In this document: piece by piece, positions 1 to 37,484 of the stretch
Position numbering within the stretch: position 1 is the stretch's first letter
How the letters are laid out: every line of letters begins with the position of its first letter
Source: a virus
Lineage: Duplodnaviria; Caudoviricetes
Virus record (IMG/VR): IMGVR_UViG_3300044840_000113
Span: 1 to 37,484 of that record
Length of the DNA: 37,484 nucleotides
Direction: 5' to 3' (one strand)
Notes under the pieces: model-generated
Told to the model about the DNA's origin: nothing
The model's input: the letters and a program-made list of their open reading frames with translations, nothing else
Databases searched by the model: none
Position numbers and translations under genes: made by a program

Positions 1-1251
1 TCATGTTCCGTCAGCCACGGCGCGCGGGCGGAACAGGCGCTCGTCAAGCACCTGGCGGGCACGGTCGTGCGAGTCCGGCATCATGTGGACGTACATCCGC
101 AAGGTGAACGCTGGGTCGTGGTGCCCCAGGTACTCAGCCAGCTCCTTGATGGACACGCCGGCGGCCAGCAGGACGCTGGCGTAGTGATGGCGCAACTGGT
201 GAAGTCCTTCGCGGCGGGTAGTGACGTAGTGCAAGCGCTTGCGCGCGTCCTTCGTTGGCTTCGGGATGATGCCGGCCTTGGCCAGGGCCGGTTTCCAGCA
301 CGACTCGCTGAACGCCCGCGAGGTCAGGTGTTCGCCGTCGGTCCAGCGGAACAGCAGGTTGTGCGTCCGCGGCTTCCCGTCGGTCTTCTCCCACGGCAGG
401 GAGCACGGCCGGGGCTTGTACTTGGCGATGTGCACCCGGATGCTCTGAGCCGTCCATTCCGGCAGCGGTACATCTCGCTCGCGATCGTTCTTCGGCAGGG
501 CGAAGACGTAGCGCGGGCCCAGCTTCTTGAGCTGCCTTCGGACGTGGACGACCTTCTCGCCGAAGTCGATGTCCTCCAGACTCAAAGCGAACAGCTCGCC
601 CTGCCGTAACCCTGTGGTCGCACCGACTTGGGGGAGAAGCCGTAACGAGTCCGGGTGCGCGTCGATCAACGGCAGTACCTCGACGTCGCTCCAGGCCTGG
701 ATGCGTTCCCCACCGGCCGCCTGGATGCGCTGTACGACTGGCGACAGACCTGGGTTCTTCTTGATCAAGTCGTCGGCAACAGCCAGATCGAGCACGCCGA
801 CCAACACCAGGCGCGCGGTCGACACGGTCGACGGCCCGTGTTTGTCGCCGAGTTGAGCCTGCCAGGACTGCACCTCCGAAGGTTTGACCGCCTTCACCGG
901 ACGGCGTCCGAACGTCGGTTCCACGTGCAGCCGATATACAGACTGATATCTGATCAGGGTGGATGGATCGACCTGCCGGGACGACAGCCAGCGCGCAGCG
1001 ATGCCGTCGAACCGCGCTTGTCCGGCCTTCGGGTCGTAGTACTCGCCGCGGTCCCGGTCGGTCTCCATCTTCGCCCAGTACTTGTCCGCCGGCGCCTTGG
1101 TAGCGAACGCCTTCGTGCGCTCCTGGCCGTCCGGGTCGAGCCAGCAGGCCAACCAGCGTTTGCCCTTACCATGTCGGTTATTCGGTACGCGCTTGACCTT
1201 GCCGTCTGACTGGTTCTCGGGGCGCGTCCAAAGGTCTTTTGTGTAGCCCAC
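1..1251 (-). CDS. int: Tyrosine recombinase / phage integrase
   Basis: TGLRQGEL (catalytic R), HQLRH (HxxR) and LGH...TLRMYVH (H, Y) motifs; N-terminal arm-binding region. The GTG start overlaps the upstream TAG (TAGTG). Confidence 0.96.
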   Translation of the reverse strand: MGYTKDLWTRPENQSDGKVKRVPNNRHGKGKRWLACWLDPDGQERTKAFATKAPADKYWAKMETDRDRGEYYDPKAGQARFDGIAARWLSSRQVDPSTLIRYQSVYRLHVEPTFGRRPVKAVKPSEVQSWQAQLGDKHGPSTVSTARLVLVGVLDLAVADDLIKKNPGLSPVVQRIQAAGGERIQAWSDVEVLPLIDAHPDSLRLLPQVGATTGLRQGELFALSLEDIDFGEKVVHVRRQLKKLGPRYVFALPKNDRERDVPLPEWTAQSIRVHIAKYKPRPCSLPWEKTDGKPRTHNLLFRWTDGEHLTSRAFSESCWKPALAKAGIIPKPTKDARKRLHYVTTRREGLHQLRHHYASVLLAAGVSIKELAEYLGHHDPAFTLRMYVHMMPDSHDRARQVLDERLFRPRAVADGT

Positions 1252-1940
1252 TAAGGTATTCCGATCTCCGCGAGGCGTCGTTTTATCATTTGGACTTGAT
1301 GATCCCCCTCTTCTGCTTGCGCGCGCGCGGCCTCGTACAGTTGCACGTATCGTACTGCCCGTTCCTGTGCGTTCTTGTAGTTCTCACCACCTTCGCCTTC
1401 CGTTGCTGCCACGGCTGCCACGCGCTGATGGCTTTTTGTCAACTGGGAGGAGAGGTGGTCAAGTTCAGCGTGTGCGCGCGCTGTGCACGCCTCGGCCTCG
1501 TCTAGCTCAGACCGAAGTCGCGCTTGTTCTTCCTCCCGTCTCACTGCTTCTTCGAGTTTGTCAACCCGCATGTGAGCATGAGAGAGTCTTTCGTGCGCTT
1601 CGTGCGCAGCACTTTCACTGCGCATTAACGTGTCGCGAGCATGGCGGAGCTGTACGTTTAGTGGAATATCTGGCCGCAGCATGTCGTGGAGGTCAGATTC
1701 AAGTGCCTTGGCAATAGCAACGGCTTCGCCAAGGCGAACCCGTCGAGCGTTGGGCGAGTTTTGATCATCCCATTTTTCGATTCGCAAGATGGCGAGGTCG
1801 TCGATCTTCACTCCCGCTGCGGTCAGCTTCTCGGCGAGAGCAGCCTGCGACAGTCCCAGTTCGGACCGCAACTCGCGCAGCCGTTTGGCGAATAGCCGCT
1901 CTACCTGCTCAACGGGTGACGTTGGTTGGCGTTGGTCCAC
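1251..1940 (-). CDS. XRE-family HTH repressor with C-terminal coiled coil
   Basis: LRELRSELGLSQAALAEKL HTH_3-like motif and an E/A/R-rich helical C-terminus; divergent from a xis-like gene and upstream of int. Confidence 0.85.
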   Translation of the reverse strand: MDQRQPTSPVEQVERLFAKRLRELRSELGLSQAALAEKLTAAGVKIDDLAILRIEKWDDQNSPNARRVRLGEAVAIAKALESDLHDMLRPDIPLNVQLRHARDTLMRSESAAHEAHERLSHAHMRVDKLEEAVRREEEQARLRSELDEAEACTARAHAELDHLSSQLTKSHQRVAAVAATEGEGGENYKNAQERAVRYVQLYEAARAQAEEGDHQVQMIKRRLAEIGIP

Positions 1941-1985
1941 GTCTCGTAGGTGTACTCGCCCGGACCCTTCAGGTCAAGAAGGCAT

Positions 1986-2078
1986 GCCTACTGGACTAGA
2001 AGTAGGCGAGCGGTTATGGTTGCGCCCACCAACCGAGCTTCTGCCTTGTCAGCAGAGCCTACTCGAATAGAAGGTAGG
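1986..2078. promoter_or_regulatory. Divergent switch region with two operator-like repeats and a rightward promoter
   Basis: GCCTACT-N8-AGTAGGC at 1986-2007 and a near copy GCCTACTcGAaTAGAAGgtagg at 2057-2078. TGGACT (1992-1997), 17-bp spacer, TATGGT (2015-2020). Confidence 0.65.
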
Positions 2079-2079
2079 T

Positions 2080-2316
2080 ATGGGTCAGGCCGGATATGTC
2101 CAGGTGGGGACCACTGATGACTACTTCACCACTCGTGACCTGTCGCTCAAGTACCGCACGCCTGAGTCGACGGTGCGGTACTGGCGAATGATCAACTACG
2201 GCCCCCGTGGCACCAAGGTCGGACGCCGCGTGCTTTACGCGCGTGCCGAGGTCGAGCGGTTTGATGCCGAACTCGCCGCGCAGGCGGCCGAGAAGTCCGC
2301 CGACGGTGCGGCATGA
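2080..2316 (+). CDS. Excisionase/AlpA-like winged-HTH DNA-binding protein
   Basis: YFTTRDLS...PESTVRYWR...GPRGTKVGRRVLYARAEVERF, a typical HTH_17/AlpA pattern; first gene divergent from the repressor. Confidence 0.85.
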   Translation: MGQAGYVQVGTTDDYFTTRDLSLKYRTPESTVRYWRMINYGPRGTKVGRRVLYARAEVERFDAELAAQAAEKSADGAA

Positions 2317-2717
2317 AGCGCAAAGGAGGGGTCGGCCGGCCACTTGGCGGCGCCCGGACCGACCCCAGCGGACAGCCAGCAGAGAACCGGGCATCCAACC
2401 AGGAGGGTACGACACCCGATCCGGGTGTGCCCAGCGTCACGGTTCGGGCAGTGTTCAGCAAGACCATCGATGGCGTGAGTCTGGTCGTCGACCGCGAGCG
2501 CGGGTTGGCTCGGGTCGATGTCGGCGCCCACAAGAGCTACGACCTGGTCGGCTTGGTGCGAAAGATCGCGGACGCCATCGTCGGCTGCTCCGACGTGGAA
2601 CTGACCGGCGACGACCGCCGCGCCCTGGACTTCCTGCGCGAGAAGTTGCCCGGGGAGATCCGACTGGCCGAAGGCTGGGTGGCAAGCGGGCTCGACAACC
2701 GGCCGGGTGCTGCGTGA
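2313..2717 (+). CDS. Hypothetical protein
   Basis: ATGA overlap with the previous gene and GTGA overlap with the next; high-GC3 codons in the 3' part. Confidence 0.65.
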   Translation: MKRKGGVGRPLGGARTDPSGQPAENRASNQEGTTPDPGVPSVTVRAVFSKTIDGVSLVVDRERGLARVDVGAHKSYDLVGLVRKIADAIVGCSDVELTGDDRRALDFLREKLPGEIRLAEGWVASGLDNRPGAA

Positions 2718-3187
2718 CCCACCGGGCCGGACCACCTCCAGTCTCGGCCTACACCCGCAAGCTGCTGGACGAGGCGATCGAGGTCGACCGGCGGTTGGTC
2801 GTCGAGACAGGCTACGACCTCCTCGACATCCGGTCGGAGATCGCTGCCATGCCGTCCGACGAGGTCGAGGAGGTCGTGATCGACGGCTTCCGCTGGCGGT
2901 ACTACTGGCGGCCAGAGAACGTGCTGTGGCGGCAGGAAACTGAGGCCAGGGAACGCGCCCGAGTCGCGATCGAGATCAGCCACGATCTGGCCGGCGCGAT
3001 GCGCTGGTCGGGGATCGGTCCAACGCACGCGCAGTTGGCGAAGCTGCGGGCCACACCGGCCTGGGTCCGGTCGTGCCCCTGGGCTGGCTGTCGCTGGACG
3101 GCCACTGTGTACGACCCGACGGTGACGGCGGTGTCGTGCCCGCAACATCGTGCCCGTGACGTGAGCGAGATGAGGCAGGCTTCGTGA
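2714..3187 (+). CDS. Hypothetical protein with C-terminal Cys/His zinc-finger-like motif
   Basis: GTG at 2714 is in frame with the 2207..3187 ORF and overlaps the previous stop. CPWAGC...CPQH motif; GTGA overlap with the helicase gene. Confidence 0.7.
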   Translation: MTHRAGPPPVSAYTRKLLDEAIEVDRRLVVETGYDLLDIRSEIAAMPSDEVEEVVIDGFRWRYYWRPENVLWRQETEARERARVAIEISHDLAGAMRWSGIGPTHAQLAKLRATPAWVRSCPWAGCRWTATVYDPTVTAVSCPQHRARDVSEMRQAS

Positions 3188-4638
3188 CGACAGCTCCTGA
3201 CATGTCCGGGTCGGCGACGGTGCACCACCTCGCCGGTCCTCGACGTGCCGGCGCGCCAGCACCCGCGCCGGAAGCCGTGGATTACGACGAAGTCCACACC
3301 GGACAGCTCCGGATCGCCGAGCGGTTCGCCCGCAGGTTCACCGGTGAGCTGATCTACGTGCATCGGATCGGCTGGCACATTTGGTGTGGCACGCACTGGA
3401 TCGCTGACGACAAGGGCCTCAGTAAGTTGCGAGTGAAGGAGCTGACGGCCGAGATCTGGGCAGAGATCGGCCGGATGGACACCGGGCCGGACCGCAAGGA
3501 GCTGATGGCCGACGTCAAGAAGTGCGAGTCGAGCGCCGGTATGACCGGCGTGCTGGAGATCGCTAAGTCACTGCCGCCGTTGGCCACCAGCCTGACCCAG
3601 ACAAATGCCGACCCGCATCTGTTCAACGCCCGCAACGGCACCCTGGACTTGCGGAACGGGACGCTGCGACCGCACGACCCGGCAGACCTGATCACGAAGG
3701 TCGCCGGCGCCGACCTCGACCCGGCTGCCCGGTCGGATCGTTGGGACACGTTTCTGGAAGAGGTGCTGCCGGACGAGGAGGTCCGCGGGTTCCTGCAACG
3801 GGTATTCGGGCAGGCGATGCTCGGGTCGGTGGAGGAGCACGTCCTACCGATCATGTGCGGGGCGGGCCGGAACGGGAAGGGCGTCGCCTATGAGGCCGTG
3901 CTGCGGGCCTTCGGAGACTACGGCAGGGTCGTGGACCCGAAGATCATCATGCAGAACAAGAACACCCTGCACGGCACCTTCTACGCGGACCTGTTCGGGA
4001 TGCGGTTGGTGGTCACGTCGGAGACCAACGAAGGTGGCAAGCTCGACGCGGCCGTCGTCAAGCGGCTGACTGGCGGCGACCGGATCAGCGCGAACCGGAT
4101 GCACGAGAACAGCTTCGAGTTCACGCCCAGCCACAGCATCGTGCTGATCACCAACCATCGACCCTCAACCGACGCGGGCGACTCGGCGTTGTGGGCACGC
4201 CTACGCGTGGTCCCGTTTGACGTGGTCGTCAAGCGGATCGATACGAAGCTCCCGGACAAGATCCGGGAGGAATTGGACGCCGTACTCGCCTGGGTGTTCC
4301 AAGGCTGGCTGGACTACCAGGAGCAGGGCTTGGCCGCCCCGGACGCGGTCATCGAGCGCACCGAGGAGTACCGCAACGAAGGCGACTCGCTGGGCGAATT
4401 CCTGACCGAGGAATGCGTCAAAGGTCAGTTCGCCCGCGTCCTGTGCATCGATCTGTACCGGGCATGGCAAGCCTGGTCCATGCACAACGGCGTGCCGGCG
4501 ATGGCGAAGGTGGCCTTCGGTCGGCTGATGACCGTCCGCGGCTTCGAGCGCGGGAAGTCCGGCGGCAACGCCGTCTACATCGGACTCGGCCTTCGAGCCG
4601 AGGAAGAAACTACAGGTCAGAGCATGTTCGGGGGCTGA
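3184..4638 (+). CDS. Phage/plasmid primase P4-family protein (D5_N + SF3 helicase + winged helix), no catalytic primase domain evident
   Basis: NARNGTLDL (D5_N), Walker A GAGRNGKG, KRLTGGD, LITNHRP and WARLRVVPF motifs. From memory it closely resembles M. tuberculosis phiRv1 Rv1582c. Confidence 0.92.
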   Translation: MTTAPDMSGSATVHHLAGPRRAGAPAPAPEAVDYDEVHTGQLRIAERFARRFTGELIYVHRIGWHIWCGTHWIADDKGLSKLRVKELTAEIWAEIGRMDTGPDRKELMADVKKCESSAGMTGVLEIAKSLPPLATSLTQTNADPHLFNARNGTLDLRNGTLRPHDPADLITKVAGADLDPAARSDRWDTFLEEVLPDEEVRGFLQRVFGQAMLGSVEEHVLPIMCGAGRNGKGVAYEAVLRAFGDYGRVVDPKIIMQNKNTLHGTFYADLFGMRLVVTSETNEGGKLDAAVVKRLTGGDRISANRMHENSFEFTPSHSIVLITNHRPSTDAGDSALWARLRVVPFDVVVKRIDTKLPDKIREELDAVLAWVFQGWLDYQEQGLAAPDAVIERTEEYRNEGDSLGEFLTEECVKGQFARVLCIDLYRAWQAWSMHNGVPAMAKVAFGRLMTVRGFERGKSGGNAVYIGLGLRAEEETTGQSMFGG

Positions 4639-4639
4639 A

Positions 4640-4726
4640 TGGGGAGAATTGGGGAGTGTTTTTCTAAAACCTCCCCACATACACACGTGAAGAGAGTTTC
4701 AGCCAAACACTCCCCAATTCTCCCCA
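4640..4726. repeat. Perfect 22-bp inverted repeat with GGGGAG iterons; candidate replication origin
   Basis: TGGGGAGAATTGGGGAGTGTTT (4640-4661) and AAACACTCCCCAATTCTCCCCA (4705-4726) flank a 43-bp AT-richer spacer, directly after the helicase stop. Confidence 0.8.
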
Positions 4727-4764
4727 GCCCGGCCTTCACCCCACCTGATCAGGAGATATCTCGC

Positions 4765-5121
4765 ATGAACTACGACCCCGGCTACAAGATCGAACGCAAC
4801 ACCCTTCAGATCATGGCCGCGCCACCCGGATTCGTCGCCGTCTACACGCAAGGAGAAGGCGACGAGGGAGACCGTGAGTTTGAGATGCCGGTCCTGGCAT
4901 GGCTGGTCCAGGAGGTAATCCACGAGTACCCCTCCTACCCCGACCGAGGCAGCTCCCGCGAGTGTGTCGACACCCAGGTCGTCGCAGCCGTGCTGGACGA
5001 AGAGTCCGGCACCCTCACGTCGGTGAGCGACATGGCCAGCGCAACCAAGACCGCGTTCGTCCGTGTCCGGCCGGCACAAGGACACCACGACCCGAAGACC
5101 GGTATGGCGGTGGACTGGTGA
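4765..5121 (+). CDS. Hypothetical protein
   Basis: AGGAG RBS at 4751-4755 before ATG 4765; GTGA overlap with the next gene. Confidence 0.75.
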   Translation: MNYDPGYKIERNTLQIMAAPPGFVAVYTQGEGDEGDREFEMPVLAWLVQEVIHEYPSYPDRGSSRECVDTQVVAAVLDEESGTLTSVSDMASATKTAFVRVRPAQGHHDPKTGMAVDW

Positions 5122-5444
5122 AGGACGTGACAGGTCTTATCCAGGAAGCGGACATCGCGGTCGTTCGCGAGCGGGTCCGGGTGGACGAGGTCATCGGCGA
5201 CTACGTGTCGCTGCGCCGTGCCGATGACAGCGCGCTGAAGGGCCTCTGTCCGTTCCACGACGAGAAGACCCCATCGTTCAACGTCCGCCCCAGCCATGGC
5301 ACCTTCCACTGCTCCGGCTGCGGTGAGGGCGGCGACGTCATCGCGTTCGTGATGAAGATCGAACAACTCGGTTTCGCCGAGGCCGTCGAGCGGCTCGCCG
5401 ACCGGGCCGGCATCGAACTGCACCGGGAAGCGATGGACCGGTGA
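5118..5444 (+). CDS. Stand-alone CHC2 zinc-finger (DnaG primase zinc-binding domain)
   Basis: LKGLCPFHDEKTPSFNVRPSHGTFHCSGCGEGGDVIAFVMKIE motif; 108 aa from GTG 5118; stops where the DnaG ZBD ends. Confidence 0.92.
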   Translation: MKDVTGLIQEADIAVVRERVRVDEVIGDYVSLRRADDSALKGLCPFHDEKTPSFNVRPSHGTFHCSGCGEGGDVIAFVMKIEQLGFAEAVERLADRAGIELHREAMDR

Positions 5445-6079
5445 ACCACGTCACCTTCATCGGCGGCCCGCTCGACGGAACCGTCACCCACCGCCAGCGA
5501 TTCCCGGTCTGCCTGGCCGAGGACGGCACCACCCCGCTTCCCGCGAACACCTACCGCCGCCGAAATGACCTGTACGTGCACCAGGTCCGCGTGCCCGGCG
5601 ACGGCACCAAGCGGCACGCCTATGTCCACGCAAGTCTTCCCTCGACACCGGAGGCAACCCATGAGCACCAGCCCCGCCACCACCGACGACACCCTGTCCG
5701 ATGTGCCGTTCGTGGAGCGGACTTTCGAGATGGTTCGCGACCATTACTACCGGAAGTTCCCACTGTTGCGGGCCTACGACGAGCTGACCCGCAAGCACAA
5801 CAGCGGCCAGCGGTCGATCAACGAGCCGTGGGACGGCGGCCTGTCCAGCTACCAGATCACCCGACTCGCCTTGATCGAGATCGGGAAGCCGCCACGCGAC
5901 CTCGACGACATCCGCATGGCCGAGCAGTACGTTCGGGAACTCCAGCGCGAGGTCAGCGAGATGTACCCAGCACCGGCGCCCGACCTGGCCGACGCGATCA
6001 TCTCGGCCGAGTACCAGTGGGCTGGCTGCGTGACCCGCGCCGAGCATTTCGCCGCGATGGACGAGGCGGACAAGCGTGA
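5441..6079 (+). CDS. Small phage protein (FIGGPLDG motif); probably only the first ~75 aa are meaningful
   Basis: GTGA overlap start and phage-typical N-terminus. The ORF runs on, out of frame, over the next gene. Confidence 0.45.
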   Translation: MNHVTFIGGPLDGTVTHRQRFPVCLAEDGTTPLPANTYRRRNDLYVHQVRVPGDGTKRHAYVHASLPSTPEATHEHQPRHHRRHPVRCAVRGADFRDGSRPLLPEVPTVAGLRRADPQAQQRPAVDQRAVGRRPVQLPDHPTRLDRDREAATRPRRHPHGRAVRSGTPARGQRDVPSTGARPGRRDHLGRVPVGWLRDPRRAFRRDGRGGQA

Positions 6080-6245
6080 CCACGTCGACGGCCTCTTGGA
6101 CGAACTGATGCACCGTGGCGCGGTCGAGGACCACGTCCGCGAACTGCTGATGATCGCGTTGCCCGAGATCTACGCCCGGATCACCGCCCACAGCGAGGCG
6201 TTGCGTAACCGGGCCCAGCTCACGTCGGTCCAGGGCGGCGAGTGA
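5661..6245 (+). CDS. Hypothetical protein
   Basis: GGAGG RBS before ATG 5661; high GC3; TGATG overlap with the next gene. Confidence 0.75.
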   Translation: MSTSPATTDDTLSDVPFVERTFEMVRDHYYRKFPLLRAYDELTRKHNSGQRSINEPWDGGLSSYQITRLALIEIGKPPRDLDDIRMAEQYVRELQREVSEMYPAPAPDLADAIISAEYQWAGCVTRAEHFAAMDEADKRDHVDGLLDELMHRGAVEDHVRELLMIALPEIYARITAHSEALRNRAQLTSVQGGE

Positions 6246-6682
6246 TGAGCGAGCCGACCTGCCTCCCGGTGACCGAGCAGTTCACCAGCCTGATCGCTCA
6301 GGCCGTCGCCAACTTGTCGCTCTCGGCGGTCGCCATCGAGGCCGAGATACCCGACGCCGAGGACGCCGCGAAGGGTCAGGTCGCCGGCCGGGTCTTCGGG
6401 GAGGTCCGGGCGCTGCTCGACCAGTTCGATGGCGAGATGTTCCCGCCGCAGCTCACCGCGGATTACCTCGATGGGGACGGTAGCGAGTGTGTGTCCTACT
6501 GGGACGAGGCGACGGACGACGACCTATTGCGCATCGCCGCGCACGCCATCGTGTCGGCTGCCCTGTTGCGCCAGGAGTGCGACAGTCGGATCAGGACCGC
6601 CGTTACCGCACTGGCCCTGCACGACGCGAGCACCCAGCCTAACGGCGAGTTCGAGAAGGCCTCGGCCGAGGCCGTGTCATGA
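6245..6682 (+). CDS. Hypothetical acidic protein
   Basis: Coupled start and stop overlaps on both sides; high GC3. Confidence 0.7.
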   Translation: MSEPTCLPVTEQFTSLIAQAVANLSLSAVAIEAEIPDAEDAAKGQVAGRVFGEVRALLDQFDGEMFPPQLTADYLDGDGSECVSYWDEATDDDLLRIAAHAIVSAALLRQECDSRIRTAVTALALHDASTQPNGEFEKASAEAVS

Positions 6683-7320
6683 CCACCCGTCAGGCGATGG
6701 CCGACTTGGTCGCCGCTGCGCACGACTTGCTCGACCCCATCACTCGGCGGGTGCTTCGCGATGGCGGCACAACGACGACGCACACCGCGCCGAGCCTTTT
6801 GCACCAGTTGCGGGCTGCAGGAGGCACCAGCGGTGAAGGCGGCGGAGGGGGTCGTGGTTCACGCAACCCGATCCCGATCGACCCAGCCGCTGTCGACCTG
6901 CTGACTGAGATCACCACCGGCGCCATCGACCTGCACGATCGGGCACTGGAGCACAGCCGGCCCACCATCGAGGACCACGTCTGGGCCGTCGTGGCCCTCG
7001 CGGAACGCTGGGAGGATGATCCGGCCGCGATCGAGTGGGCCACCGGCTGGCTCCGGCACTGGCGGAAGTCCATCGAGGACACGCTTGACCCGCCGCGGCG
7101 CTACCACCTCGACGCACCCTGTCCGGCGTGCGGGTCACGCATGGCCACCCGGATGGACAACGACGAGACCGTCCAGGTGCCGGCGCTGCTGCTGGACAGT
7201 CGCCTCGGCGCAACCTGCCAGGTCGAGGCGTGCGGTGCGCACTGGACGCCTGACCAGTTCGAGCACCTAGCGCGGGTCATTCGCGAGCAGGCCGGGGCGT
7301 CGTTGGCCGAGACTGGCTGA
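6679..7320 (+). CDS. Phage protein with C-terminal zinc ribbon; possible late-gene regulator
   Basis: CPACG...CQVEACG motif; last gene of the early operon. In my recollection, similar proteins usually precede terminase genes in actinobacterial prophages. Confidence 0.7.
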   Translation: MTTRQAMADLVAAAHDLLDPITRRVLRDGGTTTTHTAPSLLHQLRAAGGTSGEGGGGGRGSRNPIPIDPAAVDLLTEITTGAIDLHDRALEHSRPTIEDHVWAVVALAERWEDDPAAIEWATGWLRHWRKSIEDTLDPPRRYHLDAPCPACGSRMATRMDNDETVQVPALLLDSRLGATCQVEACGAHWTPDQFEHLARVIREQAGASLAETG

Positions 7321-7419
7321 TCGCACTGCCGGGGGATGCTCTCGGCGAGAAGTCGAAGAAGGCGCCGAGCTACCGGAGCGGCCCGACTGACCGCCCGACC
7401 GACGGTCCTAGGGTAGGGG

Positions 7420-8214
7420 TCACGCGTCCAGCATGATCGTCCTCATCTTGCTGATGGCGTCATCCTCGTCGTCCACATCCACAGGGTGGGAAACCTGTTC
7501 GATTGGCAAAAGAACTTGGTCGATGTCTTGGTCACCAAGGATGGACGTGGCGTAGAAGGCGACGAAGCTCTTGGCGGAACCAGCCAGCCTTGCCGCATCC
7601 ATCCGAGTCCTTAGCTCACGGGCGTCCGCTCCGGCTCGCTCACCCATGCGGGAGTGAACGAGATCCATGAGGTGCGGCTGTCCATTGCTGTATGCGAATC
7701 GGAACGACACCTTAGTCAGGGGTCCCGTGTCGGTGTACCGAGCAGGGACCTCGACCTGGCGTTCAGGGGCAACGCCGGCAGCCGTGAGGACCCGCTCAAC
7801 GCTCTCCAGCAGGTGCCCGACACGCGTTTCATGAGGCACCGAGGCCTCTGGGCGTTCCGCTTCGACAACCTCGTGGTACAGACGATCCAGGACCGGCTCC
7901 CAAGGGGGGCGCTCGTCGAGTAGATAGCCACCGAGCAGAGCCGTGTAGTTGCCTGTCCGCTGTTCCTGCATCTGCTCGACACTGGCCCAGTCATCAGCCG
8001 CGGCCTTGCGCCGGAAGTAGTCGACCCAGGTCTTGTACGCCTCGGTGCTGACGTGGACGTGCCGCAGTTTCCTGCCGCTGATCTCGCCGTCGTCTCCCTC
8101 GCCGAGGAACCTTGTCAGCCACCCCTCGGGCGTCTTGAGCAGCACACCGAGGTTACGGGGCTCACGCCGCCGGAGATCCGACATATGCTGCACGAGGTAC
8201 CAGGTCGCCTTCAC
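7420..8214 (-). CDS. DUF3037-like partner of HipA-family kinase
   Basis: N-terminal WYLVQHMSDLRRREPRNLGVLL matches the DUF3037 pattern, and C-terminal FRFAYSNG is typical of these partners; GTGA-coupled to the kinase. Confidence 0.7.
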   Translation of the reverse strand: MKATWYLVQHMSDLRRREPRNLGVLLKTPEGWLTRFLGEGDDGEISGRKLRHVHVSTEAYKTWVDYFRRKAAADDWASVEQMQEQRTGNYTALLGGYLLDERPPWEPVLDRLYHEVVEAERPEASVPHETRVGHLLESVERVLTAAGVAPERQVEVPARYTDTGPLTKVSFRFAYSNGQPHLMDLVHSRMGERAGADARELRTRMDAARLAGSAKSFVAFYATSILGDQDIDQVLLPIEQVSHPVDVDDEDDAISKMRTIMLDA

Positions 8215-8966
8215 TCGTCCTCGCCCTCCTCGTTAGACAGGCCGCCCTCAGCTTGCGCCTTGTCCGGCGGCAATGACAGGGCCGTCAGTTTGTGTATGGC
8301 ACTTTGCCGGTGCACGATGAAATCGAGGAGTTCGGTCGCGAGCGCCGATGAGTAGAGGCCGCGGCGGGCACCTTCGACTGTGATCCTTCGGAGAGCAGAC
8401 CGCGGGACGTTCCGGACCCGTTGGCCCCATGCGTGTAGCCGCTCGGCATCCAGGGGGCAGTTCCGAAAGATGTGCCGATCAACCGGTGCGTCTTTGCACT
8501 GGTCCAGGGCGCCTGGGATGCCAGTCCTACGAAGGCCGAGTGCTTGATCGTGGTCGATAACCCACAGTCCGAGTTTCCGGTGTGAGATGACGTTGTGTTC
8601 GTGTCGGTCCACGTTGAGTATCCAGACGTCGAAGACCAGGACACCTGCCGCTAGATCTGGTTCACGAACAGCGAGAACGGCGGGGTCTTCAGGGGCCGGC
8701 GTCTCGTTGTCGATCCCCACGACGGCCGTGACCCACTGCACCTGCTCGGTGTAGTCACGCCCCAGTTCGCCGGGTGGCACCGGGAGTCCGATGGTGGCGG
8801 CGAGCCGGGCGCAGACGAACTCGTTGGCCACCAGCCAGGGATGGTCTTTCGTGTTGGGTTTGATGTAGACCCGCGCGGTGCCCCAGCAACCCTTGTTGGC
8901 TCCCTCTGTTCCAGGGGCGCCGTATGTCGTGACCGTGATCCCGGGGACGAGGCGTGGTCGGCGCAC
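8211..8966 (-). CDS. HipA-like (HipA_2 / PI3-4K superfamily) Ser/Thr kinase
   Basis: YIKP...ANEFVCARLA..IGLPVP (K/E pair), FDVWILNVDRHEHN (catalytic loop) and VIDH (Mg-binding). Confidence 0.88.
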   Translation of the reverse strand: MRRPRLVPGITVTTYGAPGTEGANKGCWGTARVYIKPNTKDHPWLVANEFVCARLAATIGLPVPPGELGRDYTEQVQWVTAVVGIDNETPAPEDPAVLAVREPDLAAGVLVFDVWILNVDRHEHNVISHRKLGLWVIDHDQALGLRRTGIPGALDQCKDAPVDRHIFRNCPLDAERLHAWGQRVRNVPRSALRRITVEGARRGLYSSALATELLDFIVHRQSAIHKLTALSLPPDKAQAEGGLSNEEGEDE

Positions 8967-9125
8967 GGGCTCCCCTTCGTTGGGCTGTGTTGATCGTCGC
9001 CCGACAGAACATCACAGGGCCGATCCCGCCTCACTTCATCGCTACCGAACTCACCCGATCGGGCTATAGCCTCATCCCCACGGTGAGGCGTCGACCTATC
9101 GGTCGGCCAGCGCATCACAGTCCGA

Positions 9126-9968
9126 TCAGCCGCCAGCCGACCTCACGTCAGCGGCGATCCGGGCCAGAAGAGCACGGGCCCGGTCTCCTTCGAGCGCGAC
9201 TGACCACAGTCGGTCGGTGATCAACCGATACAGCGCGACGTCTTCCGGGTCGGTGACCGGCACGTCGGTGTGGTTGACCTCGACGACGACCTCGTTGTCC
9301 AGCATCAGGTGGCCGTGCAGCGCCACCACCGGCAGCCGCTCGTCCAGCGGGATCACGCCGAGGCGCACGGTCGGCAGGCCGGTCAGGTTGGCGATGCGGT
9401 CGAGCTGGCCGACCATGACGGACCGTGCCGCGATCGGGTAGCGCAGCGCAGACTCGCCGACCAGGATCTCCACGGTCTTGGCCGGGTCGTACAGCACCTC
9501 CTGCCGGCGCATCCGCGCCAGCACCGCGGCGTCCAGGTCCGGCGGCGAGCTGTGCATCTCGGCCGCCACCGCGAACAGCGCGCGGGCGTACTCGGCGGTC
9601 TGGACCAAGCCTGGTACGACGAAGAACTCGACTTGGACCAGGTGTGTGGCCGTCCGTTCCCGATCGCCGAGTTCCACCTGGGCAGGCGTATGTCCGGACC
9701 GCAGCCGACGGCGCCAACTGGCACGGGCCAACCGCAGATCCCGCAACCGGTCGCGCATCTCAGCCAGCGTCGCGTCCGGCGCCTGGATGGCCTCCAACCA
9801 GGCGATGACGTCCTCGTCGTCCGGCAGCGTGCGACCGGACTCGATCCGGCTCACCTTCGAGGGCTGCCAGCCGAGCGCGGTCGCGAACTGCTTCCCGGTC
9901 TCGTAACCGGCCCGGATGCGCAGCCGGCGCAGAGCGTCGCCGAACGCCAGCTGCTGCTTCTCGATCAC
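9126..9968 (-). CDS. XRE HTH + DUF5753 transcriptional regulator
   Basis: LRRLRIRAG...WQPSKVSRIESG HTH; VPGLVQTAEYARA, RMRRQEVL and ESALR DUF5753 motifs; GTG start at 9968. Confidence 0.92.
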   Translation of the reverse strand: MIEKQQLAFGDALRRLRIRAGYETGKQFATALGWQPSKVSRIESGRTLPDDEDVIAWLEAIQAPDATLAEMRDRLRDLRLARASWRRRLRSGHTPAQVELGDRERTATHLVQVEFFVVPGLVQTAEYARALFAVAAEMHSSPPDLDAAVLARMRRQEVLYDPAKTVEILVGESALRYPIAARSVMVGQLDRIANLTGLPTVRLGVIPLDERLPVVALHGHLMLDNEVVVEVNHTDVPVTDPEDVALYRLITDRLWSVALEGDRARALLARIAADVRSAGG

Positions 9969-9979
9969 GCGCCCCGGTC

Positions 9980-10492
9980 CTACGTCAGGTGGAGTTCCCG
10001 ATGTTGGACGGCATGGTGCCACACCAGGTCGCGCCACCGGCGATGCTGCGCCACCACGTCCGGCTGCGTCGTCACCTTGACGTCGACCAGGGTGTATTCG
10101 GCGTCGAACCGCATGATCGCGACGCGTTCGTCGTCCACCAGGTAGTAGTCGTACTCGGGCAGCCCAAGGTCACGGGCCACGGACTCATGGACCCAGCGGA
10201 TGTCCTCGCCAGCGTCGATGTTGGCGTCGGTGGTGGTCATCAGCCAGATCAGGTACTCGGTGGCCGGTTCGGTGATCATGCGTACGCGCTGGAACGGGAT
10301 GGCGCGCCGACGCAGGCCGCGGATGTAGTCGTGCCAGGCGATCGTCTCGGTGTCCAGCTCGGACGGCAGGCCAGCGCGCCAGCGGGCCAGCTCTGCCTCG
10401 TCCACCTCGTAATGGCCCTGGCACTCCCAGCGCCACACGCTGCGGGTGACGCTGGCGAACAGGGCGGAGAGCTGGTCGACGGGAAGGGTCAC
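9980..10492 (-). CDS. DUF6879-family protein
   Basis: SVWRWECQGHY, RVRMITEPATEY, NIDAGEDIRW and DYYLVDDERVAIMRF motifs; canonical position upstream of an XRE-DUF5753 gene. Confidence 0.85.
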   Translation of the reverse strand: MTLPVDQLSALFASVTRSVWRWECQGHYEVDEAELARWRAGLPSELDTETIAWHDYIRGLRRRAIPFQRVRMITEPATEYLIWLMTTTDANIDAGEDIRWVHESVARDLGLPEYDYYLVDDERVAIMRFDAEYTLVDVKVTTQPDVVAQHRRWRDLVWHHAVQHRELHLT

Positions 10493-10698
10493 GCCGTGTT
10501 GCCGGGCAGGTACGCCAGCAGGCCGGCAGGGATCTCGACGGCGGTCTCATGGTCCGGCAACCCGCGCTGACGCAGCTCGGCGAGCGCCTCGGGATCGGTG
10601 ACGATCGAGCCCTGCACCACGTAGGTGCCGCGGTCGGTGGCGAACGCGGTCGGGCAGCCGCCGTTCTTGCTGGTCGTGCCGAGGAAAGTCAGCTTCAT
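10489..10698 (-). CDS. Small conserved actinobacterial protein of the XRE/DUF6879 cassette
   Basis: GGAGG RBS; MKLTFLGTTSKNGGCPTAFATDRGTYVVQG...ETAVEIP; GTGA overlap with the DUF6879 gene. Confidence 0.85.
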   Translation of the reverse strand: MKLTFLGTTSKNGGCPTAFATDRGTYVVQGSIVTDPEALAELRQRGLPDHETAVEIPAGLLAYLPGNTA

Positions 10699-11015
10699 GT
10701 CATCCTCCAGTGGAGTCGGGTTGCTGTCACAGAATCGGTGCAATCCGTAGCGCTGGTCAACGGTGCTAGCTCGTCCAAACGAGTGAACCAGCTCCATGAT
10801 TCTATAGATTGCACAAATATCATGACTATCCTGCCTGGGTTGAGACGCTGACGGACAGGGGGCGGAAGTGGTCGCGTATGCGCCCGACGTCCAGTCGGCG
10901 ACACCGTGCCCGGCACCGGCGAGCGTCCAGCCGCCGGGCAAGTTCGTCGCCGACACCGAGACCGCCGATGACGCCGCGTCATGCCAAGACCAACGACCGA
11001 TCGGAAGCGTGACCC

Positions 11016-11339
11016 ATGGTGGAAGAGCCAGACCGGCCCGCCTACGGCAACGGCGACGGTGCGCAAGTGAACGCGCTGGACGTCATCGCGGAGGCCAAGG
11101 AACTGGACAGGGCCCTGCTGGCCTGGCGGCAGTGGCGTGGCCAGCCGACCCCGACGATCAGACACGCGGGCAACGACGCCCTCGAGGCGATCGACATCCT
11201 GCTGGGCTACCTGATTGGGATCCGCACGGGCGTGGTGCGCGAGATCCAGGAGGTAGAGGCCGCGAATGCCAGGCGCATGGAGCAGGTCATCCTGCGCACG
11301 CTGGCGGCTGGCCAGGCGGCCATGGCGGCACGAGCGTGA
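11016..11339 (+). CDS. Hypothetical helical protein
   Basis: ORF with high GC3, coupled to the next gene by GTGA. Confidence 0.65.
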   Translation: MVEEPDRPAYGNGDGAQVNALDVIAEAKELDRALLAWRQWRGQPTPTIRHAGNDALEAIDILLGYLIGIRTGVVREIQEVEAANARRMEQVILRTLAAGQAAMAARA

Positions 11340-11926
11340 GCGCTACGGCCGAGCCCATCGCCCCGCCGCACCCGTGGATGCCCGCGCTCTGGGACTTGGA
11401 CCCGCAAGGACTGTCGATCAGACACCGGCCGGACCGCACGCACGTCGAGGAACGCCCGATGACCACCCGCCTGTTGGTTCCGGCCACGCCCGCCACCACC
11501 GAGTTGATCCAGGACGCTCTGCGCGCCCTGGCCGTGTACGTCGTGCCCGTCGGTGTGGTGACCGTGGGGCTGGTGGCTGCCTTCGTGTGGTCTGGGCACC
11601 TGGTCGCAGCCTGGCTGACGGTCGTGGTCGTCTTCCTCGTCGGCGTGGCCGTCGCCCGGACCGCCGTCAGTCCGGCGCCCCCGGCACGGCATGGCCGGCG
11701 CCGCTCGCCGACGGTGCGCCGCGTCAACCGACGGGCCGCGATCGTCCTGCCGGTCGCGGCGGTCGCGCTGGCCACGCTGATGGCCGGGATCGCCGTTCGA
11801 CCCGTGCTGGCCGGCCTGCTCGGCATCGCAGTCCTGCTGTTCCTGGTACCTGGCCTGGGCGCCCTCGCCGGCTACGAGATGCTCCGCGCACGGCGGTCCG
11901 CGCTCGCCCGCGGGACGCAAGCATGA
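11336..11926 (+). CDS. Membrane protein (about 4 TM helices)
   Basis: Two pairs of hydrophobic segments separated by an Arg-rich loop. Start is GTG 11336 or a later ATG. Confidence 0.7.
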   Translation: MSATAEPIAPPHPWMPALWDLDPQGLSIRHRPDRTHVEERPMTTRLLVPATPATTELIQDALRALAVYVVPVGVVTVGLVAAFVWSGHLVAAWLTVVVVFLVGVAVARTAVSPAPPARHGRRRSPTVRRVNRRAAIVLPVAAVALATLMAGIAVRPVLAGLLGIAVLLFLVPGLGALAGYEMLRARRSALARGTQA

Positions 11927-12234
11927 CCCGCACCGCGACGAGGGTCGCGGTGAGTATCTGCGGTGCCGTGGCCGTGGCGATCGGCTTGACGTTCGTCATG
12001 AGCGCTGACCACCCGAGTCCGCGCCCTACGCCCTGGACCGATGCCCGGGTGGCCGCAGCACTCACCCAGGCCAGCCTGGGCGACGTCGTCCGTCCGGCCG
12101 ACATCGCGGGCATCCTGGCCCGCGACTGCCCCTACCTCCCTGACCCGGCCGGGTTGGTGCAGCACCAGCACGCTGGCACGGAAGCCGAGGCAAACGCGGT
12201 GATGTCAGTGCTCGCGCAGTCCGGGCGGTGTTGA
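11923..12234 (+). CDS. Secreted or membrane-anchored small protein
   Basis: ATGA overlap; N-terminal hydrophobic segment VAVSICGAVAVAIGLTFVM; two Cys in the soluble part. Confidence 0.65.
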   Translation: MTRTATRVAVSICGAVAVAIGLTFVMSADHPSPRPTPWTDARVAAALTQASLGDVVRPADIAGILARDCPYLPDPAGLVQHQHAGTEAEANAVMSVLAQSGRC

Positions 12235-12641
12235 TCGTGATGGCTGCCGTGCCCGACCCCCAACTCGACGAGGACGAACTCGTCCAGCGGATCGCGCCGG
12301 CCGCCGCCGACGCGCGGGCCCTGGCCGGGAAGTGGCACGGGTACGCCGCGAACGGCCGCTCCCGCACGGCTCTGGCTATGCGGCAGGGCAAGGAGTTCGA
12401 CGCCAGGCTGCATGAGGCGCGCGCCAGTGTGCGCGATGCGGCGGCCGCCCTGCTGCTGTCGCAGTCACCGGCCGACGCGGCCGCGCTGATGATGCGGAAC
12501 GCTGCCTTCCACCACATCAAGCACCCGCCGTTGGTCGGGTATGACGCGGCCGCTGTGCAGTACACGCTGGCCAGGACGTGGCAGGCGTGCGCGTGGGGTG
12601 TGGATCCGTCGTTGCCCGAGGTGCAGCCAGAGTGGCTGTGA
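12228..12641 (+). CDS. Hypothetical protein (start uncertain, 12228-12240)
   Basis: High-GC3 ORF ending just before the bidirectional terminator region. Confidence 0.65.
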   Translation: MLIVMAAVPDPQLDEDELVQRIAPAAADARALAGKWHGYAANGRSRTALAMRQGKEFDARLHEARASVRDAAAALLLSQSPADAAALMMRNAAFHHIKHPPLVGYDAAAVQYTLARTWQACAWGVDPSLPEVQPEWL

Positions 12642-12819
12642 TCCAGGTTCCGGGACCGACTGGTGCCGTGCTGCTCGTCCGACCGTAGCCATCCCAGTCG
12701 TGCAACCAATGGCGGACGGTCGTAGCTGTCCGCGGGGCGGCAAATGCTACCTGTCCGAATGCAGTAGTTCATACTGTTACGACCGTGATGCGTGAGTGGT
12801 GATGTAGCCGCAGGCGCAC

Positions 12820-12871
12820 GAAAACGGCCCCCGCATCCCACCGAGAGATGGTGGGTGCGGGGGCCGTTTTC
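12820..12871. terminator. Bidirectional intrinsic terminator
   Basis: GAAAACGGCCCCCGCA...TGCGGGGGCCGTTTTC stem with A/T tails on both sides, lying between convergent operons. Confidence 0.88.
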
Positions 12872-12880
12872 CGTCGACGG

Positions 12881-13147
12881 TCAGGACATCGGGGGCGCCT
12901 GCGTCGGGGCCTGGACGGTGCTGGGCTGCGCGGCCGGCTGCGCACCGTGGAACAGGTCGTGCAGGCTCCTCTTCAGTGCCTCGATGCTGTCGTGGATGAC
13001 CTTCTTGGCGTCGTCCAGGACGGTGCCGAGGCCGATGTGCTCGACTGCGGCCACGACTTCCAGGGCGCCTGTCTTGGCGGCGTCCAGGACCTCGTGCACG
13101 TCGGCCACCACGGTCTGCGCGGTGGGCTCGGGGGTGGGAGTGCTCAC
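12881..13147 (-). CDS. Hypothetical protein, last gene of the lysis cassette
   Basis: GTGA overlap with the holin, GGAGG upstream; amphipathic helical sequence. Confidence 0.7.
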   Translation of the reverse strand: MSTPTPEPTAQTVVADVHEVLDAAKTGALEVVAAVEHIGLGTVLDDAKKVIHDSIEALKRSLHDLFHGAQPAAQPSTVQAPTQAPPMS

Positions 13148-13383
13148 GGTGCGGTACCTCCGGTAGTGGTGGTTGTGGTGCCGGTCGGCACCGGGGCGAC
13201 GGGGGATGGCTTCGGCGCGTTCGCTGGGGCCCACGCGGTCACGGCGCCGGCCAGGATCGTGCAGATCGCACCGGCGAGGGCCGCGTCGACGTGCACACCA
13301 GCCAGGCCGAGGACGAACACCACGGCGGCCGGGGTGGCGGCGCCGACCAGCGCGGCGAACGCCTTGCGGTAGCGGGCGATCAC
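13144..13383 (-). CDS. Putative holin (2 TM)
   Basis: RYRKAFAALVGAA...GAVTAWAPAN, two hydrophobic helices, immediately downstream of the lysin. Confidence 0.8.
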   Translation of the reverse strand: MIARYRKAFAALVGAATPAAVVFVLGLAGVHVDAALAGAICTILAGAVTAWAPANAPKPSPVAPVPTGTTTTTTGGTAP

Positions 13384-14303
13384 GGGGTACCTCCTGCGGT
13401 CCGGACGATGTTGACGGTGTAGCCCGGCAGCGCCTTGATGATCGCCGCTTCGATCGCCTGCACCTGCGCGTCGGTCGGCGGCTGGCCGGCCGGCACCGCG
13501 GCGATCGCCGAGGCGAGCTTCACCACGCCAGCCTTGACGTCAGAGTCGACGCCCTGCACCGCGGCGAGGATCGCGGCGTCCGTAGTCGGCAGGTTGAGCG
13601 TCCGCACCCACGGGCCCTGAATGAACTGGAGGGCCGTGTAGGTCTTGTGTGACCGCTCGTCGCCGGGATCGGTGATCGCCGGGTCGTAGATCGGGTTCGG
13701 GAGCGGATCGGACCAGTCCATGGTTCCTCCAGGTAGTGGTACGAGAATCCAGTCGCGGTCGTCGACTGAGCCGCCGATGGTTATCACTCCGGTGTTGTCC
13801 TGCCACACGTTGGTGTAGGGCGGCATCGCCGACCTGGCCCCGGCGCCCCAGTACCAGTCGGCTACTCCTGCGTTGTGGCAGGCGATCAGAACTTCACTGA
13901 AGCCGTAGATGCCGACCGGGCCGAGCCAGCCGTTGGCCTTCAGCGCGTGGTAGAAGCCGCTTTGGTAGGCCACGGCAAGCGGGAGACTGGCCGCAGCGAC
14001 GTGCTCGTCCACTGTGGCCACTGCCGGGTCGTGAATGTCGACGCCCTTCGCTCGGGCGTCGGCCAGGAACGCCGCCGCGTGTGCCGCTCCACCGGACGCG
14101 CCGCCTGCGATGTCGTTGGCGAGGTTCTCGTAGACGAGGATGCGGACGATGCCGTTGGCGCGATAGTCCGCGTACTGGGCTGCCGTGAAGTCCTTGCCCA
14201 GTGAGTCGCCGGGCGTGCCGCAGTACATCAGGCAGCCGCTACAGCCAGCCGCGCGGACCTGCGCGGAGGTCGGGTGGTTGATGCCGTCGAAGAACTCCAT
14301 CAT
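13380..14303 (-). CDS. Endolysin, glycoside hydrolase (DUF1906/Rv2525c-like, GH25-like fold)
   Basis: AAG.SG..MY, ILVYE, ATVD, VGIYG and terminal VDDRD motifs; located in the lysis cassette. Start 14303 or 14300. Confidence 0.85.
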   Translation of the reverse strand: MMEFFDGINHPTSAQVRAAGCSGCLMYCGTPGDSLGKDFTAAQYADYRANGIVRILVYENLANDIAGGASGGAAHAAAFLADARAKGVDIHDPAVATVDEHVAAASLPLAVAYQSGFYHALKANGWLGPVGIYGFSEVLIACHNAGVADWYWGAGARSAMPPYTNVWQDNTGVITIGGSVDDRDWILVPLPGGTMDWSDPLPNPIYDPAITDPGDERSHKTYTALQFIQGPWVRTLNLPTTDAAILAAVQGVDSDVKAGVVKLASAIAAVPAGQPPTDAQVQAIEAAIIKALPGYTVNIVRTAGGTP

Positions 14304-14524
14304 CGCCGCATCCCCATCAACCGGTGCTCCCTGCGCTTGTGCCGCAGCACCTTGCGCTTCGCGAACCAGGCAGCGACGACGGACTTCAGGCCGATCCGGA
14401 TCGCCACGTTCCCGTTCCACAGCTCGACTTCCGTGCCAGCCCTGATCGAGTAGCCGCCCTGCTCAATCTCAACGAACGTCAGGTCCGGCGAGCCCTTGGT
14501 GCGGCGGAACACGATGTCCATCAC
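14300..14524 (-). CDS. Hypothetical protein
   Basis: 74-aa ORF filling the gap, coupled to the lysin start. Confidence 0.55.
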   Translation of the reverse strand: MMDIVFRRTKGSPDLTFVEIEQGGYSIRAGTEVELWNGNVAIRIGLKSVVAAWFAKRKVLRHKRREHRLMGMRR

Positions 14525-14567
14525 CCGTCACCGAGCCTTGCGGCCGAGTTTGCCGGCGGTGGCGCTG

Positions 14568-14939
14568 TCATGGTGCTCCCTCAGTTTCTTTGTCTTCCAC
14601 ATCGGACGATGCACGGCCGTGCCGTGTGCGCTGACCGCGACCACGCCACAACTGGCGCTCACGCACGAACGCCACGGCTATACCAACTTCCATCACGGCC
14701 ACCACTGCGAACAGGCAGAGCCGCACCAGCGGGATGACAGGCCAGCCGAGCAGCCGTTGCAGCACCCCATACCCCAGGATCAACACCAACCCTGCGCCTT
14801 GGCCGACGAGTGCCATCCCGACACGCGACAGCCCGTTCTTACCGACATACCAACGGTTACCGGACGTGTACGCCCACAGGAACACGACCGCCGCTACGAC
14901 CGCGATCACCAGCAGCATGGTCTGGGCCACCTGGATCAC
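14568..14939 (-). CDS. Putative holin-like membrane protein (3 TM)
   Basis: Three hydrophobic helices and a basic C-terminus; located in the lysis cassette. Confidence 0.72.
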   Translation of the reverse strand: MIQVAQTMLLVIAVVAAVVFLWAYTSGNRWYVGKNGLSRVGMALVGQGAGLVLILGYGVLQRLLGWPVIPLVRLCLFAVVAVMEVGIAVAFVRERQLWRGRGQRTRHGRASSDVEDKETEGAP

Positions 14940-14940
14940 A

Positions 14941-15123
14941 TCAACGCACCACCCTGAATCCTTGTGTAACAGTTTCCTCGAAGTGGTTCACACCAGCGTG
15001 CGCCCGCAAAGTCCTGAACTGGGGCTCCAGCTTTGCCTGTTCCGCCTTGACAGCAGCCAACCGCTTCGCCGACCCAGACAGTGCTTCCTCTACATCCCGT
15101 GCCTTCCGCCATGGCCACCGCAT
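14941..15123 (-). CDS. Small lysis-region protein (MRWPW...NHF type)
   Basis: TGATG overlap; MRWPWRK...NHFEE pattern is typical of actinophage lysis cassettes. Confidence 0.7.
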   Translation of the reverse strand: MRWPWRKARDVEEALSGSAKRLAAVKAEQAKLEPQFRTLRAHAGVNHFEETVTQGFRVVR

Positions 15124-15359
15124 CACTTGCCTCCTGGACGCAACGCGATCGATGTCAGCGCCCCAGCGACTTTGTTGGCGATATCCGTGGCCAGTGCGGC
15201 GTCCGCTACGATCTTGTCCTGCCGGTCGGCGCGCTCCTTCTCCCGTTCGTAGGATGTTTTCCATCCGCGCGCCTCCTCCTTCGCCTTCCACAACGCACCG
15301 GTCAGGGTGCCAAGGCCAGCCAGCAGCACCCCGATGACGGTCAAGTACAGCGCAACCAT
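15123..15359 (-). CDS. Membrane protein (N-terminal TM + coiled coil)
   Basis: GGAGG RBS; TM helix followed by WK..YERE coiled coil. Confidence 0.75.
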   Translation of the reverse strand: MVALYLTVIGVLLAGLGTLTGALWKAKEEARGWKTSYEREKERADRQDKIVADAALATDIANKVAGALTSIALRPGGK

Positions 15360-15378
15360 CCGACCTCCCTGCTATCAC

Positions 15379-15864
15379 TCAGACCGTCGTGACGACGCTG
15401 CTGGATCCCTGGCGGGTTACGGTGATAAAGCAATCGCCGAGGATGCTGTTGGTCAGCGTGTTGGGTGCCGAGTTGCTGGTGAGCCGCGCGATGGTGCCGA
15501 CGAATGTGGTGACCTCCGGCGCTGTCGTGATGTACAGAAAGGTCAGCACGCTGCCTTCGGGGTCGGATGCTGTCGAGGCGGCCGAGATCACGTGCACGGC
15601 CAGTTGTGTTCCGGCGACAGAGGTTTTGCGGATTCGTTGGCCCCAGCGTTCGACGATGCCTGAGTTGGTCGAGCCGTTGTAGGAGTACTCGATCGCGTAG
15701 AGCGAGCTGGCGTCCAGCGACAGCGCGCCCGTCGAGACGACCTGTAGTTCGGTGGTGCCGCTCGTCGGCGTCGCGGTCGATCTGGATTGGCCGCCGACGA
15801 TGACGCTGACCGAGTTGTTGAGTGCGGACGCCGTTACCCTTTGGCCCGCCGCGAAGGTTGCCAT
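15379..15864 (-). CDS. Minor tail / tail-tip protein
   Basis: FAAGQRVTASALN N-terminus is typical of actinophage tail fibre proteins; S/T-rich beta content. Confidence 0.75.
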   Translation of the reverse strand: MATFAAGQRVTASALNNSVSVIVGGQSRSTATPTSGTTELQVVSTGALSLDASSLYAIEYSYNGSTNSGIVERWGQRIRKTSVAGTQLAVHVISAASTASDPEGSVLTFLYITTAPEVTTFVGTIARLTSNSAPNTLTNSILGDCFITVTRQGSSSVVTTV

Positions 15865-15865
15865 G

Positions 15866-18610
15866 TCAGCGCCCCAGTCCTAGGTAGACGGGCTGTGCCA
15901 CGTTGACCTGCTCACCGGCGCTGTGGGCCTTCACGACGGTGTTGACCGATCGTGTGACCGAGGAGAATGTCTGGGGGCTCGATGTGCCGGAGATCGCGCC
16001 GACGGACATGACTTCGCCACCCATTTTGATCAGCACCGGCCAGTCACCCGCATTGGTTGTCCACAGTGTCCCGTCGCCGATGTCCACCTGGAATGTGGTG
16101 ACGCTGGAGTTGATGCCGGCGTGCAGGGTGGTGGTGTCGGAGTCCGCCCGGCCGAGCACCGGGTCGTCGAGGGTGAGGATGTCGTACGGGCTCCCCGGGA
16201 CACAGTTGAACACGAGGTCCAGCAGTGCCGGCATACCGAGCGAGTAGGTCTCGCTGTAGCCGCGTGTGAGCAGCGGCAGCGAGTCCGGTGTGATGCCGGT
16301 GGCGACGATTTTGTTCGGCATGGTGACCGCGAGCGCGGCGAGGTACATCGCCCGTTTGGCGGCGCTGGGCGGGTGCACGAACTTCAGTGGCAGCGCGGGG
16401 TAGCGGGCCGCGTCGACGGTGCCCAGGTGCAGCAACCAGCCGGCCAGGTCGCCCAGTTGGCCGTCGCTGTTGGGGTTCAGGGTGGGTCCGATGGGGTAGT
16501 CGCCGATGCCGCCCTGGCCGGCCGGGAGTGTCGACATGCGTCCGGTGGTCAGTACGGCGGTGGCCGACGAGCCGCCCTGGCGGGTGACGGTGACGTCGTT
16601 GTGGGTCTGCTGGTCGTCGTCGGTGGGTTGCGGCGGGCTGGCCAGCTGGGTGACGTCGACGGTGAGGGTGGCGGCCTGGTTGTAGTGCGGTCCCATGCCG
16701 ATGTAGAGCAGCCCGGCGCGGCCGCGGGTCTCGCACAACTGTCCCATGTCGACGGCGGCCGCCTCGGTGAGCAGGCCCACCAGCGTGTTGATGGTCTGCG
16801 GCCCCATCAGCGCCGGCGCGATTGAGTCGGACATGAAGTCGAACTGCACTGTGTTCTCGCTGCACAGCCGGATCATGCGGTCGATGGCCGTTTCGCCGGC
16901 GTAGGCGTTGAACTGGGTGGAGAGGTCGAAGATGTTGGTGACCTGGGACTCGACGGTGACCTGTCCGAACGCGAAGCTGCCGCACTGGCTGAACGGGTTG
17001 ATCGACACACCGATGACGTTGCCTCCTGTCTGGCCAGTGATGGTGTCGTTCCAGTTGGCCGCGCCCTGGCCGGAACCGAGCGGCAGGGTGGAGAAGGTGA
17101 TCGCGATGTTGCCGCCGGATTGGGTGGCCTGCAACGACAACCGGAACGCGGTGTTGTTGATGGTGAACGCGATTGTCTGGTTGTAGATCGCCGTGCCGGC
17201 CTGGTTGTACACGGTGAGGTTGAGGCCGCCACCGGTGGTGAACGACAGGTCCCAGGTGGCGGCGGTGCCGGTGGTGGTGACTCGTTTCATGATCGATCCG
17301 TTGACGCCGTTGGCGGCGAACACCAGTTCCCGCACCTGCCATGCCCCGGTCGCCGCGTAGGGCGGGACGGTGCCCGTCAGGGTCGAGGTGGTCGCGGCCG
17401 CGGCCATGGTGGGTATCGGCGCCGAGGACGGGAATCCGGTGTAGGAGGCCAGTTGTGGTGCCCCGATGATGGCCATGGGTGCGCCGCCGGGCAGGCCGGA
17501 GGCGATGAACGTGGCGTTCGCGCCGTCCTCGCAGGGCCAGTACGCCACCAGCGACGTGCCCAGGGTCGGAATGGACCGGCGCAGCGTGGACTTGAGTACC
17601 GCGCTGCTGGGCTGGCTCAGGCGCCGCAGCGGACCGGCCGCGGCGACCTTGACGAACCGGTCTTGGTTGGTCTGGTCGGCGCCCTGCACCCAGCCGCCGA
17701 CCTCGCCGGCGAACCGCGGCACCGACACGACCAGGTTGTCGTACTGGGACACCACCGGCAGGGCGTTGGTGTTGCCGGTCGCGATCCCGGACCGCACGCC
17801 GACACTGCCGGCGATACTGGCCTGGGGCTTGCCCAACTGGATGTAGTTCCCGGCCACCTGCCAGTCGTACGGTTCGGGCAGGGCGGCGTCCCAGACCTTC
17901 GCGCGGATCGACTGGCCCTCGGCCTGGGCCCGCACGCGCAGGGTGTTCCCGCCGGTGTGGGTGAGGCCGGTGACGGCGACGGCGGCCGCGAGGACGGTCC
18001 CGTCGACGTAGTTGATTCCGATGTGGACCTGTTGGGCCGTGTCGATCGTGACCTGGGCGAAGTAGTAGGCGCTCGACGAGGTGTACCGCAGGACGATGTC
18101 GCCGGCCTCGATGACGCCGCCGGTGACGGCGGTGCCGGGCAGCACGAGGCAGTCCACCCGGACGTCGACGTCGAGGTAGTTCTCGCCGGTGATGACGTCC
18201 AGCCGGTAGGCGTTGGCCACCGGGACGCTGTGCTGGCCGAAGCCGCCGGAGACGAACGTGTCGGTGGGGTTGACCGTGCCGCCGACGCCGAACGCTGTCC
18301 ACGCCAGTCCGCCCGGTGTCGATCCCCAGCCGGAGGCGACGGTGCGGGTGAAGTTGTCGGTCAGGGTGGTGAGCGTGATCCGGGCCGGCGTGTTCTTCCC
18401 GATCTGGCCGTAGTACAGGCCGGTCGGGTTGCGCGGATCCCAGTTGTTGCCGACCCGGTTGTTCAGGGTGAACGCGGCCGTCGACGGGGCCGCCGAGGTG
18501 GACTCGTCGCTGGTGCCGCGGGCGATGGCGACGTTGTCGCGGGTGTAGACGCTGCCGGCGACCCACCCGGTGGCCGGCCCGGTGTACAGCTCGACGGCCA
18601 GATCGCTCAT
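15866..18610 (-). CDS. Large minor tail / baseplate protein with LamG-like region
   Basis: 914 aa directly after the tape measure; FTLNN...DPRNP..Y, AYWPCEDG and VTRSVN..VKAH motifs. Confidence 0.85.
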   Translation of the reverse strand: MSDLAVELYTGPATGWVAGSVYTRDNVAIARGTSDESTSAAPSTAAFTLNNRVGNNWDPRNPTGLYYGQIGKNTPARITLTTLTDNFTRTVASGWGSTPGGLAWTAFGVGGTVNPTDTFVSGGFGQHSVPVANAYRLDVITGENYLDVDVRVDCLVLPGTAVTGGVIEAGDIVLRYTSSSAYYFAQVTIDTAQQVHIGINYVDGTVLAAAVAVTGLTHTGGNTLRVRAQAEGQSIRAKVWDAALPEPYDWQVAGNYIQLGKPQASIAGSVGVRSGIATGNTNALPVVSQYDNLVVSVPRFAGEVGGWVQGADQTNQDRFVKVAAAGPLRRLSQPSSAVLKSTLRRSIPTLGTSLVAYWPCEDGANATFIASGLPGGAPMAIIGAPQLASYTGFPSSAPIPTMAAAATTSTLTGTVPPYAATGAWQVRELVFAANGVNGSIMKRVTTTGTAATWDLSFTTGGGLNLTVYNQAGTAIYNQTIAFTINNTAFRLSLQATQSGGNIAITFSTLPLGSGQGAANWNDTITGQTGGNVIGVSINPFSQCGSFAFGQVTVESQVTNIFDLSTQFNAYAGETAIDRMIRLCSENTVQFDFMSDSIAPALMGPQTINTLVGLLTEAAAVDMGQLCETRGRAGLLYIGMGPHYNQAATLTVDVTQLASPPQPTDDDQQTHNDVTVTRQGGSSATAVLTTGRMSTLPAGQGGIGDYPIGPTLNPNSDGQLGDLAGWLLHLGTVDAARYPALPLKFVHPPSAAKRAMYLAALAVTMPNKIVATGITPDSLPLLTRGYSETYSLGMPALLDLVFNCVPGSPYDILTLDDPVLGRADSDTTTLHAGINSSVTTFQVDIGDGTLWTTNAGDWPVLIKMGGEVMSVGAISGTSSPQTFSSVTRSVNTVVKAHSAGEQVNVAQPVYLGLGR

Positions 18611-20793
18611 GGACCGAACACCACCGGGTTACCTCCTCGCACACGGACGACTTGCTTGAGCCACGTGATGAACATGGCGTCCAGTCGGTTGCCGCCGGGC
18701 AGGATCTGGAACACCGTCCCGCCACCGCTTCCGCCGCCGGCCGGTTGGCTGCCGTGCGGGAACACCGCCGCGCCCTTGGGAAGCGCAACGGTCTCCGCGC
18801 CGCGCTCGCCGACCCGCGCCAGGCCACCGGCGGTCGTCAGGCCACCAGCCGCGAGGTAGGGCACGTGCGGGATCGCGGGGATGGCTGGGATTCCTGCCCA
18901 GCTCCACACATCCGAGAGGCCACGGGTGAGCTGGTTGATCCGGTCGACCATCCAGTTGATCCCGTGGATCACACCGTTCACGGCGCCCTTGAGGCCGGAG
19001 CCGAGCCAGTCCCACAAATGCACGCCGATGCTGGCCGCGCCCCGGAGGATGCGGACGATCTCGTCCCAGATCCCGCCGAAGTAGTCCCGGATGCCTTTCC
19101 ATGCCAGCGACCAGTTGCCGGTGATCAGGCCAACGATCACCTCGATAGTGCCCTGCATGGTCCGCATTTGGTCGGCGATGAACGGGGCGATGAAGCCGAA
19201 CACCGCGCGGATCACCGCGGCGAGCACGTTGACCACTGGAATGAGTATCGCCGAAATGAGATTGATCAGCGGCAGAAAGATTGGCACCAATTGCGCTACC
19301 GACTGCGCGGCCTGAAGGATGATCGGTATCAGCGCCTGGATAATGCTGAGCAGCGGCGGCAGCAACGCCGACACCAATTTCATGATGGGCGGCAGGAAAG
19401 GCAGCAGCGCCTTGACGATGGCCAGGAACGCCGGGGACAGCGCGGTCAGCACCGTCAGCAGCGACTGGCCGAGCATGGTGGCCATGTCGCCCAGCACCGG
19501 CAGCAACGGCACTACCGCGGCCAGGATCGCGGACAGGCCGTTCGCGATCAGGTCCTCGAGTGCGGACATGATCTGCCCGACGATCGGCACCAGGTCGACC
19601 AGGATCGGGGCCAAGCCGCCGACGAGCTGGGCGATGATCTGCGCGAACACCGGCACCAGCGACGTGAACGGGCCCAGCAGCGACACCAGCGACGGGACCA
19701 GTGGGCCGATCGCGTCGAGGATCTTCACGAACATCGGCGCGATCATGGTGATCACGTCAGACAGCTGGGTGCCCAGCGACATCACCACCGGCGCCACCGC
19801 CTGCAGCAGCCGGCCGAACGCCGCGACCACCGGCGCCAGGGCAGGCAGCAGCGAGGAGATCACCGGGCCGAGGAACTGAAACAGCGGGATCAACGCGCCG
19901 GCGAGCACCGAGATGATCTGCTGCAGGATGGGCATCAGGGCGGCGAGGATCGGGCCGCCCGCCTGGGCCAGGGCGCTGATGATCTGGCCGAGGACCGGCA
20001 GGATGTTGGCCAGCCCGGAGAACAGGGCACCCAGTCCCTGGGCGGCGCCCTGCGCGCCGGTGGTGAGTGCCTTGAAGAAGTTGGCCAGCCCACCGCCAAG
20101 CGCGGACAGCCCGGACGACAGGGCCTGCACGATCGGCATCGCGGACTGCAGCGCGGCGGTGATGCCGGGCATCAGGTTCTGGATCAGCCCGATGACGCCG
20201 CCGACCAGCGGCTGGATCATCGGGGCGACCAGGGAGAAGACCTGTTTGATCTGGGGCAGCATCTGGTCGAACGCCGCGCCGGCCTGGTGGGCGACACCGA
20301 TGACCTGGGTGACGATCGGCTTCAGCGCCGATTGCATCCCGGTCTGGATGTGCGCGCCGAGCTGCTTGAACGCGGCGTCGACCTGTGCGTTGTTCTTGAC
20401 CAGGGCGACGCCGATCGCGGCGATGGCCAGGGGTACCGCGGCCAGCGCGCCGCCGGCGACGAGCGACCCGGCCGCCGCGGCCGCGCCCATGATCCCGAAC
20501 TTCTTCGCTAGGTCGAGCAAGCCGGTTCCGCTGCCGGTCGCCTGGGACTGGATGAAGCCGCCCAGCCATTGCATGACGACGCCGACACCCCGCAGTTGGG
20601 CGGTGGATTTGTTGGCGAAGCCCTTGCCGGCCGCGTCGCCTTCGGCGACGAACTTGCCTTCCAGGTCGTGCAGCCGGCCGGCTGCGTCGCGGGAGAACCC
20701 GTCCAGTTCGGCCTTCGACGCGCTCAATCCAGCGGTGAGACCGGATTTGTCGAGCCGGAGATAGCCGACGAGATCCGCGACGGTGAGCGACAT
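18607..20793 (-). CDS. Tape measure protein
   Basis: A/L/I/P-rich repeated amphipathic helices, GNWSLAW motif and C-terminal LAAGG...VGERGAE; follows the chaperones. Confidence 0.93.
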   Translation of the reverse strand: MSLTVADLVGYLRLDKSGLTAGLSASKAELDGFSRDAAGRLHDLEGKFVAEGDAAGKGFANKSTAQLRGVGVVMQWLGGFIQSQATGSGTGLLDLAKKFGIMGAAAAAGSLVAGGALAAVPLAIAAIGVALVKNNAQVDAAFKQLGAHIQTGMQSALKPIVTQVIGVAHQAGAAFDQMLPQIKQVFSLVAPMIQPLVGGVIGLIQNLMPGITAALQSAMPIVQALSSGLSALGGGLANFFKALTTGAQGAAQGLGALFSGLANILPVLGQIISALAQAGGPILAALMPILQQIISVLAGALIPLFQFLGPVISSLLPALAPVVAAFGRLLQAVAPVVMSLGTQLSDVITMIAPMFVKILDAIGPLVPSLVSLLGPFTSLVPVFAQIIAQLVGGLAPILVDLVPIVGQIMSALEDLIANGLSAILAAVVPLLPVLGDMATMLGQSLLTVLTALSPAFLAIVKALLPFLPPIMKLVSALLPPLLSIIQALIPIILQAAQSVAQLVPIFLPLINLISAILIPVVNVLAAVIRAVFGFIAPFIADQMRTMQGTIEVIVGLITGNWSLAWKGIRDYFGGIWDEIVRILRGAASIGVHLWDWLGSGLKGAVNGVIHGINWMVDRINQLTRGLSDVWSWAGIPAIPAIPHVPYLAAGGLTTAGGLARVGERGAETVALPKGAAVFPHGSQPAGGGSGGGTVFQILPGGNRLDAMFITWLKQVVRVRGGNPVVFGP

Positions 20794-20823
20794 CGACTCA
20801 CCGCCCTCGCGCTATTCAGTTGG

Positions 20824-21087
20824 TTACATCATGTTGAGCCAGTCCTGGGCGGCCTGGCCGGTGAGCGTGGGCGGTTCATTGGCGACGGTGATGCGCCACC
20901 GGGATTGGTCGGATAGGCCGGTCAGGTACCACGCGAATTGCCGGCTGGTCAGGTCGCCGATTTGCGGCGGCGTGAGGTCGTATTCGCGGCGGAAGTCCGC
21001 GACGATGAGGGCCCAGTGCTCACGGACTTGCCGGTGCCAGAGGAGACCCGTCGGTCCGCGCGGTTGGGCACCGGCTGGGCTTTTCCC
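20824..21087 (-). CDS. Tail assembly chaperone, -1 frameshift extension (gpGT-like)
   Basis: Frame opens at the slippery site; HWALIVADFRREY...GLSDQSRW is typical of the second chaperone domain. Confidence 0.8.
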   Translation of the reverse strand, partial: GKSPAGAQPRGPTGLLWHRQVREHWALIVADFRREYDLTPPQIGDLTSRQFAWYLTGLSDQSRWRITVANEPPTLTGQAAQDWLNMM

Positions 21088-21467
21088 GCCTCGTCGGCCT
21101 CCGCTTGGGCGGCCAGTTCCGTCGCCCGTTCGAAGGTGCACGGTGTGCCGGAGCCATTGGCGATGCCCCAGGCCAGGACGACCTTCATCATCTGGGCCGT
21201 GAGGCCGTTGGCGATCCAGGCATCCAGGTGGTCAGCTCCGAACAGTTCGGCCAACAGTCCGCGCAATTCGGCCGGGTCCTGTGTGTCCTGCATTTGCGCG
21301 GCCATCGTCTCGACCCGCAGCGGCATGTCGGTGGGGACGACGACCTCGACACCCAGGATCCGGATCGTTTCCGGTGCGGCCGCGGCCTGCTGAGTGCGCC
21401 AGAACGCGAGGAAGTCGTCCTGGTCCAGCTCGGACTCGCCGGTGAGTGCCCTGTCTTCGGGGGTCAC
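20949..21467 (-). CDS. Tail assembly chaperone (gpG-like)
   Basis: GTGA overlap with the major tail gene; lies between major tail and tape measure. Confidence 0.82.
   Translation of the reverse strand: MTPEDRALTGESELDQDDFLAFWRTQQAAAAPETIRILGVEVVVPTDMPLRVETMAAQMQDTQDPAELRGLLAELFGADHLDAWIANGLTAQMMKVVLAWGIANGSGTPCTFERATELAAQAEADEAGKAQPVPNRADRRVSSGTGKSVSTGPSSSRTSAANTTSRRRKSAT
21081..21087 (-). other. Programmed -1 ribosomal frameshift slippery site G GGA AAA
   Basis: Minus strand reads gcG GGA AAA gcc in the chaperone frame (A-G-K). The -1 frame is the 20824 ORF (GKSPAG...). Confidence 0.85.
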
Positions 21468-21919
21468 GGTGCGGTGGTGAGGGTCGTCGCCGCGGACCGG
21501 GTGATCTTGGCCCCCCAGCTGGTCTCGTCGTTGTTCTTGCCGCCCAGCGGACTGGGCTCGACGGTGCACGTCCAGACGCGCCACTGCGGATCCGCGGCGC
21601 CGAACCGGAACCGTGCGGTGCCCGCGGAGGCCTCACCGGTCTGGGCGCCGAGGAAGTCGACCCGGGCCTGCCCGGCGTCCAGCGCGCCGGTCACCGTGTC
21701 GGCCAGGCGCAGGCCGGCGAGGGTGATCATCGCGCCGCGCTGCATGACGCGCTGCTCGTAGCTGCCACCGGAGTCGAAGGTGGTGGTGTCGGCGACCGCG
21801 CTGTTGGCGCTCGGGTCGGCCGAGAAGTCGCTGAGGCCACCGACCGCGAGCCAGGTGACGCCGTCGGCGGCCTGGATCTGGAAGATGATGTTGCGTGCCG
21901 GGAGCTTGGCCACGGCCAT
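21464..21919 (-). CDS. Major tail (tube) protein
   Basis: ADTTTFDS.G, DAGQ and GG.NND.TSW motifs; located after the tail terminator. Confidence 0.85.
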   Translation of the reverse strand: MAVAKLPARNIIFQIQAADGVTWLAVGGLSDFSADPSANSAVADTTTFDSGGSYEQRVMQRGAMITLAGLRLADTVTGALDAGQARVDFLGAQTGEASAGTARFRFGAADPQWRVWTCTVEPSPLGGKNNDETSWGAKITRSAATTLTTAP

Positions 21920-21928
21920 GAGGTTCTC

Positions 21929-22357
21929 CTATTCCCGCCCGCCGGCGGTGTTGCGGACGTGCATCCGGAAATTGACGGTGTACTCGTGCCGGCCGGACAG
22001 GTCCCGCCCGATGTAGGCAGGGCCGCCCTGGGTGCCCACACAGGACACCAGCCAGATCCCGCCGGGCAGTGTGGTGCTGGACAGGCCGTGCAGGGCGTCG
22101 TAGACGCGCTGGGCGGTGTGCAGGGCGTCGGTGGCGTCGGTGTCCAGACCGCGCACCCGGACCTGGATGGAGGGCTGGTCGTAGCCCAGTTTCGCGTCGG
22201 ACTCGATGCCGCCGTACTGGGCGACCGCGATCGCCTGGACCGGCTGCTCGGGCAGCGCGGCCAGGAAGATCGTGCCGGTGACGTCGTTCAGGGCATACAC
22301 GCCGATCTCGAGCTGGCCGAGCAGCGCGGCTACCTGTTCGATCAGGGTCGGGGTCAC
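21929..22357 (-). CDS. Tail terminator (minor capsid 3-like)
   Basis: PSIQVRVRG...VYDALHGL and GRD..GRHEYTVNF motifs. Confidence 0.85.
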   Translation of the reverse strand: MTPTLIEQVAALLGQLEIGVYALNDVTGTIFLAALPEQPVQAIAVAQYGGIESDAKLGYDQPSIQVRVRGLDTDATDALHTAQRVYDALHGLSSTTLPGGIWLVSCVGTQGGPAYIGRDLSGRHEYTVNFRMHVRNTAGGRE

Positions 22358-22373
22358 TGCATCGGTCGCCCCC

Positions 22374-22745
22374 TCATGCCTCGTTGGCCCGGCGGATCGT
22401 CTCGGCCACGATCTGCGCCAGGGTGTCGCTCTTCTCCAGCATCGGGCCCTCGAGGAACTTCGCGGTGCGCCCGTTCGCGTGCCGCAGGGTCAGGTCTTCG
22501 TGCTGGCGTACCGCGTAGTCGTAGTCGTCCTTGTCGTTACGCGCGGAGTAGCCGACCATGCCGATCAGGTCGTGATCGTCCACATCGGCCCGACCCGAGC
22601 GCATCAGCGTGCCCTCCTCGATGGGCACCAGCTCGGTGGAGACACTCAGGAGGTACTCCATCGCCAACCCGAGGCCATGCCGGGCGGCCTCGGTGTTGAT
22701 GTCCTCGACCTTGTCGCCGAACCAGTCGACGTGCACCTCGGCCAC
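22374..22745 (-). CDS. Neck / tail-completion protein (HK97 gp10-like)
   Basis: VPIEEGTLMRSG, YAVRQHE and AKFLE motifs. Confidence 0.85.
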   Translation of the reverse strand: MAEVHVDWFGDKVEDINTEAARHGLGLAMEYLLSVSTELVPIEEGTLMRSGRADVDDHDLIGMVGYSARNDKDDYDYAVRQHEDLTLRHANGRTAKFLEGPMLEKSDTLAQIVAETIRRANEA

Positions 22746-22758
22746 GCGCCACCGCCAG

Positions 22759-23073
22759 TCAGGTCAGGTACAGCTGGACGTGGTCGGGCGTCGGCAGGAA
22801 GCCGCCGTCGGCATTGTCCAGGGTGATCACGGTGGCGGACTTGCCATTCACCGTGACCCGGGAATGCACCGGCGCGACCACGCCAGGGCGACAGAAGACC
22901 TGCGTCGAGGAGATCACCTGGTCCTGGTCGGCGCCCCGGACGAGCTTGCGCTTCTCGACCGCGAAACACCGGACGGTGACCGGTGTGCCGTACTGCGGCC
23001 CTTTCGCCGAGGTCCCCAGGTACGGCTCGATGATCGCCCTGTGCTGCAACAGGAACCTCGGGATCAGGGCCAT
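22759..23073 (-). CDS. Head-to-tail stopper (head closure)
   Basis: EPYLG...YG.P, RKLVR and SRVT motifs; ATG at 23073. Confidence 0.8.
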   Translation of the reverse strand: MALIPRFLLQHRAIIEPYLGTSAKGPQYGTPVTVRCFAVEKRKLVRGADQDQVISSTQVFCRPGVVAPVHSRVTVNGKSATVITLDNADGGFLPTPDHVQLYLT

Positions 23074-23513
23074 GCCTGCTCCCACGGGTAGATCTGGGCG
23101 ACAGTGTTCGGTCGGGCCTGGCACATCTCCAGCTCGATCAGGGCCTGCGGCGCGAGCTGCACGCCGGTGACGGTGGTGGTGTCACCGCGGCCGCCGCGGG
23201 CCAGGGTGACGCCGCCGATGCTGACGTTCGCGAACGAGCCGGCGATGCCCAGCTCGTCGCTGGTTTCCAGCCACCACACCACCTGCGCGCAGGTGGCCCG
23301 CTTGAACCCGGTGATGAACGGTTCCGTGCTGGGCAGCCCGGTGTTGTCGGTCTGGTAGATCGCCGTCTTCGTGGCCTTGTAGATCGTCATCGACGCGCTC
23401 GTCAGGATCCGGGTTGCCTCTGTCCCGGCCGGCAGCTCCGACTGGATCTCGGCGGGCGCGTAGGCCGTCAGGTCGGCCAGTGTGGCGTAGATCGGGACGA
23501 ACGCGCTGGTCAC
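23064..23513 (-). CDS. Head-to-tail adaptor
   Basis: YAT.ADL, ATCAQV.WW and VSIG.V.L motifs. Confidence 0.85.
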   Translation of the reverse strand: MTSAFVPIYATLADLTAYAPAEIQSELPAGTEATRILTSASMTIYKATKTAIYQTDNTGLPSTEPFITGFKRATCAQVVWWLETSDELGIAGSFANVSIGGVTLARGGRGDTTTVTGVQLAPQALIELEMCQARPNTVAQIYPWEQAWP

Positions 23514-23516
23514 CGA

Positions 23517-23864
23517 TCAGCCCTGCAGGACGTAGGCGAGGATCGCGGCGCCGGTCGCGCTGTAGTCGACGTAGACGTTCTGGTCGGCCTGCAGCTCGGT
23601 GGAGGCTTCGTTGATGCACTGGTATGCGCCGATGGCGACGGTAACGACCTTGTCCGCGACCGCGGTGCCGTCGACGAGCTTGCTGCCCGTGGTGGCCCTG
23701 ACGGTGACGGTGATCGAGCCGGCCGAGCCGTTGTTCACGATCAGCTTGTTGGCGCCGCCGGCGTAGGCGAACTGCTCGCCGTTGGCCGCGTCGACCTGCC
23801 ACGGGACGATGGCGATGTTGGGCTGGGTCTTGGCGTTGACGGCGGTACGCGCGGTGCGTGCCAT
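23517..23864 (-). CDS. Hypothetical virion protein (beta-rich, possible decoration protein)
   Basis: LIVNNGSAGSITVTV...VYVDYS; GGAGG RBS; located in the head gene block. Confidence 0.7.
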   Translation of the reverse strand: MARTARTAVNAKTQPNIAIVPWQVDAANGEQFAYAGGANKLIVNNGSAGSITVTVRATTGSKLVDGTAVADKVVTVAIGAYQCINEASTELQADQNVYVDYSATGAAILAYVLQG

Positions 23865-23865
23865 G

Positions 23866-24162
23866 TCAGACCTCCTCGGTCTTCAGGTCGTCGTGGGCGA
23901 ACGGTTGGTCGTGGCGGTCAGCGCCGAGCGCAGCGCCGGTGGCCGCAGCCTGTTCGGCCGAGATCAAGCCGCCGGTGGCGAGCGGCGCGTCGACGGGCTT
24001 GCTGACGGCGGCCTGGTGCTCGTCGACCAGGTGCCAGGGGATGCCGTCGGCGGCCGCGAGTGCGGCCATCTGCTCGTCGTAGCCGGACGGGTGACCGGCC
24101 GGCAGGGTGACAGTGCGCTCGAGGACCGTGCCGTCGTCGGCGCGCTTCTCGTAGGTGGGCAT
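23866..24162 (-). CDS. Hypothetical protein
   Basis: AGGAG RBS before ATG 24162; 98 aa. Confidence 0.7.
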   Translation of the reverse strand: MPTYEKRADDGTVLERTVTLPAGHPSGYDEQMAALAAADGIPWHLVDEHQAAVSKPVDAPLATGGLISAEQAAATGAALGADRHDQPFAHDDLKTEEV

Positions 24163-24181
24163 GTGACTCCTGTTCAGCGCA

Positions 24182-24216
24182 GTCCGCCCGGCCGGCGAGT
24201 ATCCAGTCGGGCGGAC
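24182..24216 (-). terminator. GC-rich stem-loop after the capsid gene block (possible terminator or processing site)
   Basis: GTCCGCCCG / CGGGCGGAC arms in an intergenic gap; no clear U tail. Confidence 0.4.
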
Positions 24217-24238
24217 CGCGGTTCGAGGGGTGGGTGGA

Positions 24239-24814
24239 TCAGGTCGCGACGACGAGCGGCAACTGCCGCGCCGCGGCGGGCGCGGCCAGGGTCGCGGTCG
24301 CCGTGGCAGCCAGCGCCGAGCCGGACGTCTGGCCCAGCACCGGCTCGCCGGTGACGAGGGCCTTCGCACCGCGCGAGCCGATGAGGCTGGGCACAGTGGT
24401 CGCGGCGACCATGCACGCGGCGTAGTAGACGCCGGTGGACACGATCGTGACCGGCGCGGACAGCGCGAGGGTCTTCCACGTGTCTGCCGCCCAGGCCGCG
24501 GCGACCTGGTCGGCGGTCTGCGCCAGCAGGGCCGGCGTGGCCGCGCTGGAGTACAGCGCGAACCACCAGTGCGTCAGGGTCGCGGCCGCCGTCGCTCCAC
24601 TGAGGAACGACAGGTTGGTGACCTTGTCGCCGGCGCGCAGCCACAGCGGCACCGCGGTCATGACGCCGGTGGCCAAGGACTCCAGCACGTCGTCGAGCGG
24701 GTACCGCGGCAGGTTGCTGCGGTAGAAAACCTGGGTCGGGTCGACCGGCGGTGCGCTGTTGAGGTAGCCCACGGTGTCGCGCATGACACCGTTGTAGAGG
24801 CCGAGCTGGCTCAT
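24239..24814 (-). CDS. Hypothetical virion protein (possible capsid decoration/fibre)
   Basis: Ala/Thr-rich beta protein two genes after the major capsid gene; ATGA overlap. Confidence 0.7.
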   Translation of the reverse strand: MSQLGLYNGVMRDTVGYLNSAPPVDPTQVFYRSNLPRYPLDDVLESLATGVMTAVPLWLRAGDKVTNLSFLSGATAAATLTHWWFALYSSAATPALLAQTADQVAAAWAADTWKTLALSAPVTIVSTGVYYAACMVAATTVPSLIGSRGAKALVTGEPVLGQTSGSALAATATATLAAPAAARQLPLVVAT

Positions 24815-25182
24815 GCCTTCGGTCCTTCCTGGCCGAGCTGCACGGCCATCTCCTTGAGCTGGTCACGTGTTGCGGTGCCGAGCGCGGCGACCTGGTCGTC
24901 GGTGAGCCGGCCCTTGCCGATGGCCAGCACGTGCTCGCGCCATGCCTCGGTCGTGGCGTTGCCCGGTGGCGGGGTGGCCGGGTTGTTGTCGTCGTCGGGC
25001 ACGCCGTCGGCCTGGCCCTCGTCGACCGCCTGGGTGTCGGTGATCGAGTAGCCGTTGCTCTCGCAGTACTGGCTCAGCCAGTACGGGACCTCGTCGAGTT
25101 CGGCCTTGCCCTGGTGGAAGTGGACATCGCCCAGGTCGGTCGACGCGTTCGCGACGGGCGTCTGGATCAGGTATCGGGGCAT
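24811..25182 (-). CDS. Hypothetical head-region protein
   Basis: Follows the major capsid gene; C-terminal P.GNAT.EAW...TRDQL motif is common in small phage head proteins. Confidence 0.75.
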   Translation of the reverse strand: MPRYLIQTPVANASTDLGDVHFHQGKAELDEVPYWLSQYCESNGYSITDTQAVDEGQADGVPDDDNNPATPPPGNATTEAWREHVLAIGKGRLTDDQVAALGTATRDQLKEMAVQLGQEGPKA

Positions 25183-25183
25183 G

Positions 25184-26266
25184 TCACTGCACCTTCAGGT
25201 TGCGGATGACGACGCAGGACTTGGTGTTCTTCAACACCATCGCGAACGGCCCCATCTCGATCTCACCGGTCTTGACCGCGCCGGCGATGGAGAAGTCGGG
25301 CAGCCAGGACTGGAACAGCGGCGAGCCGGCCGCCGAGGCGGCGTGCACCGAGTCCAGGCCGAAGGTGATGCCGAACAGGTCGGTCAGCCCGGTGATCGCG
25401 CCGTCCGAACCGTTCGGGGTGCGGGTGGAGATCGGGATGATCGGCGCCGAGTCGTCCGGCTTGTTGCCCAGGTCGACCAGCACCCAGTCGCCGTAGGTCT
25501 CGATCGGGTTGCCCAGGTCGTCCTTGGTCTGCGTGTACATGCCGGCCGCGCGGGCCAGCGACCGCATCCGCATGATGGACTTGGTGTTGCCGCACAGCCC
25601 CTTCACGCCGGCTTCCAGCGCGCCGGGTGCGCCCTGGTCGCCGGACCCGGTGTGGGACGGCACGATCTGCGACAGCGCGTCGTCGATGATCTCCAGCGCC
25701 GACATCGACGCGGCCGGCACACCACCGAGCTGCGTGGTGGCCGCGAGGGTGGCCTGGTCGATCTTCAGCAGGTTGGTGCCCGCACCCGAGCCGGCGTTCG
25801 GGAAGTACTCCGTCGACGTGCCGGTCAGCTGCTTGTTGAGGCCGTCGAACCCGTTCGCGTCGACCGCGGTGTCCGCGTTGATGAACGCGTCCTGAGCCTT
25901 GGTCTTGACCGAGGTCATCGCCTGCTGCATCTGGAACGTGACCTCGTTCGACGCGGCCGGGCCGAGGTTGGCCAGGGTGCGGTCGACGTTGAACGAGGCA
26001 CCCATCGGCTTGAGGTTGACCGTCTTCTGGGACCGCACCGCCTGCGCCGGGGTGTATTCCGTGTTGAACGCACGGAACGACGCCGCTGCCGCGGTGATCA
26101 GCTGGGTGTAGCCGTAGGTCAGGGACGCGCCGCCGGTGCCGGGGGTCACGGTGTCGTCGAACACCATGTGGTTGAGCAGCCAGCTGTAGCGGCGGAAGTT
26201 GTCGATGACGTTGAAGTCGAGGTCGGTCAGGGTGTTGAGCTGCGCCTGCGCCAAGGTGACGGGCAC
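25184..26266 (-). CDS. Major capsid protein (HK97 fold)
   Basis: MPVTLAQA, FRAFN.EY, LKP.G.SF.VDR, FDGL.K.L and GAVKTGE.EMGP motifs; AGGAGG RBS. Confidence 0.93.
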   Translation of the reverse strand: MPVTLAQAQLNTLTDLDFNVIDNFRRYSWLLNHMVFDDTVTPGTGGASLTYGYTQLITAAAASFRAFNTEYTPAQAVRSQKTVNLKPMGASFNVDRTLANLGPAASNEVTFQMQQAMTSVKTKAQDAFINADTAVDANGFDGLNKQLTGTSTEYFPNAGSGAGTNLLKIDQATLAATTQLGGVPAASMSALEIIDDALSQIVPSHTGSGDQGAPGALEAGVKGLCGNTKSIMRMRSLARAAGMYTQTKDDLGNPIETYGDWVLVDLGNKPDDSAPIIPISTRTPNGSDGAITGLTDLFGITFGLDSVHAASAAGSPLFQSWLPDFSIAGAVKTGEIEMGPFAMVLKNTKSCVVIRNLKVQ

Positions 26267-26284
26267 GTTGTCCTCCTACTGGGG

Positions 26285-26983
26285 TCAGCCGCCGCGCTGG
26301 TAGTGGGCCTTGATGGCCGCACCGAGTCCTTGCGTGCGCTGGGGTTGGGTGCCGCTGCCGCCCGCCGGTCGGTCGCCGCCGGCGCGTGGTGGTGCGGTGG
26401 TTGTGGTGGCGTTCGCCTTGAACGCCGGGTGTTTCTCGATGTACGCCTTGATGTGCACCTCGAGCTTGGTCCGGAAGTCCGCCCCCTGCGGGTCGTCCTC
26501 GGTGAACGCGTCCAGCGAGTCGATGAACGCCCGGGAGTCGAGTAGGGCCTCGCCGTTCGCGCCGGCCGCCTGGGCCGTGCGGAACACGTTCAACTCGATG
26601 GCGTTGGTCCACGCGACGGCCTGCTGCTGCTCGAGCTGCGCCGCCAGGGCGTTAGCGTCGGGCGCTGCGTCCTTGCCGTCCGGGGTGAAGCCAGCAGCCT
26701 TGAGGATCGCGTCGCGCTGCGCCTTGGCCGCCTGGGCCTCGGTCGTCGCGGTCGCTTTCTCGGTGCGGTGCTTGGCTGCCTCGGCGCGGGTGTCCTCGAT
26801 GAGCTTGCGGACGTCGGGCGGCAGGGTGGAGAGGTCGGTCGGCTGCGGCTGGGCGCCAGGCCCTGGCTGCTGACCGGTCGGTGCGGACTGTGCGGCTGGC
26901 GGTTGGGTTCCGGTCGGCGCCTGGCCACCAGTTCCCCCGTCGGCTGGCGCGCCTGGCGCCGCCGACGGTAGGGGTACCGTCAT
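26285..26983 (-). CDS. Head scaffolding protein
   Basis: P/Q-rich N-terminus, coiled coil R.EAAK.R and LLDSRAF motif; immediately upstream of the capsid gene. Confidence 0.88.
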   Translation of the reverse strand: MTVPLPSAAPGAPADGGTGGQAPTGTQPPAAQSAPTGQQPGPGAQPQPTDLSTLPPDVRKLIEDTRAEAAKHRTEKATATTEAQAAKAQRDAILKAAGFTPDGKDAAPDANALAAQLEQQQAVAWTNAIELNVFRTAQAAGANGEALLDSRAFIDSLDAFTEDDPQGADFRTKLEVHIKAYIEKHPAFKANATTTTAPPRAGGDRPAGGSGTQPQRTQGLGAAIKAHYQRGG

Positions 26984-27008
26984 CGTAGCTGTCCTTTCGG
27001 GACGATCG

Positions 27009-27194
27009 TTAGGACTTCTTCGCGGCGGCGATCATGTCGGCCGCCTTCCGCTTCTTCTGGCCGGTCTTGGCCAACGCGGCCATGCCGGCCTTGCCGAACT
27101 TCTTCCGGCCGATGGTCGCCGCAAGCCCGGCCGGGTCGGTCGCGCCCTTCGCGGCGAGCTTGGCCTTGAGCTTGTCGAAACCGATGTGCGCCAC
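27009..27194 (-). CDS. Small Lys/Ala-rich basic protein
   Basis: AGGAGG RBS; DP.GLAA.IGRKKFGK motif; fills the gap between minor capsid and scaffold genes. Confidence 0.75.
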   Translation of the reverse strand: MAHIGFDKLKAKLAAKGATDPAGLAATIGRKKFGKAGMAALAKTGQKKRKAADMIAAAKKS

Positions 27195-27218
27195 GAGGTG
27201 GACCTCCTACGGGTTGGT

Positions 27219-28349
27219 TCAGCGAGCCGTGCCGATCTGCTCGCGGTGGCTCTGGCGGAACAGCTGGGTCGGCGCGGTGTCGATGTGCTGGCGGATCTGC
27301 GCCTGCACCGCGCGGACTTTCGCTCGCGCGGCGGCCGCCGCGGCCGGGTCGATCGCTGCGGCGGCCTGCATCTTGGCGGCGCGCACTTCGCGCTCGAGCG
27401 CGCGCAGCTGCTGCCGCGCCTTGTCGCCGTCCGGATCGGCGGTGTTGGTCGGGACCTTCGTCGCGCCGGGTAGGTAGGCGTTGATGGTGTGCCGGCAGTT
27501 CGGGTGCAGCAGCCCGGCCGCGATGGCTTGGTCGACGCTGCCTGCGATCCGCACAACCATCGGTTCGTCGGTGACCACCGACTTGGTCCGCATCAAGATG
27601 TACCGCTGGTTGTGCGCGGTGAGGATCTTCCCTTCCCACGGCCGGCACTTGAAGCACTCCTGCGGGGCGTTGGACACGATCCGCAGGTCCACGCCGAGCG
27701 CGTCGAGCTGGTCACTGTGGGCCTGCACGACGGCGTGCGTGATGACGGTGCGGGTGGCCATCTCCACATAGGACGCGAGCTGCCAGCGCCGGCCGGCCTT
27801 GTCGACGAACCCGGTGATGCCCTGCCGCAGCAGCTCCGACCATGCCTTCTGCGCGACCTGTCGGCGGGTGCGGGTGCCGATCAGGCCGGGCCCGGTCGCC
27901 GCGGCCTTCGCGACGACCTCGCGGTAGGCGTCCAGCGACCACCGCAGGATCCGCAGGTGTGTGCCCAACAGCGTCGAGCGCAGTGCGAACGCCAACGTGT
28001 GGACGGCGTCGACGTTGACCGCGGATCGCTGGAACTCCGCGCGCTGCTTGTCCGACCAGCCTGCTATCTTCGCCAGCTCGTCGACACCGGCCTGGGCGCC
28101 ACGAGCGAACGCCAGCGTGATCGTCTGCTGGACCTGGCCGGTGGTGTCGGTGGCCAGCCGGTGCAGCACCGCCTGGATACCGCCACGCAGCTCGCCCAGG
28201 GCGGCCAGCTTGGCGTGATCCCAGCCCGGTTTGTCGATCCCGGCCTTGAGCCGATCGCCGATGTTCTGGGCGATCTCCTGCTGCGCGCTGGCATACATCT
28301 CGGTGAGGGCCTGGGCGAGATCGGCGGCCAGCGTGCGGTCGGCCGGCAC
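27219..28349 (-). CDS. Phage minor capsid protein (Phage_min_cap2-like)
   Basis: GITGFVDKAGRRW.L.SY.EMATRT, C..C.PWEGK and GLLHPNCRH motifs. Confidence 0.92.
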   Translation of the reverse strand: MPADRTLAADLAQALTEMYASAQQEIAQNIGDRLKAGIDKPGWDHAKLAALGELRGGIQAVLHRLATDTTGQVQQTITLAFARGAQAGVDELAKIAGWSDKQRAEFQRSAVNVDAVHTLAFALRSTLLGTHLRILRWSLDAYREVVAKAAATGPGLIGTRTRRQVAQKAWSELLRQGITGFVDKAGRRWQLASYVEMATRTVITHAVVQAHSDQLDALGVDLRIVSNAPQECFKCRPWEGKILTAHNQRYILMRTKSVVTDEPMVVRIAGSVDQAIAAGLLHPNCRHTINAYLPGATKVPTNTADPDGDKARQQLRALEREVRAAKMQAAAAIDPAAAAAARAKVRAVQAQIRQHIDTAPTQLFRQSHREQIGTAR

Positions 28350-28352
28350 CGG

Positions 28353-30083
28353 TTACTGCCCGACGTACGCGGCCGGGCTGATCACCGGTGGCTCGGCCGG
28401 CGTGAGGCCTTCGGGCGGCAGGTCCGGCACGCCGTCGGGTGCCTGGTCGACGTAGTGCGGCACCCACAGCGGGATGTCGTCGGCCTCGGTGTCCACCTCG
28501 GTCGGTTGACCAGCCGCGGCCGGCATCCCGCCCGGCTGACCGATGGTGTCGGGGTTCGCGACGACCATGCCCTTCTCGCCCATGATCCGCTTGACCTCGT
28601 TCTTCTGCTCGTCCGCGGACCAGTCCGGGTGCAGCATCTGCACCATGGTCAGGGTCGACATGGCCTCGGCCTGGCGCAGCGCGAGCAGGCTGGCGGCCAA
28701 CTCGCCGGGGTTCTGCTGAACGACGTCGCCGAACTCGATGTCGGGCCGCAACGGCTGCACGCCCCAGTTGAACGCGGCGTTGCCGACCTTGAGCAGGACC
28801 TGGAACAGGTCGGCCAGCGGCGGCCGGAAGTAGGTGAGCTTCTTCTTCCGGGTGATCAGCGACTTGCGTTCCTTCGCGGAGACCTCGGTGGCGGTCATCG
28901 CGACCTCGCCGGTCAGGCCGAACGTCTGGCCGCTGTAGCCGGCCAGGCCGACGGCCATGGTCATGATCTCCTGGATCGTCTGGGAGTGCTCGGCGACCCG
29001 GATGGCGAACTGCTGGATGGTGATCTGCGGCGGCGTGCCGGGCAGCATCGAGAAGCCCTCGTACGCCTCCTGCTCGGCGTCCCACTGCGCGCCTCGACCC
29101 GGGCCACGGTCGCGCAGGTACTGATCCGGGACGAGTACGCGACCTTTGGCCAGGCGAACATCGCGCATCCAACTGGACATGGTCTCGTCCAGCGCGTCGA
29201 ACAGGCCTTCGACGCCGGCGTAGTCCGACCGTCCGAAGTGGGCACACGCGGGCTGGTTGCGCCACATCCGGTTGGGCCTGATGTTGGGCACGTACACGAC
29301 CGGGAGCTGGTCGATGCCCAGCCGCATGGTCTGGCCGTCGGCCTCGAGCAGGTCGACGAAGTTCTCGGTCTCCGGGTAGTCACCGAGCGGTTGCGGATTG
29401 CCGAGCGCGTCCGGGCCGCCCTTGTAGACGGCCTGCTGCCACACGGCTTCCTGGCCGTCCATCTCGTACCGCTCGAGGTGCCGCACGACGTTGCTGGCGT
29501 CCTGCTTGAGCACCCGCCAGAACGTGACCGCGGAGAGCCGGCCGAACTTCCACTCCGGGACGGCGGCGTCGGCGTGGATGGCGTTGATCCACGGCTTGTC
29601 CGACACCGACTTGTCCCACACCACCCGAAAGTAGACGCCGCCGAGCGCGGCGTTGACCTCGGCGCCCTCGAGCAGCGCGGTGTAGAACTCGTCGTCGACC
29701 AGCTCGTCGAGCTTCTCCTGGGTGGACTCCAGGCCGGCGCCGGCGTTCTCCGGCAGGACCACGTTGGGTGGCTCGGCGAACAGCAGGTCGGCACTGGTCG
29801 ACGCGATGTCCGCGGCGAGCGGGACGTGGATCTTGCTGCGCTTCTCGCCCTGGGGGATCGGCTGGCCCCAGAACCAGCGGGCGAGCGTGCCGACCAGGCC
29901 GCCGCGATACTGCGACGGGCGGGCGTGCGGCCGGTTCGTGACGCGCTGGGAGACCTGCATGTAGAACGCGGCCAGCTCGTCGGGATCGCCGGAGTACCAC
30001 GCGGCCCAGGGCACGAACTTCTCGTAGGCAACCGCAACCGACGTCGGCGGCCACGTCATGTTCCCGCCGGCGGGCAACGGCAC
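28353..30083 (-). CDS. Portal protein (SPP1 gp6/A118-like)
   Basis: HVPLAADIA..SADLLF.E, GRSDY, IRV.EH and TATEV motifs; GGAGG RBS at 30091-30095. Confidence 0.95.
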   Translation of the reverse strand: MPLPAGGNMTWPPTSVAVAYEKFVPWAAWYSGDPDELAAFYMQVSQRVTNRPHARPSQYRGGLVGTLARWFWGQPIPQGEKRSKIHVPLAADIASTSADLLFAEPPNVVLPENAGAGLESTQEKLDELVDDEFYTALLEGAEVNAALGGVYFRVVWDKSVSDKPWINAIHADAAVPEWKFGRLSAVTFWRVLKQDASNVVRHLERYEMDGQEAVWQQAVYKGGPDALGNPQPLGDYPETENFVDLLEADGQTMRLGIDQLPVVYVPNIRPNRMWRNQPACAHFGRSDYAGVEGLFDALDETMSSWMRDVRLAKGRVLVPDQYLRDRGPGRGAQWDAEQEAYEGFSMLPGTPPQITIQQFAIRVAEHSQTIQEIMTMAVGLAGYSGQTFGLTGEVAMTATEVSAKERKSLITRKKKLTYFRPPLADLFQVLLKVGNAAFNWGVQPLRPDIEFGDVVQQNPGELAASLLALRQAEAMSTLTMVQMLHPDWSADEQKNEVKRIMGEKGMVVANPDTIGQPGGMPAAAGQPTEVDTEADDIPLWVPHYVDQAPDGVPDLPPEGLTPAEPPVISPAAYVGQ

Positions 30084-30095
30084 GGTCAGACCTCC

Positions 30096-30152
30096 TGTCT
30101 ACTGGTAGACACATGGACGGAATTGGGCTAGAGTGTCTACCAGTAGACACTC
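30096..30152 (+). promoter_or_regulatory. Promoter with two palindromic operators
   Basis: TGTCTAC-TG-GTAGACA (30096-30111) and GAGTGTCTAC-CA-GTAGACACTC (30131-30152). TAGACA (30106-30111), 17-bp spacer, TAGAGT (30129-30134). Confidence 0.8.
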
Positions 30153-30173
30153 GCGAACTGGAGGGATAACGAC

Positions 30174-30494
30174 ATGAACGGCAGCCGACCGAAGAGGACA
30201 GTTCGTCTCGGCGATGACACGCTCGTCGACTGGGTTTCAGAGCCGGTGTTCGAGTTCGAAACCGAGGTCGACGCGCTGCAGATGTTGCAAGCGCTCAGTG
30301 ATGAGTTGCGAAGCGCGCGCGAACAGGTCCGCCACGCGATGCGTTACATGGGCGCCGCCGTGCAGGCCGCTCGAACGGTCGTCGAGGACGGCCAGCCCGT
30401 CAGCAAGCAGGCGATCATTCGGGAGAGCGGGCTCTCGCGCCGCACGGTCTACGCCATCCTTGGCGAGGAAGAAGCCGTCACGCCTTCTTCCTGA
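30174..30494 (+). CDS. Small protein with C-terminal HTH (resolvase/Hin-like), antisense within the late operon
   Basis: GGAGGG RBS and own promoter; VSKQAIIRESGLSRRTVYAIL HTH. Confidence 0.82.
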   Translation: MNGSRPKRTVRLGDDTLVDWVSEPVFEFETEVDALQMLQALSDELRSAREQVRHAMRYMGAAVQAARTVVEDGQPVSKQAIIRESGLSRRTVYAILGEEEAVTPSS

Positions 30495-30648
30495 TCGACT
30501 TGCGGGCGGGCAGCGTTGCGAACGGCTTGGCGGCCTTGTTGGCCTCGGCCCACCGGCGCGGCCACTTCGCGGGGTCGGCGCCGAACTTGGCGAACGCGAA
30601 CCGTCTTCGCCACTGGGCCTTGGACGAGAAGGTGTGTGGTCCAGGCAC
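30478..30648 (-). CDS. Small basic phage protein (F.SKAQ.R...RW...LP.RK type)
   Basis: GGAGGTGA RBS before GTG 30648; 56 aa, K/R-rich. Confidence 0.65.
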   Translation of the reverse strand: MPGPHTFSSKAQWRRRFAFAKFGADPAKWPRRWAEANKAAKPFATLPARKSIRKKA

Positions 30649-30656
30649 AGCAGCAG

Positions 30657-30826
30657 TCACCTCCGGTCGAGGTAGGCGCGTGAGCGCTCCATCCAGGTCG
30701 CAGCCGCGAGCGATCGGCCTTCGAGCTGACACAGTCCGGGCAGTGGCGCTGGCGGTTGCTGGTCTTCATGTAGTCGCCCGAACAGTTCGCACAAACGGCC
30801 GGCTGTGGCCGGCAATTCCGCGGCAC
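30657..30826 (-). pseudogene. Probable internally deleted endonuclease VII/HNH-type gene remnant
   Basis: N-terminal CANC...QRHCPDC zinc finger in one frame is joined out of frame to WMERSRAYLDRR-stop, which resembles the Endo VII C-terminal helix. Confidence 0.45.
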
Positions 30827-30829
30827 TGC

Positions 30830-31363
30830 TCAGACCACCGGCCCGTGCAGTGCCCGCACCAACGCCATCGGCGTGACGTAGCCCGGCCACCGGTGGTCGG
30901 CGAACATCGCCAACCCGGCCCGCCGGTACGCCTCGTCGACGAGCTGGCTACAGATCATGTGCCCGGACGACGCCACGAACCGCCGCAGGCCCGGCACCGG
31001 CAGGTGCAGGCGGTGCGCCGCGAGCGCGAAGTAGTCGGCCGCGCTGTACGGCACACCCTCGAGCGACCGTCCGGCGGCCACGATCGCAGCCCGCTCGGCG
31101 TCGGTCAGCGGCCAGTCCGACCACACCACGTTCGTGCCGTCATACTCGCTGACCGGTCGGATGCGCGCGCCACCCGGCTCGGCCTCGATGAGCTCGCCGC
31201 TGGGCAGCACCAACACCGCGTGCTGATAGGCGGTCCTGCGTTCGGGCAGCGCGGGATCTGGCGTTGCATCCCAGCCGTCCCCGTTGAGCAACTGTCCAAA
31301 GCGGATCAGTCGGCCGACCTCGCCGGAGATCGCGACGAGGCCGAAGTCGCCTGGCTTGGGCAT
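30830..31363 (-). CDS. Permuted papain-like NlpC/P60 (YiiX/YebB-like) amidase/peptidase
   Basis: PGDF, YQHAVLV (His), EAEPGG, G.PYS and ICSQLV..AY..AG (Cys after His). ATG 31363 is best spaced from GGAGG; GTG 31369 is an alternative start. Confidence 0.88.
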   Translation of the reverse strand: MPKPGDFGLVAISGEVGRLIRFGQLLNGDGWDATPDPALPERRTAYQHAVLVLPSGELIEAEPGGARIRPVSEYDGTNVVWSDWPLTDAERAAIVAAGRSLEGVPYSAADYFALAAHRLHLPVPGLRRFVASSGHMICSQLVDEAYRRAGLAMFADHRWPGYVTPMALVRALHGPVV

Positions 31364-31365
31364 CG

Positions 31366-31635
31366 TCACCTCCTCGTACCGCTCAGCGTGATCCGCGGCT
31401 GATTGCGCGCCAGGCGCTCGGCCAGCGTGCGGTCGCGCTCGGGATAGGTGACGACGTCGGCCTCGTCTACTTCGGCCTTGACAAGCCCGTTGACGTCGAC
31501 GCCGACGGCCTGTAGCTCGTGGATCGTGGCCGCGACGATGTCGGTGCAGTCGGGGTTGCCGGTGATGCGCCGCACACGTCGGGCCAGCATGTCGACCAGC
31601 TCGTCGCCGTTGAGGTACCGCCGGCGCTGGGCCAT
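31366..31635 (-). CDS. Hypothetical protein (89 aa)
   Basis: TGATG overlap with the acb2-like gene; high GC3. Confidence 0.7.
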   Translation of the reverse strand: MAQRRRYLNGDELVDMLARRVRRITGNPDCTDIVAATIHELQAVGVDVNGLVKAEVDEADVVTYPERDRTLAERLARNQPRITLSGTRR

Positions 31636-31889
31636 CAGAACCTGTTCTCCGGCTGGGCGATGGCGCGCACCAGTTCCATGTAGCCCAGCTCCAGCAGCAT
31701 CCGCGCGGTGCGCATACGGTCCGGGTCGATCGGGACGGAAACCGCGTGGTTCTCTGGCTCGTACTCCAGCACCTGGCGCCACAGGACGCCGGTCTGTTCT
31801 TCGCTGGCCTTGACCTGGTTCATCAGGTCGATGGCTTCCTGCGGCAGGTCGCGGTAGCCCTTGATCTGCTTGTGCTGGTTGTCAACCAT
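31635..31889 (-). CDS. acb2: Acb2-family anti-CBASS cyclic oligonucleotide sponge
   Basis: 84 aa from ATG 31889 (GGAGG RBS, TGATG overlap): MVDNQHKQIKGYRDLPQEAIDLMNQVK...GYMELVRAIAQPENRF matches the termini of Pseudomonas phage Acb2 as I recall them (DNQHKKIKGYRDL...RAIAQP). Confidence 0.88.
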   Translation of the reverse strand: MVDNQHKQIKGYRDLPQEAIDLMNQVKASEEQTGVLWRQVLEYEPENHAVSVPIDPDRMRTARMLLELGYMELVRAIAQPENRF

Positions 31890-32128
31890 CAGGCGCTGAC
31901 CTCCTGCTCGACCTTGGTGAAGTCGAGGTAGTAGTCCTGCCCCAGCTCGAACTGTGCCGCCGGATTGTCGACGGTGATCTCGACGCTGCCGCTCGGCGTG
32001 GCCTTCGCGAACCGCTGGTCCTCGGGCAGGCTGGCGTCGTACATGGCCTGGAACCGGATGGTCCTCGATCCTTCCTGGCCATAGGCGGATCGCGTCTCGG
32101 AGATGCACTTGAACTTGGCGCGGATCAT
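31889..32128 (-). CDS. Conserved small phage protein (RAKF...F.KATPSG...DNPAA...YY.DF family)
   Basis: 79 aa, beta-rich, AAGGGA RBS; translationally coupled to the acb2-like gene. Confidence 0.8.
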   Translation of the reverse strand: MIRAKFKCISETRSAYGQEGSRTIRFQAMYDASLPEDQRFAKATPSGSVEITVDNPAAQFELGQDYYLDFTKVEQEVSA

Positions 32129-32143
32129 GCTGCGTCCCTTCGG

Positions 32144-33451
32144 TTATGCGGCCAAGGCCCAGTCGAGCTGGGAGCGCCAGGCGAACTCGGTGGTCTTGAG
32201 CACGTACCGGCCGGCGTCCAGCGAGTGGTCGTCGGCCTTGATCGGCTTGTCCTCGCCTGCCGCGGCTGCCTTGTCGTCCCAGGCGTAGCCGCCGACCTCT
32301 TCGATCCAGCCGGTGCAGGATCCGCGAACGAGCAGCAGGTCGTTGGCCAGGAGGCTGGACACGAGCCGGATGCCGTCGATGACGCTGTTGTCGGCCAGGG
32401 TCGGCGTGAGGCCGTCGTGGTAAAGCTGGTTGACGAACGACGCGGCCGACGGGTCGACGACGGTCCACTCTGGCCGCACGCCGCGTTGGCCGGGTCCGGT
32501 AGCGAAGTCGCTGAGCCAGTCGCGGAGTCGCCGGCTGTACTCGAGGTCGGTGAGCTGGCGGCGTTGGGCGCGGCTGTCGTAGCGGTACTCGCCGGCCAGG
32601 TACAGGCGGGTGCGTTCGACCGGGTCGTTCGGTGCGGGACCTTGGCCGACGCCCAGGAGCAGGCCTGCGAACGGGTTGACGGTGCCGTAGTCCACGCCCA
32701 GCCCGACCCAGCGGTGGATCGGGGGCAGGATGTCGACCACGTGCCGGTCGGGATCCCACATGTCGTAGACGGCGCCCTCGGCCTGCACCCACTGGCCCAG
32801 GACGAAGCGGCGGTACCACAGCCCGGTGTAGGTCGTTTTCAGCCATGCGACGTAGCTGGGGTCGAGGTGCGGGTTGTCGTCGATGGTGAAGTGCCACGTC
32901 GCCAGCTCGGTCTGCTTGGCGCGGAGCAGGTACTCCTTGCGCAACCAATGCCCCGGGTTGTCGGGGTTCGTCGTGCCGAAGATCTTGGCGCCGGGGACTG
33001 AGCATCGAGCGACGAGCATGTCGAAGAACGAGCGCGGCAGGACGGTGATCTCGTCGACGTAGGCGCCGCAGACGGTCATGCCGCGGATCTTCGATTCGGC
33101 TTTGGCGTCGTTGGCGCCGATGACGTGCACGGTGCGGCCGAAGATGATGGCTTCTGACGCGCCGGGGTTGTAGTGGACCTGCTTGGCGAACATGCCGAAC
33201 AGGTTGGGGTTCATGAGGGGCGCGAACAGGTTGCGGTTGATCGTCTCGCGGGTCTTGCCGATGATGACCAGCTCGCCGTCGGGCGGCGGGTTGGCCACGA
33301 AGATCAGGAAGCGGAGCAGCGAGGCGATGGTCTTGCCGGACCGGATTGATCCTTCCCAGATGTTGATCCGCTGCTGGGACTCGACGACGGAACGGATCTG
33401 TGCCGGGCTGAGGATCTTCTTGACTACGTCGAGGTCAATCCGCGCTGTCAT
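32144..33451 (-). CDS. terL: Terminase large subunit (PBSX-like)
   Basis: Walker A GSIRSGKT, Walker B AYVDE, TTNPD, nuclease GVDYG and DDHSLDAGRY motifs. Confidence 0.96.
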   Translation of the reverse strand: MTARIDLDVVKKILSPAQIRSVVESQQRINIWEGSIRSGKTIASLLRFLIFVANPPPDGELVIIGKTRETINRNLFAPLMNPNLFGMFAKQVHYNPGASEAIIFGRTVHVIGANDAKAESKIRGMTVCGAYVDEITVLPRSFFDMLVARCSVPGAKIFGTTNPDNPGHWLRKEYLLRAKQTELATWHFTIDDNPHLDPSYVAWLKTTYTGLWYRRFVLGQWVQAEGAVYDMWDPDRHVVDILPPIHRWVGLGVDYGTVNPFAGLLLGVGQGPAPNDPVERTRLYLAGEYRYDSRAQRRQLTDLEYSRRLRDWLSDFATGPGQRGVRPEWTVVDPSAASFVNQLYHDGLTPTLADNSVIDGIRLVSSLLANDLLLVRGSCTGWIEEVGGYAWDDKAAAAGEDKPIKADDHSLDAGRYVLKTTEFAWRSQLDWALAA

Positions 33452-33953
33452 CAGGTGCGCCCTGCATCTGCTCGTAGGCGACCTGAAGGCCGGCGGCCAG
33501 TGCGCCGATCATGCTGCGGGCCTCCTCGACGCCCGGGTCGCCGTCATGCAGGTCCAGCCGCAGACTCGCGTTCACAGCGACGGAGACGGCCTGGACGATG
33601 TCGCGCTGGTCCCGGAACGGTGGCCGGTCGAGCCTGGCCTGGGCGAAGGTGTTGTCCTTCCCACCGAAGGCGTGGACCTTGCACGGGGCGAACAACTGCT
33701 GGCGGAGCTTCTCGGCGTCGTTGAGCAGGTCGAGCATCAGCCGGGAGCGGCGCGCCTTGGCGTCGGCGACCTTGGCAGCGGTGGCGGCCTGGGTAGCGGC
33801 TCGATCGAACGACAGGCCGAGTTCGCGGGCGATCTTGGTGATGATGCCGGCCGAGCGGTCCAGTTCGAGGGCGATCTCGTTGCGACCCCGGCCAGCGGCG
33901 TGGAGCTGGCGGACCTGGTCGCGTTCGGTGTCGGTGATGGGGCGGGCGGCCAT
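33435..33953 (-). CDS. terS: Terminase small subunit (N-terminal HTH)
   Basis: GGAGG RBS before ATG 33953; LHAAG.GRNEIA.EL HTH; directly upstream of and overlapping terL. Confidence 0.8.
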   Translation of the reverse strand: MAARPITDTERDQVRQLHAAGRGRNEIALELDRSAGIITKIARELGLSFDRAATQAATAAKVADAKARRSRLMLDLLNDAEKLRQQLFAPCKVHAFGGKDNTFAQARLDRPPFRDQRDIVQAVSVAVNASLRLDLHDGDPGVEEARSMIGALAAGLQVAYEQMQGAPDDSAD

Positions 33954-34063
33954 AGCCACCTCCCCGGCGGGGACAGCGCGCGACCGCTGCTGTGACCGGT
34001 CACGCCGGGTGGTCGCCATTCGGTCGGCTTGGTCAGCACCGCGGCGTAGATCCCGCAGACGAC

Positions 34064-34101
34064 GAACGCCCCCGCTCACCAATGCTGAGCTGGGGCGTTT
34101 C
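34064..34101 (-). terminator. Leader hairpin/terminator upstream of terS
   Basis: AACGCCCC.GCTCA / TGAGC.GGGGCGTT stem, followed on the minus strand by TTCGTCGTCT. Confidence 0.55.
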
Positions 34102-34106
34102 GCGCG

Positions 34107-34190
34107 GAGGTCTGGACAGACCTCACCTGAGCGACGTCAGTATGCGGATGATCACCGAGGTTTGTCCAGTCACGCCGGACTGGGCGTGTC
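34107..34190 (-). promoter_or_regulatory. Putative late promoter with palindromes
   Basis: Minus strand TGGACA (34168-34163), 18-bp spacer, CATACT (34144-34139). Upstream ACACGCC and overlapping inverted repeats; downstream palindrome GAGGTCTG-GA-CAGACCTC (34107-34124). Confidence 0.6.
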
Positions 34191-34281
34191 GACCGACGTC
34201 ATTTGGCTCCGCCACACCTTCAGGTGAACCCCGTGGCGAGACTCTGGTGACCATGAGGGCGGTTCGCGGAGTATCCGGCTC

Positions 34282-34539
34282 ATGACTCCCGAGATGCGGG
34301 TGCTGCGGTCAAGGCTCGCCTCCCACACCCGCTGGGCCAAGTGCGAGGACCGCACTGCGGCCACCCAACCCGCGCGGGACGCCTTCCGGAACCGCTGGCT
34401 CGACCAGGTCGACCCCGACCGTGTCCTGCCCGCAGCCGAGCGGGCCAAGCGCGCGGACAACGCCATGAAGGCGCACATGACCCGCATGGCCCTCAACTCG
34501 GCCAAGGCCCGCGCCCGGCGGAAGCATCGGCCGGCATGA
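34282..34539 (+). CDS. Conserved basic protein of actinobacterial integrative elements
   Basis: R.RLASH.RWA..EDRTAAT.PAR.AF...VDPD..L...ERA.RA pattern. Confidence 0.8.
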   Translation: MTPEMRVLRSRLASHTRWAKCEDRTAATQPARDAFRNRWLDQVDPDRVLPAAERAKRADNAMKAHMTRMALNSAKARARRKHRPA

Positions 34540-34823
34540 TCATGGCGGCTCATAGTGAGGCGCGCCAACCGGCATCGGAGCGGACCAAAGCCGTCGACCT
34601 GGCCATGGCCAGTGCAGTAGATGCCGCCGCTCCGTCGCTCCGTCGGCGTGCCTGGTCACCGGCCGAGGTCGCTGGCCAGCTCGGCATCAAGTACAAGTCC
34701 GCGCTGGGTCTGATCCGTTCCGGCGAACTGGGTGCCCTGAAGGTCGGCCAGCACTACATCGTCCCGGATGTCGCGCTGGAGCGCTACCTACGCTCCGCGC
34801 TGCCTGACCAGGTGGCGTCGTGA
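34536..34823 (+). CDS. Excisionase-like HTH_17 DNA-binding protein
   Basis: WSPAEVA.QLGI......LIRSGELGALKVG.HYIVP...LERYL; ATGA overlap. Confidence 0.85.
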   Translation: MIMAAHSEARQPASERTKAVDLAMASAVDAAAPSLRRRAWSPAEVAGQLGIKYKSALGLIRSGELGALKVGQHYIVPDVALERYLRSALPDQVAS

Positions 34824-34996
34824 CCCTGACCCCAGAGCAACGATCCATCCGCAACGCACTCCACGAGTTCGACCGCACGCGCGGCAAGAGCGGCCTGCGC
34901 GGATCGCAGCGCGCCGCGAACTGCACCTGGCGCATCCACGTCGATGACTTGGACGCGTGGGTGCGCGGCGAGAAGCCGGCCCGGCGGGCGTCGTGA
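34820..34996 (+). CDS. 58-aa truncated paralogue of the next gene (wing part of a xis-like domain); absent from the ORF track
   Basis: VTLTPEQRSIRNALHEFDRTRGKSGLRGSQRAANCTWRIHVDDLDAWVRGEKPARRAS; GTGA overlaps at both ends. Confidence 0.72.
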   Translation: MTLTPEQRSIRNALHEFDRTRGKSGLRGSQRAANCTWRIHVDDLDAWVRGEKPARRAS

Positions 34997-35436
34997 CCGT
35001 CGAGGAGTCCCTGGCGCCCAGCGACGAGACGATCGCGTTCCTGCGGCGCCTGTTCGGGCTCGACAAGCACCCATTCAACTTGGACCTGCGCGACCTGGAG
35101 CGAGGACTCCATAGCAACCCAATTCCAGAGCGTGCCGAAGGCATACCCACCTCTGAGTCGAAGGCCGAGCAGTCGCACACGGAAGGCATATCGGCGCCAC
35201 CACCGGTGCAGCCGGCCACGCCGTGGATGACCGTGCAGCAGGTAGCCACTTATTCCGGTCACCACCCGGACTTCATCTACGACGTCCTGCACGAGTTTGA
35301 AGCCACCCGAGGGCGTAGTGGCCTTCGGGGCTTCCAGCGGACCGTCAAGGCCAAGTGGTGTATCCACCGTGACGACGTGGACGCTTGGATCCGCGGTGAG
35401 CGGCCTCCACGATGTCGCCCGACGGCTGGATCGTGA
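34993..35436 (+). CDS. Protein with C-terminal excisionase-like HTH
   Basis: PWMTVQQVATYSG.HP..IY..L...W.IHRDDVDAWI motif; GTG 34993 overlaps the previous stop. Confidence 0.8.
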   Translation: MTVEESLAPSDETIAFLRRLFGLDKHPFNLDLRDLERGLHSNPIPERAEGIPTSESKAEQSHTEGISAPPPVQPATPWMTVQQVATYSGHHPDFIYDVLHEFEATRGRSGLRGFQRTVKAKWCIHRDDVDAWIRGERPPRCRPTAGS

Positions 35437-35603
35437 CCCCCGAGGAGCGCGAGGCCCGACGGGTCCGGATCCGCCAGATGATCTCGACCTGGCCTGAGGC
35501 CACACCCGAGCAGATCAAGGCGATCAACGCCGTCCTGTGGGTCAACCACCCGAACAACCGGGCGACGTGGCCGGTTCGGGGCCAGCCGGGGCGTAGGTCC
35601 TGA
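35433..35603 (+). CDS. Small hypothetical protein
   Basis: GTGA overlap; WPEATPEQI..I.AVL is typical of small actinomycete mobile-element proteins. Confidence 0.6.
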   Translation: MTPEEREARRVRIRQMISTWPEATPEQIKAINAVLWVNHPNNRATWPVRGQPGRRS

Positions 35604-35658
35604 GCGACCCCGGCTGCATAGGTCTGTGGTGAGCAGCCCCGCAGCGCCTGTGACGACG

Positions 35659-35749
35659 GGTGTCCTGGTACCGAAGTACCGGGGCACCTCCATGCCTCGA
35701 CCTGCCAAGCCACGACTCGCCTTGTCTCGCTGTGCCGTGCCTTGTCGTC
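35659..35749 (-). ncRNA. Candidate small RNA: eleven 5-nt (GGC-NN-like) units followed by a UUCG hairpin
   Basis: Minus strand GAC-AA GGC-AC GGC-AC AGC-GA GAC-AA GGC-GA GTC-GT GGC-TT GGC-AG GTC-GA GGC-AT, then GGTGCCCCGGTAC-TTCG-GTACCAGGACACC. TATGCT -10 box at 35758-35753. Confidence 0.55.
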
Positions 35750-35759
35750 CTGAGCATAC

Positions 35760-35966
35760 CTAGCCAGCTTCCGGCCGTTCAGGCAACTCCGCACCGTCCT
35801 CGCCGACGTACCAAGCCGTGAGGTCGTTGACGACCTTCGCTCGGTCGGAGCCGGCCTGCTTCGACTTCTTGTCGAGGGCTTCCCATCGCTCATCCGACAT
35901 GCGGATACTCCGGTTCGGATCGCGCCCGGTGGCAGGACGGCCGATCTTGCGCTTCGCCTGGCTCAC
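35760..35966 (-). CDS. Ribbon-helix-helix DNA-binding protein
   Basis: GRPATGRDPNRSIRMSDERWEAL...RAKVVNDLTAWY. TATGCT -10 (35978-35973) 6 nt before GTG 35966 suggests a leaderless start; ATG 35987 is an alternative. Confidence 0.82.
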   Translation of the reverse strand: MSQAKRKIGRPATGRDPNRSIRMSDERWEALDKKSKQAGSDRAKVVNDLTAWYVGEDGAELPERPEAG

Positions 35967-35994
35967 GCGACGAGCATAGCGAAACATACGGCAG

Positions 35995-36051
35995 TACCAA
36001 AAGTCCTAGCTGCTCATGGCCGCCACGTGCTACTTTTGGCCCTACCAAAAG
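35995..36051. promoter_or_regulatory. CCAAAAG operator-like repeats in the divergent promoter region
   Basis: TACCAAAAG at 35995-36003 and 36043-36051; inverted CTTTTGG at 36033-36039 overlapping a TACTTT -10-like box. Confidence 0.6.
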
Positions 36052-36054
36052 GAC

Positions 36055-36091
36055 GGCCCCCGGTGGTGTTGCGAGCACCGGTCCGGGGGCC
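36055..36091 (+). other. Leader stem-loop
   Basis: GGCCCCCGG / CCGGGGGCC outer stem with GGTGTT-GCG-AGCACC inner stem, upstream of the 36118 RBS. Confidence 0.5.
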
Positions 36092-36117
36092 TTGATCAGA
36101 CGCGAGAGGTCTGACCC

Positions 36118-36456
36118 ATGAGAAAGACTCCCAACACCCCAAAGTGGTTGCTCCAGCGGGGCGCCGTGACCCACCGCGCCATCGCTGCCGTCGCTGTGCT
36201 GGCCGGCTGGATCGCCGCAGTGGCCGCCGCTGCTGCCCTAGACCTGGACGTGATCGCCGTGCTGGTCGCTGCCGGCGCCGTGCTGGTCTCCATCGCGACC
36301 ACCAACGCCCTGCTAGAGATCCGCAGCCGCGAGTGCGAGAGACACGTCGAGGCCCGCTTCGCGCAGATGAAGGCGGAGGACGCTGCCCTGGCCGCCGTGA
36401 TCGACCCGACCCTGACCGACGTGGCCCGCTCGACCTGCCTGCGGGACAACCGGTGA
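36118..36456 (+). CDS. Membrane protein (2 TM)
   Basis: GAGAGG RBS; two Ala/Val-rich helices. Confidence 0.75.
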   Translation: MRKTPNTPKWLLQRGAVTHRAIAAVAVLAGWIAAVAAAAALDLDVIAVLVAAGAVLVSIATTNALLEIRSRECERHVEARFAQMKAEDAALAAVIDPTLTDVARSTCLRDNR

Positions 36457-37484
36457 GCGCCGACCGCCCGTTCGCCGACCTGACCCTGACCCCTGCGCAG
36501 GCCGATGGCTTGGCGTGCGTGGTCTGCGGCGCCGACTACCTGACCGCTAAGGTCGCCCACCGGCCGGTTGGCCGGTCGCACACCGGTTCGCAGGTGTTCG
36601 CCTGCACCGAGACCTGCCTCGACGCATTCGAAGGTTTGCCGACTGCTGCCGCTGGGGACGCCTCGACGATGACGACGATCATGGAACGGAGTCGTTCGGA
36701 CGACCACACCGATCAGGTTCTCAGCCAGATGGCGATAGAGGCAACTCAAGATCGTCCCTACTGGCAGACCGAACCGTGCCCGCCGTGGTGTTGGCGCGAA
36801 CACAAGGACAGCGATCCACCGCCGGACCGCACTCACTTCAGCGAGTGGGATGGCGAGGTGGTCATGAGCCTGGTCGACTGGACCGACGACGTCTTAAACC
36901 CAGGCGGGAGAACCCCGAAATACCTAGGACCGCCGATCTTGCAACTCCATCTCGCGCAGGGCTGGCGCGAATCTGAACCGCACGTGGTCGTCGGGCCGGA
37001 GATTGGGCATCGGCGCTGGAACGTCGCGCTGGCCGAGGCACACCACCTGGCCGAAGTACTGGTCAAGGCCGCTGACCTGGGGGACGGGCGGATCCCAGTC
37101 CCGAGCGGGTCCGCGGTGAGCCGGAAGGCCCGCCGCAGCAAGCCTCCACGCCCGTTCTGGTTGACTGCCCCATGTCCGTCGTGGTGCACCAGCGATCACG
37201 ACTGCGAAGGCAGCGTTGACGACCGCGTCCACTTCGGCGACTGGTACGTCGACGTGCCGCTGACCCTGATCGACGTGCCGTTCGAGGAGCAGGGCGACGA
37301 CATCCATGGGCAACAGCCACAGACAGCGCGGGTGCACATGGAGCAGCACGTCGGGGAGATCGAGGCGCACGTCTGGCTCGGCCGGGGCGGTTCGCGGGAA
37401 GGCTGGAACCTCACCCTGGCCGAGGCGCGACAGGTGGCCGCCGATCTGACTACGGCTATCGCCCTGGCTCGGAGCGACGACTGA
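36453..37484 (+). CDS. Cys4 N-terminal domain + two tandem CPxWC-H (DUF6907-like) domains
   Basis: GTGA overlap; ACVVCG...FAC...C, then PCPPWCWREH..DRTH and PCPSWCTSDH..DRVH repeats, each ending WN..LAEA..A..L. Confidence 0.78.
   Translation: MSADRPFADLTLTPAQADGLACVVCGADYLTAKVAHRPVGRSHTGSQVFACTETCLDAFEGLPTAAAGDASTMTTIMERSRSDDHTDQVLSQMAIEATQDRPYWQTEPCPPWCWREHKDSDPPPDRTHFSEWDGEVVMSLVDWTDDVLNPGGRTPKYLGPPILQLHLAQGWRESEPHVVVGPEIGHRRWNVALAEAHHLAEVLVKAADLGDGRIPVPSGSAVSRKARRSKPPRPFWLTAPCPSWCTSDHDCEGSVDDRVHFGDWYVDVPLTLIDVPFEEQGDDIHGQQPQTARVHMEQHVGEIEAHVWLGRGGSREGWNLTLAEARQVAADLTTAIALARSDD

Follow-up and report, generated by a model that had tools for sequence, protein, structure and literature searches.

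A phage gene coding for a protein of 79 amino acids (aa) belongs to a large family, here called family X. In-frame fusions join members of this family to three sponge folds unrelated to one another, with X either first or second, and the product of the gene probably intercepts an immune nucleotide, either as a sponge or as a signal-cleaving enzyme. Both modes of action are entertained because Acb5 and RyDEP show that both occur; we give a sponge slightly less than an even chance, and an enzyme of the Acb5/RyDEP kind appears unlikely. The gene lies at positions 31889..32128 (minus strand) of the window, the whole stretch of DNA analysed here, which is an entire IMG/VR virus record of 37,484 bases. 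A preliminary description had taken the protein for a nucleotide-signal binder or another immune antagonist, and this reading is upheld in part: fusions to sponge domains and predicted self-association speak for it, and the signal from neighbouring sponge genes is weak.

The gene and its genomic setting

The window carries integrase, primase-helicase, lysis, tail and head genes. Among named genomes, the closest relatives of the 79-aa gene are found in Pseudonocardiaceae, Streptomyces and Amycolatopsis, from which we infer an actinomycete host. The open reading frame 31889-32128 codes for the very 79 residues quoted beforehand, its GC3 (0.92) is similar to that of the neighbouring genes, its start lies 15 nt past the stop of the terminase large-subunit gene, and GAAGGGA stands immediately 5' of its ATG. 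Its stop codon overlaps the start codon of the following acb2 gene (31635-31889, minus strand) in the sequence TGATG, as had been reported, and the latter gene overlaps its own downstream gene, which codes for 89 aa of no known family (31366..31635, minus strand), in the same manner. The 79-aa gene is a real, co-oriented gene of the late operon coupled to acb2; TGATG overlaps are commonplace in this operon, and the coupling by itself is hardly informative about function.

The 84-aa product of the coupled gene is an Acb2 homologue (PF24729, E 8.7e-9; p26/Acb2, PDB 8h2j, E 7e-11) that retains Y11 and K26 (Y12 and K27 in this homologue), the residues that bind cyclic dinucleotides according to the accessible text of PMC10312549, and T74 of the trinucleotide pocket is not retained in the alignment to 8h2j. 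The gene after acb2 (31366-31635) shares an RRRY-containing start and a similar end with a gene of the related locus L001 (L001:5494-5763), the middle part of which matches the RyR domain weakly (E 2e-5, under the cut-off), and the gene order in L001 may be X-Acb2-RyR-like; according to the accessible text of PMC13232231, RyR domains of phages are anti-Thoeris proteins described only recently.

The 79-aa gene is the first among several small genes that lie between the genes of the terminase large subunit (32144-33451) and the portal protein (28353-30083), both on the minus strand, which form the upstream and downstream borders of a cargo slot. The same slot contains a 177-aa gene (30830..31363, minus strand; PHROG 1128, E 2e-20) that is kept in the relatives L001 and L002. 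In L001, L002, L003 and L004 the relatives of the 79-aa gene are also located between terminase and portal, with a constant position after the terminase, and what follows differs: both the window and L001 have acb2 there, L002 and L004 a gene of the GRIVHY family, and L003 a 58-aa gene. Since the next gene varies between close relatives, the arrangement is a cargo slot and not a fixed two-gene system.

Other features of the window were also observed. A two-gene insert with low GC3 (0.73-0.75) at 7420-8966 (minus strand) codes for a HipA-like kinase (PF20613, E 1.6e-8) and a 264-aa protein without Pfam match, possibly a prophage-borne defence or toxin-antitoxin pair. At 9126-10698 (minus strand), an XRE-DUF5753 regulator, a DUF6879 gene and a 69-aa gene are inserted between the early genes and the lysis module, and a 106-aa helix-turn-helix gene (30174-30494, plus strand), accompanied by a sigma-70-like site at 30106-30134, occupies the opposite strand within the late operon.

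Size and spread of family X

Family X comprises the homologues of the 79-aa protein, which has no Pfam family at E 0.1 or better and no NCBIfam family, and matches PHROG 6978, of unknown function, at E 1e-13. A profile search recovered 5,558 clusters (made at 50% identity) with E-values of 0.001 or below, and 2,795 at 1e-10; in the ESM Atlas the nearest cluster comprises 1,466 members, 80% of them viral, and lacks a Pfam annotation. The hosts, taken from 36 genome loci, include Actinomycetota, Rhizobiales, Burkholderia, Bacteroidota, Planctomycetota and Gemmatimonadota. Most members are small (110 of the best 150 representatives have at most 105 aa), and the 79-aa protein itself is short and stands alone, as is typical of the signal-sponge class, whose phage proteins often have fewer than 100 aa.

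Fusions to sponge domains

A search among proteins of 164-2,000 aa, in which 7,989 candidates were scored, returned 55 long family X homologues, 14 with a Pfam domain above the cut-off and 41 without. In 13 of these 14 the partner is Tad2 (nine), Acb4 (three) or Acb2/Tad1 (one), as would be expected of an anti-defence protein that fuses with sponges; the remaining one, P0125, is joined to an NT5C nucleotidase. For comparison, among the 252 neighbouring genes scanned in the first locus set a single one codes for a sponge. The single Acb2/Tad1 partner above the cut-off scores 27.5 bits against a cut-off of 27, and a further Acb2-X fusion (P0246), found among 40 long representatives of the profile search, lies under it (Acb2/Tad1, E 2.7e-5). 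Counted from partner and domain order there were at least six fusion events, namely X-Tad2 twice, Acb4-X, X-Acb4, X-Acb2/Tad1 and Acb2-X. The two X-Tad2 events correspond to one clade of 8 proteins and, separately, to P0143 in a subfamily with support 100; a quick tree of 97 rows, mostly unresolved, places the fusions in different parts, in agreement with these events. Family X thus shares with the signal-sponge class the fusion to known sponge domains, and such fusions are rare (13 proteins versus at least 5,558 clusters). One X-Tad2 form is retained in 8 proteins, seven of which were aligned and show 62-77% identity to the first; one cluster has 8 members. In L143, X is followed by the start of a separate acb4 gene, a split form that resembles the fused P0115.

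If the protein were a late accessory factor without immune role, for example in lysis timing, as an assembly helper or as a housekeeping nucleotide or oxyanion binder like the Mop molbindins, these fusions would be tolerated accidents between small genes in shared cargo slots. Accidents, however, would not choose sponge domains 13 times out of 14, nor would they retain one fusion across 25-40% divergence, and X takes up unrelated positions in different phages without a fixed partner gene, so that we regard a non-immune role as unlikely, albeit the foremost of the rivals to signal interception.

Partners beyond the Pfam models were recognised by eye. A domain with the motif YxCHK...DGY, for which there is no Pfam model, is fused to family X in 8 of the 55 long forms (P0103, P0105, P0106, P0108, P0119, P0121, P0123 and P0131); it also stands alone two genes from X (L070:5825-6082), and a motif search of the tables of Tal et al. 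found it fused to Lockin and Sequestin. Two other partners recur, one a small hairpin of helices and the other a domain of the GRIVHY type. The hairpin (45-50 residues, PHROG 20502), which by eye resembles a cut-down RyR domain, is fused to X in several clades (P0130, P0136, P0139, P0162 and P0166) and adjoins X at L013:5231-5431, and the GRIVHY-type domain is fused to X once (P0090).

Conservation and predicted structure

The aromatic and basic residues that had looked conserved in the single sequence are truly so across 209 short homologues: R3, K5, P45 and an aromatic residue at position 40 are invariant (1.00 each), followed by D69 (0.99), N55 (0.97), E36 and Y67 (0.96 each) and T44 (0.95), and G47 and G63 likewise fall within the set conserved at 93-99%. 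The same 209 homologues contain no conserved catalytic histidine, and the loops between strands 1-2 and 2-3 are very variable across subfamilies. The net charge is -3 in the 79-aa protein, with a family median of -2. Invariant polar residues together with a negative net charge would be more in keeping with a confined site than with DNA binding in general.

The structure prediction (pLDDT 80.5) bears out the beta-rich character proposed earlier, with four strands and one short helix. Self-association, also proposed earlier, is favoured by prediction: the model of four copies reached an ipSAE of 0.70, a value that may derive from the dimer alone, versus 0.00 for the best of three controls, with at least 88% of contacts agreeing between runs and a partner pLDDT of at least 74. 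The mark applied to such models is reached by 20 of 30 solved homodimers and by 1 of 23 monomers, counts that are only roughly valid for four copies. The homo-oligomeric state typical of the signal-sponge class is accordingly predicted for this protein. Two four-stranded half-barrels are predicted to pair into an Rpb8-like barrel of eight strands, that is, an eight-stranded antiparallel OB barrel as in Rpb8/Rpo8, in which D69-D69' and V49-V49' lie on the two-fold axis and the interface includes the helix 36-42 and strand 4. Members of the signal-sponge class are marked by a deep pocket of positive charge between protomers; here, the list of predicted interface residues contains the conserved K5, E36, D37, F40, N55, Y67 and D69, with R3 and T44 outside it. 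Natural tandem duplications exist in family X, and a tandem model has a pLDDT of 92.8 and a pTM of 0.84.

Rpb8/Rpo8 is the best fold match of the predicted barrel, and that this is a polymerase subunit and not a ligand sponge counts against the sponge reading. A rival reading is a single-stranded nucleic-acid binder, an Rpb8-like OB barrel that would shield or handle late phage RNA or DNA, for instance by hiding a trigger from host sensors or by stabilising late mRNA; a surface binding single-stranded DNA has been described for Rpb8/Rpo8 in the accessible part of PMC2675907. Against such a role stand the negative charge noted above, the presence of just two fixed basic residues beside the fixed acids E36 and D69, and the finding that none of the 55 long forms contains a replication, nuclease or DNA-binding Pfam domain, and we consider it improbable.

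Variable loops are what might be expected of target contacts, and an anti-defence protein that binds the host sensor or effector instead of the signal, as do Tad3-Tad8, would account equally well for the sponge fusions and for stand-alone insertion. Yet the same polar residues are near-invariant across phyla, which suggests a chemically constant ligand and not fast-evolving protein targets, and in the sponge literature, as far as accessible, the fusion partners of sponges are sponges themselves; a binder of host proteins therefore seems quite improbable.

Gene neighbourhood

Loci with a family X gene were fetched (201), the gene was located in 200 of them, and these were collapsed to 165 groups, with gene calls from a custom script that may miss genes. 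The suspected association with sponge genes turned out weakly favourable. Three of 164 groups, which leave out the window's own lineage, have an adjacent recognised sponge, against 0.2-0.4 expected (p 0.001-0.007; p 0.08 at the upper background bound), and none of 50 whole records has one within 5 kb. The three are L172 from Actinomadura (Acb2/Tad1, E 4e-23), L177 from Gemmatimonadaceae (Acb2/Tad1, E 7e-6) and L143 with its acb4 start, which is truncated where the contig stops (E 1e-4 with a local HMM). The 50 records (2.40 Mb) hold three matches to Acb2/Tad1, one to Tad2 and none to Acb4, the nearest 5.7 kb off. Pfam scans gave Acb2/Tad1 in 1 of 252 near neighbours of the first set (L001, of the window's own lineage), no sponge in the 149 small neighbours scanned (of 170) in the second, and Acb2/Tad1 in 2 of the 104 proteins scanned (of 124) in the third; conversely, family X was absent within 2.5 kb of 75 Tad2 loci. 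HMMs built from fusion partners only matched at seven independent places in the 165 groups, all seven less than 700 bp from X, a distance that makes up 18% of the flank (p about 7e-6 in a test that was not blind, the GRIVHY and small-hairpin families having already been seen as neighbours when chosen). The link between family X and sponges is specific but infrequent.

Two neighbouring families deserve mention here. The RKLLEAKD family (PHROG 5120/1761), encoded directly after X in L005:5231-5554, L023:5231-5494 and L161:4222-4506, carries PF24729 in 14-35% of atlas cluster members, is fused to Sequestin in 22 table rows and likely represents divergent Acb2/Tad1 hairpins, and is a candidate sponge; seven of its proteins were negative in the published screen. 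A GRIVHY protein (one row) was likewise a hexamer candidate in the screen of Tal et al. and negative. Both families are sponge-like by structure yet negative there, which counts against the sponge reading of X.

No other small family adjoins X as often as the GRIVHY-type one (PHROG 2293/19300); all ten matches in X loci lie within two genes of X, at about 600 bp or less (L002, L003, L004, L011, L013, L015, L016, L018, L068 and L173). Other genes adjoining X are a HAD-like gene (L006:5352-5726, PHROG 1238) and a WDGH-domain gene (L086:3604-3975). In rhizobial-type loci of differing gene context (L120, L125, L157, L156, L152, L052, L039, L040 and L069) a GC-rich leader hairpin is shared. It lies some 50 nt upstream of X, immediately preceding a strong ribosome-binding site, shows a compensatory change in one of six pairs and is not family-wide. 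Inverted copies of a 28-nt palindromic repeat on both sides of X in L084 and L088 are suggestive of a REP-like element.

Across phages the gene occupies unrelated positions: in lysis cassettes, beside terminase, portal or ParB, and between Mu gp45 and gp46, scaffold and capsid, or lysin and holin, with a lysin-type domain adjoining X in 11 of 66 groups of the first set. A virion or packaging component of the head module, to which the place between terminase and portal in the window and L001-L004 would point, is highly improbable, since most relatives carry X elsewhere, tblastn matches occur in just 4 of 50,697 isolated-phage records, and viral structures, whether solved or predicted, give no match at an E-value of 0.001 or below; a structural role, which would have spoken against the preliminary description, is thus unlikely.

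Proposed mode of action

If the protein does intercept an immune nucleotide, it would counter bacterial nucleotide-signalling immunity as a symmetric dimer, possibly a tetramer, whose conserved surface between subunits would take up an alarm nucleotide and most probably keep it sequestered. R3 and K5 may hold phosphates, the aromatic residue 40 and Y67 may stack a base, and E36, N or D at position 37, T44, N55 and D69 may read the base or the ribose. Late and abundant synthesis would lower the free signal, so that an effector of the CBASS, Thoeris or Pycsar type would be kept off until progeny release; in the window the protein would complement Acb2 with a second specificity.

A bolder proposal, which we regard as rather doubtful, is that few unrecognised families of phage proteins intercepting signals are as large as family X, which would use a two-chain Rpb8/Rpo8 barrel unused by known sponges. 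Its retention in phages of hosts as different as actinomycetes, Bacteroidota and Planctomycetota would then be explained by the trapping of a widespread immune nucleotide not yet matched to a sponge. Were this true, the ligand bound by family X would expose that immune signal, and the family would provide an extant homodimeric model of the half-barrel that could have given rise to Rpb8. The accessible text of a review of October 2026 (PMC13712596) counts seven characterised sponge families, to which a positive result for family X would add a new fold, and it may reveal an immune signal so far unknown, especially in actinomycetes. Independently of this, the structural similarity between the predicted dimer and Rpb8/Rpo8 offers a lead on how a polymerase subunit originated.

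Comparison with known systems

Rpb8/Rpo8 (PDB 7ok0_G, 7eu0_H, 3h0g_H and 5x4z_H) share 7-10% identity with the 79-aa protein and consist of one chain, bound to the largest polymerase subunit in archaea and eukaryotes, whereas family X is a half-size phage protein that would make an Rpb8-like barrel from two chains; it is not a single-chain polymerase subunit with detectable sequence homology, and the resemblance may stem from homology or from convergence. Molbindins of the Mop/TOBE type (MopII 1gug, ModG, ModE DiMop) are small oligomers of OB type with oxyanions bound between their subunits and, like family X, also exist as tandem repeats; the 79-aa protein gives no TOBE profile match in Pfam.

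Among proteins that intercept immune signals, Acb2/Tad1 (PF24729), Tad2 (PF11195) and Acb4 (PF13876) are fusion partners and occasional neighbours of X. The 79-aa protein has no Pfam profile match to any of these or to Sequestin, the hhalign probability against the neighbouring Acb2 is 0.2%, and the family X profile has no sequence match in the PDB. Acb5 and RyDEP are small signal-cleaving phage proteins that are sponge-like by size and pocket, according to the accessible parts of 10.1101/2025.07.12.664507 and PMC13232231. A cleavage of their kind would be allowed by the fixed E, D, T and N residues of family X, although the sequences of Acb5A/B are unrelated to it and its motifs are absent among the Acb5 table rows listed.

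Small size, oligomeric state and fusion are the criteria that Tal et al. use for sponges in the accessible parts of their work (10.1101/2025.07.12.664507), where Sequestin was discovered through its fusions with Tad2 and Acb4 in a search restricted to Pfam families; family X is singled out by the same reasoning. Like family X, Sequestin (PF21825) is there a short, mostly stand-alone phage protein with Tad2 and Acb4 fusions (60 and 91 in Pfam, against 13-14 fusions in family X), and it forms dimers or tetramers with pockets between protomers; it is alpha-helical, whereas family X is a beta barrel by prediction and has no Pfam model. Lockin, a small beta-rich phage oligomer without domain annotation, resembles family X, whose oligomer is a prediction; in the same source it binds ADPR-type signals between protomers and is a cog-like hexamer, in contrast to the two-fold barrel modelled for X. 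LockinA (97 aa) has no motif in common with family X, the X motifs are absent from the Lockin homologue table, and Lockin is not among the fold matches listed for the 79-aa protein. The motifs YLDF, YVDF, RAKM and ATPSG occur in neither the Sequestin nor the Lockin homologue table, in which RAKF has two matches, both in Sequestins, and a motif search of the supplement revealed no fusion of X to either. Members of family X are also absent from the published screen table, the y/n columns of which were interpreted by comparison with the LockinA row, and as no X motif appears in any table of Tal et al., the family was not in that screen. The literature searched yielded no description of family X; outside its reach lay the Science paper of Tal et al. 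and supplements on bioRxiv, which could bear on this point. If the proposed reading holds, family X would work like Sequestin, Lockin or Acb4, and it is a member of none of them.

Follow-up and report, generated by a model that had tools for sequence, protein, structure and literature searches.

The DNA analysed here, called the window throughout, is the whole of an IMG/VR provirus record, 37,484 bases long, with a GC content of 67.5% and an estimated completeness of 86%. Its left end carries genes for an integrase, a repressor, an excisionase and a primase, followed by morons; then comes a structural cluster on the minus strand, with the terminases at its end, and a module of small genes lies at the right. 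This layout (1-7320, 12881-34082 and 34282-37484) is unusual, since the early module is convergent on the structural cluster and a second module, rich in excisionases (34282-37484), comes after the terminases. The record may be a prophage joined to satellite-like elements, and the module at 34282-37484 is either part of the prophage or an adjoining satellite-like element; none of the 20 repeat families listed for the window is an att-like exact repeat. The moron block (7420-10956) holds a HipA-like kinase with its partner as well as an Xre-DUF5753/DUF6879 pair, which is also present near the RHH gene in another locus (L001), and a tRNA-Arg call by ARAGORN at 8493-8587, on the opposite strand within the HipA-like gene, is probably false. 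The nearest relatives of the terminase, at less than 60%, are in Micromonospora and Streptomyces phages, and plasmid and atlas searches for the host genus returned Actinomycetota only.

The unit under study lies in the small-gene module, between an Arc-like RHH gene on the minus strand and a convergent 63-aa gene on the plus strand, directly after the stop codon of the former (Table 1). It is composed of 11 tandem units, each a fixed triplet followed by a variable dinucleotide (NN). Six of the 11 triplets are GGC and the remainder are GAC (twice), GTC (twice) and AGC; the dinucleotides are of seven different kinds, and 15 of their 22 bases are A or T. An earlier note on this DNA had listed these pentamers, together with a TATGCT box ahead of them and a stem with a cUUCGg loop behind, and the letters bear it out on each point: the pentamers read exactly as listed, the box is followed by a 6-nt spacer, and the stem (35688-35659) has two mismatches on this strand.

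Table 1. Coordinates of the pentamer unit, its accompanying signals and the neighbouring genes.
Feature	Position	Strand	Description
Pentamer guide (candidate)	35746-35692	-	11 G-x-C/NN units, read from sequence
Guide units 1-9	35702..35746	-	18/18 vs codon positions 1-2 of nine consecutive rpoB codons, KTTDKDVFS
Guide units 10-11	35692..35701	-	One mismatch each to the commonest rpoB site
TATGCT (TANNNT) -10 box	35753..35758	-	6 nt ahead of unit 1; predicted to be the promoter of the guide RNA
TATGCT -10 box	35973..35978	-	6 nt before the RHH GTG start
3' tail	35659..35691	-	GGA plus 13-position stem, UUCG loop
Arc-like RHH gene	35760..35966	-	68 aa, predicted leaderless GTG; phrog_6506, E 2.9e-7
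63-aa gene, no family	35412..35603	+	Last gene of the convergent operon
Convergent operon	34282-35603	+	phrog_2842, two HTH_17 excisionase-like genes

The same note had read the unit as an orphan guide of the VIPR type. In the 2026 descriptions VIPR is a weapon that phages turn on other mobile elements; its Vipr protein reads the NN pairs with a skip of one nucleotide (10.64898/2026.04.26.720920). The 11 units of the window fall within the 9-16 of known vrRNAs. A blastn search of phage records found, in mycobacteriophage Donkeykong, a long staggered GGC/NN array ahead of a RAMP-like gene; relatives of the encoded protein occur at 21 viral loci, with arrays at most of those listed, a profile of 14 such proteins matches SUSP1 Vipr (PDB 36PP, E 9.5e-7), and a model of one Vipr relative is predicted to fold like Cas7/Csm3. 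The less usual triplets of the window are found in these Vipr-linked arrays too, GAC, GTC and AGC making up 30, 27 and 5 of 964 units, and GAC/NN units are also reported in 10.64898/2026.10.21.760802. The NN usage of the window guide favours Vipr-linked arrays by 9.5 bits, and its GGY share is 6/11 against 88% in those arrays. Its last NN is AT, the stereotyped end of staggered Vipr-linked guides: AT is the last NN in 15/48 of them, as opposed to 39/356 inner positions (p 4.5e-4); GA as the penultimate NN is not enriched (6/48). The tail resembles the hairpin closing the Vipr-linked array of locus L013, and is unlike both the pseudoknot of SUSP1 and the tail of the loci L168 and L204.

The Donkeykong region (gp48-50, NC_051648.1; L007:2875-4430) holds a complete VIPR locus with a staggered array, its genes being annotated as hypothetical proteins; "gp48" is a CDS called over the array itself. 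Vipr of this type is present in 27 records of Mycobacterium phages and in 5 of Gordonia phages. The strings "Actino" and "Mycobact" are absent from the main text and supplement PDF of 10.64898/2026.04.26.720920, whose tables may differ. L168/L199 (genome G083) and L204 show a second actinobacterial VIPR architecture, with six or seven guides beside a divergent Vipr, each guide being followed by a tail of about 55 nt whose GTTCGA-type loop resembles a tRNA T-arm; no targets of these guides were found in the DNA tested.

The earlier note had seen no RAMP-like gene in the window, and the searches agree: tblastn for vipr gave 0 matches at E<=10, and two Vipr profiles run over all six frames gave a best E of 0.095. 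This absence covers the 37.5-kb record, including 1.7 kb of DNA to the right of the RNA, so that within the record the unit has what defines a solo vrRNA (no Vipr on the contig or within 20 kb) and lacks the adjacent vipr (RAMP) gene of a complete VIPR system. A vipr gene beyond the record, which is an estimated 86% complete, is possible. Judged by its sequence, the unit resembles the published solo vrRNAs and is not a complete VIPR system.

The 5-nt periodicity exceeds that of randomised sequence. The GGY score of 28/33 is the best in the window, the next unrelated place having 23, and was reached in 1/200 order-4 Markov simulations; the G-x-C score of 21/22 was reached in 0/200 (maximum 19). 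The open reading frame at 35542-35757, named earlier as a rival cause of the pattern, is rejected as a gene on its flat codon-position GC (0.63/0.72/0.69) and the lack of a Pfam or PHROG match. Units 1-2 and 7-8 (35746-35708) are complementary (AA-AC / GT-TT), so the free RNA could fold back on itself; such self-folding does not go beyond that of shuffled sequences (z -1.5). Rfam has no match to the unit. A 5-nt period is not diagnostic by itself, since simple pentamer microsatellites abound in Pseudonocardiaceae: G-x-C runs of nine units occur in 151/401 genomes of the family (five unpublished genomes included), and a reversed control is equally frequent. These microsatellites are of low complexity with NN rich in GC, in contrast to the unit described here. 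On Pseudonocardiaceae chromosomes those in GGC-NN phase (GGCTG, GGCTC, GGCAG; L169-L198) are common, and the tracts L169 and L183 are more complex, with many GAC, GTC and GGT triplets; such microsatellites could be decayed guides, Vipr sponges or plain repeats. They swamped a generic search for solo guides in the 401 genomes; 30 loci were examined out of a set with 3972 further matches, so the search has no bearing on whether other solo guides are absent.

The signals around the unit fit an actinobacterial setting. TATGCT occurs three times in the window, counting both strands, and the boxes of the guide and of the RHH gene are two of these; the arrangement before the RHH start resembles leaderless actinobacterial gene starts. 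Scans of the region for sigma-70 promoters and for U-tract terminators gave no match; actinobacterial promoters are reported often to have TANNNT alone (PMC3898074). The hairpin is predicted to fold at -25 kcal/mol on the plus strand (z -4.5) and at -16.3 kcal/mol on the RNA strand (z -1.7), its stem being fully paired on the plus strand thanks to G-U pairs and weaker in the RNA. Because it is perfect on the plus strand, it probably also ends transcription of the convergent operon, and it may be a plain terminator.

The RHH gene is the neighbour whose 3' flank carries the RNA gene, and its single match among 185,579 species genomes is in an Amycolatopsis. No pentamer tract lies beside its relatives in the one Amycolatopsis and 30 Pseudonocardiaceae loci, and none of 49 viral RHH-related loci has an adjoining tract, one having a weak tract 3.7 kb off; the guide is therefore a lineage-specific insert. 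As a vap candidate the RHH gene was compared by neighbourhood alone, and its relatives adjoin neither an array nor vipr. A second lineage carrying the window guide was found neither in same-guide scans nor in the RHH-related loci: the two candidates that the scans produced, an AT-rich metagenome contig and a viral contig of 52% GC, are not guides, and a tail-anchored scan of viral contigs gave three loci, all of them chance or simple repeats. Close by, at 36049-36120, a conserved intergenic hairpin element precedes a divergent gene (best E 1.4e-13); it is common to L001-L003 and many Pseudonocardiaceae genomes and is negative in Rfam.

Further copies of the region come from other runs. A contig from a soil run of another study (X3) spans the whole unit, which excludes an assembly artefact; run X2 gives units 1-3 unchanged, and run X6 reaches the RHH start alone. 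In X3, none of the 22 NN bases is changed, and the four changes in the RNA give the consensus GGC at unit 4, pairing at both stem mismatches and a UCCG (UNCG) loop. Over the stretch of the RHH gene that X3 includes there are seven changes, four of them synonymous. The earlier note had proposed to check homologous loci for triplets that are kept while the NN vary; in X3 all 22 NN are kept and one triplet differs. With a single relative at about 5% divergence the evidence of selection is weak, and the 0/22 NN changes alone are not significant at that divergence. The comparison suggests that the window copy is more worn than that of X3, and the "decaying remnant" that the earlier note had offered as an option may apply to one triplet and two stem positions that are off consensus, but the NN positions are intact.

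In the first a priori search, of three records with up to three mismatches allowed, the 11-unit pattern had one match, in rpoB of an Amycolatopsis (G001). The match is on the coding strand and in codon phase, the wobble bases being those that are skipped, and the whole guide agrees at 20/22 positions (91%, where at least 80% is expected of a vrRNA target). The gapped pattern proposed in the earlier note was the correct one. Among 41 genomes, skips of 0, 2 and 3 nt gave 0/41 each, and the 1-nt skip gave 28. The rpoB site is matched within three mismatches in 128/201 Pseudonocardiaceae genomes (125/198 without the three unpublished ones) at 129 places, about 70 of them at 20/22 by hand count, and is without a match in the other 73; the reversed control gave 0/201. 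It is single-copy in 127/128 matching genomes, the remaining one having two. The 30 of the 129 places that were translated all have the same RpoB motif near codon 190, and in G154 rpoC lies downstream. Across these 30 loci, which had been selected for matching the guide, the positions read by units 1-9 are invariant save for position 2 of unit 8, and the wobble bases vary.

Since the 128 matches are one conserved site and not independent events, their significance rests on controls. The true guide finds one site at 20/22 in 800 kb of G154, with the next best at 16, and none of 700 unit shuffles reached 20/22 (maximum 19, once). Units 1-9 alone score 18/18 against a shuffle maximum of 16, and 316 nine-unit windows taken from natural, Vipr-linked guides score at most 16/18 in the same segment. 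The site is absent in 60/60 other genomes drawn from Actinomycetia. Its confinement to Pseudonocardiaceae and the match of the RHH gene to Amycolatopsis would be two separate pointers to one family, and the host is likely a member of it.

Other DNA offered no better target. The window itself has none, as had been noted by eye (best 15/22). Two exact 8-unit scans of IMG/VR, which would miss sites with mismatches in the middle units, gave 76 and 108 loci; the best score, 20/22, came from four loci of 32-56% GC, with no site at 21-22/22 and none of at least 19 in DNA of at least 60% GC. In the opposite direction, natural Vipr-linked guides had no significant match to this provirus (best 16/18). 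The orphan-guide reading of the earlier note divides: the unit grammar is as in Vipr-linked arrays and there is no vipr in the provirus, but its proposed target, a competing element, gives way to the one high match found in high-GC DNA, the rpoB of the likely host family. We consider it very probable that the unit is a VIPR-type guide aimed at rpoB.

What such a guide would do is a separate question, and we give a probability of about one half to the answer that it is a tripwire, turning incoming Vipr on the host rpoBC. Vipr filaments are reported to silence transcription from either strand (10.64898/2026.04.26.720920), and solo vrRNAs can redirect the Vipr of another element to host DNA (10.64898/2026.10.15.759431). 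In the lysogen, a minus-strand RNA of about 90 nt would be made from the TATGCT box; the Vipr of an incoming phage, of the staggered-array actinobacterial type, would load this resident RNA, and the complex would roadblock rpoB near codon 190 and hence rpoC downstream. Growth would stall, and the Vipr carrier would be penalised or aborted and would fail to establish. Existing RNA polymerase is stable and its depletion is slow, so the likeliest effect would be to keep Vipr elements from lysogenising or co-residing, and not to cut short a fast lytic cycle. The trigger may be rare, since Vipr was found in only 1% of Pseudonocardiaceae genomes (4/401 over two queries, one of the four unpublished). 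Both rpoB mismatches are in tail-proximal units, and the stereotyped end explains the last unit alone. In the cryo-EM work on SUSP1 the filament assembles 3' to 5' from the tail (10.64898/2026.04.26.720927); if engagement likewise began at the tail here, these mismatches would count against the tripwire, as do the changed G1 and the weaker stem of the window copy relative to X3.

The same mismatches could help an alternative, which we regard as unlikely, namely that the RNA is a decoy or sponge. It would soak up the invader's Vipr and park it on a host site so that the prophage escapes silencing, with rpoB merely a site that is unable to mutate away; tail-proximal mismatches could make the binding too weak to silence, and the rpoB site is codon-constrained. 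There is a precedent in the solo vrRNAs of F5 satellites, with REP targets on the host chromosome, but that decoy works through hundreds to a thousand REP sites, and no protection came from a solo RNA that lacked a target (10.64898/2026.10.15.759431). The rpoB site is not a multicopy, REP-like target, and a decoy in an essential gene would be needlessly costly. Because the published decoy needed many sites, a single-copy essential target suits the tripwire better.

It is distinctly unlikely that the unit is an autoimmune relic, left when a VIPR locus gained a host-matching guide by accident and lost its vipr, the orphan now decaying. Such a history would agree with a record that has no vipr, with structural differences from the X3 relative that are all away from consensus on the RNA strand, and with a hairpin that is intact on the plus strand, where it may have been kept as a terminator. 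Yet the 49 viral and 30 Pseudonocardiaceae RHH loci have no vipr or array at this place, so the unit looks inserted and not left behind; it has a -10 box of its own at unit 1, and its NN are unchanged in X3 while the RHH gene has seven substitutions.

Very unlikely, too, is a takeover or dormancy device, in which the guide would be used together with a vipr outside the record to lower host RNA polymerase deliberately. The protein could come from the missing part of the 86% complete record, from a co-resident prophage or from the chromosome (Vipr-bearing regions exist in Pseudonocardiaceae genomes), and phage CRISPR spacers against the host sigma70 and glycyl-tRNA synthetase have been reported (PMC7162821). 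A Pfam and PHROG scan of 40 ORFs nevertheless found no RNA polymerase or sigma gene, so the phage depends on the host enzyme, and the RNA lies in an accessory spot behind a -10 box of housekeeping type. Lastly, there is little chance that rpoB is matched by coincidence, or that the unit is no guide but a microsatellite-like spacer with a terminator, the real target being an unsampled phage: G-x-C pentamer runs are common in Pseudonocardiaceae, four viral loci also reach 20/22 and the host is inferred, but the shuffle and natural-guide controls, the specificity of the skip rule, the codon phase, the limitation of the target to the family that the RHH match indicates independently, and seven different, largely A/T dinucleotides in place of low-complexity, GC-rich ones all speak against it.

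Among known systems, the closest are the solo vrRNAs of F5 satellites and of VIPR-null members of the SUSP1 family (10.64898/2026.10.15.759431). The window shares with them a GGC/NN guide of about 11 units, a 3' structure, a location on a mobile element with no vipr nearby and a wobble-aligned 1-nt skip, and some of them target the host chromosome and are meant for the Vipr of another element. Their published targets are multicopy REP sequences, vipr, other vrRNAs and satellites, all in Enterobacteriaceae, whereas the window guide points to an essential, single-copy gene of hosts in an actinobacterial family and has as its tail a simple hairpin in place of the SUSP1-type pseudoknot. With the staggered arrays (10.64898/2026.04.26.720920, fig. 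S18; Donkeykong gp49, L013, L167) it has in common triplet degeneracy, NN usage, an AT-ending last unit and a terminal GC-rich UUCG hairpin; those arrays are multi-guide and stand beside vipr and vap, while the window has one guide only, which is preceded by its own -10 box and lacks an accompanying protein. None of their guides scores above 16/18 in the 800-kb host segment, where units 1-9 of the window guide score 18/18. The CRISPR spacers of PMC7162821, directed at genes for transcription and translation in the host, are likewise phage-borne guides against core host genes, sometimes without an effector of their own. They are contiguous spacers in huge phages encoding a replacement sigma factor, whereas the provirus here is of 37 kb, its guide follows the gapped VIPR code, and no gene for a replacement polymerase was found in it. 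No solo guide against rpoB or another essential host gene was found in the published VIPR texts searched, although their data tables may list some. The string "rpoB" does not occur in three main texts and one supplement PDF; "rpoB", "abortive", "toxic" and "Actino" are absent from the main text of 10.64898/2026.10.15.759431.

The sole published counter-measure to VIPR is diversion to repetitive decoys (10.64898/2026.10.15.759431). A different logic would lie behind a solo guide against rpoB: a weapon made lethal to the cell that both parties share, so that carrying Vipr becomes a liability. It is conceivable, though somewhat short of an even chance, that prophages booby-trap their hosts with protein-free "poison" guides, harmless until an incoming Vipr silences the RNA polymerase operon. 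A cheap test is possible, with cultured mycobacteriophages and Gordonia phages as sources of Vipr genes. For Actinobacteria the rpoB match supports the 1-nt-skip code independently, and solo guides could act as host-prediction tags for uncultured proviruses. If the tripwire is real, the unit would be among the smallest defence genes known, acting without a protein of its own: an RNA-only abortive-infection or exclusion system set off by the rival's own weapon, its gapped code fixed on codons that the host is not free to alter, and perhaps one case of a general strategy aimed at essential genes across phyla.
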